Shown here one piece after another: positions 1-64,000 of a DNA stretch of 64,000 nt. Every line of letters begins with the position of its first letter. The stretch's first letter is position 1. The stretch is taken from contig OZ242318.1 in NCBI GenBank assembly GCA_965208105.1, forward strand, positions 544,001 to 608,000. The letters run 5' to 3'. The translations under genes and the position numbers were made by a program. Below the pieces are notes generated by a model. That model saw nothing but the letters and a program-made list of their open reading frames with translations. It made no database searches and was not told where the DNA came from. The stretch is from Candidatus Latescibacterota bacterium (GTDB taxonomy: Bacteria; Latescibacterota; UBA2968; UBA8231).

Positions 1-1406
1 CTCCCCGCCTCGATCTGCAGGAGATTCTCCAGGCGGCGGTAGAACTTGTAGGCTGCTTCCAGGCTGTCAGCTTCGCTGGAAGCGAGGCCTCCGGCCTGGC
101 GCAGGGAGGAGATCGCTTCCAGGGTGCCCTGGGTGCGCACCTGTGGATTCACACAACCGTTGAGCAACTGCAGACACTGGAGAATGAACTCGATGTCGCG
201 AATTCCTCCGGCTCGCAGCTTGATGTTGTTGTCCCGCGCCGGGCGCTCCAGGATCCGGGCTTCGATGCGTTCCTTGATCTGGCGGATCTCATGGCGCGGG
301 CTGATACCGAAGTGGGCAGGGTAGATGAACCTTGCCAGCATATCTCTGAACCGCTTCCACAAGGGTCCCGATCCGGCGGCACAGCGTGCCTTGATGAGCA
401 TCTGCCGCTCCCAGGTCTCTCCCCGGGTCTCGTAATAGATCCAGTAGCTCCTCAGTGAGCGCACGAGGAGACCGGTCTTGCCCTCCGGCCGCAGCCTCAT
501 GTCCACCGGGTAGAGGGAGCCTTCCCGGGTGGAAGCACTCAGAATCTGGATGATGCGTTCCCCCAGGCGCTGAAAGAACTCCTTGTTGTCGATCCCGGCA
601 CCCCGCCGCCCGGGACGGGTCCGTCCATCTCCATCGTAGACGAACATCAAGTCGATGTCCGAACGGAAGTTCAATTCCCTGCCTCCGTGCTTGCCCAGGC
701 AGACGATGCAGAATTTGGCCACGCGCCCGCGGTCGTCCCGCGGTCTGCCGTAGCGCCCCACCATTTCCGCCATGGCCAGTTCAAGGACCACCTTCAGAAC
801 CGCGTCGGCCAGATTGGACAGCTCCCGGCCGACCTCCTCGACATCCCCGGCCCCCAGTATCTCAACCGCGCCGAGGCGCAGAAGTTCGCGCCTCTGTGCC
901 CGTCGCAATGCATTGAGCCGATCCTCCGTCGAGGAGGTCCCTTCCATCTCCCGGCGCAGCCTTCGGCGCAGGGAATTCTGGTCCGGGGACTTGCTCAGGG
1001 ACTCGGTTCCTGCCAGGACCTGGAGGAGGAACTGGGGATTGCGTACAAGGATTTCCGTTAGAAAACGGCTGTGGGACAGCACCTGCAGCAGGCGCTGCTG
1101 CAGGGCGGGATCTGCGGAGAGACAGGCCAGGAGAGAGGGCCCGGAGTCCAAGGCTTCCACCAGCCTCTCAAGGTGATGAAGCCCGCGGTCCGGACGGCTT
1201 GTTTTCACCGCGGCCAGAAGTATCCCGGCGGAAAGGGCAACTGACCCCGCTGCCGAGCCGGCCACGCGGTCCAGGGTCTGCAGGGCTCGTTGCGGATCAT
1301 CGAACCCCATGCGGGTCAAGGCCTTCAGCGCTGCTGCTCCGCTTCGGGTCAGGGCCTGGTGCGCCAGTTTCTTCAGTTCGCGGTTGCTTCCAGGACGCAT
1401 TGCCAT
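1..1406 (-). CDS. glnE: Glutamine synthetase adenylyltransferase, 3' end runs off the window
   Basis: Not in the ORF track because it has no stop in the window. Manual minus-strand translation gives LGKHGGRELNFRSDIDLMFVY, VDMRLRPEGKTGLLV, WERQMLIKAR, NIKLRAGGIRDIEFILQCLQL and AYKFYRRLENLLQ, all GlnE motifs. Start ATG at 1406 (or 1400). Lies directly downstream of glnB. Confidence 0.9.
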   Translation of the reverse strand, partial: MAMRPGSNRELKKLAHQALTRSGAAALKALTRMGFDDPQRALQTLDRVAGSAAGSVALSAGILLAAVKTSRPDRGLHHLERLVEALDSGPSLLACLSADPALQQRLLQVLSHSRFLTEILVRNPQFLLQVLAGTESLSKSPDQNSLRRRLRREMEGTSSTEDRLNALRRAQRRELLRLGAVEILGAGDVEEVGRELSNLADAVLKVVLELAMAEMVGRYGRPRDDRGRVAKFCIVCLGKHGGRELNFRSDIDLMFVYDGDGRTRPGRRGAGIDNKEFFQRLGERIIQILSASTREGSLYPVDMRLRPEGKTGLLVRSLRSYWIYYETRGETWERQMLIKARCAAGSGPLWKRFRDMLARFIYPAHFGISPRHEIRQIKERIEARILERPARDNNIKLRAGGIRDIEFILQCLQLLNGCVNPQVRTQGTLEAISSLRQAGGLASSEADSLEAAYKFYRRLENLLQIEAG

Positions 1407-1445
1407 CCCGGTCCAATGCCGATTACATTCTGGGGTGCTTGCGCA

Positions 1446-1793
<348 letters not shown>

Positions 1794-2006
1794 TCATATA
1801 TCTCCTCCACCTGAAACCGGGGCTGGAGATCTGCCTGGACTGAACAGCATGCGGCCTGACAAGGAGGCGGATTGTTTTTGCCATCGCGCCTCCATTGAGC
1901 TTTATTACAATCTCGCGCGCCGTGCAATGAGACCATTATAGAATCCGGCGCGTCTCGTCACAAACCACATGAACTCTTCTCGGCAAAGGGCTTTGGGGGA
2001 GAAAAA

Positions 2007-2297
2007 ATGGCATCGAACATCGAAGAGCTGACCATCCACTACGAGGAGGAGGGCCAGGTCCTGCGCAAGGAACTGGCCAAGGAAGTCCTGAGCAAAGGCT
2101 CCTGGACCACCATCATGTTCCTCTACCAGGATCTCAATCGCAGAAGCGGGGAATACGGCCCGTGCAAAATCTCCATCCGCCGCTATCAGAAGCGCGAAGG
2201 AACCTATCTGCCGCGAAGCAAATTCGAGATCTCGAGCGCCAACCAGGCCAGGGCGATAAGCGCCAAGATTGCGGACTGGTTCCCGGGCCAGGAGTGA
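2007..2297 (+). CDS. Conserved hypothetical protein (96 aa)
   Basis: GGAG RBS upstream, globular-looking composition, fills the gap between glnB and the next gene. Confidence 0.75.
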   Translation: MASNIEELTIHYEEEGQVLRKELAKEVLSKGSWTTIMFLYQDLNRRSGEYGPCKISIRRYQKREGTYLPRSKFEISSANQARAISAKIADWFPGQE

Positions 2298-2410
2298 TCT
2301 TTCGGGGCCATCTCTCCCTCATCGCAATTCTTCCCTTCCCCTTCCCGCGCCGCAGAGCTGCGAAGGTCGGCACGGGGAACCGCTCACTTCCAGCCGGCAA
2401 AGACCAAAGG

Positions 2411-3550
2411 CTAAGTGGCGGAAGCACTCTCAACGTCCACGGGCACCCGATGCCATCCCGTGCGCCCGTCGTAGAGATCCACCCCCTCGTCCTCCATTGG
2501 CTGAGTTCCCCCCTGGTCGTCCATTGCCCGCGCCACAATTTCGTAGCGCCCGCTTGCCGGCAGCGGCCAGCGGTAACTCCAGGTCAGCCATTGATTCGGC
2601 AGCGATTGGGTCATGAGTTGCGCCTCCTCCCAGGACGCCCCGCCGTCGGCGCTCACCTCCACCATTTCCACCCGGCGCTCGCCGGCCATGGCGATTCCGT
2701 GAATCAGGAACTCCTCGCCCAACTCGCCCCGAACGGTCTGCAACTCCACCGTGACACCTCCATTGGCAGGATCCACTACGTCGTCCCATAGAGATGTGGG
2801 GGAGTCGACCCGGGAGTTCACCGTTGCAATGGCGTCGTCGGACCACTTGAATGGCTTGTTCTTGGGAAGGCTCTCCCAATGGCCCAGGTGGACGAAGTCG
2901 ATCAGTTCAATATGAGTGATCCACTTGGGCATTTTCTGCCCGTAGTGCCCGGGGTTGATCAAGCGCACCGGGAACCCGTGCTTGGATGGCAGCACCTTAC
3001 CGTTCATCTCCCACACCAGCAGGACCTCGTCGCGCAGGGCCCTTTCCAGGGGTACCGAAGTATGGTAGCCGTCGACGCTGGTGAACCGCACCCGGATGGC
3101 CTCACCGCGCACGCCGACCATGTCCATCAGGTTGTTGAACGGGGTTCCTCCCCACTCAGCGTTGCCAACCAGGGGCCCCCCTATCCAGTTTCCGATGCAC
3201 TGCATGGTCAGGACCTGGCGCTGCAGCGGCATTGCCACAATCTCTTCATAGGCCATGGCGCGGACGGGATTGTCCACAAGTCCGTCGATTCTCAATCGCC
3301 AGCGCTCGACGTTGACCTTGGGATCGTAGTTCTTGCCGTTGATCGACTGCAGGTAAAACCGTTCGTTCGGCGTGATCGGCGGCAGCGGCAACTCTCCGGC
3401 AGGCGTCCCGGGAGGCACCGCCGGTTCCGGTCCCATGGGGATGCGGCGGAACTTCACTTCGTGGCTCTCGCACCCCAGGCCCGGCACAATGGCGGCTATT
3501 GTCACCAGGCCGCCGGCTTTCAAAAAGTTGCGTCTGTCCTGCTTTTTCAT
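2411..3550 (-). CDS. Sulfite oxidase-family molybdopterin-dependent oxidoreductase, Tat-exported (possible lipoprotein)
   Basis: DRRNFLK Tat motif, GLGC lipobox-like, ITPNERFY, MQCIGN, GNAEWGG, HGFPVRLINPGHYGQKMPKWI, and a C-terminal dimerisation domain (VEVSADGGASW). Confidence 0.9.
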   Translation of the reverse strand: MKKQDRRNFLKAGGLVTIAAIVPGLGCESHEVKFRRIPMGPEPAVPPGTPAGELPLPPITPNERFYLQSINGKNYDPKVNVERWRLRIDGLVDNPVRAMAYEEIVAMPLQRQVLTMQCIGNWIGGPLVGNAEWGGTPFNNLMDMVGVRGEAIRVRFTSVDGYHTSVPLERALRDEVLLVWEMNGKVLPSKHGFPVRLINPGHYGQKMPKWITHIELIDFVHLGHWESLPKNKPFKWSDDAIATVNSRVDSPTSLWDDVVDPANGGVTVELQTVRGELGEEFLIHGIAMAGERRVEMVEVSADGGASWEEAQLMTQSLPNQWLTWSYRWPLPASGRYEIVARAMDDQGGTQPMEDEGVDLYDGRTGWHRVPVDVESASAT

Positions 3551-3570
3551 GGTTGAAAACCTTTCTCTTC

Positions 3571-4419
3571 TCACCGATAGCTGTAGGAGACCCCGATGCC
3601 CCAGGATTTACCCGCGCCGATATTCTCCCCGGCAACGAGGCTTTCCCACAAAACTTCCACCCATACCGGACCCCCTGCGTGCAAGGCGACGTTTACCCCG
3701 GCCTTGGTATAATCTCCCTCGGAAACCTGGACCGAAGCTCCCACAACACCGGCGCTTTCTTCCTCGGCGGCAGTCAAGGTGTTCTTGCCATCCAGGTAGG
3801 CCTTGGCGAACACCCTGGGGTGCGGCGTCGCCCCCACCTCGAGGAAATAGGGGACCTGGTTGGAGTATGGCCCGCCGCGCAGGCGCAAACCACTCTCGGC
3901 GCCAATGTATAGAGGCCAGGGATAGAGTGAGCGCGCCGCAAGCATTCTGAACTCCAGGTCCGCTTCACCAGTGCCCAGGGTAGGATCGCGCTTCTGGTCG
4001 TATCCGGTGGGAAGCTTGAAGCTCATCATGGGAGCGAGCACGATCGGGTCGTCCACCAGTTGGTACCTGCCACCCAGGTCGACATCGCCCGTACCCCTGG
4101 TCCTTCGCCACTTCACCACCAGGGTGTCCTGGAAGACCAGCTCGCCCGCGTTCATCTGGGCGACGAGGGTAAGCCTGTCCAGCAGGCCGTATTCCAGATA
4201 GAAGAATCCCTGCCGCGATTCGAACCTGTCCTCGTCCGTTCCCAATGGGTCCCGCTTTCCCATGTCATTGTAGACCTCATCGGAAGAGTAGAAGATCCCC
4301 GAAAACTTGGCGTAGTAGCTGCCCTTTGCCTGACTCCAGGCACCAGCCCAGGCCGGAGAGCCAACTCCCATGGGAAGAGAGAGAAAAATGGCCAGGGTGA
4401 GGAGCCAACGGCAACTCAT
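3571..4419 (-). CDS. Putative outer-membrane beta-barrel (transporter-like) protein
   Basis: Signal peptide (MSCRWLL...AWAGAW), alternating beta-strand pattern, ends IGVSYSYR. ATGA overlap with the upstream GT stop codon. Confidence 0.65.
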   Translation of the reverse strand: MSCRWLLTLAIFLSLPMGVGSPAWAGAWSQAKGSYYAKFSGIFYSSDEVYNDMGKRDPLGTDEDRFESRQGFFYLEYGLLDRLTLVAQMNAGELVFQDTLVVKWRRTRGTGDVDLGGRYQLVDDPIVLAPMMSFKLPTGYDQKRDPTLGTGEADLEFRMLAARSLYPWPLYIGAESGLRLRGGPYSNQVPYFLEVGATPHPRVFAKAYLDGKNTLTAAEEESAGVVGASVQVSEGDYTKAGVNVALHAGGPVWVEVLWESLVAGENIGAGKSWGIGVSYSYR

Positions 4420-5594
4420 TTTCCCTTCCTTTCCGGCGTGAAAACCCGATCGTAAAGGGCCAGGAGCTTTTGGGCTTCTCCCGCCCAGTTGAATCTGTCT
4501 TCGACCATGATCTGCCCTCGTTCCCCCTTTTCCCGGGCAACGGCGGGATGGTCGAGCAGGAACCCGATGGCCCTGGCGTGAGCCCTTGCATCCGCAGGTT
4601 CGACCAGAATGCCCCAATCCGCCTCGGCGTGAAAGGCGCGGATGGATGGCAGCGCGCTGGCAACCACCGGAATTCCACAGGCAAGGTATTCAAAAAGCTT
4701 GGTGGGGACAAACGGCCGGAGATTCTTGAGGGATACCTGGCCCGGGATCAAGCCCACCCTGCTCTCGCGAATGAGTTCCCCCAACTGTTCGTATGGCACC
4801 GGCTCCGACCGGCACACAACCCGTTCCTCAAGCCCGTACTCCTCCAGCTTCTGCAAGAACAATTTCTCGATGTTGGCAGAGTGAAACTTTCCCTGACTCA
4901 GCAGCCGTACGGCGGGATGGGTCTGCCCCAGGACCCGCATGATCTCGAGCAGAAAGATGCCTCCGCGTTCGGTAGAGAGCGAGCCCACGTGGACGAGTTC
5001 GCAGCCCATGCCGGAAGCCGATCTGCCATTGCCCGCGAACAGTTCCATGCGGGGATAGTTCTTCACGGCGGCGAAGGGACGGCGTTCGAATCGGCTTCCC
5101 TGCTCTTCCACCACCCCTACCACGGCACTGAGGCAGCGGGAAAGCCACTGCTCTCCGGCATCAACCAAAACGGACAACGGACGTCTCAACCCGTCCGGGA
5201 CCCATGGCCGCACATGAGCCACTTGCGGAAAATGCTCGTGGACGTCGTAGATCACCTTCTTGCCCCTCAACCACAAGACCACTCCAAGAAGCAGAAGTTC
5301 CGCATCGTGAAAATGGTATATGTCCGCATTGGCTCTCAAGCTCCTTTTCAATAGCCGAACGATGTTCAACAGCCGCTGGCTCAGGGATCTGGCGCGCGGA
5401 ATTGTCTCGATGCGCACCCCTCCTCTCTCACCCGCCAGCTCGGGGGCGCCCGGTCCGATGATGGTCACTTCGTAGCCTGCCTCGGCCAGGCTCATAGCCT
5501 GCTTGTAGTAGATCCTCGGATCGAGAGGGCTGTGGACATTGGTCAACTTGCAAACCCTAAGTCCCAAAAAGCACCTCCCTGCTCGCGTCACCAC
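4416..5594 (-). CDS. Glycosyltransferase family 4
   Basis: VHSPLDPRIYYK, IYHFHDAEL, YDVHE, PTKLFEYLACGIPVVAS. True start may be TTG at about 5567. Confidence 0.9.
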   Translation of the reverse strand: MVTRAGRCFLGLRVCKLTNVHSPLDPRIYYKQAMSLAEAGYEVTIIGPGAPELAGERGGVRIETIPRARSLSQRLLNIVRLLKRSLRANADIYHFHDAELLLLGVVLWLRGKKVIYDVHEHFPQVAHVRPWVPDGLRRPLSVLVDAGEQWLSRCLSAVVGVVEEQGSRFERRPFAAVKNYPRMELFAGNGRSASGMGCELVHVGSLSTERGGIFLLEIMRVLGQTHPAVRLLSQGKFHSANIEKLFLQKLEEYGLEERVVCRSEPVPYEQLGELIRESRVGLIPGQVSLKNLRPFVPTKLFEYLACGIPVVASALPSIRAFHAEADWGILVEPADARAHARAIGFLLDHPAVAREKGERGQIMVEDRFNWAGEAQKLLALYDRVFTPERKGK

Positions 5595-6249
5595 AATTGA
5601 GCAACAGATCCAGCACGCTCATATTCGCCTCGAACCCGGGAAAGCACTGTGCATATTCAGGATGCCTGAAAGCGGTGAACCGGCATTCGATCCCAGCCTC
5701 GTGAAAATATCGTTCATCGAGATAATCACGGGAGCCGCCGTCGCCCGAAAGATAGACATCGCAACCGCAAACGGCTGCCATGTCGATCAGCCGCAGATTG
5801 CGCTCAGGTCTGAGGTCCAGCTCCGAACCCATGCAAATCTTCACTTCGATTCCCATTCGGCGCATGAGGTAGCGGATCATCTCCAGGTTGACGTCTACCA
5901 GACGGCGCCAGGTGTGGCGGTAGAAGCACTCGAGAAATTCGGCGTGATCCTCGAAAAAGGAGGCATTGCGGTAGTTCCAGCGCAAGGCCTCCCAGTGTTT
6001 GCGCTGCCAGGTGCTGGCAGGATCGATCTCCACCTCGCAGATGCGCTGCAGACCCCTTCCCCGGGTGAGAACTGGAACCGTCAACCACTGCCAGCCTTCC
6101 AGGGTGCGAATGCGGTTGCGATTGGTCAAGCCGTGGCGCGAGTACTGCACGTCGTCGGCGATCACCCATACGTCGGCCTGCCCGATTTTGTGGAACATGC
6201 CCAACCAGGGGAGGTAGTTGGGCTGGTGCGCCGCCAGCACCCGGCTCAC
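5557..6249 (-). CDS. WbqC-like protein
   Basis: AHQPNYLPWLGMFHKI, NRNRIRT, YLSGDGG, MSVLDLLLNCG. GTG start at 6249 overlaps the upstream TGA (alternative ATG at 6261). Confidence 0.9.
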   Translation of the reverse strand: MSRVLAAHQPNYLPWLGMFHKIGQADVWVIADDVQYSRHGLTNRNRIRTLEGWQWLTVPVLTRGRGLQRICEVEIDPASTWQRKHWEALRWNYRNASFFEDHAEFLECFYRHTWRRLVDVNLEMIRYLMRRMGIEVKICMGSELDLRPERNLRLIDMAAVCGCDVYLSGDGGSRDYLDERYFHEAGIECRFTAFRHPEYAQCFPGFEANMSVLDLLLNCGDASREVLFGT

Positions 6250-6875
6250 GACAGTACCCATCGCAGAACATCGAAGGCCTCGGCGTAGTCCACCGAGATC
6301 TGGCCGCCGCGGCTCCGCGCCCAGCTCCAGATGAAATCCTCCTTGCTGTAGGGCCGTTGCTGCTGGGACCTGTAGCACTTGAGGGCTTCGATCTTGGTGC
6401 GCACGTGATCTTCGCGCAGCACGACGAAATGCCGGTAGTCGAAGCTCAGGTTGTTCCAGGGAAGTTCGTATCCCAGGACTGTGACCATCTTGAAGGCCCT
6501 CAGGCCTTCCATGTAGACCGTCTGGTGGTCCTGGTGCAGATCCTGGCTGCTGGGCAGAAAGACCACCGCCGGATCTATCTCCTTTTTGAGGCGCACCAAC
6601 TCCTCGAGAATCTCCTGGCGCACGTGAGGAAGATGGCGGACTGCGTATTTGTAGACCAGGAGATTCTCTGGAGGGATCCCCAGAATACGGGTACCCGCCC
6701 TGACCTCCCGCTCGAGAATGTCAGGGGGAAACTGTTCGGGCACGGACTCCTCGGCGGTGGAGAAAGCCACGTAGAATACTTCCCTGCCCTCTTCGATAAA
6801 ACGCCTTATGGTTCCGCCACAACCGAACTCGCCATCGTCCGTATGGGGCGCAAGGACAAGTATCCTGTGGTTCAT
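6246..6875 (-). CDS. PIG-L/LmbE family N-deacetylase
   Basis: LAPHTDDGEFGCGGT, DLHQDH, YRSQ, YAEAF. Confidence 0.9.
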   Translation of the reverse strand: MNHRILVLAPHTDDGEFGCGGTIRRFIEEGREVFYVAFSTAEESVPEQFPPDILEREVRAGTRILGIPPENLLVYKYAVRHLPHVRQEILEELVRLKKEIDPAVVFLPSSQDLHQDHQTVYMEGLRAFKMVTVLGYELPWNNLSFDYRHFVVLREDHVRTKIEALKCYRSQQQRPYSKEDFIWSWARSRGGQISVDYAEAFDVLRWVLS

Positions 6876-7108
6876 CGAAGTTCCTCGAACTGCACTCGAA
6901 GAAAATGGCTGACGCCGCTTTGCGGACCTCCCGCCTCGCTCCTGTATCCCCGGATACGGCTACTCACAGAGCTAAAAAATATGCAGCCTGTCCATTGAGG
7001 CAAAAGAGGCGCCTCCCGCAGGATGGAGCCCGGCGGACTCACAGGGTCTCGTCCTCGGTCGAATCTATTCTCCCGTCCATGGCATCGGGGAGGCCCCGCC
7101 GCCGCAGG

Positions 7109-7990
7109 TCATGGGGATTCATCCAGGAGCCGTCGCAGATAGGCGCAGTAGGGATTCTCGTCTGAATGAGCCGCCACTTCGAGAACTTGATCGCGGGTGA
7201 TGTAGCCTTTTCTGAAGGCGATCTCTTCCAGACAGGCGATCTTGAGGCCCTGGCGGTGCTCGATGGTCTGGACGAAATTGCTGGCCTCCAGCAGGCTTTC
7301 GTGGGTACCTGTATCGAACCAGGCAAATCCTCGGCCCAGCACCTGTGCCCGCAGCTGCCGGCGATCGAGATAGACATTGTTGAGATCGGTGATTTCAAGC
7401 TGACCCCGGGCCGACGGCCTCAGCGACCTGGCAATCTCCACCACCTGCTCGTCGTAGAAATAGAGCCCCGTCTGGGCGTAGCTGGACCTCGGACTGCGCG
7501 GCTTCTCCTCGATGCTGAGGACATCCAAGTCCCCGTCGAACTCCACCACTCCATAACGTTCGGGATCGCGAACCTTGTAGGCAAATACCAGGCCCCCCTG
7601 CCTAAGCTTTCCCGCCTCTTCCATGATCTCCGTGAGCCCGTGCCCGTAGAACAGGTTGTCGCCGAAAATCAAAGCGCAGGGCCCGCCCTTGACGAAGTCG
7701 GCGCCGATGAGAATGGCCTGCGCCACGCCGCCGTCGGCCTTTTCCTGGACGGTGTAGCTGCATTGCAGACCCAGCCGGCTGCCATCGCCGAAAAGCTGCT
7801 CGTACAAGCCGATGTGCTGTGGGGTCGAGATGATCAGGTACTCCCTTATCCCCGCCAGCATGAGGACGGACAGGGGATAGTAGATCATGGGCTTGTCGAA
7901 AACCGGGATAATTTGTTTGGAAAGAGAAATGGTCTGGGGGTACAGACGGGTGCCGAGACCTCCGGCGAGAATTATCCCCTTCATGAACAC
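7109..7990 (-). CDS. rfbA: Glucose-1-phosphate thymidylyltransferase
   Basis: KGIILAGGLGTRLYP, KPMIYYPLSVLMLAGI, PERYGVVEF, GRGFAWFDTGTHESLLEASNF. Confidence 0.95.
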   Translation of the reverse strand: MFMKGIILAGGLGTRLYPQTISLSKQIIPVFDKPMIYYPLSVLMLAGIREYLIISTPQHIGLYEQLFGDGSRLGLQCSYTVQEKADGGVAQAILIGADFVKGGPCALIFGDNLFYGHGLTEIMEEAGKLRQGGLVFAYKVRDPERYGVVEFDGDLDVLSIEEKPRSPRSSYAQTGLYFYDEQVVEIARSLRPSARGQLEITDLNNVYLDRRQLRAQVLGRGFAWFDTGTHESLLEASNFVQTIEHRQGLKIACLEEIAFRKGYITRDQVLEVAAHSDENPYCAYLRRLLDESP

Positions 7991-8051
7991 TACCTCATTC
8001 TATGGTTTGGGTGGCCCCAAATCCTGGACACCGCCCGTGAAGGCGCACCGA

Positions 8052-8945
8052 TCAGCCGACAGTGCCGAATTTCGGGGTGGTGAAGCGCAGGTGGGTGTGG
8101 CCGCGCGCCAGGATATGCTGATAATTGGCCGCTCCATCCTTGAATGCTCCGTGTCCCCACGGGACCCAGGAGCGGGCGTTGCAATAGTGGTTCACGAATG
8201 CCCTGCGCCAGCGTTCACGGCTTCGGTTCGGATGCGAGCGGTGGAGGAGATGCGAATGAAAAAAGACCACGTCACCCGGGTCCACCACCACTGGCAGCGA
8301 CGACTCGTACCTCTCTGCAACCCTCGACAGGGTGTTGACCCCGTCGTCCAGGTCACTGGCCTTCTCCACCGTATCCAGGTCCTCGAAGACTCCTTCCGCG
8401 TGAATCAGACTGCCGCGCTCGCGGTCCGGATAAACGGGCTCGTGGTTGGATCCCGGCACCACCCACAGGCAACCAGTCTCCTCATCGGCCCTGTCCAGGG
8501 CCAGCCAGGCGCCCACCAGGGAATCGGGATAGGTGGTGATGTAGAAGGAATCCTGGTGCCATCCCTGGCCTCCCATCCCTGGTCCGTTGAAGAATAGCAT
8601 GGTCTGCAAAGCTAGGACGTCAGGCCCCACCAGCGCCTCCACCACGTCCAGGATCCGGGGATGCAGCAAAAATCGCTCGCTCAACGGATCGCGCCGGTGC
8701 AGCATGTGAACCCTCGCAACCCTCCGGCGCAATTCCTCCAGGCTGGCTCCTGGTTCTGGCGGCTCCATCCCTTCCATTCGCACCCGGCCTTCCAGTAAAT
8801 CCATGGCGTGGTCCTTCAGCTCACCCACCTCATCCTGCTCTACCAGAGCGGGAACCACGAGGAATCCATTTCTCTGGTATTCCCTGTACTGGCGCACCGC
8901 CACTTTGTAGCGGTCGATTCTCTCCCCTGCCACCGATTTGTACAT
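8052..8945 (-). CDS. Phytanoyl-CoA dioxygenase (PhyH) family Fe(II)/2OG oxygenase
   Basis: WHQDSFY, GCLWVVPGSN, GDVVFFHSHLLHRSHPN, RRAFVNHY. Confidence 0.9.
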   Translation of the reverse strand: MYKSVAGERIDRYKVAVRQYREYQRNGFLVVPALVEQDEVGELKDHAMDLLEGRVRMEGMEPPEPGASLEELRRRVARVHMLHRRDPLSERFLLHPRILDVVEALVGPDVLALQTMLFFNGPGMGGQGWHQDSFYITTYPDSLVGAWLALDRADEETGCLWVVPGSNHEPVYPDRERGSLIHAEGVFEDLDTVEKASDLDDGVNTLSRVAERYESSLPVVVDPGDVVFFHSHLLHRSHPNRSRERWRRAFVNHYCNARSWVPWGHGAFKDGAANYQHILARGHTHLRFTTPKFGTVG

Positions 8946-9251
8946 CGGGTGTCCCCTGCCTTGCCTTGCGATTTCGACGGCGGCAATCCGGGCTGGAACC
9001 GGCGCCGGCGCCCAAGACGGTTTTTAATCTAAACAAAATTCTGCAGGGGTGGAGCCCGGACGGGCGCGGTTTGCCGGGATCTGACGTCATCCCATATATT
9101 CTTCACCCGCTGCCTGCGGTCCCTTAGGAACTGCCCCCAGCCCCAATCACCATGTATGGAATCGGGATCGAAACAGCAACCCGCGGCAGCCGCATAGCCT
9201 GACAGATCCCGGCGCTAACCTTTCAGAGGCGAACCTCTCTACAGGGAAATA

Positions 9252-10319
9252 ATGTACTCATACCAGCGGCTCAAATCCTTTGCGCGATCGATTTTTTGCA
9301 AAATCGGCTGCCCTGAAAATGACGCGGAATCGGCCGCTGATTCCCTGCTCGCGGCCGATCTGCGCGGCGTCGATTCTCATGGCGTCGCCCGCCTTTCGGG
9401 CTATGTGCGCCTTTGGGAAATCGGACGGATCAACCCCAGGCCTGAAACTAAACTGGTTCACCAGACACCCAGCACCGCGGTAGTGGACGGAGACAGGGGG
9501 CTGGGCCTGGTGGTCGCACCTCGCGCCATGGAAATCGCCGTGGAAAAGGCCTCCGCCTGCGGCAGCGGCTGGGTTGCGGTGAGAAACGGCACCCATTTCG
9601 GTATTGCCGGCTACCATGCCATGATCGCCCTAAAAAACGACATGGTGGGTCTGGCCATGACCAATGCCACCCCGACTACCGCCCCCACTTTTTCCACCGA
9701 GAGACTGCTGGGAACCAATCCGATTGCCGTGGCAGTCCCCGCCGGCGACGAGCCTCCCTTCGTGGCTGACTTCGCGACCACCACGGCAGCACACGGCAAG
9801 CTTGAAATTCTCCAACGGCAGGGAGAGAGCGCCCCGCTTGGCTGGGTCCAGGACAGCAGGGGGCGTCCGACTGCCGATCCGCATGCTTTGCGGCACGGAG
9901 GCGCCTTGCTTCCGCTGGGCGGAGACCCCGAACACGGGAGCCACAAGGGTTTCTGTCTGGGGTCCACAGTCGACATCCTCTCGGCGGTTCTTTCCGGCGC
10001 CAACTATGGTCCCTGGGCGCCGGCATTCGGAGGCTTCCTGGCCACTGCAGAGGAGGAGGTGGGCGCGGGTCTGGGCCATTTTCTGGGAGCTCTGCGCATC
10101 GATGCCTTCAGGCCCGCGGGCGAGTTCAAAACCCATATGGACGGTTGGATAAGGAGATTCAGGAGTTCGGCCACCGTTCAGGGCCAGGACCGGGTGGTGA
10201 TTCCCGGAGACCCGGAAAGGGAATGCGAAAAGAAAAGAATCAAGGAGGGAATTCCCCTGGACCCGGAGGTGGAGCAGGATTTAAGGGAGTTGGCCGAGAA
10301 GTTCAAGGTCGAACTATAA
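9252..10319 (+). CDS. Ldh_2 family (type-2 malate/L-lactate/sulfolactate dehydrogenase-like) oxidoreductase
   Basis: ADLRGVDSHGVARL, HFGIAGYHA, LGTNPIA, LLPLGG, HKGFCL, IPGDPE. Confidence 0.9.
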   Translation: MYSYQRLKSFARSIFCKIGCPENDAESAADSLLAADLRGVDSHGVARLSGYVRLWEIGRINPRPETKLVHQTPSTAVVDGDRGLGLVVAPRAMEIAVEKASACGSGWVAVRNGTHFGIAGYHAMIALKNDMVGLAMTNATPTTAPTFSTERLLGTNPIAVAVPAGDEPPFVADFATTTAAHGKLEILQRQGESAPLGWVQDSRGRPTADPHALRHGGALLPLGGDPEHGSHKGFCLGSTVDILSAVLSGANYGPWAPAFGGFLATAEEEVGAGLGHFLGALRIDAFRPAGEFKTHMDGWIRRFRSSATVQGQDRVVIPGDPERECEKKRIKEGIPLDPEVEQDLRELAEKFKVEL

Positions 10320-10455
10320 AGCACCAGGCGACCCGGGTGGCGGTGGCACGAGCTCCGGACCTGTCAGTCCCCGTGTCCTCCCTCCCCACCGCGACGGCCG
10401 AATCGATCCTCGCAAAGATCACCATACTTTTTGAACTTATTCGTGGGACACAACA

Positions 10456-12018
10456 CTATACCTGGTAGGCGAACACCTTGGCGCGGAACATCCTGATCCG
10501 CATGCAGATGGTATCTCCCACGCTGGAGATGTCGCTCCGTCCGTTCCAGGTCACGACCTTCTCGCTTTCGTCACCGAGGATCCAGTCACATTCCGCAAAA
10601 GTCAGGCCCGGCCTACCCTCTGCATCGGGGTATTTTCGCGACGGCACCGAATTCAGCACCTCCACCTTGATCCACCCTCCGTTCTCGCAGCGATAGTTCA
10701 GGCGCAGCTCGCTCCTGGTGCGCCTGAGGGTCGGAACCGTGAAACGCCCCTCGGTTGCAGCGGCGATGCCGCAGAACCGCAGCGGCTCCCAGCGCGCCCA
10801 GCGCATCTGCAGCGGTTCCCGGTCCATCGGCATGCCCGGATGGAACCCATTGTGCAGACTGGTGCCTCCGACAAACGGCACCGCCCAGAAACCGTCCGGC
10901 AGCTCCACAATCCCTCCCTGGGCATATACCGCGCCTTCGCATCCGCTTCCCGCCGCACCGACGGGTACCGCCGCCCGGCGCTCGGGGCGGTCCCAGATAA
11001 GGCCGTCGCGGCTGAATGCGATCTGGTTGTCCACGTGGCCGCTGATCTGATCGAAGACGTGCACCAGCATGCAGTGAATCCCCATGCTGCCAGGGAAGGG
11101 AAAGTAGAATCCACCGTAGAACGATACCTGGGGCCCGTCGTGGGCATCGGGATGGAGAACCAGCTTGGGCGGCGGCCAATCGCAGAAATCACGGGTGCGG
11201 GTAAAGCCTATGCAGCGCCGAGCCGAGTCCCGCTCCGGAGTACTGTGGGCAAGGGTCTGAAACTCGCCCTGCTCCAATCCATGCACCCGGACATAGGTAA
11301 AGTAGGTGCTGGTCTCCGGCTCGAAGGTGGGATTGCCTCCGGTCCCGTCGGAGGGCATGTTGGCGACGGGGCGCTCGATCGGGGTCCAGTGCATGGCGTC
11401 GGGGGAGGTATAACCGCGGACAAACGCCCGCATCACCATCCGTGGCCCCTTGTAGTCACTTCCCCCGAACTGCATCTCTCCCATGCGCTTCAGACCTTCT
11501 TCGCCCTCCAGCTCCTCCCCCGTGTCCGGGTCGAACATGCCTGCCACTTCCACCATTCCCTTGAAGCGCTCCCGGGGTGGAGCATGGGGGTCCTTCATCA
11601 CGGGGCCGACGCACTGGTCGCAGATCAGGTTGTTCCTGGTCGAACCCCCGAACTCGATCCTGCCGATTTCTGGCAGAGTCCAGTCGTAGCCGTCCTCGCT
11701 TTGAGCGTAGGCGGTGCCACCGGTGTCGCGGTAGAGGATGCGGTAGAGGCCATCCTCCTTCCACGCGTACAGCGGCAGCAGTCCCCCCTGGCGATCGGAT
11801 GTCTCGGCAAAGAGCACCGGTGAGACCTTCGCCTCCTCCACCTGCAGCCGAATTCCGGCCGGAGAATCGAAAAGCCCGAACTGGCCGTGGCGGTCCTTCC
11901 AGCGGTTTCCCGCATAAACGTCGAACCAGTCGATCAGGGGATGCCATTCTCCCGAGTTTTCCCTGGCCTCGCGCCCGAACGGCGCTCCCGGCAGCATAAC
12001 TTTCTCTTTTTCGGTCAC
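10456..12018 (-). CDS. Hypothetical beta-propeller protein, GH32/GH43-clan glycoside hydrolase-like
   Basis: Asp-box-like YAQSEDGYDW, TSPDAMHW, FSRDGLIW and a C-terminal beta-sandwich. GTG start at 12018 preceded by an AGGAG RBS. Confidence 0.65.
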   Translation of the reverse strand: MTEKEKVMLPGAPFGREARENSGEWHPLIDWFDVYAGNRWKDRHGQFGLFDSPAGIRLQVEEAKVSPVLFAETSDRQGGLLPLYAWKEDGLYRILYRDTGGTAYAQSEDGYDWTLPEIGRIEFGGSTRNNLICDQCVGPVMKDPHAPPRERFKGMVEVAGMFDPDTGEELEGEEGLKRMGEMQFGGSDYKGPRMVMRAFVRGYTSPDAMHWTPIERPVANMPSDGTGGNPTFEPETSTYFTYVRVHGLEQGEFQTLAHSTPERDSARRCIGFTRTRDFCDWPPPKLVLHPDAHDGPQVSFYGGFYFPFPGSMGIHCMLVHVFDQISGHVDNQIAFSRDGLIWDRPERRAAVPVGAAGSGCEGAVYAQGGIVELPDGFWAVPFVGGTSLHNGFHPGMPMDREPLQMRWARWEPLRFCGIAAATEGRFTVPTLRRTRSELRLNYRCENGGWIKVEVLNSVPSRKYPDAEGRPGLTFAECDWILGDESEKVVTWNGRSDISSVGDTICMRIRMFRAKVFAYQV

Positions 12019-12047
12019 GATTTCTCCTGGTTTCCGGGAAGCCGGTG

Positions 12048-13307
12048 TCAGTTCCGGCGCTGAAGAATGGCGAAGTGGACCTCGGAGTAATCCCGGGAGA
12101 AGCAGCCGGTTCCCTTGACCCCGCGGGTCCAGGTCAGCGCCGGCGCCTCGGGCGCCTCCTGGTGAAAGCTCGAAACCATCTCCAGGGAGGGCTGCCAGCA
12201 GGGCAGCCGATCTCCGCGCCTGGAGATCTGGCTGGCGCTGAAGTTGCGCCCGCCGTCCTCCGAAAACAGGAGCACCACCTCGGCGCCATCCGATCCCCAA
12301 TCGCCCACCTTAGCCGATGTCTGCAGGGCGATGTAGAGGCCGCCGTGGCGATCGAAGGTGAGCGTGCCGTCGGCGGCGATGAACCCCTCCGGCCTGACCT
12401 GGCGCACCTCCTCCAGAAGGAGCCTCCTGTTCCAGCAGCGGCCATCGTGCCACAGGAGCAGGGCGTCGCCGTCCTCCCGGTCCACTACGATGGTGTAGGG
12501 GCGGTCGCTGCTGTCGCATGCCACGTTGGTGACCCTGATGTATCCCTGCTCCACCTCTTCGAGGACCTCGAAAGTATTCTTTCCAGTTGGAATGGGAACC
12601 TGCTCGCCGTCGCTTCTGGTCCAGGTGGATCCGGCGCTTTCGGAGCGCAGATAGCCGACCCGAAGACCGCGCTCGACCGGGTGTCCTTCAATCATGTGAA
12701 AAACCATGTGAATACGGTTGCGGCGGTCGATGCACAGCGAGTTGCCGTACTGGGTGTAGCCGTAGGGCTCCTCGGTGCGCACGAGCTCGGCGGCGGGCAG
12801 CCAGTCTCCCCCCTCTGCGCGGGCGCGCTGGTACATCAGGTGGGAAGCGGGGGCGTGCTCCATCCATTCGACCTTGGAGGCGCAGCCGCGGTAGGCCAGG
12901 TGCAACTGGTCGTCGCGGTCGCAGACGAGGCTGGGATAGGTGGGCCCGTCGCCGACGGGCCTGTAGTGCTGCCACTCCGACTGATCCATCGGGTCGCGGC
13001 TTCGGCGGTGTTGAAAGGGACTGAAGCCATGGGAACCGGTGACCACGTGGAGGTAGCCGGAACTGTCCATGGCGAGGGCGGGACCGCAGTGATTGTCCAC
13101 CCCGCAGCCCACGGTGTCGGTGTCGCTCCAGTCGCCGGTGGCGCGGTCGAGGGTTTTGATCTGGTTGGCGGCGAGATAATCCTGCCAGGTGACGAAGGTC
13201 CTGCCCTCCTGGGTCAGGATCTTGCTGGTCCAGTTGTAGAGGGTCGCCCTGGTGGATCCTCTCGTCGAAAGGAGGGTGTGGGAAACAAGGTCTACGGCCG
13301 TGGACAT
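12048..13307 (-). CDS. BNR-4 repeat-containing (Asp-box) propeller protein
   Basis: DNHCGPALAMDSSGYLHVVTGSH, PTYPSL, SESAGSTW, SEDGGRNF. Confidence 0.75.
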   Translation of the reverse strand: MSTAVDLVSHTLLSTRGSTRATLYNWTSKILTQEGRTFVTWQDYLAANQIKTLDRATGDWSDTDTVGCGVDNHCGPALAMDSSGYLHVVTGSHGFSPFQHRRSRDPMDQSEWQHYRPVGDGPTYPSLVCDRDDQLHLAYRGCASKVEWMEHAPASHLMYQRARAEGGDWLPAAELVRTEEPYGYTQYGNSLCIDRRNRIHMVFHMIEGHPVERGLRVGYLRSESAGSTWTRSDGEQVPIPTGKNTFEVLEEVEQGYIRVTNVACDSSDRPYTIVVDREDGDALLLWHDGRCWNRRLLLEEVRQVRPEGFIAADGTLTFDRHGGLYIALQTSAKVGDWGSDGAEVVLLFSEDGGRNFSASQISRRGDRLPCWQPSLEMVSSFHQEAPEAPALTWTRGVKGTGCFSRDYSEVHFAILQRRN

Positions 13308-13573
13308 GGGCTCAACTCCTGGGCAGCGGGGCGGTTGAGTGGTGGCTGCGGACCAGCCCCGCGGCCTGGAACAGGTAAGGTATCAACCCATACCAGGCAA
13401 GCGGGCAATACCGGAAGCAGGGGAATTATACAGGCAGCATTACACCTGGTCAAGGAGATGGGGCCGGTGGTCCGCACATTCAGGGAGAGGTAGCCCCGCA
13501 TCTTGCAGCCGGGTTGGGGCCTGGGTATTTTACCCCTTCCCGCACACCCGATAGAGGACAGAGGAAAGAGGAA

Positions 13574-15373
13574 ATGTCTGATTTTACCACCCGACCGGTC
13601 ATCATGGGCACCCGCGGGCTCGTTGCCTCGGGCCACTACCTGGCCACCGCCGCCGGCTTCCGGATCATGGAGCAGGGTGGCAACGCCATCGACGCGGCGG
13701 CGGCCATGTGCTTCTGCCTCAATCTCCTCGAGCCCCAGAGCAACGGCATCGGTGGAGAGGTCCCGACCCTTGTCTTCTCCGCCGAGGAGAATAAGGCATT
13801 TGCCGTCAGCGGCATGGGCTGGTCGCCCATGGCCTTCACCACGGACTGGTGCCGCGAGCACGGCATCGACCTCATTCCGGGAGACGGCTACCTGCCGGCC
13901 TGCGTCCCAGCGGTGGTGGGAACCTGGGCAGTGGCGGTGGCGCGCTTCGGCACCATGAGCTTCGCCCAGGTCCTGCAGCCGGCCATCGAGCTGGCCCGAA
14001 ACGGGTTTCCGATATACCCGGGCCTGCACCAGACGCTGGCGAATCTGCAGGCCAGGTTCACAGAGCGCTATCCCACCAGCGCCGAGATCTACTGCCCGGG
14101 GGGAAGGGTGCCGCAGGTCGGCGAGATCCTGCGCAACGCCGACCTGGCGGGGGTCCTGGAGCAGATGTGCAGAGCAGAGGAAGGGGCGGGGCACAAGGGC
14201 CGGGTTGCCGGGATCGAGGCGGCCTGCGCCATGTTCTACCGGGGTGAGATCGCCGCCGCCATGGTCGATTTCATCAGCGCCAATCCGGTGGAGGACGCCA
14301 GCGGCTCGGCCCACGCGGGGCTGCTCTCCTGCGATGATTTGGCGGCGTGGGAGGCCCGGGTGGAGGATCCCCTCGTCTTCAACTATCGCGGCCTGGACGT
14401 CTGCAAGTGCCCGTCGTGGACCCAGGGACCGGTGTTCCTGCAGCAGCTGGCCATGCTGCAGGGATTCGATCTGCAAGAAATGGGCCACAACTCCACCGAG
14501 TATCTGCACACCTGCATCGAGTGCGCCAAGCTCGCCTATGCCGACCGCGAGGCCTACTACGGTGACCCGGTCTTCGACGAAGTCCCCCTGGATGTCCTGC
14601 TGTCACCGGAATACGGCGCTGAGCGGCGCCAGCTTATAGGAGCCGAGGCTTCCGGACTGATGCGGCCGGGCGACACCGGGGGCGGGGTGCCCTCCCATGC
14701 ACTGGAGGAGGTGGCCGATGACAACCGCCGCGCCCTGGAGCTGGAGGCGCGCCAGGTGCGCGACCTCGGCATAGGCCATGCCCACATGGGGGACACCACC
14801 CATCTGGACGCCGTGGACCGGCAGGGCAACATGGTGGCGGCGACCCCGAGCGGAGGCTGGATCGGAACTTCCCCCGTGATCGAAGGACTGGGATTCCCGC
14901 TGGGCACGCGGGGACAGATGTTCTACCTCAACCCCCGGCGGCCCAACGCCCTCGAGCCGCGCAAGCGCCCGCGTGCCACCCTGACCCCTTCCCTGGTGTT
15001 GCGGGACGGACAACCCTTCATGGTTTTCGGCACCCCGGGCGGCGATATCCAGGACCAGGTGACCCTGCAGTTTTTCCTGAACTACGTCGAGTTCGGCATG
15101 AACCTCCAGGAGGCCCTGGACGCGCCGACGGCCTACACCGCCCACTTCCCCTCTTCCTTCTATCCGCGCCGGGCATTTCCCGGAAAGGTCGTGGTCGAGG
15201 GGCGAATCGATCCCGGGGTGGTCGCCGGGCTGGCACGCCGCGGCCACCAGGTAGAGGTGGGAGGCGACTGGTCACAGGGCAAGGTCATGGGTATCCGCTG
15301 CGACCGCGACCGCGGGGTCATGGAGGGAGGGGTGTCCCCCAGGGGCAACATTGGCTACGCCCTGGGCTGGTAG
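13574..15373 (+). CDS. Gamma-glutamyltransferase family protein (cytoplasmic, no signal peptide)
   Basis: GGNAIDAAAA, NGIGGE, KLAYADRE, catalytic DTTHL, KRPRATLTP, FGTPGGD. Confidence 0.92.
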   Translation: MSDFTTRPVIMGTRGLVASGHYLATAAGFRIMEQGGNAIDAAAAMCFCLNLLEPQSNGIGGEVPTLVFSAEENKAFAVSGMGWSPMAFTTDWCREHGIDLIPGDGYLPACVPAVVGTWAVAVARFGTMSFAQVLQPAIELARNGFPIYPGLHQTLANLQARFTERYPTSAEIYCPGGRVPQVGEILRNADLAGVLEQMCRAEEGAGHKGRVAGIEAACAMFYRGEIAAAMVDFISANPVEDASGSAHAGLLSCDDLAAWEARVEDPLVFNYRGLDVCKCPSWTQGPVFLQQLAMLQGFDLQEMGHNSTEYLHTCIECAKLAYADREAYYGDPVFDEVPLDVLLSPEYGAERRQLIGAEASGLMRPGDTGGGVPSHALEEVADDNRRALELEARQVRDLGIGHAHMGDTTHLDAVDRQGNMVAATPSGGWIGTSPVIEGLGFPLGTRGQMFYLNPRRPNALEPRKRPRATLTPSLVLRDGQPFMVFGTPGGDIQDQVTLQFFLNYVEFGMNLQEALDAPTAYTAHFPSSFYPRRAFPGKVVVEGRIDPGVVAGLARRGHQVEVGGDWSQGKVMGIRCDRDRGVMEGGVSPRGNIGYALGW

Positions 15374-15381
15374 GGCGAGGC

Positions 15382-15410
15382 TTGACAGTACGGGAAGTTG
15401 GATCTAATTT
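15382..15410 (+). promoter_or_regulatory. Sigma70-type promoter for the thrS leader
   Basis: TTGACA (15382-87), 17 bp spacer, TAATTT (15405-10). Confidence 0.6.
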
Positions 15411-15447
15411 TTTGAGGATTGTCACTCAACCTGGAGGTATCCTTCCG

Positions 15448-15576
15448 ATGTTCGCTCTCTCTCCGGTCGCGCCGCCCCCGTCCTGGCAGCGCTTGGTTGT
15501 CGCCCCGGCGGAGGCGTCGTCTGCCCCATCCACCTCCCGCCTCGCAACTGCGACGTCATACCCTGGAGACAGCTGA
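15448..15576 (+). CDS. Putative thrS leader peptide (42 aa)
   Basis: GGAGGT RBS at 15433-38. Peptide MFALSPVAPPPSWQRLVVAPAEASSAPSTSRLATATSYPGDS*, with three Thr codons near its end, upstream of an intrinsic terminator. Confidence 0.5.
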   Translation: MFALSPVAPPPSWQRLVVAPAEASSAPSTSRLATATSYPGDS

Positions 15577-15609
15577 ACTGGACAGACTATCTTTTGCATC
15601 GGTCATTTC

Positions 15610-15642
15610 GAGCCCACTGTCTTGCGGCAGTGGGCTCTTTTT
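15610..15642 (+). terminator. Intrinsic terminator/attenuator in the thrS 5' leader
   Basis: GAGCCCACTG-tcttgcgg-CAGTGGGCTC, a perfect 10-bp stem followed by TTTTT, ending about 26 nt before the thrS ATG. Confidence 0.8.
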
Positions 15643-15668
15643 GGTTTTGAACCGCCTGGAGAAACGAA

Positions 15669-17591
15669 ATGATTATCATACTTCCTGAAGGAAAAAGGCT
15701 GGAGCACGAGGGCGGCGGCACGCTGAAGGAAATCCTGCTCGCCGAAGACAGAAAGCTGCTCAAGTCCTTCGTCGGCGCCCTGCGCGGCGGCGAGCGCATC
15801 GATTTTCACGCCCACCTGCCGGCCGATGCCGAGGTGGAACTGATTCCCTGGGACGGCGAGGAGGCGGCATGGATCTTCCGTCACAGCATGGCCCACGTCC
15901 TCGCCCAGGCCGTCCTGCGCCTCTTTCCCGCCGCCAGGCTGGCCATAGGTCCGGCCATCGCCGACGGCTTCTACTACGATTTTGACGTGGACACTCCTTT
16001 CACCCCGGAGGATTTGCGGAGGATCGAAAAGGAGATGAAGCGGGTCGTCAGGGAAAACCACAAGTTCGAGCGCTCTGAAGTAACCCGGGAAGAGGCCCGG
16101 TCCCTGGTCGGCGACGACCCCTACAAAGTCGAGCTCCTCGCCGACATCGAGGAGGGCCAGCCCCTGTCCTTCTACCGCGACGGAGAATTCGTCGACCTCT
16201 GCCGCGGACCGCACATGCTGGGCACCGGCCAGATCAGGAACTTCAAGCTGCTCAGCGTCGCCGGCGCCTACTGGCGCGGAGACGAAAACCGCAAGATGCT
16301 GCAGCGCATATACGGAACAGCCTTCGCCACCCGCGAAGCCCTGGACCGCCATCTGCGCCTCTTGGAAGAAGCGAAGAAGCGCGACCACCGGCGGCTGGGC
16401 CAGGAGCTGGAGCTGTTCATCTTCGACGACGAGATTGGACCTGGCCTTCCCCTGTGGCAGCCGCGGGGGGCGGTGCTGATCGAAGAGCTGGAGCAGCTGG
16501 CCAAGGAGACCGAGCGCAATGCCGGCTACAAGCAGGTGCGCACTCCCCATATCTGCAAGGACGTGGTCTACGAGCGCACCGGCCACCTGCCCTACTACGC
16601 CGAATCCATGTACCCGCCCATGGAAATGGAGGGGGTGAAGTACTACCTGAAGCCGATGAACTGCCCACACCATCACAAGATCTATGCCTCCATGCCGCGC
16701 TCCTACCGCGATCTGCCCCTGCGGCTCTCCGAGTACGGCACCTGTTACCGCTACGAGAAGTCCGGGGAGCTCTTCGGTTTGATGAGGGTGCGCTCCATGC
16801 AGATGAACGACGCCCACATCTACTGCACGCTGGACCAGTTCGAGGAGGAATTTCTAGCCGTATGCCGCATGTACCTGGACTATTTCGAACTCCTGGGGAT
16901 CGACAAATACCTGATGCGCTTCAGCACCCACGACCCGGCAGGCCTCGGCAGGAAGTACGTGGACGAGCCCCGGTTGTGGAGGCGCACCGAGGACATGGTG
17001 CGGCACACTCTCGACAAGGGCGGCATCAACCATGTGGAGGTCGCCGGCGAGGCCGCCTTCTACGGTCCCAAGATCGATGTCGAGGTGTGGAGTGCCATCG
17101 GGCGCGAGTTCTCTCTTTCGACCAACCAGGTGGACTTCGCCGTGCCCAGGCGGGTCGGACTGGTCTATACCAATGACCGCGGCGAGGAGGAAACCCCCTT
17201 GTGCATCCACCGCGCCCTGCTGGGCACACACGAGCGCACCATCGGATTCTTGATCGAGCACTACGGCGGCGCTTTTCCGGTGTGGCTGGCGCCGGTACAG
17301 GCGGTGGTGCTGCCCATCGCCGCCCGCCATCAGGACTACGCCGGCCAGGTGCACCAGCAGTTGCTGGCCGCGAATGTCCGCGCCGAGATCGAGGGAGACA
17401 ATACTCTCAACTACCGCATCCGCCGCGCCCAGATGCTGAAGGTGCCCTACATGATGGTGGTCGGAGACCGCGAAATGGAGAAGGAACAGGTGTCCGTGCG
17501 CCTGCGCTCAGGCCAAAACCTGGAGGCCCGGTCCACCGCCGAGATCATCGCCATGATCGCCGGCAAGATAGCCGCGCGTGAGCAGAATTGA
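15669..17591 (+). CDS. thrS: Threonine--tRNA ligase
   Basis: RHSMAHVLAQA, DLCRGPH, GAYWRGD, RDHRRLG, LKPMNCPHH, EAAFYGPKID, IEHYGGAFPVWLAPVQ. Confidence 0.97.
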   Translation: MIIILPEGKRLEHEGGGTLKEILLAEDRKLLKSFVGALRGGERIDFHAHLPADAEVELIPWDGEEAAWIFRHSMAHVLAQAVLRLFPAARLAIGPAIADGFYYDFDVDTPFTPEDLRRIEKEMKRVVRENHKFERSEVTREEARSLVGDDPYKVELLADIEEGQPLSFYRDGEFVDLCRGPHMLGTGQIRNFKLLSVAGAYWRGDENRKMLQRIYGTAFATREALDRHLRLLEEAKKRDHRRLGQELELFIFDDEIGPGLPLWQPRGAVLIEELEQLAKETERNAGYKQVRTPHICKDVVYERTGHLPYYAESMYPPMEMEGVKYYLKPMNCPHHHKIYASMPRSYRDLPLRLSEYGTCYRYEKSGELFGLMRVRSMQMNDAHIYCTLDQFEEEFLAVCRMYLDYFELLGIDKYLMRFSTHDPAGLGRKYVDEPRLWRRTEDMVRHTLDKGGINHVEVAGEAAFYGPKIDVEVWSAIGREFSLSTNQVDFAVPRRVGLVYTNDRGEEETPLCIHRALLGTHERTIGFLIEHYGGAFPVWLAPVQAVVLPIAARHQDYAGQVHQQLLAANVRAEIEGDNTLNYRIRRAQMLKVPYMMVVGDREMEKEQVSVRLRSGQNLEARSTAEIIAMIAGKIAAREQN

Positions 17592-17772
17592 GAGGGCCGC
17601 GCCTTCATCGGGGTACTTCCGCCGGAGCGGCTGAGTCAGCTGGCACTTGCCCTGGGCAGATTAGCTCGAGCTCCATGCCCGCGAATCTACCGGGGACCTC
17701 CCAGGTCTTGTGCGGCTTTCCAGGTATCTCGACGGATCTTAGATTGATGCGAATACCCGCGGTTCCCCAGCC

Positions 17773-18843
17773 ATGAAGAGAGTCCCGTATTTTGCACCGC
17801 CGGACCTGCCTGCGCCGCAGCTGGTGAATCGGATCCTCAGCTTCGCCAGCTGCGCCGCGACCGCATGTGTTCTCGCCCTGGTGCTCATCTCCGGCACCCC
17901 CCTTCCCGGTCTCCCCTCCCCAACCGATGCGCAGGTCCTCACCCGGATCGCCCTCGGCTCGTGCAGCAAGGAAGACCTCGAGCAGCCCCTGTGGGAGGCC
18001 GTCCTCCGCAGCCAGCCGGAGCTGTGGATCTGGCTGGGAGACATCGTCTATGCAGACACCGAGGACATGGAGGTCATGCGCCGCAAATACGAGAGGCTGA
18101 AGCAACGTCCACAGTATCTATTGCTGCTGCGATCCTGTCCGGTGATAGGGGTCTGGGACGATCATGACTACGGCGAGAACAACGCCGGCAAGGACTACCT
18201 AAAAAAGGCGCAAAGCCAGCAGGTCCTGCTCGACTTCCTCGACGAGCCGGAGGACAGTCCCAGGCGGAGCCGGGAGGGAGTTTACGCCTCCTATACCTGG
18301 GGACCCGCGGGCAGGCAGGTAAAAACGATCCTCCTGGACACCCGCTACCACCGCGACCCGCCCGGAGTCGATGGTGACGTCCTGGGACCGGAGCAGTGGT
18401 CCTGGCTTGAGAAGGAACTGCTCAACAGCGATGCCCAGGTACATCTCATCGGATCCAGCATCCAGGTGCTGGCGGAGGAGCACCCCTACGAGAAGTGGGC
18501 GAATTTCCCCCGATCGAGAGAGAGGGTGCTGCAGTTGATCGGGAGCACCCGGGCAAAGGGGGTGATATTCCTCAGCGGAGACCGCCACATCGCCGAGATC
18601 GCCAGGTTGAACCACCCTGCCATTGACTACCCGCTCCACGAGCTTACCTCGAGCGGCATGACCCACAGCTATGCCAGCCTCCGGGACGAGCCCAACCGCC
18701 ATCGCCTGGGGACCTTCTTCAACCAGCTCAACTTCGGCCTCGTCGAAATCGACTGGCTGCCGGAGAAGGTGGCGGTTCACCTGCAGATCCGCGACCGCCA
18801 GGGCGCCGTCGCCCGACAGCAGATCATCGAGTGGGTGCGATGA
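17773..18843 (+). CDS. Alkaline phosphatase D (PhoD) family phosphodiesterase
   Basis: IALGSC, WLGDIVYAD, WDDHDYG, LLDTRYHR, LSGDRH, TSSGMTH. Hydrophobic N-terminus; start uncertain. Confidence 0.9.
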   Translation: MKRVPYFAPPDLPAPQLVNRILSFASCAATACVLALVLISGTPLPGLPSPTDAQVLTRIALGSCSKEDLEQPLWEAVLRSQPELWIWLGDIVYADTEDMEVMRRKYERLKQRPQYLLLLRSCPVIGVWDDHDYGENNAGKDYLKKAQSQQVLLDFLDEPEDSPRRSREGVYASYTWGPAGRQVKTILLDTRYHRDPPGVDGDVLGPEQWSWLEKELLNSDAQVHLIGSSIQVLAEEHPYEKWANFPRSRERVLQLIGSTRAKGVIFLSGDRHIAEIARLNHPAIDYPLHELTSSGMTHSYASLRDEPNRHRLGTFFNQLNFGLVEIDWLPEKVAVHLQIRDRQGAVARQQIIEWVR

Positions 18844-19550
18844 TGGCGGTGTTTCAGCGAATCCGCTCCGTTCTCGGCCTCTGTTGGCATTTCCGCTATT
18901 ACTTCGCGGCAGCCTTCCTGGCGCTGGCCTTCTGGGACACCCTGCTGATCAAGCCCTTCCGGCTCTTCGTGGTCCTCGTGCACGAGGTATGTCACGCCGC
19001 TGCCGCCCTCGCCACCGGAGGAGCGGTGATCGAGATGCGCACCAATCTGGACGAAAGCGGCCACACCCTTACCGAGGGCGGCTTCTTTCCCCTGATCAGC
19101 AGCGCCGGCTACGTGGGCTCCGCGCTGGCAGGGGCGTTGCTGATCTATACCGGGATCAGGCCCGGTTTGCAGCGCCTGGCCCTCGTCCTGGTGGGAGCGG
19201 CGTGCGCCGGCATGACCCTGGTTTACACACCTCGCGGAGGGGTGGATTTCTACCTGGGCATCTTCGGGGGCCTGGCCCTGGTGTTCCTTGCCCTGAAATC
19301 GCGGCGCGGAGCCCGGGCCGGTGCCGTGTGGATGGGGATCATGCTGTGCCTCTACAGCCTCCATGATTTTCGCACCGATCTGTGGCTTCACCCCGAAATG
19401 ACGGACGCCGGAATCCTGGCGCGCTATTGGGGCTGGTTCTGGGCCTGGCCCCTGGGACCCTACCTGGTCGCCGCGGTCTGGGTGGGGTTCTCCCTTTTCT
19501 GCATGTACCGCGCCATGCGCGCACTGGTCCGCCGGCAGGGCTCCCGCTGA
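18840..19550 (+). CDS. Peptidase M50B-like membrane metallopeptidase
   Basis: VLVHEVCHA (HExxH), SAGYVGS, TDA motif, multiple TM helices. Confidence 0.8.
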   Translation: MMAVFQRIRSVLGLCWHFRYYFAAAFLALAFWDTLLIKPFRLFVVLVHEVCHAAAALATGGAVIEMRTNLDESGHTLTEGGFFPLISSAGYVGSALAGALLIYTGIRPGLQRLALVLVGAACAGMTLVYTPRGGVDFYLGIFGGLALVFLALKSRRGARAGAVWMGIMLCLYSLHDFRTDLWLHPEMTDAGILARYWGWFWAWPLGPYLVAAVWVGFSLFCMYRAMRALVRRQGSR

Positions 19551-19644
19551 GACCGGCACGAGGCTCTTCCTTGACAGAGCAAGGCCGGGAAAGGAGCTTC
19601 CCCTGCTCCCGTGCACGACGGATAGAAAGCCTTGAGCCTGCACC

Positions 19645-21940
19645 TTGAATCTTCCCTCGTCCATCATTAAAACCTCGGCTGTGTTGGCGCTGCTGACCCC
19701 TGTCCTGGCGCGGGCCACTCCCGAGGTCGAGGCCCGGCGCACCCTCGCGCCTCCCGGCATCGACGGCCGCCTCGACGATGCCGTCTGGCTTCAGGCCCCG
19801 CCCATGTCCTCCTTTTTTCAGCGCGAGCCGCTGGAAGGGGCCCCTCCCAGCGAGCGGACCCAGGTCCGCATCCTCTTCGACGACGACCATCTATACCTCG
19901 GCCTGCGCTGCTTCGACAGCCAGCCCCTCCGCCTGGTGGCCAACCACATGCGGCGCGACGCCGACCTTGAGGAGAACGACAACATCCAGATAATCCTCGA
20001 TCCCTTCAACGACCGCCGCGGCGGATTTTTCTTCAGCATCAATCCCCTGGGAGCGCGCCAGGACCTGCTGCTCACCGACGAGGGCCGAACCCGCAACCTG
20101 GCCTGGGACGGGGTCTGGCAGGGCAGCACCTCCATCGACAGCCTGGGCTGGAGCGCCGAAGTGGCCATCCCTTTCGACCAGCTGCGCTACCCTGACACGG
20201 AAGAGGGGGTTTGGGGCATCAACATCGGCCGCGCCATCCGCCGCAAAAACGAGGAGGTCTTCATCGCCCCTCCACCCCAGTCCTTCGGTTTCAGGGGACG
20301 CTACCGGACCTCGCGCCTCGCCGCCCTGAAGGGACTGGGCAAGCTTCGGAGCCGCCCGCCCCTGGTTCTGGTCCCCTACCTGCTGAGCGCCACGCGGAGG
20401 GACATCAGCGCCGGCAACTCCGCCGAGAACAACCTGGACCCGGGGCTGGACATCAAGTACGGTCTCTCCCCCTCCCTGACTCTGGACCTGTCCTACAAGA
20501 CCGACTTCGCCCAGGTGGAAGCCGACCAGGAGCAGGTCAACCTTACCCGGTTCAGCCTCTTCTTTCCCGAAAAGAGGGATTTCTTCCTCGAAGGATCGGG
20601 AATTTTCGAATTCGGCGAGCGGGTCGAGAGGCAGGGCCGCGGAGGCCGGCCGCCAACCATTCTTTTTTACAGCCGCCGCATCGGCATCGAGGAGGGACAT
20701 ATTCTGCCGGTGGTGGCAGGAGGCAAGTTTACCGGCCGTGCGGGACCCTACCAGGTGGGCACCCTGCGCATGACCACCCGGGCCATGACCTTCGTGGAGG
20801 AAGCCGAGGAGGACCGCTTCGTCACCGCGGAAGGCGAACTGCTCGACGCCGCGCAGGTGGAGTCGAGCGAGGACAGCATCGTCGATACCTTGCAGTTTGA
20901 TGTCCCCGACACCCTGCAGGTCGCCCGGACCGACTTCACCGTTCTGCGCCTCAAGCGCGACTTCCTGGGCAGCTCGAACCTCGGCTTCATCGCCGTCGAC
21001 AAGCAGCCCGGGTCCGCGGCCGCCTACAACCGCACCGCCGGCGTGGACTTCAACCTGTCCCTGATGCAGGCCTCCTTCAACCTGCGCGGCTATGCCGCCA
21101 GGACATGGGATCCCGATTTGGATGGCCGCGACGGATCCGGGTTGGTGGAGCTGGACTACCGCCGAGGCCGGTTCGAGACCCGCCTGGGCTACCTGGACGT
21201 AGAAGAAAACTTCTCGCCCGAGGTCGGATTCGTTCCTCGCAGCGGCATACGCCGCTTCAAGGGAAGCTGGCGCTACCGGCCGCGGCCGGCCACCGAGTGG
21301 ATCCGCCTGGTCTCCATGGGACCCCGCATCACCCACCTGAACCGACCAGGACAACTCCCTGCAGAGCCGCGACATGGAACTCTCCGCCTTCGTCAACCTG
21401 GAATCAGGCGACTGGTTCGGAGGCCGGGTGAAGCGGCGCTACGAGCACCTCGACGAGCCCTTCTCCATCCACGACGGCCACGACATTCCCCCGGGCTCCT
21501 ACGAATTCGACACCTACCAGATCAACCTCATCGCCGATCGGAGCCGACGTCTCGCAGGCCGGACTGTCTGTGCCTACGGCGGCTTCTTCAACGGCACGCG
21601 CCTTCGCCTGTCCCTCGAGTCGGTCTGGCGCCCTCTCGCCCGCCTGGGCCTGGAGAGCAGATACGAATTCAACCACATCAGCCTGCCCGACGGCGCCTTC
21701 GACACCCACCTGCTGGGACAGCGGTTCCATTTCTCCTTCTCGCCCGAGATGTTTCTGCGCGGGTTCCTGCAGTGGAACAGCGCCCTGGAGCTGCGGGGGG
21801 GAAACTTCCTCTTCAACTACCGATACCGGCCCGGCAGCGACCTGTTCCTGGTATACAACGAGGTCTGGCACACGGAGGGTGGGCTGCACCAGGCAATCCG
21901 CTCGCTGCAACTGAAGCTATCCTACTATTGGCAGCGCTGA
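19645..21940 (+). pseudogene. DUF5916 / CBM9-like-domain outer-membrane protein with an internal frameshift near 21340
   Basis: IDGRLDDAVW, WSAEVAIPFDQLRY, TDFAQVEAD, FFPEKRDFFLEG, FYSRRIG. The family C-terminus (FNYRYRPGSDLFLVYN...LKLSYYW) continues in another frame (ORF 21374-21940). Confidence 0.8.
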
Positions 21941-22010
21941 GGCCGGCAATTGAATCCGGGGTTTCGTATATTTCGACAAATGACGACGGGACCGGAGAAA
22001 GGCAGCAGGT

Positions 22011-23351
22011 ATGATCGACTGGGATGAAGTAAAGGACGAGGTCACCGGCTATCTCCAGGACCTCTTGCGCATCGACACCACCAATCCCCCTGGGAACGAA
22101 ACGGCGGCCGCAGAGTACATCGACGGGGTCCTGAGGCGCGAGGGATTTCAGCCCATGATCACCGAATCGGCCCCGGGCCGGGGCAACGTCACTGCCCGCC
22201 TGGATACCGGTGGCGGGGAACCGCCCCTGCTTTTGCTCGGCCACACCGACGTGGTCGCCGCCGAGCCCGACAAGTGGTCCCGCGATCCCTTCGGTGGCGA
22301 TCTTCACGACGGGTGTATCTGGGGGCGAGGCGCCCTCGACATGAAGAACATGGTGGCCGTCGAGCTGATGGTGATGCTGCTGTTGAAGCGGCAAGCGGTT
22401 GCCCTGAGGCGCCCCCTGCTGTTCGCCGCCACCGCCGACGAAGAGGGCGGCAGAGGCGACCACGGACCCGGATGGCTTCTCGACCATCATCCCGGACAGA
22501 TCGATGCCCCGGTGGTGCTTACCGAAGGCGGAGGGCATGACCTCCAGGTCGGCGGCCGGCGCTACTACACCTGCTGCGTCGGCCAGAAGGGAATCTGCCG
22601 CCTGCGCGTCACCGCCCGGGGGCAGCCAGGACACGGTTCCCGTCCTCACTCTGACAACGCCGTGGTCAAGCTGTGCGCCGCCCTGGGCAGACTCGACGGC
22701 GGCGGCCTTCCTCTGCACCCGTCCAGAACCCTGAGGGCCTATCTCGACGCCATCGCCGCGGGCCAGCCCCGGGAGATTGCCGCCGAACTCAAAGCCGTCC
22801 TCGACCCCGCCAGGTCCGAAAGCGCCCTGGCCGCCCTGCCCCTCGCCGAGGACTTCAAGTCCGAGCTGCGCGCCCTGCTGCGCAACACCGCCTCGGCGAA
22901 CATGCTCAGCGCAGGCACCAAGATCAACGTCATTCCGTCCGAAGCGAAAGCGGCCATCGACGGGAGGCTCGCCCCCGGACAGACCCGGGAGTCGTTCATC
23001 GCCGAACTGGCGGCGCAGCTCGGCGACGAGCTGGAGATCGAGGTGGAGCAGTACAGCCCGCCGCTGGAGGCGGACCCGGAGGGGGAATTCTACGGCGTCA
23101 TCCAGAAGGTGATGGCGCGCCACGATCCCGGGGTTTCGGTGGTGCCTTCGCTGATGACGGGTGGGACCGACGCCAAGCACATCTGGCCGCGGCGGCCCGG
23201 GACGCAAATTTACGGGTTCATGCCCTACCGCCAACTGCCGGGCCTGGAGGAGATGAAGCTGATCCACGGGCACGACGAGCGCAGCTCGGTGGACAACCTG
23301 CTCTTTGCCACCCGGGTGATTTACGACATCGTCCTCGCCTACGCCGCCTGA
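22011..23351 (+). CDS. M20/M25/M40 family metallopeptidase/acylase
   Basis: DTTNPPGNE, LLGHTDVV, IWGRGALDMK, ADEEGG, GHGS, GGTDAK, IHGHDER. Confidence 0.92.
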   Translation: MIDWDEVKDEVTGYLQDLLRIDTTNPPGNETAAAEYIDGVLRREGFQPMITESAPGRGNVTARLDTGGGEPPLLLLGHTDVVAAEPDKWSRDPFGGDLHDGCIWGRGALDMKNMVAVELMVMLLLKRQAVALRRPLLFAATADEEGGRGDHGPGWLLDHHPGQIDAPVVLTEGGGHDLQVGGRRYYTCCVGQKGICRLRVTARGQPGHGSRPHSDNAVVKLCAALGRLDGGGLPLHPSRTLRAYLDAIAAGQPREIAAELKAVLDPARSESALAALPLAEDFKSELRALLRNTASANMLSAGTKINVIPSEAKAAIDGRLAPGQTRESFIAELAAQLGDELEIEVEQYSPPLEADPEGEFYGVIQKVMARHDPGVSVVPSLMTGGTDAKHIWPRRPGTQIYGFMPYRQLPGLEEMKLIHGHDERSSVDNLLFATRVIYDIVLAYAA

Positions 23352-23476
23352 GGGCGGCATCAGGTACAAACTGGATTCGCCATTGCCTCCACCAGGGAGG
23401 ATATCTCCTTGAACCCGTCCAACCCTTGACAAGCGGTTTAGAAATGCCCCTTGTTCTTCATCAACCTGGAGGGGAT

Positions 23477-23845
23477 ATGGCCATGGAGCAAGTAAAGCAA
23501 CAATTGCAGAAGTGCATCGACAAGTTCCGCAGCGGAGAACTGGCCGAAGAAGACCTGCGCCAGGCACTGGAAAGCGTCGAAGTCCGGACCGGGACCGCAA
23601 CGCCCCAGTTGCTCTATCTCCAGGCTGCCACAACCGCGGTCACCTCCCCTCTTCTGGGCATGTCCCGGTTCGACGCCGACGGCCAGCACGACAGCGTCGA
23701 CGAGAGTGGAGAGTGGGTCTACGAGAACGTCTACGAAGCCATGCAGGACGGATGGCGCATCGTCAAGTTTCCGGAGATGACCCTCATGATGGCGGGAGAG
23801 GAAGAGGCCTACGGGCTCGGCTGTGAATTCATCCTGGAAAAATGA
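23477..23845 (+). CDS. Hypothetical protein (122 aa)
   Basis: GGAGG RBS, typical codon usage, ends YEAMQDGWRIVKFP...GLGCEFILEK. Its stop abuts the next gene. Confidence 0.7.
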   Translation: MAMEQVKQQLQKCIDKFRSGELAEEDLRQALESVEVRTGTATPQLLYLQAATTAVTSPLLGMSRFDADGQHDSVDESGEWVYENVYEAMQDGWRIVKFPEMTLMMAGEEEAYGLGCEFILEK

Positions 23846-23865
23846 ACCCTCGGAAAGGAGCGGTC

Positions 23866-24705
23866 ATGCTGGGAGAAAAATACGACTGCGAAGCGACCCT
23901 GACTGACGAGGGGGTGATTGAGTTCTGCAAAAACGGCTTCATGATGCTCGAAGCCGTGGTGCCGAGCGAGGTCAACCTCCGCGTCACCGAATTCCTCGAC
24001 AGCCATCCCCAGATGCAGCCCAACGAAATCCTCCAGGAGATGTGGTTCGTCGACGCCGTCATCAAGAACCCGCAGGCGGCCGGAGCGGTGCGCTCGCTTC
24101 TTGGCAAAGACTTCAGGCTGCCCAGGATGATGAGCAACCACCGGGTCCAGTGCCCTCGCACCTTGACGGGAGACTGGCACCGCGACGGCGGCGCGGTCGA
24201 CTCCAACCGGCTCGACAGCCTGCAGGTGTTCTACTATCCGCAGGATACCCCCGCCGAGCTGGGTCCCACCGAGGTCCTTCCCAGCTCCCACCTGCTGCGG
24301 GTCAAGCGCCGCTACATGACCCAGTACGGCAGCATCCGCCAGGCGCTGCGCACGGTGGCCCCCGCGGGCTCCATCTTCATCACCCACTACTCCATCTGGC
24401 ACCGCGCCATCACCTCCACCGCCAGCGGAATCCGCAACATGCTCAAGTACAACTACCGGCGAACGGCCCCGCCCCGGCGCGACTGGGCCGCCGATCCCAG
24501 CTGCGACTTGACCGAGATGCAGTTCGGCACCGGCCGCAACATGCCCGAGAAATGGCACGACTCGGTCCGCGTCGTGCGGCTCTTCCTCTGGCTCTGCGGC
24601 GGGAAGGAGTTCGACTTCCGAGGTGGGCAGTCCTGGCCCATCACCGCCGGGTCCGGAAACCACATTGACGAGGGCATGCCGCAGGAGCTGAGGCTCAGGG
24701 GCTGA
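23866..24705 (+). CDS. PhyH family Fe(II)/2OG oxygenase
   Basis: WHRDGG, FYYPQDTP, GPTEVLPSSH, AGSIFITHYSIWHRA, RNMLKYNY. Alternative start at 23842. Confidence 0.85.
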   Translation: MLGEKYDCEATLTDEGVIEFCKNGFMMLEAVVPSEVNLRVTEFLDSHPQMQPNEILQEMWFVDAVIKNPQAAGAVRSLLGKDFRLPRMMSNHRVQCPRTLTGDWHRDGGAVDSNRLDSLQVFYYPQDTPAELGPTEVLPSSHLLRVKRRYMTQYGSIRQALRTVAPAGSIFITHYSIWHRAITSTASGIRNMLKYNYRRTAPPRRDWAADPSCDLTEMQFGTGRNMPEKWHDSVRVVRLFLWLCGGKEFDFRGGQSWPITAGSGNHIDEGMPQELRLRG

Positions 24706-24750
24706 TCAAGCACTGCGGAAAGGCGATAGAATCCTCCGGAAACCGCACGC

Positions 24751-25563
24751 ATGGAACTCAGTACGGTCCAGATCGCCGAATTCGAAGAACGCGGGGTCCT
24801 GCTGTTTCCCGGCTTGCTGGACGCCGAAGAGGCAGGTTTGCTGCAGCAGGCGGTTCCGGAGTTGCTGCAGCGCCCCGGTCCCGAAGCGGTGCGGGAAAAG
24901 AAAGACGCCGCCAACGCCAGACTCGTCTTCGGCGTGCACAAGTTCTCGGAGCCGTTCCGCAGGCTGGTGCACCTGCCCCGGATTCTGAATCCGGTGCGGC
25001 AGCTTCTGGCCGAAGAGGTCTACCTGCATCAGAGCCGCCTGAATCCCAAGCCAGGTTTCGGAGGCGGCGGAGGCTGGGACTGGCACCAGGACTATCCCCC
25101 GTGGAACACCATCGACGGCATCCCCGAACCGCGAATGATCATGGCATCGGTGTTCGTCGACGACTGTACGCCGGTCACCTCTCCGCTGCTGGTGATCCCC
25201 GGGTCTCAGCACCACGGTCTTCTCGAAGCCGAGCTCCACGAGGACGCCAGGGGCCGGGGCTATGACCTGCACACCATTGACAGGGAAGTGCTGGAGAAGA
25301 TTGCCGCCGAACACGGGATCGAGGCCCTCATTGGTCCCGCCGGTTCGGTGGCATTCGTCCACGTCAACGTGTTGCACGGATCCGCCAACAACGTCTCTCC
25401 CTGGCGGCGGGCGATTACCTACCTGATCTACAACGCGGTCTCCAATCCCTGCGGCAAAACCAGGCGCGCGTGGTTCCAGTGCAGCCAGGACTTCTCTCCC
25501 CTGGCGCCGGGCGCTGACGGCAGCCTGAAAACATTGGCCGATCACCCTCGAGACCGAAATTAA
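24751..25563 (+). CDS. PhyH family oxygenase, EctD/proline-hydroxylase-like
   Basis: VYLHQSRLNPKPGF, WHQDY, PLLVIPGSQH, HGSANNVSPWRR, YNAVSN. Confidence 0.85.
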   Translation: MELSTVQIAEFEERGVLLFPGLLDAEEAGLLQQAVPELLQRPGPEAVREKKDAANARLVFGVHKFSEPFRRLVHLPRILNPVRQLLAEEVYLHQSRLNPKPGFGGGGGWDWHQDYPPWNTIDGIPEPRMIMASVFVDDCTPVTSPLLVIPGSQHHGLLEAELHEDARGRGYDLHTIDREVLEKIAAEHGIEALIGPAGSVAFVHVNVLHGSANNVSPWRRAITYLIYNAVSNPCGKTRRAWFQCSQDFSPLAPGADGSLKTLADHPRDRN

Positions 25564-25582
25564 CCCGGAAACCTTCCCCTGA

Positions 25583-25705
25583 GTCCTGTGCCGGAAGGAG
25601 GCGGAGGGTGCCTACCTGGACCTAGGCCAGTCCTGGCCCATCACCCACCTGCAGACCAACTACATTGCCGGTGGCATAGGCGCGGGGTCGGAGCACCAGG
25701 GTTGA
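25583..25705 (+). pseudogene. C-terminal remnant of a PhyH paralog
   Basis: Translates VLCRKEAEGAYLDLGQSWPITHLQTNYIAGG...*, resembling WLCGGKEFDFRGGQSWPITAGSGNHIDEG of the 23866-24705 protein. Shares CAGTCCTGGCCCATCACC exactly. No start codon. Confidence 0.5.
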
Positions 25706-25864
25706 GATGCCTGCGCCCGCTCCTACCGGGCTGCGGCCGGCCCTGGCGTTCGAATACGGCGTTGCGCTCCCTCCCCGAATCCCCTCGATTCGCCTCGGCC
25801 GCACGTCTTGCCTCCGGCCGCCATGCCTCGGCCTCGCCTGCAGAGCAACTATATCAACGGGCTT

Positions 25865-26872
25865 CTAGGCGCAAAGTGGATGGGCCATCTCCGGGCGGCG
25901 GAAGGGAACCTCGGTCTGGCCTCCCTGGTTGACCGTCGCCATGTGCGCCCGGGTATGGAGCCAGAGCCGCCGCCACTCGGACGGGTCGAGCAGTTCGCTG
26001 GCAGGTTCGCGGCGGCTGCGGGCGACGAACCCGGGGAAGCCGGTGCGCCCCGTGGGCTGGTCGGTGGGATTGTAGCGCAGGTCGAAGCTCCATCGCACCT
26101 CGTCGCTGAGGTTGGGATAGGAGCCGTGGATGGTCTGCTTGTGCATGAAGATCGCGTCGCCGCGCTGCACCGGCAAAGGGATGGCGCTCCCGGCGTCGAA
26201 GAGTTTTTCGGGGACCTGGGTGCCGCCGGCGAACTCGGGCCTGTTCCCCATGTAGCCGGGACAATGGGGCAAAAGTCCTTTTTTGTGCGAGCCCGGCACT
26301 ACCATCAGTGGACCCTTGTCGATGGGGGTGTCCTGGAGGGAGAACCACACGGTCAGCATGCGGGTGGCGTCGGCTTCCTCGGTGACGACGCCGTGGTCCT
26401 GGTGCCAGTGAGTGGCGCCGAGGACGGGGTTGCCATACTGGTTTTTGGGCAGAAGGCGCTCGGGAGGCTTGATGCGCACGTGCTGCACCGGGTTGGAGTA
26501 GATTTCCGGTCCGATGAGGGACTCCACCGCGTCCAGCAGGCCAGGATCGGTGAGGGCGCGGAAGACTGCCGGCCCAGTCCAGAACGGGGTGTCCGTCCGC
26601 ACGTCCTGAAAGGGCAGGGAGAAGTCGAAGTACTGGCTGTGGATCTGGCCGGTCTCCATGCAGATGCGGATGTAGCGGTCGCCGAATTCCAGCTCTGCGT
26701 AGGGCGAGGCGATCTCGCCCCGGGAATAGAGCTCGCCGGCCAGGCGGTCGAGGACGGTGGCATACTCGGCGATGACCGGATCGAGGGTTCCGACCGGGTC
26801 GACGACGTCCTTTACCACTACGTAACCTTCCCCGTCGAAGTGGTCCAGTTGGCCGGGGCTGAGGGTAGGCAT
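25865..26872 (-). CDS. PhyH family Fe(II)/2OG oxygenase
   Basis: NPVQHVRIKPPE, WHQDHG, LMVVPGSHK, HGSYPNLSDEVRWSFDLRY. Confidence 0.9.
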   Translation of the reverse strand: MPTLSPGQLDHFDGEGYVVVKDVVDPVGTLDPVIAEYATVLDRLAGELYSRGEIASPYAELEFGDRYIRICMETGQIHSQYFDFSLPFQDVRTDTPFWTGPAVFRALTDPGLLDAVESLIGPEIYSNPVQHVRIKPPERLLPKNQYGNPVLGATHWHQDHGVVTEEADATRMLTVWFSLQDTPIDKGPLMVVPGSHKKGLLPHCPGYMGNRPEFAGGTQVPEKLFDAGSAIPLPVQRGDAIFMHKQTIHGSYPNLSDEVRWSFDLRYNPTDQPTGRTGFPGFVARSRREPASELLDPSEWRRLWLHTRAHMATVNQGGQTEVPFRRPEMAHPLCA

Positions 26873-27059
26873 GGCATTTCCTCCTGTGGTCAGGGGAGGA
26901 TAACGGTGGTATTGGGTGGTACGGCGGGAGCCGGGGATGGTCGCCGAAGGCCAGGGAAGAGGAGGAAGGCGGGGGACACCATCAGGCGGTCCTGTTTACT
27001 GAATAAATTCGGCATGTTTTCACGATCTGACAAGTGGAATGACAAGGGGACGGCACCAA

Positions 27060-27094
27060 GGCAGCCCGTTGAAAAAGTCCATCCGGGACACTAG
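27060..27094. repeat. Short repeat, copy of the 52448-52474 element fused to a MITE end (GGGACACTAG)
   Basis: GGCAGCCCGTTGAAAAAGTCCATCCGGG is the reverse complement of 52448-52474 (one extra A). It is followed by ACACTAG, which overlaps the stop of the 27091 gene. Confidence 0.7.
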
Positions 27095-28203
27095 TCGACC
27101 GCGAAGGAATGAATGGTCGCAGCTTCCATGGCATCCCAGTCGACCTCGAGGCCCAGACCGGGGCCTCGAGGCGCGTAGACGTATCCATCGGGTTGGGGGC
27201 GAATCACGTCCTTCATCCCGTACTCATAGGGCTCGAAGGGCACCGGCTGCTCGAAGTAGGAACAGTTGTGGTGGGCGAGCATGAGGTGGAGATTGGCCGC
27301 CGACGCCAGGCTGTATCCCCATGACATGATCTCGCACTTCATGCCGGCGGCCTCGGTGAGGGCGATGGCTTTGTCGGTCTGGGTTATTCCCCCCATTACG
27401 GCGGCGTCGGTCCGCGCTCTTCCCCACGCCCCGGTGCGGACGGCCGAGGCGAAGGAATGGAGGTCCTGAAACCAGTTGCCCGAGGGCAGAATGGGAATGT
27501 CGACCCGGCTGGTCAGCTCCCGGTAACCTTCCAGGTCGGAATCGTGCAGGGGGGCCTCGAACCAGGTGAATCCCATGGCTTCGAGCTCGCGGGCGACGCG
27601 AAGAGCTCCCTCGCGGTCGTAGTTGTTCTCGGCGTCGAGCATGAAGGCCACTTCGTTGCCGGGGTGGTTCTTGCGGACGGCGCGGGCGAGCTCCAGGTCC
27701 AGCTCGGGAATGCACCAGGTATGGAACTTGATCGCCCGGAAGCCCTGGGCGATGAATTTTCCGGCCTCTTCGAGGTAGGAATCCACGTCCTCGAAGAGCG
27801 GGGTGCTGGCGTAGGCCGGTATTCGATCCCGCACACCCCCCAGCATCCGGTAGAGGGGCAGTCCCGCCTCCCTGGCGGCCAGATCCCACAGAGCGATGTC
27901 GACGGCGGCGAGGGACTGGGGCGGCAGCGGAAATACCCGGGGCCTCATCTGGTGCCAGATGGACTCCCGCGAGAGAGGATCCTGTCCCAGCAGGATGGGG
28001 GCCAGGTGGCGGATGGCTTCGGCGGTGTAGCGCTCGAAGTCGAAGGAGGTGGCGTTCCAGACCCCGGAGACCCCCTCCACCCCCTCGTCGGTGCCGATCC
28101 TCACCACCGTGTTGGTTGAGTACTGGTCGGGCAGATCCTCAGACCAGGTGAAGCGGTCCAGCGGCGGGGCCACGGCCCTCACTTCGACCCTGGTGATTTT
28201 CAT
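27091..28203 (-). CDS. Mandelate racemase/muconate lactonizing enzyme (enolase superfamily)
   Basis: AAVDIALWDLAAREAGLPLYRMLGG, GFRAIKFH, MLDAENNY, WFEAPL, GPGLGLEVD. Confidence 0.9.
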   Translation of the reverse strand: MKITRVEVRAVAPPLDRFTWSEDLPDQYSTNTVVRIGTDEGVEGVSGVWNATSFDFERYTAEAIRHLAPILLGQDPLSRESIWHQMRPRVFPLPPQSLAAVDIALWDLAAREAGLPLYRMLGGVRDRIPAYASTPLFEDVDSYLEEAGKFIAQGFRAIKFHTWCIPELDLELARAVRKNHPGNEVAFMLDAENNYDREGALRVARELEAMGFTWFEAPLHDSDLEGYRELTSRVDIPILPSGNWFQDLHSFASAVRTGAWGRARTDAAVMGGITQTDKAIALTEAAGMKCEIMSWGYSLASAANLHLMLAHHNCSYFEQPVPFEPYEYGMKDVIRPQPDGYVYAPRGPGLGLEVDWDAMEAATIHSFAVD

Positions 28204-28276
28204 GGCAAATCCTACTCTCCTGGAAGGCTTCTGTCCGGGGCCAATGGCCCTGTAGCGTTTTGAACGGAGTGCCCTT

Positions 28277-28296
28277 TTGTTATACTACCATACCAA
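28277..28296. promoter_or_regulatory. Imperfect palindrome, candidate GntR/FadR-type operator between divergent genes
   Basis: TTGTTATACTACCATACCAA against its reverse complement TTGGTATGGTAGTATAACAA, in an AT-rich intergenic patch. Confidence 0.35.
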
Positions 28297-28353
28297 ACGC
28301 GATAAAATGCGGATCCACAACGGACGAAGCAAGCACCCCTGCAGGAGACGGCG

Positions 28354-29202
28354 ATGATCAATTTTCCTCGTTCCACCTTTACCTGGGAAGCCCACCCCTT
28401 CAAGCCGCACCCTCATTACAGATGGCCGGGAGGATTCGTCGGCGAGCCAGGCCAAATCTACCACGTGCGCTTCATCCTGGAAGCCCGCTGCGCCTTGCGC
28501 GACGGCGGCGGGGCCGAGCTTGCCGAGCTATTTCTGGGCGCAGCCTGCCGTAGCGAATACACCATCGCCAGCGAAAATCTGTTCCAGATCCCCAGCGGCG
28601 AGTGGCGCATGGCCTTCAGCCGCTCCTCCTCCCCGGCCATCGCCGAGCGCCCGAGCACCGAGACCGAGCCGGTGAGAGCGCGCCCACTCGCCGAGGCCTA
28701 CGGCGATTTCTCCATCGACGTGCGCTCCCATCCGGCATGGGAGGCACTGGAGGATGGAGAGGCCATCGCCGCCTCGACCTTTGCAGGGGATGCTCAAAAC
28801 GCCCGCTCCGTGTACCGTGACGAGGCGACCGGCATCGAAGTGGAACTCGAATACCCCATCAAAGTCATGAACCTCCATCGCCCCGGCGGCCAGTACCAGG
28901 TCTGTACCGGACCGCTGCTTCTTCCCGACCTGGCGACCTGGGACGGGAAAGACCTGCACCGGGTCTTCGTCGCCCACGCCGCCTTCTCGGGCAGCGACCG
29001 GGTGGAGTTCATTCTGCGGCGCCCGGTGCGTGCGTCCCCCGAGGAGCGCGCCTGGCTCGACCTGCCCCGGGGCCGAGACCGGCTGGAGCTGCACGACCCT
29101 TCCAACCCGCCCTCCGGCTACCCGCCCCCGCGGCATCAACCCCTGATCTACAACGAGACCTGGGATCTGGCCGCGCACAACGTGGTTCTGCGGGCGGATT
29201 GA
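28354..29202 (+). CDS. Hypothetical protein (282 aa)
   Basis: AGGAG RBS, typical codon usage, motifs CRSEYT, EYPIKVMN, YQVCTGP. Confidence 0.7.
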   Translation: MINFPRSTFTWEAHPFKPHPHYRWPGGFVGEPGQIYHVRFILEARCALRDGGGAELAELFLGAACRSEYTIASENLFQIPSGEWRMAFSRSSSPAIAERPSTETEPVRARPLAEAYGDFSIDVRSHPAWEALEDGEAIAASTFAGDAQNARSVYRDEATGIEVELEYPIKVMNLHRPGGQYQVCTGPLLLPDLATWDGKDLHRVFVAHAAFSGSDRVEFILRRPVRASPEERAWLDLPRGRDRLELHDPSNPPSGYPPPRHQPLIYNETWDLAAHNVVLRAD

Positions 29203-29412
29203 GCCCGGAGACGGTGGAGATGCAGGCCAGGTGTGCCCTCCGAACCCCCCATTGTTCTGCGGGCAGGAGTGATCGTGGACCCTTTTGCAAAGAGGCCAGG
29301 GGCACGCAAGAGTGAAGATCGCCCGGCAGGGTCCGGGAAGCGGTGGACATCCCGGCGGAATAGCTGCTGTATCAAGCAGCGGCCTTACGACAATGTTTAA
29401 AGGAGAAGAGCA

Positions 29413-29763
29413 ATGGCCAAGAAGTTGGAATGGCGCTACCACCGCCCAGGCTGAACCAGCTGCAAGCACGCACAAGAGTTCCTTGTGCTCAAAGGCATTG
29501 GCGACGGAGTGGTGCAGAATGCGGCGAAAGACCCGATCGAGGGTTCTGAGACCCTCGCCCTGCTGGAGGACGCCACCGAGCTGTTGGTCGCCAGGGGCAA
29601 GCGGGTCCTGCGCTTCGACCTGGGTAACCGGCGTCCCCCGGACGAGGAGCTGCTCGGGCTTCTGTTGGGACGCTCGGGCAAGCTGCGGGCTCCGGCGCTG
29701 CGCTACCGCACCCGCCTGATCGTGGGCTACAACCAGGAACTGCTGGCGCAGGGGCTGGGATAG
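29413..29763 (+). CDS. ArsC/Spx-family thioredoxin-fold selenoprotein (UxxC), 116 aa
   Basis: AGGAG RBS then ATG at 29413. Translates MAKKLEWRYHRPG-TGA(29452-54)-TSCKHAQEFL...LLGRSGKLRAPALRYRTRLIVGYN. The TGA is at the first Cys position of the CxxC motif, with a hairpin 3' of it. Confidence 0.85.
29470..29488 (+). promoter_or_regulatory. Putative bacterial SECIS hairpin
   Basis: GCACAAG-AGTTC-CTTGTGC, a 7-bp perfect stem with a G-containing loop, starting 16 nt after the UGA. Confidence 0.6.
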
Positions 29764-30057
29764 ACAGGGGAAGGGTTCGATCCAAGTGGGTTGGAGCTTC
29801 TGTTTCAGGTAGTCGGCTGCAGACCGGAGCGCCAAGGCAATTTGGCCCCAGAGCTTCCTCGGAGCGGAGGCCTCCACCGTGCCTTGTCCTGAGGTGAGCT
29901 GTGCGAGGCAAGCTGCCGCGCCCGGCAGCAAACCTGGCCATAGCATTCTCTTCTCTATCCTCGGCGTGACCAAGTTTGGCAGAGTATCTTAATATATGGC
30001 GACATTTTCTACCTGTGCGCGGCTCTCCCAGGCATCGTCATCGAGAAGGATGGAACA

Positions 30058-31581
30058 GTGACCGATTTTCGCGTCGACGCCAGGCTGGTCCAGCGCGCCG
30101 TGGTGACCCTGGCCGCGGTAGGAGCCTACCGCCTGGTCCAGCAGGTCGTCACCGTCCCCGGCTTCGACCATTCGGTGATGGCCGAGTTCTTCGGGGGCTC
30201 TCAGGGTCCTCCGGGCCTGCCGGGTGTGGCATTGGATTTAATTCTCCCAAACTACATCGCCGCCTCGGTCATGGTCCTCCTCCTCAGTGCAGTAGTACCC
30301 TTCCTCAAGCGCCTGCGCGAGGGAGGGGCCGAGGAACAAAAGCGCCTGCAACGCATCATCATAGTCCTCACCCTTTTCCAGACCGCGGCTTCAGCCCTGC
30401 AAACCGCTTACTACCTCGAGGAGATCCACGGGCCTGTGTTCGCTCCCTTGGAGGGTATCCACGGACCACTGCCCACTCTGCCGGCTATCCCCGATCCGGG
30501 GTGGGGGTTTCGCGCCGGGGTGGTGCTGACCCTTGCCGCCGCGGCCATGCTGGTCCTCTGGCTTGCCCACCTGGTCACGGCACGGGGCCTCGGCAACGGG
30601 GTCGTCCTGCTGCTGGCCTCCGACATCCTGGCGCAGTGGCCTGCTGCCGTGCAGGCCCAGTGGGACGCCTTGAGGAACGTCCCCGATCCCCTGCACCAGG
30701 GACTCAGAGCTCCCCTCTTCATCCTCGCCGTGCTCGTACTGGCGGTGATCCTGGTGATGGCGCAGCGCAGGGTAGAGCTGGAACGGATCTCGGGCACAGG
30801 CACCCACAGTGGACCGGCTCCGGCCCTTCCTCTCAGGATCAATCCGGTCGGTGTTCTGCCCCTCATGTTGGCCCAGGGATGGCTCCATTTCGGCATATTT
30901 TCCTTGAGCCCCGGTCCCTTGCTCAACCACACTCCTGTCTCCGGTATCGCATTCTGCCTGCTCGTCGCACTGCTCGCCTACCTCTACGCCGCCGTCACCT
31001 TCCATCCCCGCGACGCGGTCGAGCGCCTGCAACGCTACGGCTTCCGGCTCAGGGAAGCCGCCTCCCCGGAGGACGCCGCCCGCCGTCTGCGCGCCACCCT
31101 GAACCGGGTCATGGTTCCGGGCATCGTGGGGATCTGCGTCCTGGGATTGGCGCCCTGGATCGCAGCGAACTGGATGGACATTCCGCCAGCGGGCACCCTG
31201 TTTGGCCTGGAATGGCTGGTGCTTGCCGCCGTGGGTCTGCACCTCGTGGAGCAGGCCAGAAGCAGACAGGCCGGCGCCGGGGCCGACCAGGTGGTGGTAT
31301 TGGCGGCCGAGACCAGGTTCGAGCTCGACCTCGCCGCAGATATCCTGCGCCGGCAGGGCATCCCCAGCCGGCCCCTGGACAACCGGGTCATCAGCGCCAC
31401 AGGCACCTTCGCCTTCTGGGAGGTGAGCCGTCCGCGCTGGCCGAGCTGGACCATTTACCGACACCTCGGCGGCGGCGACGCGGTCCTCCTGGTCGACCGG
31501 GCTGATGCCGAGAGAGCCAGGAACGCGCTGGGCGAAAACGGCCTCCTGGAAATGGCGACTGCGGCGAATAGGCGGAGGTGA
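30058..31581 (+). CDS. Divergent SecY-like membrane protein with a C-terminal DUF2007-like domain
   Basis: AYRLVQQVVTVPGFD, PNYIAASVMVLLL, LWLAHLVTARGLGNGVVLLL, QRRV, LPLRINPVGVLPLM, YAAVTFHPRDAVERLQRYG. Tail: ETRFELDLAADILRRQGIPS...LLVDRADAERARNAL. Confidence 0.8.
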   Translation: MTDFRVDARLVQRAVVTLAAVGAYRLVQQVVTVPGFDHSVMAEFFGGSQGPPGLPGVALDLILPNYIAASVMVLLLSAVVPFLKRLREGGAEEQKRLQRIIIVLTLFQTAASALQTAYYLEEIHGPVFAPLEGIHGPLPTLPAIPDPGWGFRAGVVLTLAAAAMLVLWLAHLVTARGLGNGVVLLLASDILAQWPAAVQAQWDALRNVPDPLHQGLRAPLFILAVLVLAVILVMAQRRVELERISGTGTHSGPAPALPLRINPVGVLPLMLAQGWLHFGIFSLSPGPLLNHTPVSGIAFCLLVALLAYLYAAVTFHPRDAVERLQRYGFRLREAASPEDAARRLRATLNRVMVPGIVGICVLGLAPWIAANWMDIPPAGTLFGLEWLVLAAVGLHLVEQARSRQAGAGADQVVVLAAETRFELDLAADILRRQGIPSRPLDNRVISATGTFAFWEVSRPRWPSWTIYRHLGGGDAVLLVDRADAERARNALGENGLLEMATAANRRR

Positions 31582-31669
31582 CCACGGACGCCGGGATGGC
31601 GCCGCCGGACCTGGAAATTTAACACCCTGGGCACATGGCTTCCCCCAACCCGCCATCGAAAGGAGCACC

Positions 31670-32635
31670 ATGTCCTTCAAGTTCGTCTTTCTTTCCCCCG
31701 GCAGCGAACGCAACCGCTTCCTGGCTTCTGCCATGGCGGCGGTCCCGGGGATGGAGATCGTCCATTGCGAAAACCGCTCGGAAGACCTCGAAGCTCTCCC
31801 CGGTGCCCAGGCCTGCTTCGGCACCCTGGACCCTGAGCTTCTGGCCTCGGCCCACCGGCTCCGATGGCTGGCCGCCCCGGCAGCCGGTCCGCCAAAGGGC
31901 TACTACTTTCCCGAGCTCATCGCCAGCGACGTGGTGGTGACCAATTTCCGCGGCATCTTCAACGACCACATTTCCGCCCATATCATGGCCTTCGTGCTCG
32001 CCTTCGCGCGCGGAATGCACCGCTATTTCCGCGACCAGTTCGCCGGCCGCTGGCGCGAGGGGGGCGAGTCGAGCCCCTCGATCCACCTTCCCGAGGCCAC
32101 CGCTCTGATCGTCGGCGTCGGCGGGATCGGCGCCGAGACGGCGCGCCAGTGCAAAAACTGGGGCATGGCAACCATCGGCGTCGACCCCAGGGTGGGATCG
32201 CCGCCTCCCGGGGTGGACGAGCTGCACCATCCCGATGACCTCGACGGACTCCTGCCACGGGCGGATTTCGTCCTAGTCACCGCGCCGCAGACGCCCCGGA
32301 CCCAGGGCCTTTTCAGCGGCACCCGCTTCGAGCGCATGAAGACGGGCGCCTACTTCGTCAACATCGGCCGCGGCGCCAACGTCAGCCTGGCCGACCTCGA
32401 CCATGCCCTGCGCCAGGGGCTGATCGCCGGCGCCGGCCTCGACGTGTTCGAGGAAGAGCCGTTGCCCCGGGATCACCCGCTGTGGACCGCGCCGAACTTC
32501 CTCATGACCCCCCACGTGGCTGCGGCCGGCCCCTACCTGGAGGAGCGCCGCCGCGACCTGCTGGTGGAAAACTGCCGGCGCTTCGCACGCGGCGAGGGCC
32601 TGGCAAACGTGGTGGACAAAGAGAACTGGTTCTAA
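31670..32635 (+). CDS. D-2-hydroxyacid dehydrogenase family protein
   Basis: VGVGGIG, APQTPRT, FVNIGRG, GAGLDVFEEEPL, MTPHVA. Confidence 0.92.
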   Translation: MSFKFVFLSPGSERNRFLASAMAAVPGMEIVHCENRSEDLEALPGAQACFGTLDPELLASAHRLRWLAAPAAGPPKGYYFPELIASDVVVTNFRGIFNDHISAHIMAFVLAFARGMHRYFRDQFAGRWREGGESSPSIHLPEATALIVGVGGIGAETARQCKNWGMATIGVDPRVGSPPPGVDELHHPDDLDGLLPRADFVLVTAPQTPRTQGLFSGTRFERMKTGAYFVNIGRGANVSLADLDHALRQGLIAGAGLDVFEEEPLPRDHPLWTAPNFLMTPHVAAAGPYLEERRRDLLVENCRRFARGEGLANVVDKENWF

Positions 32636-32731
32636 GCAGACTGGCGCCTGCGTCCAGGTAAGGCTGGAACAGAGTGGCGGTCCCTGGCCGAAAAGCGACC
32701 GAGGGTGCCCCTGGTGGTGGTATTCGGAGAA

Positions 32732-33358
32732 CTATGGCAGGGCACCGGCGATGAGGAGATAGGCGTCGGCCTTGATCTCGCCGTCGACTTCCCACTCCTT
32801 GAGCTCGCCGCCCAGCTTGTCGATCACCTTCGAGCTCAGCTTTTGAAAGGGGGGACGTCCCGGGTCGGCGATGACGATCTGCCCTACCCCGGACCCGACC
32901 GCCCTGTCAATCAGCTTGTAGAGCGGCTTGACCATCTTGTCCCAGAAGCAGATATCGGCACCGATGATCAGGTTGGTCCGGCGCAGGTCCTTCTTCTTCA
33001 CCTCCTCGAACTTGCAGCACCAGGTCTCTATTTCCACTTCATTGATCTCGGCGTGCAACTCCAGGTAGGGAAAGACCGCCGGATCCGCATCCATCGCCCT
33101 GACCCTGGCCCCGTGGTTTTTGGCGCAGTAGATCCCGGCCAGGCCCCAACCGCAGCCAATATCCAGGACACGGCTCTCGGGCGGCAGGCCCTGGTGCGCG
33201 AGAAAGTCCATCACGCACCAGCTCGAGCTCCAGAATTTGTTGCCGTGGATTCCGGGCGAATGCTTTCTCTTTCGCGCCCGCACTTTGGGGTGGGCTGCCT
33301 TGAGCACGGTGATGCCGTAGGCCTGGCGCGAGGTCTTCTTTTTCTTCTTCTTGGCCAT
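32732..33358 (-). CDS. Class I SAM-dependent methyltransferase (lysine/protein MTase-like)
   Basis: HGNKFWSSS, VLDIGCGWGLAG, IGADICFW, IADPGRPPF. Confidence 0.88.
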   Translation of the reverse strand: MAKKKKKKTSRQAYGITVLKAAHPKVRARKRKHSPGIHGNKFWSSSWCVMDFLAHQGLPPESRVLDIGCGWGLAGIYCAKNHGARVRAMDADPAVFPYLELHAEINEVEIETWCCKFEEVKKKDLRRTNLIIGADICFWDKMVKPLYKLIDRAVGSGVGQIVIADPGRPPFQKLSSKVIDKLGGELKEWEVDGEIKADAYLLIAGALP

Positions 33359-33488
33359 CTCGCTCAGCAGAATTCAGGGGGAGACAATGTGCCGGGCGGG
33401 GGAAACTCCCAGGTTTGAGGGAGCCGGCCTCCGCTCCAGTCGGACCGCAACCACACGCCGTGCAGGTTCAGGGACTCCTAAAGGACCC

Positions 33489-34268
33489 TCAGAATCCCCA
33501 GGTCCGCTCCGCGGTCCTGCCCATGACCCACTCGATATCGTCGCCGCCGGCAAAGGCGGGATGGTCCATAACCCCGCGCAGGGTGTTGGCGTAGCCTTCC
33601 CTGGCGGCGCTGGGGGGAAAGTCGCTGCCCCACATCATGCGCTTCACCCCGAAGGCGTCCCTGGCCATCTCGAACAGCGGCGGCACGTGGTCGAACACAA
33701 GCTCGGGGAGGAGGCGCGGGGGGCGGGAGCAGATCTCGCCCAGGCCCGGGACCTTGAGGCTGGTGTTGCCCCGCTCGCCGTGGCGCAGGGCGGCGGCAAA
33801 ATCGGCGTAGGGCGGCTCGTCGATGCCCGCGCCCGCCAGGTGCTCGAGAATGACGTGAGTGTCGGGGCAGGCGTCGAGCACCCGCGCGAAGTCGGCGGAG
33901 GCAAACTCGGACACCTTGCCCAGACTCGTGACCACGAGGCCGAGGTCGCCCGCCCGGCGCCACATGTCGTATGGACCTGCATTGGCGAAGCGGCCGTCGG
34001 GGGCTATGCGCACACCGGCAGCCCCCCGCTCTGCGAGGCGGGCGAGATCGCCGAGGGGATCGGGAGATTCCGGATCGACCAGGACCGCGACCTTGAACCT
34101 GCCCGGACGCCACGCGGCTTCCTGGAGGAGGTAGTTGTTGTCGTAGGTTCCCCCGTGCTGGATGAGAACCGCCTTGTGGACCCCGTTGCGGTCCATCTCC
34201 AGCTCCAGGATCTCGATGGGCTCGAACCAGCTCCTGCCGGCGTGGCAATGGGTGTCGATTATGAGCAT
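33489..34268 (-). CDS. Amidohydrolase_2 family protein
   Basis: IDTHCH, LEHLAG, RMMWGSDFPP. Confidence 0.88.
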   Translation of the reverse strand: MLIIDTHCHAGRSWFEPIEILELEMDRNGVHKAVLIQHGGTYDNNYLLQEAAWRPGRFKVAVLVDPESPDPLGDLARLAERGAAGVRIAPDGRFANAGPYDMWRRAGDLGLVVTSLGKVSEFASADFARVLDACPDTHVILEHLAGAGIDEPPYADFAAALRHGERGNTSLKVPGLGEICSRPPRLLPELVFDHVPPLFEMARDAFGVKRMMWGSDFPPSAAREGYANTLRGVMDHPAFAGGDDIEWVMGRTAERTWGF

Positions 34269-34351
34269 TTGAGATTGCCCTCTGGATTCGATGGGCAGGA
34301 AACAGAGCCTCCGGCTACCGGTTTCTTGCGCAATCGCGTAGATTTACAGCC

Positions 34352-36337
34352 GTGATCACCCTGTCCAACCTTGGCAAATCATACGGCGACAGGACCCTCT
34401 TTGCCGGGGTCTCGCTCCAGCTCAACGCCGGGGAGCGCTACGGGCTCGTGGGCGCCAACGGATCCGGCAAGACCACCCTCCTCAATATCCTCTCGGGCGG
34501 CCTGGACCCCGGCGAAGGCGAGATCACCATCCCCCAGCGGCTGAGGACGGGCGTCCTCAACCAGGACCAGTTCCTCTTCGAGGACGAGAAAATACTGAAC
34601 GTGTCGCTGATGGGCAATGCCGCCTTCTGGGCGGTAAAGGCCGAGATGGAGCAGCTCCTCGCCAGGGCGGAGGAGCACTTCGACGCCGACCGCTTCGCCG
34701 AGCTCGAGGAGGCCTTCCTGCGCTATGACGGCTACACCGCCGAAGCCAGGGCCGGCACCATTCTCGAGGGCCTGGGGTTGCCGGCCAACCTGCACCACGA
34801 TCCCCTCTCGACCCTGTCGGGCGGCTTCAAGCTGCGGGTCCTTTTGGCCCAGGTGCTGGCCGGCGCTCCGGATGTCCTGCTCCTGGACGAGCCCACCAAC
34901 CATCTGGACATCCTTTCCATCCGCTGGCTCGAGACCTTCCTGCGGGACTTCGCCGGGGCCGCCGTGGTGATCTCGCACGACCACCGCTTCCTCGACAATA
35001 TTAGCACCTCCATCCTCGACATCGACTACGAGACGGTGCAGCTCTACCGCGGCGACTATTCCACCTTCGTCAGGTCCAAGCGGGCCGAGCGCTCCCGCCG
35101 CGAGAAGGAGATCGTCCAGCGCGAGCGCGAGATCGCCCATCACCAGCAGTTCGTCGACCGCTTTCGCGCCAAGGCCCGCAAGGCCCGACAGGCGCAGAAC
35201 AAGCTGCGGCTGATCGAGAAGATGGAGGAAGAGATGGTCGAACTGCCCCACAGCTCGCGGCGCTACCCGGTTTTCCGCTTCGAGCAGAGCCGTCCCAGCG
35301 GCCGCCAGGTGCTGGCGATCAAGGGTGTCGAGAAGTCCTTCGGCGACAACGAAGTGCTGCATGGGGTCGATCTCCTCGTGGAACGAGGGGACCGGATGGC
35401 GATCATGGGGCCAAACGGCATCGGCAAGTCTACCCTGCTCAAGATCGCCATCGGGGAACTCGGCTCCGACGCCGGATCGGTGGAGTGGGGCTACGAGACC
35501 CATCCCGGCTACTTTGCCCAGGACCACAGGACCCAGCTCAGCCCCCCCGGCCAGTCGGCCGAGGAGTGGGCATGGGAATCCTGCCAGGACCAGGGTCTGG
35601 GCTTCGTCCGCAGCCGGATGGGGCAGGTGCTTTTCTCCGGCGATGACGGCAAGAAGCCCCTGAGTGCGCTTTCAGGGGGAGAAGCCGCCCGGCTCGTCTT
35701 CTGCAGGCTGGCCATGACCCAACCCAACGTGCTGGTCCTCGACGAGCCCACAAACCATCTGGACCTGGAATCCATCGAGGCCCTGGTGGCCGGACTCAAG
35801 GACTATTCCGGCACCTTGATCATCGTCTCCCACGACCGCTGGTTCATCAGCCAGCTGGCCACTCGCGTCGTCGAGATCAAACCGGGCGAGGTCCTCGATT
35901 TCAATGGCACCTACGAAGAGTACGTCCACTTCTGCGGCGACGACCACCTCGATGCCGACCAGGTCATCCTCAAGGCCAAACGCTCCCGCAAGAAGAAGAA
36001 GGACCCCGGTCCGGCACCAGCCCGGGGAGCTCTTTCCGCCGGCAAGTCCAAGAACGTGCTGCGCCGGGCGGCCGCACAGCAGGAAGAACGCATGCTGAAC
36101 ATATCCCGGGCGGAAGCCAGGATCGCCGAGATCGACGCCATGCGCTGCGAGCCGGACCACTACGCAAAAACCCCGGCGGACCAGCTGAAGGCCCTCGAAT
36201 CCGAGCGCGCATACGAGGAGCGCAAACTGGAGTCCCTCCTGGAGGAGTGGGAGTTGGCGGAGGAGGAATTGAGGGCCGCTCCCTCCGACCAGGGCCCGCC
36301 CGCCATGAAGAAGAGCGAGCGATTTCCAGGCGCCTGA
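34352..36337 (+). CDS. ABC-F family ATP-binding protein (YbiT-like)
   Basis: Two ABC domains (GANGSGKT, LSGGF, LLLDEPTNHLD; GPNGIGKST, LSGGE, LDEPTNHLD), no TM helices, C-terminal coiled coil. Confidence 0.93.
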   Translation: MITLSNLGKSYGDRTLFAGVSLQLNAGERYGLVGANGSGKTTLLNILSGGLDPGEGEITIPQRLRTGVLNQDQFLFEDEKILNVSLMGNAAFWAVKAEMEQLLARAEEHFDADRFAELEEAFLRYDGYTAEARAGTILEGLGLPANLHHDPLSTLSGGFKLRVLLAQVLAGAPDVLLLDEPTNHLDILSIRWLETFLRDFAGAAVVISHDHRFLDNISTSILDIDYETVQLYRGDYSTFVRSKRAERSRREKEIVQREREIAHHQQFVDRFRAKARKARQAQNKLRLIEKMEEEMVELPHSSRRYPVFRFEQSRPSGRQVLAIKGVEKSFGDNEVLHGVDLLVERGDRMAIMGPNGIGKSTLLKIAIGELGSDAGSVEWGYETHPGYFAQDHRTQLSPPGQSAEEWAWESCQDQGLGFVRSRMGQVLFSGDDGKKPLSALSGGEAARLVFCRLAMTQPNVLVLDEPTNHLDLESIEALVAGLKDYSGTLIIVSHDRWFISQLATRVVEIKPGEVLDFNGTYEEYVHFCGDDHLDADQVILKAKRSRKKKKDPGPAPARGALSAGKSKNVLRRAAAQQEERMLNISRAEARIAEIDAMRCEPDHYAKTPADQLKALESERAYEERKLESLLEEWELAEEELRAAPSDQGPPAMKKSERFPGA

Positions 36338-36353
36338 AAAGGAGGAAGAAAAC

Positions 36354-37178
36354 GTGAACGCGATCGAAACCTTCGAATTCGACCGCCAGGGCTTCCTGGT
36401 CGTCAGGAAACTGCTGAGCTCCGCCGAGGTCGCCTCCCTTTCCGCGGCCGTCGACGAGCTGGAGGAGCACGCCCTGCGCCACGTTCCCCTGCCTCCCCGC
36501 AAACGGAGCGGCTGGGGCCACGTCTACCACGCCAATCCCGGGCGCGGCTATCACGCCAGGGGCGAGCGCGCAGAGGGCAAGACCCTGATGATCGAGGACT
36601 ACTGGAACGCCGATCCCGCCTTCGACCTGCTGCTCGACCATCCCCCGACCATGAGCTACATTCACGGCATCGTCAAGCAACGGCCCACCATCAACAACTC
36701 CGAAATCCGCATCCGCTACCGGGGCAACGCCAGCGGCTGCCACGGCGGCACAGTCTCGGCCAGCCAGAAGTACCGCTACAGCTTCACCGAGCACGGCATA
36801 GACTGCATGATGGTGCGCATGATCTACTTCATCCACGATTGCTCGGACGAGCAGGGAGCGTTCTGCGTGGCTCCCGGGACCCACAAGAGCAATCTGCCCT
36901 CGCCCTACGGCACCGACCCGGACGAGGACCCGGACATGGTGGGACTGGAGGTGGAAGCGGGAGACGCCATCCTCTTCACCGAGAACCTGCGCCACGGCGG
37001 CTTCACCAACCGCTCCCGGCAGACGCGCAAGACCCTGCACGTGGGCTACGGCCCCCACTGGATGATGTCGCAGAACATCGCCACCATGGACGAAAGGCAG
37101 CACATCACCGGGGAGACCTTCGCCCGCCTGACCGAGGCGCAGCGGGACCTGTTCCGGGCTTACCCGCCCGACTCCTGA
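36354..37178 (+). CDS. PhyH-like Fe(II)/2OG enzyme with HxG in place of the HxD motif
   Basis: FDRQGFLVV, GCHGG, FCVAPGTHKSN, AGDAILFTENLRHGG, RKTLHVGY. Confidence 0.8.
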   Translation: MNAIETFEFDRQGFLVVRKLLSSAEVASLSAAVDELEEHALRHVPLPPRKRSGWGHVYHANPGRGYHARGERAEGKTLMIEDYWNADPAFDLLLDHPPTMSYIHGIVKQRPTINNSEIRIRYRGNASGCHGGTVSASQKYRYSFTEHGIDCMMVRMIYFIHDCSDEQGAFCVAPGTHKSNLPSPYGTDPDEDPDMVGLEVEAGDAILFTENLRHGGFTNRSRQTRKTLHVGYGPHWMMSQNIATMDERQHITGETFARLTEAQRDLFRAYPPDS

Positions 37179-37333
37179 GAAGCCGCCGCCCGGGCCGGGA
37201 TGGGCTCCGCCTTGACAACCCCTTGCGGCAGACACCTTATTTGCGCCCGGCAATTTTCCCCCTGATCTGGTCAGGCCGCAGCGCCATCAGTTTTCGACTC
37301 GCCCTTTCCCCCAGACCCATGCGAGGAGGCAGA

Positions 37334-38500
37334 ATGACCCGAGGCAACAGCGCAGACCCCCTTGCCATTACCCTTGGCGTGGAGGAAGAGTTCTTCCTGA
37401 TCAATCCCGGGACCCGCGATCTTCTCCCCGACCCCGACCGCGGCATCTTCGAGTATTGTGACAAGAACCGGGGCCCACACCAGGTCGCCGCCGAGTTCCT
37501 GCGCTCGCAGATAGAAACCACCACCCGGGTCTGCCACTCGGTGGCGGAAGTCCGATCCGCGCTGATCGAGACCCGCGGCCTCGTCGCCGGCGCCGCCGGC
37601 GGGCACGGAGCAGCGGCCCTCGCCGCCTCGACCCACCCTTTCGCCGCCTGGCACAACCAGGTGGTGAGCGCCGGGCGCCGCTACGAGCAATTCGTCGTCA
37701 CCTACCAGCAGGCGGTGCGCGAGTTGCTGGTGGGCGGAATGCACGTGCACGCCGGCTTCGGGGACGCGGACAGCCGTGTCCGGGTCATGACCGCCATGCG
37801 GCGCCACCTGCCCCTGCTGCACGCCCTCTCCGCCTCCTCCCCCTTCAGCAGCGGCAGGGAAACGGGCTTCAAGTCCTACCGTCTGACCCTCTTCGGCAGT
37901 CTGCCGCGCACCGGGCTCCCGGGACCACTAGGGTCCAAGGCCGAGTTCGACCGCCTGGTGAACGACTACCGGCGCATGAATTTCATCGAGGACAGCAGCG
38001 AGCTGTGGTGGGATATCCGGCCCTCCAGCGCCTATCCCACCGTGGAGCTGCGCATCTGCGACATATGCCAGACCCTCGACGAGGCCATGTGCGTCGTGGC
38101 ACTCTACGCCGCCCTGGTGCGCAACCTGCTGCGCCAGGATGTGGAAGGCCGCCTCCCCCCTGAGCCGCCCACCGAGCTGATCGCCGAGAACTGCTGGCTG
38201 GCGCAGCGCTACGGGGTGCTCGCCTTCCTTGGGGACACGGACGGAGCGGGACGCATGGACATCGACGAATACGCCCTCTCCCTGGTGGAGGAACTGGAGG
38301 ACGACGCGCGCGCCCTGGACTGCGAGGCCGAGCTGCGCCACGCCCTGGAGATCATCCGCAACGGGGCCGGGGCGGACCGGCAGATCGATCATTTCCGCCT
38401 GCGCCGGCTGGAGGGGGACTCGGAACGGGAAGCCCTGCTGGCTGTGGTCGACCTGGTGGCAGCCGAAACCAGGAAGGGAATCGACCCCGACTCCGCCTGA
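37334..38500 (+). CDS. Carboxylate-amine ligase (glutamate--cysteine ligase 2, YbdK family)
   Basis: TLGVEEEFFL, EFLRSQIE, ASTHPF, GGMHVH, SASSPF, LWWDIRPS, TVELRICD. Confidence 0.92.
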   Translation: MTRGNSADPLAITLGVEEEFFLINPGTRDLLPDPDRGIFEYCDKNRGPHQVAAEFLRSQIETTTRVCHSVAEVRSALIETRGLVAGAAGGHGAAALAASTHPFAAWHNQVVSAGRRYEQFVVTYQQAVRELLVGGMHVHAGFGDADSRVRVMTAMRRHLPLLHALSASSPFSSGRETGFKSYRLTLFGSLPRTGLPGPLGSKAEFDRLVNDYRRMNFIEDSSELWWDIRPSSAYPTVELRICDICQTLDEAMCVVALYAALVRNLLRQDVEGRLPPEPPTELIAENCWLAQRYGVLAFLGDTDGAGRMDIDEYALSLVEELEDDARALDCEAELRHALEIIRNGAGADRQIDHFRLRRLEGDSEREALLAVVDLVAAETRKGIDPDSA

Positions 38501-38507
38501 CCCCCTG

Positions 38508-38669
38508 GTGTCCCGTCGCAGAGATAGGTTGACGAAATCAGGCCGCCGAGGCGGCAGGCTCACAAGGCGCCTGAGCGAGTCGTACCAGTAGTGTACGGCA
38601 AGTGAAGGCAACGCCGTGAGCCGGAATGGATCGGCGGAATAATGGCGACATATTTCTGCGACGGGACAC
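38508..38669. mobile_element. MITE (about 162 bp) with terminal inverted repeats, IS630-like ends
   Basis: Left GTGTCCCGTCGCAGAGATA and right TATTTCTGCGACGGGACAC(TA). No coding capacity. A second diverged copy is at 45034-45173. Confidence 0.8.
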
Positions 38670-38834
38670 TATCGCCTGATTGCGCTACTCCGTGTGAATT
38701 CGGGCACCGGTGCATCCCTCCCCCGCCGCAGTCCTCGCCCTCCGTACAATCCCGAAACGACGAGATCGGAGCACATGCCATCCGGGCGCTGCGGGTCCTC
38801 GTTCCTACCCTTGATTTCGCGCGCAGGAACCAGC

Positions 38835-40259
38835 TCAACCTTCAGCTTCGACCGTGGGCCTGCGGCGGTGCCACCCGGCGGCCGTTTCCCAGGCTCGTGC
38901 GGCGCGCAGGACCGTCGCTTCCTTCCATTGTCTTCCTGCAAGCTGCATCCCGATGGGCAACGCCTCCGAGGTGAAGCCGCAGGGGACCGAAATGGTGGGC
39001 TGGCCGGTCAGGTTGAAGGGCCGCGTGAGGCGCGACAATAGAGTCAGCACGTTCTCCCTTCTGTCCCCAATCACTTCCACTTCCTGGTCGATGGCCGGCG
39101 CACCCACCGGCACCGTGGGCGCCAGAAGCAGGTCATAGCGCTCCATGGCCGCGTCGAATTGGGAGTTGTAGGCGCTTCGCGCCCTCTGCGCCTTGATGTA
39201 GTCCACGGCGGGAGTCAGAGCCCCGAGGCGAAGTCGCCCGCGCACGTCTGCGCCCAGGTCTTCGGGACGGCGGCGCAGGGGATCGAACAGGGTCTGGGCG
39301 GCTTCGGCGAAGAGGATGGTGCTGGAGATTCCCAGAGCGTGGTCCAGCGCCGGAATGGAGCAGGGCTCGACCTCGGCCCCGAGTCCGGCGAGGACCTCCC
39401 CGGCCGATGAAATTGCCCGGGATACCTCCGGGGAAATGACGTCGTAGAAGTGGTCCTGGGGAACGCCGATTTTCAGCCCTTCGATCCCCTCTTCCATGGC
39501 GCCGGTGAAGTCGGGCACAGGCACATCGGCCGAAGAAGGATCCCGGGGGTCGTGGCCGGCGATGGCGTTGAGCACCAGGGCGGCGTCGCGGACCCCGCGG
39601 GTCATGGGGCCCACGGTGTCCAGGCTCCAGGCGAGGGGGTATACCCCGTGCCTGGATATTCTACCGAATGTAGGTTTGAGACCGACGATGCCGCAGAGGG
39701 CGGCAGGCAGCCTGATGGAGCCCCCCGTATCGCTGCCCAGGGTCGCCATGCACTGGCCCGCGGCCACCGCGGCCGCCGATCCGCCGCTGGAGCCGCCGGT
39801 GATCCGCTCGGGATTCCAGGGATTGCGGGCGGGACCATCGTGGGGGTTGACGCTGGTTGCGCCGAGAGCGAATTCGTGCATCTGCAGCTTGCCCAGGAGT
39901 ATGGCCCCGGCCCGGGAGAAGCGCTCGGTCACGGCCGCGTCGTAAGAGGGTACGAATTGGCGCAATACCTTCGTTCCCATGGTGGTGCGGATGCCCCTGG
40001 TGTAGTAGAGGTCCTTGAGTCCAATCGGGATCCCGTGCAAAGGGCCCCGGTACTCGCCCCTGGCTATCTCGCGCTCCGCGATGCGGGCGCACTCGAGGGA
40101 CTCCTCTGTTAGAAGGGTGATGAAGGAGTTGAGGGCGGGCTCGGTGGCCTCGATGCGCTGGAGGTGCGCCCGGGTCAGTTCCACCGGGGAGATCTGCCTC
40201 GATTCGATCAGCTCGGCGGCCTCCGCGATCGACAGGAAGACCAAATCCTGGTGGTTCAT
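38835..40259 (-). CDS. Amidase signature family protein (GatA/AtzE-like)
   Basis: LHGIPIGLKD, GGSSGGSAAAVAAG, GSDTGGSIRLPA, GLKPTFGRIS. Confidence 0.92.
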   Translation of the reverse strand: MNHQDLVFLSIAEAAELIESRQISPVELTRAHLQRIEATEPALNSFITLLTEESLECARIAEREIARGEYRGPLHGIPIGLKDLYYTRGIRTTMGTKVLRQFVPSYDAAVTERFSRAGAILLGKLQMHEFALGATSVNPHDGPARNPWNPERITGGSSGGSAAAVAAGQCMATLGSDTGGSIRLPAALCGIVGLKPTFGRISRHGVYPLAWSLDTVGPMTRGVRDAALVLNAIAGHDPRDPSSADVPVPDFTGAMEEGIEGLKIGVPQDHFYDVISPEVSRAISSAGEVLAGLGAEVEPCSIPALDHALGISSTILFAEAAQTLFDPLRRRPEDLGADVRGRLRLGALTPAVDYIKAQRARSAYNSQFDAAMERYDLLLAPTVPVGAPAIDQEVEVIGDRRENVLTLLSRLTRPFNLTGQPTISVPCGFTSEALPIGMQLAGRQWKEATVLRAARAWETAAGWHRRRPTVEAEG

Positions 40260-40462
40260 GGGATCTCCTCTGCAGGCGGGAGAGGGCTGAACCTAGTGGC
40301 CGGCCCGTGGGATTCCAGGTCGAGCTTGTCGCAGGCGTCCAGGTCTTCGAAATAGACCCGGGCCCGGTTGACGACCTCATCGAGTTCGAGCCCCTCCAGG
40401 TCCAGGCCGAGGATCCGGGCCTGGGCCAGCAGGGTCTCTCGCGAAAGTTCTCGTGATGGCAT
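40256..40462 (-). CDS. Small GatC/AtzG-like amidase partner subunit
   Basis: 68-aa helical acidic protein ending LDLESHGPATRF, with an ATGA overlap onto the amidase start. Confidence 0.6.
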   Translation of the reverse strand: MPSRELSRETLLAQARILGLDLEGLELDEVVNRARVYFEDLDACDKLDLESHGPATRFSPLPPAEEIP

Positions 40463-40724
40463 TGCAGGGCTCGTTTCGTCTTTGGTTCGTGCTCGGTTGA
40501 CCCTCCCTTTCCCGCAGGGCGAAGCACGGCGGTCCGGGGTGGCGAACTTCTTATCGAAACCATCCGGCTCCGGGATGTCAACGGCTGCCGGGACCGCCGG
40601 CTCATCAGCCCATTTGCAGGAAAGCGGCCGGGGCTCCTGTGGACAATTGCTTTCTGGTTTTTCCCTTAGCCCCTATCTTATGGGTGATTCTTCGTTGCAG
40701 ATCGAAATATTCCAGCAGACGACC

Positions 40725-43235
40725 ATGGCGGCTCACGGCACCACCCGCGGCGGACCGGTTCCATTTCTGGAGGAATCGGGAGAAACGAGGCGCTGCTGCC
40801 GCGCTGCAGGCGCGGACACGGCAAAAAAAGCGCTCCTGGCGCCCGGCCTCCTCCTTCTGTTCATTCTCGTCCTCACCTGCGGCGTCCGGGCCCAGGACCA
40901 TCTCAAGCATACCCTCAGCGGCTACGTCGAGGACGCCGCCAGCGGCGAGAAGCTGATCGGGTCGGTCCTGCACGAACCCGACCTGCAGCAGGGCACCACC
41001 ACTAACCGCTACGGCTTTTTCAGCCTGACCTTGCCGGCCGGCGGGCTGCGGCTGGTGGTATCCCACATCGGCTACCGCAGCGACACCCTGGCGACCCGGC
41101 TCGACCGGGACCTGCAACTGACCGTCGCCCTCCACCCCGCTCCCGTGGAAATGGGAATAGTAACGGTGGAGGCCAAGCGCCACGACCCCATCCAGGAACA
41201 GAGCCGGATGAGCGTGGTGCAGGTGCCTGTGCGGCAGATCAAGAGCGCTCCCGTCCTCATGGGCGAGGTGGACGTGCTCAAGACCCTGCAACTGCTGCCC
41301 GGGGTTCAGTCCGGCACCGAGGGGATGAGCGGCCTCTACGTGCGCGGCGGCAGCCCGGACCAGAACCTGATCCTCCTCGACGACGCCCCGGTCTACAACG
41401 CCTCCCACCTCTTCGGGTTCTTCTCGGTATTCAACGCCAACGCCATCAAGAACGTGCAGCTCACCAAGGCCGGCTTCCCGGCCCGCTACGGCGGCCGTCT
41501 CTCGTCGGTGCTGGAGATCGACATGAAGGACGGCAACATGAAGGAGTTCGAGGCCGAGGGCTCGGTGGGACTGATCGCCTCCCAACTGACCGTGCAGGGG
41601 CCGCTGCGGAAGGACCGCACCTCCTTCATCCTCTCGGCGCGGCGCACCTACCTCGACGTGCTGGTCCGCCCCTTTCTGCCCGGCGACGAGAAGGGAGGCT
41701 ATCATTTCTACGACCTCAACGCCAAGCTCAACCACATCTTCTCCCCGAGCAGCCGCGTGTACCTGAGCCTGTACAGCGGCGACGACCGCTTCTGGACCGA
41801 TGTCGAGGATAAGTACGGCGCCGGAGCCTGGCGCGAGGAGGACAGCACCGAGGCGGACTTCGGCTGGGGCAACGTCACCTCCACCCTGCGCTGGAACTAC
41901 CTGTTCAGCAACCGGCTCTTCGCCAACCTCACGGCGATCTACAGCCGTTACCGGTTCTCAACCAACGTCGACCGGCGCACCCTCCAGGTCATCGAGGGGG
42001 AACGGGAGAACGAGACCCTGCGGCTGCGCTACCTGTCCGGCATCCGCGACTGGGGGTTGAAGCTCGACCTCGACTACATCCCCGACCCGGCCCACTACGT
42101 CCGCTTCGGGGGCAGCGGCACCCTGCACACCTACACCCCCGGGGCGGCGCAGATCAAGTTCGACCCCTTCGAGGGCGCCCCCGAGGACACCACCCTGGCC
42201 GCCCGGGAAACCGACGCCCTGGAGTACAGCCTCTACGCCGAGGACGACCTCCGCCTGAGCAGCCGCCTGAAGGCCAACCTCGGTCTGCACACCTCCGGCT
42301 TCCTCGTCGACGAGGAGTTCTACGCCTCCCTGCAGCCCCGGGTTTCGATGCGCTACCTGCTGACTCCGGACTGGGCCCTGAAGACCTCCTACGCCCAGAT
42401 GCGCCAGTACATCCACCTGCTCTCCAACAGCACCGTCGGCCTGCCCACCGACCTGTGGCTGCCGGCCACCGGACGGGTGCGCCCCCAGAGATCGCGGCAG
42501 GTGGGACTCGGCCTGGCGCGGCAGCTCGAGGAGCAGTACGAGCTCACCATCGAGGGATACTACAAGACCATGACCGAGCTGATCGAGTACCGGGAAGGGG
42601 CGACCTTTCTCGTCGGCTCCGGCGAGAGCGAGGACTGGCAGGACAAGGTGGCGACCGGGAAGGGATGGTCGTACGGGGTGGAGCTGTTCCTGCAGAAGAA
42701 GCGCGGCCGCACCAGCGGCTGGGCGGGGTACACCCTTTCCTGGACCCGGAGGCGTTTCGCGGAGCTCAACGAAGGGCGCACCTTTCCCTACCGCTACGAC
42801 CGCCGCCACGACCTCGCCGTCGTCCTCTCGCGGCAGCTCAGCGGGTCGACGAGCTTCTCCCTGACCTGGGTGTACGGAACCGGCAACGCCGCCACCCTTC
42901 CGGTGGCCAGGTACGACAGCGACGCTGGAGAGCGCGGGTCCGTCCGGTTGCCCCGGCACAACTACCTGCCGCATGAAACCGTGATCTACGGGGAACGCAA
43001 CGGCTACCGCATGGCGGCCTTCCACCACCTCGACTTCAGCGTCAACTTCGGCCTGGCCGACAGCGACCGGCACGGATTCAGCCTCGGGGTGTACAACTCC
43101 TACAACCGCAAGAACCCGTTCTTCATCTATTTCGAGGACCGCTACAACAGCAATACCGACGCCAGGCAGTTCCGCGCCAAGCAGGTGAGCCTCTTTCCCC
43201 TTCTTCCCTGGATCAACTACCGGTTCAAGTTTTGA
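40725..43235 (+). CDS. TonB-dependent receptor with an N-terminal carboxypeptidase-regulatory-like domain
   Basis: SGYVEDAASGEKLIG, GEVDVLKTLQLLPGV, YVRGGSPDQN, FPARYGGRLSSVL, C-terminal YRFKF. Start uncertain. Confidence 0.92.
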   Translation: MAAHGTTRGGPVPFLEESGETRRCCRAAGADTAKKALLAPGLLLLFILVLTCGVRAQDHLKHTLSGYVEDAASGEKLIGSVLHEPDLQQGTTTNRYGFFSLTLPAGGLRLVVSHIGYRSDTLATRLDRDLQLTVALHPAPVEMGIVTVEAKRHDPIQEQSRMSVVQVPVRQIKSAPVLMGEVDVLKTLQLLPGVQSGTEGMSGLYVRGGSPDQNLILLDDAPVYNASHLFGFFSVFNANAIKNVQLTKAGFPARYGGRLSSVLEIDMKDGNMKEFEAEGSVGLIASQLTVQGPLRKDRTSFILSARRTYLDVLVRPFLPGDEKGGYHFYDLNAKLNHIFSPSSRVYLSLYSGDDRFWTDVEDKYGAGAWREEDSTEADFGWGNVTSTLRWNYLFSNRLFANLTAIYSRYRFSTNVDRRTLQVIEGERENETLRLRYLSGIRDWGLKLDLDYIPDPAHYVRFGGSGTLHTYTPGAAQIKFDPFEGAPEDTTLAARETDALEYSLYAEDDLRLSSRLKANLGLHTSGFLVDEEFYASLQPRVSMRYLLTPDWALKTSYAQMRQYIHLLSNSTVGLPTDLWLPATGRVRPQRSRQVGLGLARQLEEQYELTIEGYYKTMTELIEYREGATFLVGSGESEDWQDKVATGKGWSYGVELFLQKKRGRTSGWAGYTLSWTRRRFAELNEGRTFPYRYDRRHDLAVVLSRQLSGSTSFSLTWVYGTGNAATLPVARYDSDAGERGSVRLPRHNYLPHETVIYGERNGYRMAAFHHLDFSVNFGLADSDRHGFSLGVYNSYNRKNPFFIYFEDRYNSNTDARQFRAKQVSLFPLLPWINYRFKF

Positions 43236-43252
43236 ATTCCCAGGCCCCCGCG

Positions 43253-44188
43253 ATGAAAGCCGCACTGCGCCTCTTTCCCTTCCTGACCGCCCTGTGCGCC
43301 TGCGAGCAGGTGATTGAGCCCGACCTGCCGGAGCATCCTCCCCGGCTGGTTCTGCAGGCCTTCTTCACCTCCGACGGAGCCTGGACCGCCCACGTCGCCC
43401 GCTCTTTCGGGATTCTCGAGCCGCAGTCCGTCCATGGAGGGTCGCTGGTCGACGATGCGGCGGTTGAGCTGCTGGCCGGAGACCGGGTCGTCGGCAAGCT
43501 CGAGTTCAACTACACGGTGGTGGCGTACGTGTTCGAAGGCGGCGCCCTGCAGGCGGGAGAAACCTACTCCCTGCGGGTAACGGCCCCCGGCTTCGAGACG
43601 GTCCGGGCCACCGACACCGTGCCCGGACCCGTGCCGACCTCCGTCCGCTTGTATCGCCCCCGTGCCTCCGCCGGCTCCGAGTCCGGGGCCGGCCGCGATC
43701 TCTCGATCGAGCTGGAGATTCAGGATCCCCCCGGGGAAGCGAACTACTACCAGATCAGCCTGTTTCGCGTTTACGAAGGAAGGGAGGAGGGCGAGGCCCG
43801 TGACTTCATCCCGGCATTCCGCCGGGAGGAGAATTTCTCGACCAAGGACCCCTCGATTCTGGCGGACAACAGCGTCGACGGATCGCCGTTCGAAGAGGGG
43901 GGCTTTGAGGGCAAGGCGCCGTATTTCAGGGATACCCTTTTCGACGGCAGCACCCACGAGATCGAGCTGTCCACCGACTTCGCCGGTGGCCCGGACTTTT
44001 CGGAGATCCGTCTCCAGGTTCTCTACATCAGCGAGGCCTACTACGAGTATCTCAAGACCGCCCGGCTCCACCATGACACCCTGGACAACCCGTTCGCCGA
44101 GCCGTTGAACGTGTACAGCAACGTGGAGAACGGGTACGGCATCTTCGCCGGGTACAGCTCGCAGACCTTCGAGCTCGCAGGCGAGTGA
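43253..44188 (+). CDS. DUF4249 family lipoprotein
   Basis: Lipobox LCAC-EQVI, DPPGEANYY, ISEAYYEY, PFAEP..VYSNVENGYGIFAG. Typical partner of this TBDR type. Confidence 0.85.
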   Translation: MKAALRLFPFLTALCACEQVIEPDLPEHPPRLVLQAFFTSDGAWTAHVARSFGILEPQSVHGGSLVDDAAVELLAGDRVVGKLEFNYTVVAYVFEGGALQAGETYSLRVTAPGFETVRATDTVPGPVPTSVRLYRPRASAGSESGAGRDLSIELEIQDPPGEANYYQISLFRVYEGREEGEARDFIPAFRREENFSTKDPSILADNSVDGSPFEEGGFEGKAPYFRDTLFDGSTHEIELSTDFAGGPDFSEIRLQVLYISEAYYEYLKTARLHHDTLDNPFAEPLNVYSNVENGYGIFAGYSSQTFELAGE

Positions 44189-44513
44189 GCCCGGGGACGG
44201 CGGTAGGGCCTTCGTAGGGAATTGTCGGCGGAATCCTGTGTCGCAACGCCTGCTTTGGGGCAATTCAGGCTGGCCATTGGCGATTCATCATTTTCTTGAC
44301 ACTCGACCCATAAAAGCGTATCTCTTCATATTATTCCCCGAATCTGCCAGATTCAGGCAGAGTGCTCTACACCATGTAGCGGCAGACGAAATGGATTTTT
44401 CCGAGGCAGTTCTTTCCACTGGTGGCGCGACTCCAGCGGCCGAGTATATCTCCGGTGATCGACACCGCAGGTTGGGGGCGCCGGACGCGACCAACTCACT
44501 CTAGGAGGGAGAA

Positions 44514-44846
44514 ATGGCACTCAGAATAATCATTGGCTTGATCGTTCTTGCAGCCATCATTCAGGGTTTGGCAGGTGACCCGATCGCAGGCGGCATCCTG
44601 ACCCTCGCCCTGGTCGTTCTGGGCCTGGTGTACGGGGCAATGGGTGTCGACGCTGAGGACGCCACGGCCTACCTGGTGGTCACCCTTGCGGCCGGAGGAG
44701 CCGCCAGTATGGGCGTGCTGGACCAGGAAATTCTCCAGGACGTCGGCGACCGTCTGGACGCCATTCTCGATCAGGCCGTCATCGCTCTGTTCGCCGGAGC
44801 CGTGACCATTCTGGTCAAGAGGGCCATCACCCGGCTGAAGGGTTGA
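44514..44846 (+). CDS. Small hypothetical membrane protein (110 aa)
   Basis: AGGAGG RBS, about 4 hydrophobic segments; TTGACA at 44296 upstream. Confidence 0.7.
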   Translation: MALRIIIGLIVLAAIIQGLAGDPIAGGILTLALVVLGLVYGAMGVDAEDATAYLVVTLAAGGAASMGVLDQEILQDVGDRLDAILDQAVIALFAGAVTILVKRAITRLKG

Positions 44847-45033
44847 TTGCACAGGCGGGTGTCCACCAGCAAGGTCAGGCCCGCCTGAACAATCCGCGAA
44901 CCAAGCATAGGCCGCGCTGCACTCGCCGGCGCGGGTGCAGCGCGGCCGCATATCCCGATCGAGGCCTGGGCCGGGATCGCTTCCCGCCATGGCCTCCGCC
45001 TCATTTACCACCCCACCCCACACCTTCCACCTT

Positions 45034-45173
45034 CCATTTTCCGCCGATCCATCCCGGCTCACGGCGTTGCCTTCACTTGCCGTACACCACTGGTACGACT
45101 CGCTCAGGCGCCTGGTGAGCCGGGCGCCTCGGCGGCCCAATTGCGTCAACCTATCTCTGCCACGGGACACTAG
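45034..45173. mobile_element. Second, truncated and inverted copy of the 38508-38669 MITE
   Basis: Reverse complement match to about 38508-38645 (e.g. GGCTCACGGCGTTGCCTTCACTTGCCGTACAC..CTGGTACGACTCGCTCAGGCGCC). Retains one TIR ending ACGGGACACTAG. Confidence 0.8.
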
Positions 45174-47461
45174 CCGCGGTCGATGTCGCGGACCAGGGAT
45201 GAGAGACGATTCAGGCTGACGGCGAGAAAGATCTCCCGGGCCATGGGGGACGCTTCCCGGGCGGGGCTTTTGATGAAGTTGCCGATGGCGATGAGCACCA
45301 CGTAGGCGGAGAGCACGCCGTAGGCCTGGCCGCCGGTGGTGGAAAGTCCGTCGCGCACGGTGCCCACGACCTGGCGGACTGCCTCGATCATTTCTTCCTC
45401 CTTCTCCTCTTCATAGGCCGACACCACCTGCAGGCACTGGCCCTTCAGCCGGGCGCGGTAGGCAGGGTCGATGCAGCGCGCCGAGCCCAGGGCGTCGGCC
45501 GACCTGCGCAGCAGGCGGGCGATGGCGGCGACCCGGGCCGTATCTTCCCGTGAGAGGAGGCGATAGAACTGATCCCCGGCGCCCAGTGCTCTGCAAACCC
45601 CGTTGAGCAGCTGCAGGCGCACCGCGGGAGAGGAGAAATCGGCCAGGCGCACCAGGGTGGGCTTGACGATGCGGCGGTCCTGGCGCTCGCCGAGGACGTC
45701 CACCAGGGTCGGGAAGGTCAGGGGGTCGAAATCGCTCTCGAAGTGCCAGAAAAGGAGCTCGTGCACTTCGTCCCCACGCATTCCCGCGAGGCCGCGGATG
45801 GCGCTGATGCGGACGCGGGGATCGGCGTCGTTCAGGGCCTCCACCAGGGGGTCGATGCTGGTTGAAAAGCCCAGGCGGCCCAGGGCCTCGGCGGCTTCGC
45901 TGCGGATGTCCGAGGCCCCGTCGAGAAGTTCGCGCACCAGGGGTTCGGCGGCGCTTTCGGAGCGGCTCTCGCCCAGGGCGCGGGCGGCGCTGCGGCGCAC
46001 CCGGGGGCTGGCGTCGGCCAGGGCCTGGACCAGTTGCTCGATGGCGAGGGGATTGCCGGAGCGGCCCAGGGCCTCGGCGGCGCGCGCCCTGGTCCCCTCG
46101 CCGGTGGCCAGGCTGAAGATGGTGGTGTTGTAGGCGTAGCTGAGGATGTTTCCGCGCAGCATGCGCGCTAGCAGGCTGCGGGATGTGGCCTTTGGGGTGT
46201 CCTTGACGGTGCGCAGAATGAGCAGGGGGGCCAGGCGGGCAAGAGTGCTGAGGGCGAAGACCACCTGCAGCTTGCCCATGGATACCCCCAACACGGAAAA
46301 GCTCAGATCTTCCAGGTGGGCCACGATAAGGCCGCTCAGCAAGGGGCCGAGAGCACCCATCAGGTTGACCGTCACCGACCAGGCGGCCAGGTAGACGGTG
46401 CGCTTCTCGCCCCGGGGCAGCAGGCTGTAGAGCAGGGGGTTGACCCCCACCGCGATCCCGGAGAACAGAATGCCGCTGAGAATCAGGGCAACCGGGACCA
46501 GGTGATAGGCCCCGGGCTGGTTGAAGGCCCAGACACAGGGCAGGAAGGCCGCCGGCGCCATCAGGATCTGCAGTACCGGCCTGGCGCCGAAGCGGTCGAT
46601 AAGCCCTGCCCAGAACCGGTAGCCGGCGATGCTGGCCAGCATGAAAAGGGCGTTGAAGATCGAGATCTCGGTATAGGAGATGTGCAGGCGGTCGAGCATG
46701 AAGACACTGTAGAGGGGACCAGCCAGACCGAGGGCAAAGGTCCACAGGCCGTAGAACAGGGCGACGCGGCGGAATTTGGGATCGCGGAAGGGGTGCAACA
46801 GATCGCCCAGGCGCGTACCTTGCTCGTCGCTGGCGGCGGTCTGTCTGGGGAAGGGGGCCCGAAGCAGGCTGATGTACCCCATTAGCCCGAGAACGGAACC
46901 GGCGGCAAAGACCCAGACAAAGCCACCTGCACCTGGGAACAGGTCGAGGAACTGGCCGATGGCGAAACCGGCGGCCATGGCCACTATGGTGCTGACGATG
47001 GTCTGGCGGCTGGTGAAGCGGGCGCGAATATTCTCCGGGACCACGTTGGCGATCCAGGTATTGTAAACGGGGGAAACCAGGTAGCCGCTCAACAGGCTGA
47101 GGCCGACCATGGCCACCAGGGCCGCGAGCCGGTAGGGTTCCGGGACCAGGAAGGGTATGATCAGGGGCAGACCGCGGAAGCCGATCTCCACCAGGCCCCC
47201 GCCCACGACGAAGCGCTTCCTGTCCCCCATGCCGGCGCTCAGCATAGGTGCGAGCAACTGGCCCAGTGCCAGGAAGTAGGCGGCGGAGGTGAAGAGGGCG
47301 ATAAAGGCGCCGTCTGCGCCCATGTAGAGGGCGAAGCCGGTGAAGGCCGCAGTGCCAAGACCCACGGCCTGTCCCCATGCGCCCCAAAAGCCGGCGGCGA
47401 CGACGAAGGAGCGCAGAGCGCGATTCACCTGGCCGCGGGAGAGTTGCGCTACATAGTCCAT
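45170..47461 (-). CDS. MFS transporter fused to a C-terminal HEAT-repeat domain
   Basis: About 12 TM segments in the N-terminal ~420 aa (WAGLIDRFGARPVL), then HEAT repeats (RARAAEALG, VRRSAARALG, IRSEAAEALG, VRISAIRGL). Confidence 0.85.
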   Translation of the reverse strand: MDYVAQLSRGQVNRALRSFVVAAGFWGAWGQAVGLGTAAFTGFALYMGADGAFIALFTSAAYFLALGQLLAPMLSAGMGDRKRFVVGGGLVEIGFRGLPLIIPFLVPEPYRLAALVAMVGLSLLSGYLVSPVYNTWIANVVPENIRARFTSRQTIVSTIVAMAAGFAIGQFLDLFPGAGGFVWVFAAGSVLGLMGYISLLRAPFPRQTAASDEQGTRLGDLLHPFRDPKFRRVALFYGLWTFALGLAGPLYSVFMLDRLHISYTEISIFNALFMLASIAGYRFWAGLIDRFGARPVLQILMAPAAFLPCVWAFNQPGAYHLVPVALILSGILFSGIAVGVNPLLYSLLPRGEKRTVYLAAWSVTVNLMGALGPLLSGLIVAHLEDLSFSVLGVSMGKLQVVFALSTLARLAPLLILRTVKDTPKATSRSLLARMLRGNILSYAYNTTIFSLATGEGTRARAAEALGRSGNPLAIEQLVQALADASPRVRRSAARALGESRSESAAEPLVRELLDGASDIRSEAAEALGRLGFSTSIDPLVEALNDADPRVRISAIRGLAGMRGDEVHELLFWHFESDFDPLTFPTLVDVLGERQDRRIVKPTLVRLADFSSPAVRLQLLNGVCRALGAGDQFYRLLSREDTARVAAIARLLRRSADALGSARCIDPAYRARLKGQCLQVVSAYEEEKEEEMIEAVRQVVGTVRDGLSTTGGQAYGVLSAYVVLIAIGNFIKSPAREASPMAREIFLAVSLNRLSSLVRDIDRG

Positions 47462-47762
47462 GGTGGACAGAAAATATCGTCGCGGCCTGGATTAATGGCA
47501 AAGAACCACTCCCGGCGGATCCGGCCGATTCAACCGCCGCGAACCGGACCCTGGCCTGCGCCCGGCTTGAACCCGGGGGAACAAACCGCTTTATTTCCCA
47601 TTTCCGATCGGGGCCGCGCCGGCCTTGCTGCCGCGGATGATTGCCTCCTCAACAGGCCAGGGAACGGAATTGCCTGGACAACACCGGTCTCCGCGCTCGC
47701 GGAATTCCCAGTAGATCACCTGTATAACCTATTATGTCACAATCTGTTAAAGGATAAATTCA

Positions 47763-48650
47763 ATGACGCGGCTCAAGCTCCTCTGCACAGGGACCCCCGC
47801 TCCCCTTCCCCACCGCGGCGGCTCCAGCTACCTCGTCCAAACCGGGGACCAGACCCTGGTCTTCGACTGCGGTCCCGGCTCGGTGCGGCGCATGCTCGAG
47901 GCCGGCCTCTCCCTTCCCTCCATCGACCATCTCTTCCTCACCCACCTGCACTACGACCACTGCGTCGACTACGCCTACCTGGTGCTGACGCGCTGGGACC
48001 AGGGCAGGGGAAGAATTCCGGAGCTTCAGGTATGCGGCCCCGCGCCCCTGGAGCGCATGACCGCTCAGCTGTTCTCGCCCGACGGGGTCTTCGGTCCGGA
48101 CCTGGCTGCCCGCACCCAGCACCCTGGCAGCCACTTCGTCTACGAGGCCCGGGGCGGGGTGATGCCGCGCGAGTGGCCCGACCCGCAGGTGCGCCAGGTC
48201 GGCGGCGGCGACCGGGTCGAAACCGGGTCCTGGAGCGTGGAGGTGGCCGAGGTCGTCCACGTGCAACCCCAGCTCACCTGCCTGGCCTACCGGCTCAACA
48301 CCCCCGACGGAGCCATCGTCTTCAGCGGCGACACGGCCCCGGTGGAGAGCCTCACCCGCCTGTCGCGCGACGCCCGGGTGCTGCTCCACATGTGCCACTT
48401 CATCAACGGCGAGGCCACCGACGAGCGCCTGACCAGCTCCTGCTCCGGGCACGTCGACGCGGCCACCACGGCGCGGGACGCCGGAGTGCAGACCCTGGTG
48501 CTGGTTCACCTAACCGAGCAACTGGAGACACCCGGAGTGCGCGAACGCGTTCTGCACGAGGTGGGTGAAGTGTTCGACGGTCAGGTGATTCTCGGAGAGG
48601 ATCTGCTCGAGGTGCCCATGGGCAGGATCGCGGTGGAACCGGTGAGGTGA
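47763..48650 (+). CDS. MBL-fold metallohydrolase (RNase Z/arylsulfatase-like)
   Basis: LCTGTPAP, FDCGPG, THLHYDH, FSGDT, LVLVHL. Confidence 0.88.
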   Translation: MTRLKLLCTGTPAPLPHRGGSSYLVQTGDQTLVFDCGPGSVRRMLEAGLSLPSIDHLFLTHLHYDHCVDYAYLVLTRWDQGRGRIPELQVCGPAPLERMTAQLFSPDGVFGPDLAARTQHPGSHFVYEARGGVMPREWPDPQVRQVGGGDRVETGSWSVEVAEVVHVQPQLTCLAYRLNTPDGAIVFSGDTAPVESLTRLSRDARVLLHMCHFINGEATDERLTSSCSGHVDAATTARDAGVQTLVLVHLTEQLETPGVRERVLHEVGEVFDGQVILGEDLLEVPMGRIAVEPVR

Positions 48651-48724
48651 GGGCAGGACACGGCCGCATACACCTGCCTTAGAGAATCAGGCTCCGGACT
48701 TCGGAGCCGGGAGAGCCTCCCATC

Positions 48725-48752
48725 TTGACATAGGGCGCAATTCACGTATTTT
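48725..48752 (+). promoter_or_regulatory. Sigma70-type promoter for ferritin
   Basis: TTGACA followed by TATTTT in an AT-rich island. Confidence 0.45.
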
Positions 48753-48811
48753 TATATATTTACAACTTTAATGGCTTCCGGCCCGGATGTTTCAAAAAAG
48801 GGGATGCTCTC

Positions 48812-49336
48812 ATGCTCAACAACGAAATGCAGGACGCCCTCAACCAGCAGATCAACATCGAGTTCAACTCGGCCTATTCCTACCTCGCCCTGGCCGCCTA
48901 CTTCGAGGCCGTCCACCTGAAGGGGTTCGCGCACTGGATGCGGATTCACTACCTCGAGGAGCGCATGCACGCCAACAAGATCTTCGATTTCATCGTCGAC
49001 CGGGAAGGACGGGTCGAGCTTTTGGACCTCGCCAAGCCCCGCCTGGAATGGAGCTCTCCTCTGGAGGCCTTCGAGTGGGCCCTGGAGACTGAAGAGAGCA
49101 ACAGCGAGTCGATCTACAAGCTCGCCGAGCTCGCCATGGCAAAGCACGACTACGCCACCCATACCTTCATGCAGTGGTTCATCAGCGAACAGGTGGAGGA
49201 AGAGGCCATCGTCAACGACATGGTGGCCAAACTGCGCCTTGTGGGCGACAGCAACGCCGCCCTCTTCCTCATGGACCAGGAGCTGGGGCAGAGACCCATG
49301 CCCGAAGAGGCGGACCTCCAAGGCGATTCAGACTAG
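48812..49336 (+). CDS. ftnA: Non-heme ferritin
   Basis: LNQQINIEFNSAYSY, EERMHA, DYATHTFMQWFISEQVEEE. Confidence 0.92.
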   Translation: MLNNEMQDALNQQINIEFNSAYSYLALAAYFEAVHLKGFAHWMRIHYLEERMHANKIFDFIVDREGRVELLDLAKPRLEWSSPLEAFEWALETEESNSESIYKLAELAMAKHDYATHTFMQWFISEQVEEEAIVNDMVAKLRLVGDSNAALFLMDQELGQRPMPEEADLQGDSD

Positions 49337-49476
49337 CGTTGAAGGAGGGGATGCCGGAGGAGAAGGTATTCCTGCAATTGACCCACCCCCATCTATTTGC
49401 CTTCACCCCCTGAGAAATATCTGCGCTGATGTAGAATTCCTGCACCCGTCCCCAGGGCATGATGCACCCCCACTCC

Positions 49477-50259
49477 TTACTTCCGAGGCGCATGCTCTTT
49501 CTTCAGGCCCGCCTCCACCAGGCGACTGTCCATCTCCTCGACCAGGGCACGGTAACGGTCACTGCGGAAATATGCACTTGCCCGCTCCATGCTCTGCAGG
49601 CCGGTTTTGTCCAGGTAGCGCATGGACCCCATGTAAGCTCCATCAGCCGACTCCTTGATTAGTTTGACAAAACGCCTTGGGCTGCAATAAAGTAGAGGGG
49701 AAAGTGAAGCCGTCACTTTAACTCCGGCCGCCCGCAGCCGTCGCATGGTCCTGAGGCGCAACTCGATGCGCGGTGCGTGGGGTTCCAGCTTGCGCCGCAC
49801 CCGGTCGTCGTCGGTGGGAACCGAGAAGCCCACGCGCAGGCGGTCTCCGAAGGCCTGCAGGAGCTCCAGGTCTTCCAGGATAAGGTGGCTGCGGGTGTGC
49901 ACGACAACGCTCTCGGGGTTGCTTTCCAGCAAAACCATCAGGCAGCGCCGGGTCAGGCGGTACTGGCGCTCGACGTACTGGTAGGGGTCGGTGGCGGAAC
50001 CCACGAAAATATTCCGGCCCCAGATTTTGGCGCGCACCTTGCCCAGGAGGAACGGTGCGTTGGTCTTGGGCCGCACCCAGGCCCCCCAGGGCAGGGGGTG
50101 CTCGACGGCGTAGGGATATTTCATGACGTAGCAGTAGGAGCACCCCATTCCGCAGCCGCCGTAGGGATTGAGGGTGTAGCTGGTGGCAGGTGGCCCGTCC
50201 TGGGCCATCAGCACTGACTTTGCCGGGCTCTCTTCGATGGTAAGTCTGGAATGTGCCAT
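49477..50259 (-). CDS. Radical SAM protein, spore-photoproduct-lyase-like (SplB/Rv2578c family)
   Basis: LNPYGGCGMGCSYCY, GSATDPYQ..E..Y.LTR, LEPHAP. Confidence 0.88.
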   Translation of the reverse strand: MAHSRLTIEESPAKSVLMAQDGPPATSYTLNPYGGCGMGCSYCYVMKYPYAVEHPLPWGAWVRPKTNAPFLLGKVRAKIWGRNIFVGSATDPYQYVERQYRLTRRCLMVLLESNPESVVVHTRSHLILEDLELLQAFGDRLRVGFSVPTDDDRVRRKLEPHAPRIELRLRTMRRLRAAGVKVTASLSPLLYCSPRRFVKLIKESADGAYMGSMRYLDKTGLQSMERASAYFRSDRYRALVEEMDSRLVEAGLKKEHAPRK

Positions 50260-50264
50260 CCTCC

Positions 50265-50293
50265 AATATACTGAACAAATTTATAGCTGTCAA
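50265..50293 (-). promoter_or_regulatory. Sigma70 promoter (probably leaderless) with an SOS-box-like site in the spacer
   Basis: Minus strand TTGACA-17-TATATT ending 5 nt before the ATG. The spacer contains CTG-N10-TAG (50271-50286) flanked by TATA. Confidence 0.6.
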
Positions 50294-50434
50294 AGTCTGT
50301 ATTCCGAATCCAGCCATTGCCCACCCATGCCGATTTTCCTACCCAGCATCGGTCTAATATGGAAAGGCCGGCCCAGCCTTGGTACTGCAGCTGGACCGGC
50401 CTCGGTGATCGCGATTAAGCCATTCTCCCGCTGT

Positions 50435-51082
50435 TCAAAATTCACCGATGGAGGATTTCACGTCTCCCCAGCTTGTCTGCCTGACATTGGTGGCATCGCC
50501 CACGCGCTGGTATTCGGTGGTCTCTTCAACCCCCTCCTCCGTGAGGGAGGTGATGGACAGGATGTCCCCCTCGATGGCGTAGGTGACCTCGTCGGTGAAC
50601 CCGGAAATAAACTGCTGCTCGTCTATTCCGGCGAGGAAGTCCTCGATGAATTGCATTTCGAAGGCAGGATAGTCCTCCTCCGAAACTCCCAACAAGCCCG
50701 CGGCAATACTGGCCAGGGCGAGGGCGATTTCGGTGAGTACTTCCACGAAGTCGCGGCCGTCGATCAGCATCTCAAACTCGGAGATCTCGACCTGGATCTT
50801 GTCGCCGTTGACCTGGTAGGTCCCGCTGCCCTCGGCGGTGATCTTCTCTACCGCAACCTGGGCGGCTTCCACGGCGGACGTGAAGCCCTCCCCAAGTATG
50901 ATCTCCTGCTCGAGGAGAAAGCCGCCCCCGGCCTGAAAGGTCAGGCGGGTGATCGCCAGGTTGCCCTCCTCGTCTACGAGGTCTCCCTGCCAGATTCCGA
51001 CGAGGGCATCGTCCTGGGCAAAAAGCGGGAGTGATAGGAGAAAAAGTAGCGGGATTGAAGCGAGGATCCTGGACATGATCAA
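50435..51082 (-). CDS. Secreted acidic hypothetical protein with a C-terminal T/S-W-G-x-V/I-K motif
   Basis: Signal peptide, LVGIWQG lipocalin-like strand, ends ATNVRQTSWGDVKSSIGEF. Confidence 0.75.
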   Translation of the reverse strand: MIMSRILASIPLLFLLSLPLFAQDDALVGIWQGDLVDEEGNLAITRLTFQAGGGFLLEQEIILGEGFTSAVEAAQVAVEKITAEGSGTYQVNGDKIQVEISEFEMLIDGRDFVEVLTEIALALASIAAGLLGVSEEDYPAFEMQFIEDFLAGIDEQQFISGFTDEVTYAIEGDILSITSLTEEGVEETTEYQRVGDATNVRQTSWGDVKSSIGEF

Positions 51083-51152
51083 TTCCTTTTTCTTTATGGA
51101 ATAAACCTTGGTGGGAAGCGGAGAACTTGCTCCAAATTTTATCTATGGTACA

Positions 51153-51181
51153 ATGTTATCAATGGGTTATAATTTTGTCAA
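51153..51181 (-). promoter_or_regulatory. Sigma70-type promoter for the 50435-51082 gene
   Basis: Minus strand TTGACA-17-TAACAT. Confidence 0.5.
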
Positions 51182-51208
51182 GCCGATTCGGATGATGATG
51201 GAGAAACC

Positions 51209-52444
51209 ATGGAACGCCTGATCAGCCTGCTCGGACTCGTGGTGATGGTCGCCCTGGCTTTCGCCATGAGCGCCGACCGCCGCAAGGTGAATCTGCGCCT
51301 GGTGGGGGCCGGCGTGGGCCTGCAATTTCTCCTGGCCCTGCTCGTCCTCAAAACCGCCCCGGGCCAGGCCGTCTTCGGCCACATGGGCGCCTTCTTCACC
51401 GCCTTGCTCAACTACGTGGACGCCGGCTCCGGTTTCGTCTTCGGAGAGGCCTTCGGAGAGCATTTCTTCGCATTCAAGGTACTGCCCACCATCATATTTT
51501 TCTCGGCTTTGACCGCCTTGCTCTACCACCTGGGCATTCTGCAGGTGGTGGTGGCCGCCTTCGCCTGGGTCATGCAGCGCACCCTGCGCACCTCCGGGGC
51601 GGAGAGCCTGGCGGCGGCGGCGAACATCTTCCTGGGTCAGACCGAGGCTCCCCTGGTGGTGCGCCCCTACGTGGCCACCATGACCCGGTCGGAGCTCATG
51701 GCCCTCATGGTGGGCGGCTTCGCAACCATCGCGGGAGCGGTGCTGGCCGCCTTCGTCGGCATGGGCATCGACGCCTCCCATCTTCTGGCAGCCTCGGTGA
51801 TATCCGCACCGGCGGCGCTGATGGCGGCCAAGGTCATGCAGCCGGAGGTGGAGGTCCCCAGGACCCTGGGCACGGTGTCCGTCCCGGTGGAGCGCAGCGC
51901 CACCAACGTGGTGGAAGCCGCGGCCAACGGCACCCTGGACGGCCTGCGCCTGGCCCTCAACGTGGGAGCCATGCTCATCGCCGCCCTGGGACTGATAGCC
52001 CTGCTGGACGGGTGCCTTGGCCTCCTGGGCCGGGGCGCGGGCTACATTCTGGGCGTGGACGGCCTGGAGTGGTCGTTGTCGGCGGCGCTGGGCTATCTCT
52101 TCGCTCCCTTTGCCTGGTTGATGGGAATCGAGGCGGCCGATTGCCTGGCGGCCGGCGAGCTGCTGGGCAAGAAGATGGTGGCCAACGAGTTCGTCTCCTA
52201 TCTCCAGCTGAGCCAGTGGATGGAGCCCGCCTCGGAGGTCGAGCTGAGCCCGCGCTCGGTGGTCATCCTCACCTATGCCCTGTGCGGCTTCGCCAACTTC
52301 AGCAGCATCGGCATTCAGATAGGCGGCATCGGCGGCATCGCACCCGAGCGCCGCGGCGAACTGGCGCGGCTTGGTTTCCGCGCCATGCTGGGCGGCACCC
52401 TGGCCTGCTTCATGACCGCCTGCGTGGCGGGGATCCTGCTCTAG
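51209..52444 (+). CDS. nupC: NupC/CNT family Na+/H+-nucleoside cotransporter
   Basis: VLPTIIFFSAL, ANIFLGQTEAPL, GGFATIAGAVL, NEFVSY, YALCGFANFSSIGIQIGG. Confidence 0.93.
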   Translation: MERLISLLGLVVMVALAFAMSADRRKVNLRLVGAGVGLQFLLALLVLKTAPGQAVFGHMGAFFTALLNYVDAGSGFVFGEAFGEHFFAFKVLPTIIFFSALTALLYHLGILQVVVAAFAWVMQRTLRTSGAESLAAAANIFLGQTEAPLVVRPYVATMTRSELMALMVGGFATIAGAVLAAFVGMGIDASHLLAASVISAPAALMAAKVMQPEVEVPRTLGTVSVPVERSATNVVEAAANGTLDGLRLALNVGAMLIAALGLIALLDGCLGLLGRGAGYILGVDGLEWSLSAALGYLFAPFAWLMGIEAADCLAAGELLGKKMVANEFVSYLQLSQWMEPASEVELSPRSVVILTYALCGFANFSSIGIQIGGIGGIAPERRGELARLGFRAMLGGTLACFMTACVAGILL

Positions 52445-52474
52445 CAGCCCGGATGGACTTTTCAACGGGCTGCC
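52441..52474. repeat. Short palindromic element at the nupC CTAG stop
   Basis: GCAGCCCG-gatggacttttcaa-CGGGCTGC hairpin; inverted copy at 27060-27087. Confidence 0.65.
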
Positions 52475-52682
52475 AAGTTCCCGTCTGTGGCGGTGTTTCA
52501 AACTGCCCCGGGGCCATTCAGACTGCCGATTACAGCAGAACTCCCAGCTGGGCAATGCCTGTCGGCGAGACCTCCGCAGGGCCCGGCAGTATATCTTGAC
52601 ACCCCAGATTTCAATTATTATCGTGAGAGCGATTCAGCAGTCGACGCCGACCTCCCGGCGCCGGATTTGCGGGGAGACATCC

Positions 52683-55655
52683 ATGTGGCCTTCACCATCC
52701 ATCCCTCGAAACGTCCTGCTGGCCGTTGCCCTGTTCGCCCCTGTCCTTGAGGCCCAGGAAAGTTCCCCCAACCTTGGGCCTCCCCAGGTCCTTCCCTCCC
52801 CGCACCTGTTCCTGCGCACCGAGTGGCGGACTTACCGCAATTTCTCCTTCCAGAATTTTACCCAGTATCCCAACCACACCCAGCCCTTCGACGTCGCTCC
52901 AAGGGCCTACTACAACTCGATGGGCAACTACCTGATCACCGGCTATCCCCTCTACGAATGGCTGGAAACCCGCGCCCCTGAGCAGCAGTGGGGCAGCTCC
53001 ATATTCAAGGACGTGGGATTTCAGTACAATACCAGCAGCCCATGGATTACCGTTTTCGACAACGTGGTGCTCGCCCGCGACGGATATGGCGGCTGGGGCT
53101 ATACCGCCATGGTGGGAGACGCGCTGATCGCCCGCTTCTCTCCCCTGACCCTGTCAAAGGCGAACTTCAACGGCATGAGGGTGGACATATCCACTCCCTA
53201 CCTCAAATTCACCGCCCTGGGATCGAGGGTCGAACGGCCCCACTCCTACCTCCACACCGTCCCTGCCGGCGGCTGGTTCTTCGACGACAAGTTCTATCTG
53301 GCCGACAACTCCACCTTGCTGGCGGGCAGCCGGCTGCAGATCGACCTGGGTGTTCTGAACCTCGGCCTGAACTGGGTCAACCACCACCTCTACCAGAGCG
53401 CAAGTCCCGGCAACAGCCTCAAGGGGCGGCTGCGCCCGGACCAGCCCCTGATAGACTGGATCGTAGTGCGCTTTTCCGACGATTCGCCCGAGGATGGCAT
53501 GGGCGGGGCCGTGGTCCAGGAGGTGCGCCTCATCGTCAACGGCGAGGTCAGAGACGACCTGAGGCCGCAGGCGGTGCGGAACCACCGGGGCATTACCCCG
53601 CAGGTGGGCCGGTTTTCGCGGGCAACGGGAGAATTCCGCACCGCCAACTACGTCAAGCCCACCAGCGACCCTGGCTTCGAGGGCAACACCTACTACCGGG
53701 ACCGCGAGATTCCACTCTTCGCCGACTACCTCTACCGCCTTGACCATGAGGCCGCCATCGACGTGAGCGGCGACACCAACCTGGACGGGTTGGTGTCGTC
53801 CTTTTCGGTGGAATCGCCTTTGAACGTCCTTCGCGCCGACGGGGAAGAGCAGTTGGCATTTCTCTTCGATTTGTCCGGAGAGCCCCAGGTGGACTCGGTG
53901 GAGATGGAAGCCCTGCTCGCCAACGATTACCGGGTGGAGGTGGCCTTCCTGTACCCCTTCGACCCGCGCGCCAATACCTATCACGCCAGGTACATCAGCT
54001 CCTACTACTCCACGGTGCTGCAGGCCAGCGGCAACGTGCAGGACCTGTCCAACCAGAGACGGGTGCGGGTGAAATTCGGGGAAAACACGGGGCAGTTCGT
54101 CTACAGCGCCGACGTGAACCTGCGCCTGGCCGGCCTCGAAGTCCACGGCGAGTACGCGCGCTCGAGCCTCTACTCGCGCTATCCCGCTCAAGCCGCGGGG
54201 ATTCCCCAGCTGGATGCGGGACCGCGCTTCAGCGACCGAGGTGCGGCCTACTTCCTCAATGCGACGCGCTGGTTCGGCGGCGCCCGGGTGGGGGGCGAGT
54301 TCTTTTCGATCAACCCCGGGTTCAGCACCGAGATGCGCAACTACCTGGCCTGGGACGACTACATGTGGCTGACCCACTTTGCCGGGCTGACCAACCGCAC
54401 CATCTACTGGCAGTTGGTGGACGACAACGATGACGGGGACCGCTACCCGGACCGCAGGGTCGGCAACCTGCCCGGCCTTCTCAACGACACCAAGGCCTAC
54501 GACATAGACGGGGTCTTCCTGGGCCAGGACGAGAACAACGACGGCACCCCCGAGATCAACCGCAACCTCAACCTGCTTCCCGACTACGAAGAGCCCTTCC
54601 TGATGTACGACGTCGAGCCCAACGACTACGTATACGGGCTCGACCGCAACAACAACGACGAGCCGGACCAGCGCGAGGACGACGGCGACGTCGACTATCC
54701 CTACGACTACGACCAGCGCGGCTTTCACCTCTTCGGACAGTGGTCCCTGACGCGGCGCTGGTTGCTGGCGGTGGGCCGCTACGACGTCGATCAGATCGCC
54801 AGGGAGGGGAGCAACAATTCGACCTATCTCCTGCTGACCTATGATCGCACCGGGGTGGCCCGCCTGCGCCGGCTGTTTTTCGAGAACCACCTGCGGCGGG
54901 TGCGGGACGACATAGCCGACGAGTTCGTGACCATCAACGAAAGACCCATTCGCGACGGCAATTTCGGCCACCGCGGGCTCACCTTTCACTACCTCCGCGC
55001 ATGGGAGACCCGCCCGCCGCGCTTCAGGAGCAGTTTCCGCCGCGACCCCGTTCGCTACCGCGACAGCTACGTCAACGAGACCTACTTCGAGAGCCGGCTG
55101 CGGCCCCGGCGCGGGCTCCACCTGGTGCAGAAGGTGCGCCTGCGGCTCAACTGGCAGCAGGGCGGCCAGGTGCGGCCGGGAATCTTCCAGCGCAGCCGCC
55201 GGCTGGACTTCTGGACCGTGGTCAGCCAGGTGGGCTACACCCGGCACTGGGGCAGGCTCAGCGCCACTGCCCAGTACAAGTTCATGTTCCTGCGCCTGCA
55301 GGACCAGGAACGGGGACGCGCCCTCCACTACGAAACCCGCTCGATACCAATCCTGCGCTTCTCCTATCCTCTCATGAGCCGGACGTCGATCCAGGCGGGA
55401 GTCCAGGGCATGGGACCGCTTTCCTATCGGCTCAAGGACAGGGTAGCCGGCCGCGACAGCTTCGAGCAGCACACCTCCTTCCTCACCATGACCAACCGCT
55501 CCCGGTACTTCGGCTACGAAATCGTGACCATCGCCGGGGTCTACAAGGACAGAAGGAAGTTCGACAAGGCCTTTCAGACCTTCCACAGCTTCGACGCCCT
55601 GTCGTACTTCGTGCGCGGCGTCGTGGGCTTCTCCGAGTTCGGCCGAATGATCTAG
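52683..55655 (+). CDS. Large secreted/outer-membrane hypothetical protein (~990 aa) with Asp-rich Ca-binding-like repeats
   Basis: Signal peptide ...VLEAQE; DDNDDGDRYPD, DENNDGTPE, DRNNNDEPD; beta-strand-rich C-terminus. TTGACA at 52596 upstream. Confidence 0.75.
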   Translation: MWPSPSIPRNVLLAVALFAPVLEAQESSPNLGPPQVLPSPHLFLRTEWRTYRNFSFQNFTQYPNHTQPFDVAPRAYYNSMGNYLITGYPLYEWLETRAPEQQWGSSIFKDVGFQYNTSSPWITVFDNVVLARDGYGGWGYTAMVGDALIARFSPLTLSKANFNGMRVDISTPYLKFTALGSRVERPHSYLHTVPAGGWFFDDKFYLADNSTLLAGSRLQIDLGVLNLGLNWVNHHLYQSASPGNSLKGRLRPDQPLIDWIVVRFSDDSPEDGMGGAVVQEVRLIVNGEVRDDLRPQAVRNHRGITPQVGRFSRATGEFRTANYVKPTSDPGFEGNTYYRDREIPLFADYLYRLDHEAAIDVSGDTNLDGLVSSFSVESPLNVLRADGEEQLAFLFDLSGEPQVDSVEMEALLANDYRVEVAFLYPFDPRANTYHARYISSYYSTVLQASGNVQDLSNQRRVRVKFGENTGQFVYSADVNLRLAGLEVHGEYARSSLYSRYPAQAAGIPQLDAGPRFSDRGAAYFLNATRWFGGARVGGEFFSINPGFSTEMRNYLAWDDYMWLTHFAGLTNRTIYWQLVDDNDDGDRYPDRRVGNLPGLLNDTKAYDIDGVFLGQDENNDGTPEINRNLNLLPDYEEPFLMYDVEPNDYVYGLDRNNNDEPDQREDDGDVDYPYDYDQRGFHLFGQWSLTRRWLLAVGRYDVDQIAREGSNNSTYLLLTYDRTGVARLRRLFFENHLRRVRDDIADEFVTINERPIRDGNFGHRGLTFHYLRAWETRPPRFRSSFRRDPVRYRDSYVNETYFESRLRPRRGLHLVQKVRLRLNWQQGGQVRPGIFQRSRRLDFWTVVSQVGYTRHWGRLSATAQYKFMFLRLQDQERGRALHYETRSIPILRFSYPLMSRTSIQAGVQGMGPLSYRLKDRVAGRDSFEQHTSFLTMTNRSRYFGYEIVTIAGVYKDRRKFDKAFQTFHSFDALSYFVRGVVGFSEFGRMI

Positions 55656-55675
55656 ACCGCCACAGGGGAATTGAT

Positions 55676-56485
55676 ATGGGCAACAGATTGCAGGGCAGGA
55701 CCGCCATAGTCACCGGCGCCGGATCGTGCGGTCCCGGGTGGGGCAACGGAAAAGCCGCCGCGGTCCTCTACGCCAGGGAGGGAGCCAGGGTCTTCGCCGT
55801 CGATATCGACACCGATGCCGCCCGGGAAACCAGCAGCATCATCGCCTCGGAAGGCGGCGACTGCACCGTTCATTCCTGCGACGTGTCCAAGGGTGATGAA
55901 GTGCAGGCAATGGTCCAGGCATGTGCCGATCGCTACGGCAGCATCGATGTCCTTCACAACAACGTCGGCATCATCGATGTGGGTGGGGTCGTCGAAACCA
56001 GCGAAGGCAGCTGGGACCGGGTCGTCCAGGTCAACCTGAAGAGCATATTTTTGACCTGCAAGCACGCCATCCCCCACATGGAATCCCAGGGCAAGGGGTC
56101 CATCGTCAACATCGCCTCCACCGTGGGGATCCGCTGGCACGGAGTTCCCTATATTTCCTATTCCTCGACCAAGGCAGCCATCATCCAGTTCACCAAGGCC
56201 ACGGCCATGCAATATGCGGCCAGGAATATTCGCTGCAACGCCGTCCTTCCCGGGTTCATCAACACCCCCTTCGTGCACAAGTCCCTGGCAGAGTTCTATT
56301 CCGCCGGCGACATCGAAAAAATGATCGCCATCAGGGACCGGCAGTGTCCCATGGGGAAGATGGGGGAAGCCTGGGACGTGGCCTACGCCGCGCTGTTTCT
56401 GGCATCGGACGAATCCAAGTACGTGACCGGGGCGGAACTGGTGGTGGACGGCGGCCTGACCTGTTCGACATCCGAGCCCAAATAG
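55676..56485 (+). CDS. SDR family NAD(P)-dependent oxidoreductase
   Basis: TGAGSCGPGWGNG, HNNVG, YSSTK (YxxxK), PGFINTP. Confidence 0.92.
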   Translation: MGNRLQGRTAIVTGAGSCGPGWGNGKAAAVLYAREGARVFAVDIDTDAARETSSIIASEGGDCTVHSCDVSKGDEVQAMVQACADRYGSIDVLHNNVGIIDVGGVVETSEGSWDRVVQVNLKSIFLTCKHAIPHMESQGKGSIVNIASTVGIRWHGVPYISYSSTKAAIIQFTKATAMQYAARNIRCNAVLPGFINTPFVHKSLAEFYSAGDIEKMIAIRDRQCPMGKMGEAWDVAYAALFLASDESKYVTGAELVVDGGLTCSTSEPK

Positions 56486-56527
56486 CCGCTGCGGCGTCAG
56501 TCCCCGTGGCCGCATGAAGGAGAGTCA

Positions 56528-58078
56528 ATGGCATTCGACTGCATCATCCGCAACGCGGCCATCGTCGACGGCAGCGGCGACCGCGCCCCCTATGCCGGAG
56601 ACGTGGCCGTGGACGGCGACAAGATCGGTGCCGTGGGCTCCCTGGACGGTGCCCAGGCCGGGACGACCATCGACGCCGGCGGCCGTGCCATCAGCCCCGG
56701 CTTCATCGACGCCCACATTCACTCGGAGATTCCCCTGCTGGGAGGGCGCGACCAGCTGGCGGCCCTGTACCAGGGGGTCACCACCCATTTCCTTGCTCCC
56801 GACGGATTCGGCTGGGCACCCCTGAGCCGCGCCCGCGCCCGGGAGATGTGGCGCAACACCCAGTTCGCCTATCCCGAGGACAAGGGGCTCAGCCTCGACT
56901 GGTCCTCTCCCGAGGAATACCTGAGCATATTTCCCGGCAACACCCCGGCCAACGTCTATCCCCAGGTCCCCCACTGCGCCGTGCGCCTGGGGGCCATGGG
57001 CTGGGACCCCCGCCCGGCTACTGATGGGGAGCTGGCGACCATGGCAGCGACCACGAGGCAGTGGCTGGAGGCCGGCGCCGGCGTCCTCTGCCTCGGTCTC
57101 GACTACCAGCCCAGTGCCAACGCCGACCTGCGCGAGCTGGTGGAGCTGTCCAAGATTGCCGCCTCCTACGGCGCCCTATACGCCGCCCACCTGCGCTACC
57201 AGATCCTCGGCCGTCGCCGTGCCTGGGAGGAGATCATCGAGATATCGCGGCAAGCCCGGATTCCGGTCCACGTCTCACACGAACGAGTGGACGACGAGAG
57301 CGAGGAGATACTCGCCCGCGTAGACCAGGAGGACGTGGACCTGAGCTTCGAGTCCTATCTCTACCCCGCGGGCATGACCCACATGCTGATGCAACTTCCA
57401 ATGGACTTCCAGGCCGGAACCCCGGACGAGGTCCTGCACAGACTCAGGCAGCCGCAGACCCGCCGGGAATCGCTGCCCTATTTGAAGGATAATCTGGGGC
57501 CCCTGGGCAACCAGATCGTCGGCTACACTCCTTCCGGGCGCCATATCGGCATGACAATCGCCGACGCGGCGGAGAGCCTCGGTAAATCGTGGGAAGAGTT
57601 CGTCTACGATCTCATCGTCGAGGAGGATGGGGTGGAAACCTTCGTGTGCCGCTGGCATACTCCCGACCACCATAACCAGGCCACCATCGAACGCACCGCG
57701 GTTCATCCGCGCATGATGATCGCCAGCGACGGGATCTACGACATTCCCCACCCCCATCCCCGGGGCTACGGCTGTTTCGCCCGGGTTCTCCGGCGCTTCG
57801 TGCGCCAGCGCAGGCTTCTGTCGCTGCAGAAGGCGGTCTACAAGATGTCGGGCTATCCCGCCAGGCGCTTCGGCCTCGCCGACCGGGGCCGCATCGCCGA
57901 GGGCATGGCCGCAGACCTGGTCCTCTTCGACCCCGATACGGTGGCCGACCGCTCCACCTGGGACGAGCCGCTGCGGCGCGCCGTCGGCGTCGACCGGGTT
58001 ATGGTCAACGGCACCTGGGTGATCGAGCGCGGCGAGTGGACCGGCCGGCTGCCGGGCCGGGTGCTGCGCCGTTCCTGA
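56528..58078 (+). CDS. N-acyl-D-amino-acid deacylase (D-aminoacylase) family
   Basis: PGFIDAHIHS, HPHPRGYGCFARVL, RGRIAEGMAADLVLFDP. Confidence 0.9.
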   Translation: MAFDCIIRNAAIVDGSGDRAPYAGDVAVDGDKIGAVGSLDGAQAGTTIDAGGRAISPGFIDAHIHSEIPLLGGRDQLAALYQGVTTHFLAPDGFGWAPLSRARAREMWRNTQFAYPEDKGLSLDWSSPEEYLSIFPGNTPANVYPQVPHCAVRLGAMGWDPRPATDGELATMAATTRQWLEAGAGVLCLGLDYQPSANADLRELVELSKIAASYGALYAAHLRYQILGRRRAWEEIIEISRQARIPVHVSHERVDDESEEILARVDQEDVDLSFESYLYPAGMTHMLMQLPMDFQAGTPDEVLHRLRQPQTRRESLPYLKDNLGPLGNQIVGYTPSGRHIGMTIADAAESLGKSWEEFVYDLIVEEDGVETFVCRWHTPDHHNQATIERTAVHPRMMIASDGIYDIPHPHPRGYGCFARVLRRFVRQRRLLSLQKAVYKMSGYPARRFGLADRGRIAEGMAADLVLFDPDTVADRSTWDEPLRRAVGVDRVMVNGTWVIERGEWTGRLPGRVLRRS

Positions 58079-58095
58079 CCAGCTGGAATTGCCTT

Positions 58096-58566
58096 ATGGA
58101 CAACGCCGTTTTTCCCGCCATAGTTGATCTCCTCGACCGGCACTCGGTCTCCTACCGCCAGCTACAGCACGCCCCCACCTCGACCTCGGCAGAGTCCGCC
58201 GAGGCCAGGGGGGAAGACCTTGCGGTGGGCGGCAAAGCCCTTGTGCTCAAGGTGGATGATCGCTTCAGTCTCTTCGTCCTCAGCGCCGCCCTCAAGGTAG
58301 ATTCGGCCAAAATCAAGAGGTTCTTCGGCGCACGCCGGCTGCAGTTCGCCACTCCCGAGGAGTTGTTCCAACTCACCGGGCTCGTCCCCGGAGCCGTGCC
58401 CCCTTTCGGCGATCCAATCACTCCCTTCGAACTATACGTGGATCCTTCCATCGGGCAAAACGAGAGAATCGCCTTCAACGCCGGCTCTCTCACCGACTCC
58501 CTCGTCATGCAGGCTCGGGAGTACCTCGATCTCGCCGGTGCCACCATGTTCGAATTTTCCAAGTAG
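58096..58566 (+). CDS. YbaK/ProX aminoacyl-tRNA deacylase family
   Basis: GGKALVLK, TGLVPGAVPPFG, IAFNAG. Confidence 0.88.
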   Translation: MDNAVFPAIVDLLDRHSVSYRQLQHAPTSTSAESAEARGEDLAVGGKALVLKVDDRFSLFVLSAALKVDSAKIKRFFGARRLQFATPEELFQLTGLVPGAVPPFGDPITPFELYVDPSIGQNERIAFNAGSLTDSLVMQAREYLDLAGATMFEFSK

Positions 58567-58576
58567 AAGGAGACCC

Positions 58577-59224
58577 ATGAAGGAGATAATGCCGGGGGTA
58601 TTTCAGTGGAGGGTGGTCTGGCCCGGGGTGTGGTCGCTGGAGTCCTACTGGCTACGCACCGAGTCCGGCAGCGTAGTCATCGACCCTCTCGAGGGCGGAG
58701 GCGCCAGTGCCATCGAAAGCGCCGGTGATGTCCGCGCCATCGTGCTGACCGTCGGCTGGCACGAGCGCGCCGCCCGCCTCTTCGCCACCCGCACCGGGGC
58801 GCCGGTCTTCCTTCCCGCCGCGGACATCTGCATGATCGAAGACCTGGAATCCTGGGAACCCTACGGGGCCGGCGACCAACTGCCTTGCGGGCTGGAGGCC
58901 ATAGCGGTTCCCGGACTCACCCGCGGCGAACATGCCCTGCTCTCACACCTCCACGACGGCACCCTCCTGGTCGGGGACGCCCTGGGCACTACCGCCAAGT
59001 GGGCGCCGGGCGGCATTCCCCTCGGCGCCCATCCCAACGGGCATCCACGGCCCTGGGAAACCCTGTCTCACCTGCTCGACCGGGACTTCGACAACCTTCT
59101 GCCGGGACATGGCGACGCCATAGTGGGAGGGGCGAAGGACAGGCTCCGGGAGATGTTCGAAGCCCGGCGCAGCACCTCCACCGCTCCGCCCAGGGTCTCC
59201 TACTTTCCCCTGAAGCCCGTGTAG
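58577..59224 (+). CDS. MBL-fold protein
   Basis: VVIDP, LTVGWHER (degenerate HxHxDH), LVGDAL, LLPGHG. Confidence 0.75.
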   Translation: MKEIMPGVFQWRVVWPGVWSLESYWLRTESGSVVIDPLEGGGASAIESAGDVRAIVLTVGWHERAARLFATRTGAPVFLPAADICMIEDLESWEPYGAGDQLPCGLEAIAVPGLTRGEHALLSHLHDGTLLVGDALGTTAKWAPGGIPLGAHPNGHPRPWETLSHLLDRDFDNLLPGHGDAIVGGAKDRLREMFEARRSTSTAPPRVSYFPLKPV

Positions 59225-59246
59225 GTCGCCGCCGGGGGATGGCCCC

Positions 59247-60083
59247 TCAGGCGATTATCCTATGTTTTCCTGAATACAGGTTGCAGCCGCGGCCGCGCAG
59301 AAATCCCACCAGGGTCATGCCCGCCTCCCGCGCCATGTCCACGGCCAGGCTCGAGGGTGCGGACACGGCGGCCACCATGGGGATGCCTGCTACCAGGGCC
59401 TTCTGCACGATCTCGAAGCTGGTGCGCCCGCTGACCATGAGGATGGAGCGCGCCGGAGGCGTCCGGTTTTTGAGTATGAACGACCCCACCACCTTGTCCA
59501 CCGCATTGTGCCGTCCCACGTCCTCGCGCAGCACCAGCAACTTGCCGCGGGGATCGAAGAGCGCGGCGGCGTGCAGGGATCCGGTCTGCTCGAAAACCGC
59601 CTGGGCCGCGCGCAGCTTCTCGTCGAGGCCATAGAGCACCTCCAGCTCGACCTGAAAATCCGCCTCCAGGCGAGGAGCCCGGGTCCATATGGCCTCGATG
59701 CTGGCCTTGCCGCAGACTCCGCAACTGGACGAAGCATAAAAATTGCGCTTCAGTTGGCCGCGATCGAAATTCACCCCGGAGGCCAGGCGCACCTCGACGA
59801 TGTTTTCCAGGTTGGGCGGTTGCGCCGCGCTGCAGTAGGAGATGGTGCCGATGTCGCCGGGAGCGCGGATCAACCCCTCGGTGTAGAGAAATCCGGCAGC
59901 CAGGTCGAAGTCGTCCCGCGGTGTGCGCATGACCACCGCGATGGCCTCCTGGTCCAGGCGGATCTCCAGGGGCTCCTCCACCGTGACCTGGTCCTGGCGC
60001 TCCCGCTCCTGGCGATCCTTGTAGCGCACGATGGACTGGGGGAGCAGCCGTCTCTGGCGCCCGGTTGCAGATTCGTCGCTCAT
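59247..60083 (-). CDS. fdhD: Formate dehydrogenase accessory sulfurtransferase
   Basis: VEEPLEI, MRTP, SSSCGVCGK, TGSLHAAA, REDVGRHNAVDK, SAPSSLAV. Confidence 0.95.
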   Translation of the reverse strand: MSDESATGRQRRLLPQSIVRYKDRQERERQDQVTVEEPLEIRLDQEAIAVVMRTPRDDFDLAAGFLYTEGLIRAPGDIGTISYCSAAQPPNLENIVEVRLASGVNFDRGQLKRNFYASSSCGVCGKASIEAIWTRAPRLEADFQVELEVLYGLDEKLRAAQAVFEQTGSLHAAALFDPRGKLLVLREDVGRHNAVDKVVGSFILKNRTPPARSILMVSGRTSFEIVQKALVAGIPMVAAVSAPSSLAVDMAREAGMTLVGFLRGRGCNLYSGKHRIIA

Positions 60084-61538
60084 CTAGATGAACCCCAATC
60101 GCCGCGGTCCCCTGTCCATGGCCAGCGTGGAGGCGTCGTAGCTGCGCTGCATGAGGTCCAGCTTGAGGGGCTGGGCTTCAGCTTCGTCCCACATATTCTC
60201 GAACTCCTCGGGGTCCTCCTCCAAATCGTAGAGTTCGCCGAGCCCGTGGCCGTGGTAGAGCACCAGCTTGTAGCGCTCGTCCCGGTACATGGTGGCGAAG
60301 GTGTGGTCCGGCTCCTCGAGGGCGTCATAGTACTCGCAGCGGACAAAATCGCGATGGCGGCCGGGGTCGGCGTCGCCCCGCAGAATGGGCAGCAGGGATT
60401 TGCCCTGCATGCGCTCGGGGACGCTCATCCCCGCCAGCTCCAGCAGCGTCGGCGCCTTGTCGGTGAGCTCGACCAGGGCATTGCTGCGGAGGTCCTCGCG
60501 CAGATGGCCGGGCCAGGAGAAGATCAGCGGCACCCGCACCAGGCCCTCGTAGAACCTGCATCCCTTCTGTATGAGTCCGTGGTCCCCCAGCATCTCCCCG
60601 TGGTCGCTGGTGAAGATGATCAGGGTACTATCGCGCTGGCCAGTTTCCTCCAGGGCGTCCAGCACGCGGCCCAGCTGGTCGTCGATCTGCCTGATCATGG
60701 CGTAGTAGGCCGCCTGCAACGTTGGCGCGTCGCGCCTGCCCGCCACCGATCCCGCCGGCCACTGCTTCAGTCCCGGAGGTTTCGGCAACACCGGGTCTGC
60801 GATGTCCAGCTCTTCCGGCCGCCGCCCGCGGGACTGGAAGTCGATGGCCGCCAACACCTCCTGCTGGGCCAGATCGCTCGGGCGAAAGAGGGGTCCGGGC
60901 ATCCGTCCCGGGTCGAAGAGGTCCCGGTAGGCTCGCGGTGGATTGAAGAAGGGGTGGGGATCGTAGATATTCACGCTGGCCAGCCACGGTCCGTCGCGCT
61001 TCTGGCGCATGAACTCGATGGTCTTCTCGGCGCACCAGGTGGTCTGGTGCAACTCCGGCGGCACCCCTTCCGGGTCCTTCAACAACTCCCCCAGCACCTC
61101 CCCCCTGGAGCGCACCCAGTCGGCGTAGCCATGCCCGATGGGCCAATCGTCACGCGGCGCGTGACTGTACTCCCAGTAGCGGTAGCCGTCGTCGGTCCTG
61201 ACCTCTATGCGGCCATAGGAAGAGGTAAGATGGAGCTTGCCGATCAGCCCGCAGTCGTAGCCGCCGGAGGCCAGAAGCCGGGTGACCAGGGGCGGGTGGT
61301 CCGCCGGCAGGGCGGCCGCTCCGTTGCCGTTGACGTGCACTGCGCTTGCATACAGCCCGGTCATGAAGCTCACCCGGCTGGGGGTGCAGATGGGGCTCTG
61401 GCAGTAGGCGCGCTCGAAGGCCGTTCCCTCGCGGACAAGGCGGTCGATGTTGGGGGTAGAAACATGAGGGTTGCCCAGGGCCCCTATGGTGTCGTAGCGT
61501 TGCTGGTCGGTGCAAATCCACAGAATGTTGGGTCTCAA
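60084..61538 (-). CDS. Sulfatase (formylglycine-dependent, choline/aryl-sulfatase-like)
   Basis: PNILWICTDQQR, CTPSR (CxPxR), GKLH, FTSDHGEMLGDHG, ELYDLEEDPEE; TTG start. Confidence 0.93.
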   Translation of the reverse strand: MRPNILWICTDQQRYDTIGALGNPHVSTPNIDRLVREGTAFERAYCQSPICTPSRVSFMTGLYASAVHVNGNGAAALPADHPPLVTRLLASGGYDCGLIGKLHLTSSYGRIEVRTDDGYRYWEYSHAPRDDWPIGHGYADWVRSRGEVLGELLKDPEGVPPELHQTTWCAEKTIEFMRQKRDGPWLASVNIYDPHPFFNPPRAYRDLFDPGRMPGPLFRPSDLAQQEVLAAIDFQSRGRRPEELDIADPVLPKPPGLKQWPAGSVAGRRDAPTLQAAYYAMIRQIDDQLGRVLDALEETGQRDSTLIIFTSDHGEMLGDHGLIQKGCRFYEGLVRVPLIFSWPGHLREDLRSNALVELTDKAPTLLELAGMSVPERMQGKSLLPILRGDADPGRHRDFVRCEYYDALEEPDHTFATMYRDERYKLVLYHGHGLGELYDLEEDPEEFENMWDEAEAQPLKLDLMQRSYDASTLAMDRGPRRLGFI

Positions 61539-62006
61539 CAGCCTCTCCTTTCAACGGTTCGCAGAGCAGACCTTCTCAATTTACGGGTGCCGATCGGCAG
61601 GGGCAATCCAACGAGGCGCGCCGCCCCGGTGACCTGAACCCGGCCGGTTCTTGCAGAGTGCCGCCGGAAATTTGCCTCCACCGACGCGACACACTCTCGG
61701 GGCCGGCCAGGTTCATGCCGGGTTGCAACCGCTTGCAGGCATGTATGCTACCCCTTGCAGGGCGACCTGACAAGGACGCGAAAGGCAAGGATTCTGGACA
61801 TTCCATATGCTAACCTTTTGATTTATCCTGGTCCATCCGGCCGGAAGGGCTTCACAGGAACTCCCCGACCTGCCCGGACATTCCGGTTAGAGGACCGGGA
61901 ACCAGTGGAGGCTCCGCCTGGAACGCTCAGCCGGGCGCCCTTCCGAGCGGCCACCCCATCAGCGGTGGCCGCATCTGAATTGTCCGGACCGATTGCACAG
62001 TTCAAA

Positions 62007-63428
62007 ATGACCTGCAAACGCCACCATAGCCGGCGGTTCCTCTGCGAGATCCTGCTGACCTGTTCCCCGCTGCTGCTGGTTGCATGCAGCAAGGACAGTC
62101 CCACCGGGCCGCCGCCGGCCGGACAGGTGGAGGCTGCTGCTTCCAGGGTCGCATCGATCCTGACTCTTTCGGGAGCAGGACAGCGGGCCCTCCGCGGCTC
62201 CCCCCTGAGAGAACCCATCGTGGTACGGGTCTTGGACGAGGAAGGACAACCCGTGTCCGGCGCCGGGGTTGCCTTCCGGCCCGAGGCCGGCCACGGTACG
62301 GCGCATCCCGATTCGGTCACCAGCGGCCCCGACGGCCGGGCCGCTTCAACCTGGATTCTTGGCCCCGATCCGGGAACTCAGACCCTCCTCGTTTCCGCTG
62401 CCGGCCAGGTCATCGAGGTGGGCGCACGGGCCCTCGACCTGGAAGCCGAGCTGGACAGCCTGTTCGCCGCGCCGCGCCATTCCGAGGTGGCGGCCATCCG
62501 CTCCGACTGGCGAGCCCGCGGCCTTGGCGCCGACCAGGTGGCCTTCGAGCTGGAGGAGGAGTTCTCCCTGGCGGGGTCGGCAGCTACCTTGCGCATAGTA
62601 TCGCACCGGGTAGCGGGAGTAAGCCACATCGGCGCGATTATCGAACCCCGTGGGGCGGTTCGAGAGAGCCTTCCCGTCCTGGTCTTCGCCCACGGAGGAG
62701 ACGACGGCCTTGCTCTCGGGTCCACCATGCAAATCCTGGCCATGTTCCTGGGAGAGCTGCGGGACGATTTCGTCTACGTGCTCCCCTCATTCCGCGGCGA
62801 ACCGCTGGCCTACGGCGATCGCATCTGGGCGTCCGAAGGCCCCGCCAGCCCCTGGAACTACGACGTCGACGACGCCCTCTCCCTTGTCAACGTCGCCATG
62901 GAAACCGCGCCTGCAGCAATCCGGGGCCGCTACGGCGTGATCGGCGTCAGCCGGGGAGCCGGGGTGGCGCTGCTGATGGGGGCGCGGGACCCCCGCATCC
63001 AACGGATCGTCGCCTTCTTCGGTCCCACCGACATGCTCAACTCGTGGGCGCGGGACATCGCCAGGGTCCTGGTCATGGGAGGAACTGTCCACAAGCCGGG
63101 AGTCGAGTATCTTCGCACCACCCTCATCGAGCCCTGGTGGGTCGGCGCCCTCTCCCTTGCGGAGATCCGCCTGGAGCTCATTCGCCGCTCGCCGGTCTAC
63201 TTCGCCGCCGACCTCCCCCCGATGCAGCTCCACCACGGCGATGCCGACGCCGTGGTTTCAGTCTCCCAGGCCCGGTCGCTGATGCAGGCCATGAAGGCGC
63301 TCGACCGTGGACCGCCCGACTTCGAGGTCTTCATCTACAAAGGGGGTACACACGACATCCTTTCCCTCGCCGGGGCCATTCCCCGCGCCATAGCATTTTT
63401 CGCCGCCCTCCTCGAAAAAGGGGGTTAG
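62007..63428 (+). CDS. Lipoprotein with a bacterial Ig-like domain and an S9-type alpha/beta-hydrolase domain
   Basis: LVAC lipobox, VVRVLDEEGQPVSGAGVAF Ig motif, FAHGG, GVSRG nucleophile, HHGDADAVV, GGTH. Confidence 0.8.
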   Translation: MTCKRHHSRRFLCEILLTCSPLLLVACSKDSPTGPPPAGQVEAAASRVASILTLSGAGQRALRGSPLREPIVVRVLDEEGQPVSGAGVAFRPEAGHGTAHPDSVTSGPDGRAASTWILGPDPGTQTLLVSAAGQVIEVGARALDLEAELDSLFAAPRHSEVAAIRSDWRARGLGADQVAFELEEEFSLAGSAATLRIVSHRVAGVSHIGAIIEPRGAVRESLPVLVFAHGGDDGLALGSTMQILAMFLGELRDDFVYVLPSFRGEPLAYGDRIWASEGPASPWNYDVDDALSLVNVAMETAPAAIRGRYGVIGVSRGAGVALLMGARDPRIQRIVAFFGPTDMLNSWARDIARVLVMGGTVHKPGVEYLRTTLIEPWWVGALSLAEIRLELIRRSPVYFAADLPPMQLHHGDADAVVSVSQARSLMQAMKALDRGPPDFEVFIYKGGTHDILSLAGAIPRAIAFFAALLEKGG

Positions 63429-63504
63429 CGAGGGAAACGAGGCCCCTTGCTGCACATTTCCCGACGGGAACCGGCCTGAACCCCGCGGCCGGCCCGGCGC
63501 CGTC

Positions 63505-64000
63505 TCAGCTTATTCCGGACAGGAGCTCGAGGGCAAAGGCGGGGATGGTGGAATCGGCGCCGGTCTCGAGGTGCTCGAAGGAATGATAAACCTCCGCCCT
63601 CAGACCCGCCCGCCTGGCGGCCTCGACGTTCTCGGCACGGTCGTCGACGAAGAAAAGCTGGCAGGCTTCGTGGCCTGACGCCTCGATCAAGCTGCGGTAT
63701 ATCTCCGGCTGTGGCTTCACGACTCCCACTTCGCAGGAGAAAACGCCGAAGTCGAAATCCCTCCACCAGGAGAAACGCCGGCTGCAATGATCGAGCACAT
63801 CCTTCGGCAGATTCGACAGAATACCGACGGGAAACCCCGTCTGGCGCAGCCGCTCGATCCAGGTCAGAATGCGGCCATCGCAGACCGACCAGCTCCTGGC
63901 ATCCTCCTCGACGAGGCGATCCAGAAGGCGGGCGGGCGGTTCTTCAATCCAACCCGAGAGAGTCTTCCTCCAGTACTCTCTTCCGGTGAGGCCGCCGGCG
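63505..64000 (-). CDS. HAD family phosphatase, 5' end outside the window
   Basis: GILSN, FSCEVGVVKPQPEIY, FVDDRAENVEAARRAG. Confidence 0.85.
   Translation of the reverse strand, partial: AGGLTGREYWRKTLSGWIEEPPARLLDRLVEEDARSWSVCDGRILTWIERLRQTGFPVGILSNLPKDVLDHCSRRFSWWRDFDFGVFSCEVGVVKPQPEIYRSLIEASGHEACQLFFVDDRAENVEAARRAGLRAEVYHSFEHLETGADSTIPAFALELLSGIS

Follow-up and report, generated by a model that had tools for sequence, protein, structure and literature searches.

A SecY paralog with a fused C-terminal domain predicted to enter its own cytoplasmic funnel

The second, divergent translocon known as SecY2 is a Firmicutes system, and we know of no SecY2 that carries a fused domain of the kind described here. 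PII signaling proteins have a β-α-β-β-α-β fold in which the T-loop lies between β2 and β3. T-loops of GlnK are described as inserting into Amt channels and blocking them (PMC3198391). The SecY/Sec61 channel is thought to be inactive alone and to be opened by partners that act in trans on its cytoplasmic loops, namely the ribosome, SecA and Sec63, with loop 6/7 described as a site at which the ribosome, SecA and the FN3 domain of Sec63 all dock (bioRxiv 10.1101/2020.12.14.422728). Syd binds the C4 and C5 loops of SecY in a manner mutually exclusive with SecA (PMC8082313). Both Syd and Sec63 FN3 bind, in trans, a housekeeping channel that is itself unaltered, and neither is reported to reach the pore ring.

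Within the window, by which we mean the whole 64,000-nucleotide stretch analyzed, an open reading frame at 30058..31581 on the forward strand begins with GTG and encodes 507 amino acids plus a stop codon, and the starts of its homologs align with this start (Table 1). The ordered SecY-like motifs listed in a first-pass annotation made from the sequence were every one found in the translation of this protein, hereafter P0001 (YRLVQQVVTVPGFD, PNYIAAS, GLGNGVVLL, QRRV, LPLRINPVGVLP and FHPRDAVERLQRYG). A search with the Pfam SecY profile (PF00344), which that annotation had proposed, matched P0001 at residues 66-394 (profile positions 10-303 of 306) with an E-value of 1.5e-40 and 139.9 bits against a cut-off of 32.2, and all 41 of 41 family members scored above the gathering score of the profile. 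P0001 fell below the cut-offs of the TIGR00967 equivalog (111.3 bits, cut-off 253.6) and of the SecY2 models NF009082 (34.6 bits, cut-off 353) and TIGR02920 (32.9 bits, cut-off 249.6).

The same genome has a canonical SecY (386 bits) in an S5-L15-SecY-S13-S11-S4 cluster, so P0001 is not its only SecY, and the whole 4.85-Mb single contig gave one match each to SecA, SecE, SecG and YidC. SecA2 is absent, as a single SecA_DEAD match was found in that contig. We conclude that the gene is a real, intact member of the SecY family and a paralog of the canonical secY that the genome has kept. Like SecY2, it is a second, divergent and non-essential SecY beside a housekeeping copy; unlike SecY2, it has no SecA2 in its genome and no conserved neighbors, and it occurs in Gemmatimonadota-type and other Gram-negative-lineage metagenome-assembled genomes.

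Table 1. Positions of the SecY paralog and its features in the window
Feature	Position	Strand	Basis
SecY paralog with fused C-terminal domain, whole gene	30058..31581	+	ORF list, translation, Pfam SecY, homologs
SecY channel body, residues 1-404, 10 TM helices	30058..31269	+	AlphaFold2 helices H8-30 to H385-404, pLDDT mostly 90-98
Plug (TM2a) remnant, residues 46-58, GGSQGPPGLPGVA	30193..30231	+	12-residue gap, short linker, no helix
Lineage-specific 11-residue repeat, periplasmic TM3-TM4 loop (LEEIHGPVFAP / LEGIHGP)	30415..30468	+	Alignment
TM5 GLGNGVV motif with pore-ring V182 (L186 follows)	30586..30606	+	Conservation, predicted interface
C4 loop (TM6-TM7), residues 236-256, basic hairpin tip missing	30763..30825	+	Net charge, alignment
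C5 loop (TM8-TM9), residues 328-343, GFRLREAASPEDAARR, P-G-x-R-P-G motif lost	31039..31086	+	Alignment
C-terminal cytoplasmic α/β domain, residues 411-493 (β-α-β-insert-β-α)	31288..31536	+	Full-length model
Conserved insert between β2 and β3, residues 442-474, NRVISATGTFAFWEVSRPRWPSWTIYRHLGGG	31381..31479	+	Conservation, predicted funnel entry

The gene lies outside the spc operon, as had been claimed, and its neighbors are metabolic. It is flanked by an enolase-superfamily gene, a gene for a 282-aa protein with no Pfam match, an ArsC-like gene and genes for a 2-hydroxyacid dehydrogenase, a methyltransferase and an amidohydrolase. Neither secA2, secE nor secG was found in this neighborhood and no Asp partner appeared among its Pfam matches, in keeping with the description of the gene as an orphan. 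The upstream ArsC-family gene on the same strand (29413..29763; 25.9 bits, cut-off 24) reads G-U-T-S-C if its in-frame TGA is Sec, and with that proviso the selenoprotein noted there also stands. A Pfam scan of 42 flanking ORFs at 8 loci found no shared neighbors beyond within-genus synteny and no asp or glycosyltransferase genes; the flanks across these loci hold enolase-superfamily, dehydrogenase, glyoxalase and amidohydrolase genes, PIN/Phd pairs and a sensor kinase. The profile scan of genome contigs contributed 5 loci, all from close relatives, the metagenome scan contributed two short contigs of 2.2 and 3.3 kb, and among members at 28-41% identity the neighborhoods covered were those of G009 and G042. 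PADLOC gave no match for the paralog or two of its neighbors, which speaks against a defense system, and a mobile origin was also rejected, since the 8 plasmid records and one phage record retrieved by tblastn were all of ordinary SecY type and ended at or before query residue 413. Between 29300 and 30150 Rfam returned nothing credible (one CRISPR-DR row, E 0.77), and no sigma-70-like promoter was matched in 29300-31800.

The full-length AlphaFold2 model of P0001 has a mean pLDDT of 90.2 and a pTM of 0.91. Compared with SecY structures, as had been suggested, it folds as a complete 10-helix SecY at a pLDDT of 90. Foldseek returned 53 matches at E ≤ 0.001, and 50 of the 50 listed are SecY or Sec61 chains; together with VIA-align they cover model residues ~1-412 (Z up to 25.7), with the VIA-align matches to SecY/Sec61 stopping at residue ~412 in 49 of 50 rows. 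Against bacterial SecY chains VIA-align gave Z 20-25.7 over 367-387 residues, and the ten-helix, two-halves fold is present. The 8 best VIA-align matches are substrate-engaged SecA-SecY complexes (Z 24.2-25.7), resting T. thermophilus SecYEG scores 20.3-20.7, and Foldseek likewise ranks engaged over resting SecY; the modeled resemblance of the body to substrate-engaged SecY is confounded: apparently the engaged structures represent a single SecY species, for which no resting counterpart is among the matches listed.

P0001 thus shares with housekeeping SecY (PF00344; TIGR00967; E. coli 5abb, T. thermophilus SecYEG 5aww) the ten-helix fold at Z 20-26, the GxGNG motif of TM5, the PL+xN..G..P motif of TM7 and six hydrophobic pore-ring positions. 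It differs in lying outside the ribosomal-protein cluster, in having lost the C4 hairpin and the C5 Arg motif, in a plug that is eroded in the clade of the window and, relative to any SecY/Sec61 chain listed, in its extra C-terminal domain. The pore ring of E. coli SecY, which we take to be I82, I86, I187, I191, I278 and I408 (numbers verified on the alignment to 5abb_A), corresponds to L63, I67, V182, L186, M270 and V388 of P0001, and at each of the six positions 58-66 of the 66 family members carry a hydrophobic residue. No family member departs from N180 and G181, which vary only slightly once canonical SecYs are included; together with G265, also in the channel, and G449 in the insert, these are the four columns without variation in the broad family. 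Near invariance is also seen for N262 (the N270 equivalent) and for the core motifs of TM5 and TM7, and conservation extends to the lateral-gate helices TM2b and TM7.

The plug had been described as shortened, which is correct for P0001 and does not extend to the family. The linker from the TM1 PG to the TM2b P(N)Y has 32 residues, compared with 43 in the canonical SecY of the genome, an alignment gap of 12 residues sets the plug region apart from that of most family members, and AlphaFold models no helix at residues 46-58 (pLDDT 62-69), where a plug helix TM2a would lie. In 49 of 66 family members the F67 column is empty, some distant members retain the canonical plug/TM2b segment FALGI.PY, and the shortening is specific to the clade of the window. 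The 11-residue repeat of the TM3-TM4 loop was found in P0001 alone among 27 alignment rows and is modeled at a pLDDT of 55-56; TRF did not report the corresponding 33-base repeat.

The cytoplasmic loops are changed at specific positions. The C4 loop has a net charge of +1 in P0001 and a mean of +0.44 in the family, compared with +5.43 in canonical SecYs; the R251 equivalent is K/R in 3 of 66 family members versus 83 of 94 canonical sequences, and the R255 equivalent in 1 of 66 versus 73 of 94. In the C5 loop P0001 reads GFRLREAASPED where canonical SecY reads GFIPGVRPGKRT, the replacement that had been noted from the sequence, and the equivalent of E. coli R357 is Ala (K/R in 1 of 66 family members versus 89 of 94 canonical SecYs). 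Net charge is unaltered in the C5 loop (1.24 versus 1.01), so that only specific residues are lost. From these alignments we conclude that the residues on which SecA and the ribosome dock in canonical SecY have been lost family-wide.

Behind TM10 stands a domain of ~85 amino acids with a pLDDT of 96-97 in the full-length model. The domain is real, strongly conserved and matched by DUF2007 (PF09413), the family that had been proposed for it, at E ≤ 0.01 in 11 of 41 family members (best 8e-5), but for P0001 by itself the match is weak (E 0.049, 14.2 bits against a cut-off of 25.7, profile positions 4-64 of 66). VIA-align placed it on 2hfv, which we take to be a DUF2007 structure, with Z 7.7 and rmsd 3.4 over 73 residues, the longest alignment obtained, at 19% identity (Foldseek E 0.079). 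The best VIA-align scores went to the type III secretion system ring-building proteins PrgK and EscJ (Z 8.5-9.5, a range that the tool calls common), and Foldseek, with no match at E ≤ 0.001, ranked the PII proteins GlnK and GlnZ first (E 0.05-0.06, TM 0.36-0.42). In the ESM Atlas, the clusters nearest to P0001 carry SecY and DUF2007 labels on 17% and 11% of their members. The domain may thus be of a signaling-protein type, weakly DUF2007/PII-like. A profile search of the PDB gave only 3 GGDEF chains (E 0.7-1.1), taken as chance.

The insert carries the motif R..ATGT.A.WE..RP, in which G449 is conserved in 72 of 72 sequences, W454 in 70, E455 in 69 and P459 in 71. It falls between strands E437-441 and E475-480, the topological place of the PII T-loop, and a helix stands where PII has its fourth strand. 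To DUF2007, a "putative prokaryotic signal transducing protein", the C-domain shows a weak likeness by profile and in the 2hfv alignment, with P0001 below the Pfam cut-off; unlike DUF2007, it has a conserved insert of ~30 residues outside the 66-position profile and was found only fused to SecY. Of 31 longer matches to a C-domain profile, 30 also carry PF00344, and the remaining one is a fragment on a 1.5-kb contig. The single match to a stand-alone or split C-domain among 4658 candidates was a truncated gene call that starts in TM9. By these sequence searches, the C-domain is present after TM10 in every member and no other architecture was found.

A two-chain ESMFold2 prediction of the body with the C-domain, the only source of the residue contacts given here, was classed as "supports binding", with ipSAE values of 0.75, 0.75 and 0.76 and 0.01 for the best of 3 controls; that ipSAE mark is reached by 58 of 80 solved complexes and 2 of 110 mismatched pairs, rates that apply roughly here because the analysis supplied its own alignment. 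The partner chain has a pLDDT of 76, and at least 91% of contacts agree between runs. The predicted interface takes in four pore-ring equivalents (I67, V182, L186 and V388) as well as the GNG motif and both cytoplasmic loops, C4 and C5. On the body side it includes residues 179-183 and 186, and C-domain residues 438-473 touch TM2b, TM5, TM7, TM10 and the C4/C5 loops in the model. The insert has a pLDDT of 55-67 when the domain is folded alone and of 96-97 in the whole protein. Interface residues are better conserved than the others (entropy 1.71 versus 2.18 bits in the C-domain and 1.80 versus 2.48 in the body), and 7 of the 20 top covarying inter-domain pairs lie within the interface, versus 2.1 expected. 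Models and covariation test rest largely on the same alignment and are therefore not independent, and the high pTM of the AlphaFold prediction, which came without coordinates or an error map, lends only indirect support to the same placement. Together, these predictions place the C-domain on the cytoplasmic mouth, with the insert inside the funnel down to the pore ring. The predicted occupancy of the funnel by the fused domain had not been foreseen in the first-pass annotation.

As modeled, the arrangement resembles GlnK-AmtB (2ns1), in which a small α/β signaling fold sends its β2-β3 loop into a cytoplasmic channel mouth. It differs in the cis fusion of module and channel, in having a SecY as that channel, in the weak fold similarity (E ~0.05) and in the monomeric 1:1 assembly used for modeling, whereas PII acts as a trimer on a trimer. 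As described for Syd on SecY and Sec63 FN3 on Sec61, a non-motor occupant would cover the C4/C5 surface (L6/7, L8/9) and compete with SecA or the ribosome; unlike in those cases, the occupant is joined covalently to the channel, whose loops have also changed.

Homology searches recovered about 30 close relatives of P0001 and over 40 distant ones, all full length, and the C-domain is carried by 55 of the 149 cluster representatives listed. In the phylogeny that had been called for, the fusion sequences form one clade apart from canonical SecYs (66 of 66; FastTree support 0.999, IQ-TREE aLRT 99.8), and the fusion is retained among sequences down to ~21-25% identity. FastTree gave as sister a 46-sequence clade that includes the canonical SecY of the genome (0.876), and IQ-TREE gave one unlabeled SecY (P0147), followed by a 61-sequence clade with the canonical SecY (aLRT 81.5); because the canonical SecYs were picked by similarity to the query, both placements are tentative as to the donor lineage of the duplication. 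The gene was found in 9 of 168 sampled genomes and was absent from 159, including 5 of 10 within one genus. Of the 9 carriers, 8 have an open gene of full length and one copy is split by a DDE transposase; the intact gene recurs at ~98% identity in contigs from other studies. For the paralog dN/dS is 0.27-0.5, versus 0-0.08 for canonical secY of the same genomes, roughly a tenfold difference in the rate of protein evolution. Every pair in which dS could be measured gave a ratio below 1, and in 5 of 6 pairs the C-domain (0.16-0.32) was lower than the whole. These comparisons indicate that the family is under purifying selection, yet patchy and dispensable. The label "degenerate" is not supported, given this selection, the pore ring hydrophobic in 58-66 of 66 members and the complete fold at a pLDDT of 90.

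We favor, with about even confidence, the reading that the paralog is a functional, self-gated and specialized SecY-type channel, independent of SecA and of the ribosome. A housekeeping secY would have been duplicated and the copy rebuilt on its cytoplasmic face; the sequences show that the 10-TM core and the hydrophobic pore ring were kept and that the basic C4 hairpin and the C5 P-G-x-R-P-G motif with its Arg were lost. The fused C-domain would, as modeled, be seated on the mouth of its own channel, and the insert may serve as a cis-acting plug or pseudo-substrate, by analogy with the GlnK T-loop that blocks AmtB. If the insert is such a cis plug, control of the channel would fall to its own domain in place of SecA or the ribosome. 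Gating might be triggered by a ligand, a modification or cargo, and the channel would serve an accessory, dispensable task on some cargo. Both the SecA independence and a transport or sensing activity are what we infer from the features above. We counted against this reading that the conserved hydrophobic pore ring would fit a channel conducting polypeptides in the ordinary way as well, that the PII/DUF2007 assignment is weak, and that the gene is dispensable and fast-evolving, with the C5 charge unaltered and no cargo, partner or conserved neighbor found.

The paralog could instead be an accessory translocon in the manner of SecY2, fed by the single SecA or by ribosomes, with the C-domain peripheral and off the funnel, for example recruiting cargo or chaperones. 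The complete SecY fold with its hydrophobic pore ring, the near invariance of N262 and the TM5/TM7 core motifs, the unaltered net charge of the C5 loop and the resemblance of the model to substrate-engaged SecY would all suit it, but R357 and the C4 basic residues are missing family-wide, there is no SecA2 in the genome, P0001 reaches 33-35 bits with the SecY2 models, whose cut-offs are 250-353, and the C-domain is predicted to cover precisely the loops that serve SecA and the ribosome; we regard this account as decidedly unlikely. The predicted filling of the funnel in cis instead suits a SecY fold without polypeptide transport, either a sealed scaffold or regulator that titrates SecE, SecG, YidC or other partners or a small-solute channel under PII-like control. 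The eroded plug in the clade of the window, the dispensable and fast-evolving gene and the lack of a dedicated motor point the same way, and the closest mechanistic analog, GlnK-AmtB, controls a small-solute channel. Six hydrophobic pore-ring positions and a conserved TM2b and TM7 are hard to explain for a scaffold, and several distant members keep the canonical plug/TM2b motif, leaving this explanation fairly unlikely in our view.

That the gene is a decaying duplicate, heading for loss and without a function of its own, is very improbable and largely refuted. A dN/dS about ten times that of canonical secY, the patchy distribution with one copy interrupted by a DDE transposase, and the plug deletion and 11-residue repeat in the clade of the window are what decay would leave. 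Against it, the gene is full length in 8 of 9 carriers with dN/dS below 1 in all measurable pairs, the fusion is kept to ~21-25% identity with insert residues at 72 of 72 or near-invariant, the fold is confident, and intact copies are ~98% identical in contigs of other studies. Neutral decay, the outcome that the first-pass annotation had set against its own proposal, is thus contradicted by dN/dS values of 0.27-0.5 and by the conserved fusion.

If a self-gated channel is the right reading, a SecY without docking residues and with its own funnel-occupying domain would represent a third way of channel control and a ready-made means of studying how such a channel is primed, sealed and opened at its lateral gate when no motor is involved. 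A bolder version, which we consider rather doubtful, would make the family the first ligand- or signal-gated member of SecY/Sec61, in which a PII-like domain in cis fills the funnel to the pore ring with its T-loop equivalent and primes or seals the channel, and a metabolic signal switches polypeptide translocation or small-solute conduction without SecA, the ribosome or Sec63-type partners; such a system would span several phyla and be undescribed. Among the titles and abstracts listed, we found no description of a SecY-DUF2007 fusion family and no functional study of DUF2007/PF09413, and the text of bioRxiv 202358 contains no occurrence of "Gemmatimon-", "Acidobacteria" or "Myxococc-". Feature matches in the ESM Atlas to Acidobacteriota and Myxococcota clusters are leads only. 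In one metatranscriptomic library, a type of library that can contain DNA and whose assembled contigs are no proof of transcription, four contigs at a depth of 2-3.2 cover parts of the gene at 91-98% identity.

All of the SecY-like motifs quoted in the first-pass annotation were found in the translation of the ORF under study (P0001, the paralog), which matched the Pfam SecY profile at 139.9 bits (cut-off 32.2), with residues 66-394 covering profile positions 10-303 of 306. The paralog scored 111.3 bits against the NCBI equivalog model for housekeeping SecY, where the cut-off is 253.6, and 33-35 bits against two SecY2 models with cut-offs of 250-353. We conclude that, by profile and fold, it is a member of the SecY family, but neither an ordinary SecY nor a SecY2. 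The genome, a single contig of 4.85 Mb, was searched for Sec genes, and the canonical secY that the annotation asked for was recovered as a second PF00344 match (386.6 bits) in a ribosomal-protein cluster, with S5 and L15 upstream and S13, S11 and S4 downstream. This copy keeps GFIPGVRPGKRT at the C5 site, where the paralog has GFRLREAASPED. SecA, SecE, SecG and YidC gave one match each.

The paralog lies outside the spc operon, as had been proposed, and its adjoining genes are metabolic. The upstream, same-strand position of the claimed selenoprotein also held, and its selenocysteine reading is conditional on an in-frame TGA: read through this codon, the gene scores 25.9 bits with Pfam ArsC (cut-off 24) and would encode G-U-T-S-C if TGA specifies selenocysteine, and SelA and SelB are encoded in the genome. 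A 7-bp hairpin of not unusual energy (z -0.67) begins 18 nt past the TGA, and the ArsC-family gene also adjoins the paralog in the congener G107. Pairs of PIN-domain toxin and Phd/YefM antitoxin genes sit beside the paralog in two genomes (G167, G165) of another genus, g18, and are absent beside it in the others, so gene content around the locus turns over.

Coordinates of the paralog, its neighbors and related features (positions in the window, or within the named locus of another genome)
Feature	Position	Strand	Remarks
Paralog ORF	30058..31581	+	GTG start, 507 codons
ArsC-family gene, candidate selenoprotein	29413..29763	+	directly upstream of paralog; TGA at 29452-29454
Terminator-like hairpin	29776-29795		in the 295-base gap between ArsC-family gene and paralog
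Gene for 282-aa protein	28354..29202	+	unmatched by Pfam and PADLOC; conserved, with synteny, in congener G107
11-residue near-repeat (LEEIHGPVFAP / LEGIHGP)	30415..30468	+	periplasmic TM3-TM4 loop
Single-base indels in related populations (X4, X6)	31538..31544		near 3' end of paralog, past C-domain
PIN-Phd/YefM pair, locus L024	9998-10725	-	
PIN-Phd/YefM pair, locus L026	7675-8340	+	
Family locus L044 (G042:C1:2504500-2522500)	10782-12260; 9388-10506; about 8830-9084	-	DDE transposase gene separates SecY body and C-domain

A word-indexed search returned 30 proteins between 340 and 545 aa long, all but three of which fall within 485-545 aa, with 49-100% identity, most covering 91-100% of the query, followed by an abrupt fall to canonical SecYs that were 24-28% identical and covered only the first ~400 residues. 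An exhaustive phmmer search of 1.84 billion cluster representatives yielded 2386 matches at E <= 0.001. With the query's own cluster excluded, the fused C-terminal alpha/beta domain (C-domain, residues 411-493) was present in 55 of the 149 best representatives, in every case as the C-terminal part of a protein with a SecY-like body (residues 1-404, ten TM segments). Conservation extended over the full length of the protein both in an alignment of 27 close members (A1) and in one of 41 diverse members (A2), and only four columns were invariant in A2: N180 and G181 of the TM5 GNG motif, G265 in TM7 and G449 in the C-domain.

Nei-Gojobori dN/dS in pairs of carrier genomes with measurable dS was 0.27-0.51 for the paralog and 0.16-0.32 for the C-domain in five of six pairs (0.37 in the sixth), compared with 0.00-0.08 for canonical secY in the same pairs. 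In the closest pair, tblastn identity was 96.6% for canonical SecY and about 69.5-73% for the paralog. Based on these values and identities, we conclude that the paralog is constrained, although far less than housekeeping secY. The description of the gene as degenerate is thus not borne out, since it belongs to a conserved family, conserved along its whole length, with dN/dS <= 0.51. For the window's genome and G107, paralog dS (0.38) was lower than that of canonical secY (0.99), and within g18 the order was mixed (for example 0.22 versus 0.07 and 0.29 versus 0.37, paralog versus canonical). Codon bias acting on the Nei-Gojobori method, or lineages having exchanged the paralog, could each account for the low paralog dS in the first pair.

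In trees built from 66 family members together with 95 canonical SecYs (94 plus the one of this genome), the family formed a single clade containing no canonical sequence (FastTree support 0.999, IQ-TREE SH-aLRT 99.8). Family branches are long: measured from the shared node they average 2.3 substitutions per site, and those of canonical sequences 0.9. In both trees the family adjoins a clade that includes the genome's own SecY and Gemmatimonadota-labelled SecYs. An old duplication of housekeeping secY in or near the window's lineage is the likely, not settled, origin, because the immediate sister differs between FastTree and IQ-TREE and the canonical sample is biased. When 168 sampled genomes of the phylum were searched with a profile of the C-domain alone, nine proved to be carriers, each with a single copy. 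They are the window's genome, its congener, five of ten genomes of another genus in the same family, and one genome from each of two other families. The G042 copy is broken, since a transposase gene lies between body and C-domain; its SecY-like part is 492 aa with a ~160-aa N-terminal extension. Public-record labels of members include Gemmatimonadaceae, Gemmatimonadota, 'Candidatus Latescibacterota', 'Candidatus Eisenbacteria' and Bacteroidota MAGs, and ESM Atlas clusters labelled SecY plus DUF2007, which serve as leads only, come most often from Acidobacteriota and Myxococcota. The distant metagenomic member P0129 (572 aa), which branches earliest in the family in IQ-TREE, has a Cys-rich zinc ribbon inserted after TM10, ahead of the C-domain.

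We then compared functional sites after aligning the 66 family members jointly with 94 canonical SecYs. E. coli numbering was taken from chain 5abb_A, to which the genome's canonical SecY had been aligned with HMMER. The landmarks, which we take to be I82/I86 in GIMPYIS, I187/I191 in GNGISIIIF, I278 in VIPAIFA, R357 in PGIRPG and I408 in GGTSLLIVV, fall at the expected places in that alignment. The six pore-ring positions are hydrophobic in 66, 66, 66, 65, 58 and 62 of the 66 family members (L63, I67, V182, L186, M270 and V388 in the paralog). The reported replacement of the C5-loop motif was confirmed across the family: the R357 position is K/R in 1/66 members versus 89/94 canonical sequences, and the flanking P, G, P and G positions are mostly replaced. 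C4 was similarly altered, with K/R at R251 in 3/66 versus 83/94 and at R255 in 1/66 versus 73/94, and a mean net loop charge of +0.44 versus +5.43; the net charge of C5 is unchanged (1.24 versus 1.01). The C4 and C5 loops are described, in the review PMC8082313 and in bioRxiv 10.1101/2020.12.14.422728, as the binding site of SecA, the ribosome, Syd and the Sec63 FN3 domain. The shortened plug holds for the window's clade, where a proline-rich 32-residue linker with a 12-residue gap lacks a predicted helix, but not as a family trait, as several distant members retain the canonical FALGI.PY segment; plug erosion is therefore secondary. What characterises the family as a whole is the fused domain together with the alterations in loops C4 and C5.

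In the full-length AlphaFold2 model the C-domain comprises beta1 (411-416), alpha1 (420-432), beta2 (437-441), beta3 (475-480) and alpha2 (481-493), with a 33-residue insert (442-474) between beta2 and beta3. The claimed DUF2007 resemblance is weak for the paralog itself (Pfam E 0.049, below the cut-off), and 11 of 41 members match at E <= 0.01 (best 8e-5). Foldseek against the PDB gave no C-domain match at E <= 0.001, its weak top rows being the PII proteins GlnK and GlnZ (E ~0.05) and 2hfv. VIA-align placed ring-building domains of T3SS first (PrgK, EscJ; Z 8.5-9.5) and then 2hfv, which it aligned over the greatest length (73 residues, Z 7.7). Because such Z values are common for small folds, we describe the modelled domain broadly as a small sandwich of ferredoxin-like or PII-like type, and regard its membership of DUF2007 as plausible, not proven. 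No other part of the protein is as strongly conserved as the insert (n = 72: R443 68, G449 72, T/S450 71, W454 70, E455 69, P459 71, P462 66, L470 71, G473 71). Among longer database matches to the C-domain profile, 30 of 31 were SecY-family proteins and the other was a fragment, and the sole short match was a truncated gene call starting in TM9; this version of the domain thus appears only fused to SecY. A literature search found no paper describing a fusion of SecY with a DUF2007/PII-like domain. Some members do bear the labels of both Pfam families in databases, so the architecture is already visible there, and uncharacterised.

A two-chain prediction of the body against the C-terminal region (405-507), run with a 41-row family alignment, returned 'supports binding' with ipSAE of 0.75, 0.75 and 0.76, where the highest of three controls gave 0.01. 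Partner pLDDT was 76, and the runs had at least 91% of their contacts in common. In the tool's calibration, 58 of 80 solved complexes but only 2 of 110 mismatched pairs scored this well, rates that are only rough here as our own alignment was used. PDB searches found no solved complex like it, so a known structure learned by the predictor is unlikely to explain the pass. The predicted interface consists mostly of the insert (438-473) on one side and, on the other, the cytoplasmic halves of TM2b (66-78), TM5 with GNG (179-183, 186), TM7 (262-267) and TM10 (387-395), as well as the regions of C4 (248-260) and C5 (312-329). Four of the six pore-ring equivalents (I67, V182, L186, V388) fall within it. 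The model thus puts the insert in the cytoplasmic funnel, where it is predicted to reach the constriction. Four observations agree with this placement, although they are not independent of the models, having used overlapping alignments. The full-length model has pTM 0.91 and pLDDT 96-97 across the C-domain, while the domain folded without the body keeps a core of 90-98 and drops to 55-67 in the insert. In the body and the C-domain alike, conservation is higher at the interface than elsewhere, and inter-domain covarying pairs fall at the interface in 7 of the top 20 (2.1 expected), 12 of 50 (5.2) and 19 of 100 (10.3).

The family combines a conserved SecY core and an intact hydrophobic constriction with family-wide loss of the signature SecA- and ribosome-docking residues, an obligatory fused domain and no second motor. 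The insert is predicted to fill the funnel, and we infer that it would act there as a plug in cis or as a pseudo-substrate, with the domain as its switch. The occupied state would be either sealed and released by a signal, or primed with lateral entry of cargo. In both Foldseek and VIA-align the best-ranked matches to the model were SecY chains from SecA-SecY complexes engaged with substrate (VIA Z 24.2-25.7, rmsd 3.3-3.7), and resting or peptide-bound T. thermophilus SecYEG ranked lower (Z 20.3-20.7) despite higher sequence identity, which hints at a primed or open-like modelled body in a comparison where state and species are confounded. A pure scaffold is the alternative to a channel that still handles polypeptides, and we favour the channel because the pore ring and lateral-gate helices are conserved. 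That the protein is a self-gated, motor-independent channel we hold to be an evenly balanced proposition, and the bolder reading, a SecY gated by a signal, seems rather unlikely. In its position between beta2 and beta3 the insert corresponds to the T-loop of PII proteins. Precedents for non-motor proteins on the same SecY/Sec61 loops are Syd and the Sec63 FN3 domain (PMC8082313 and bioRxiv 10.1101/2020.12.14.422728).

DNA ~98% identical to 29400..32700, a segment spanning the paralog, occurs in sponge and marine metagenomes of three other studies (X4, X6, X12), so the organism or its close kin is apparently sponge- or marine-associated. The near-repeat in the paralog, seen in it only among the 27 A1 relatives and not flagged by TRF, is apparently retained in the ~98%-identical X4 contig, whose two gaps lie elsewhere. 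The indels of the X4 and X6 populations match the variable C-terminal tails in the family alignment.
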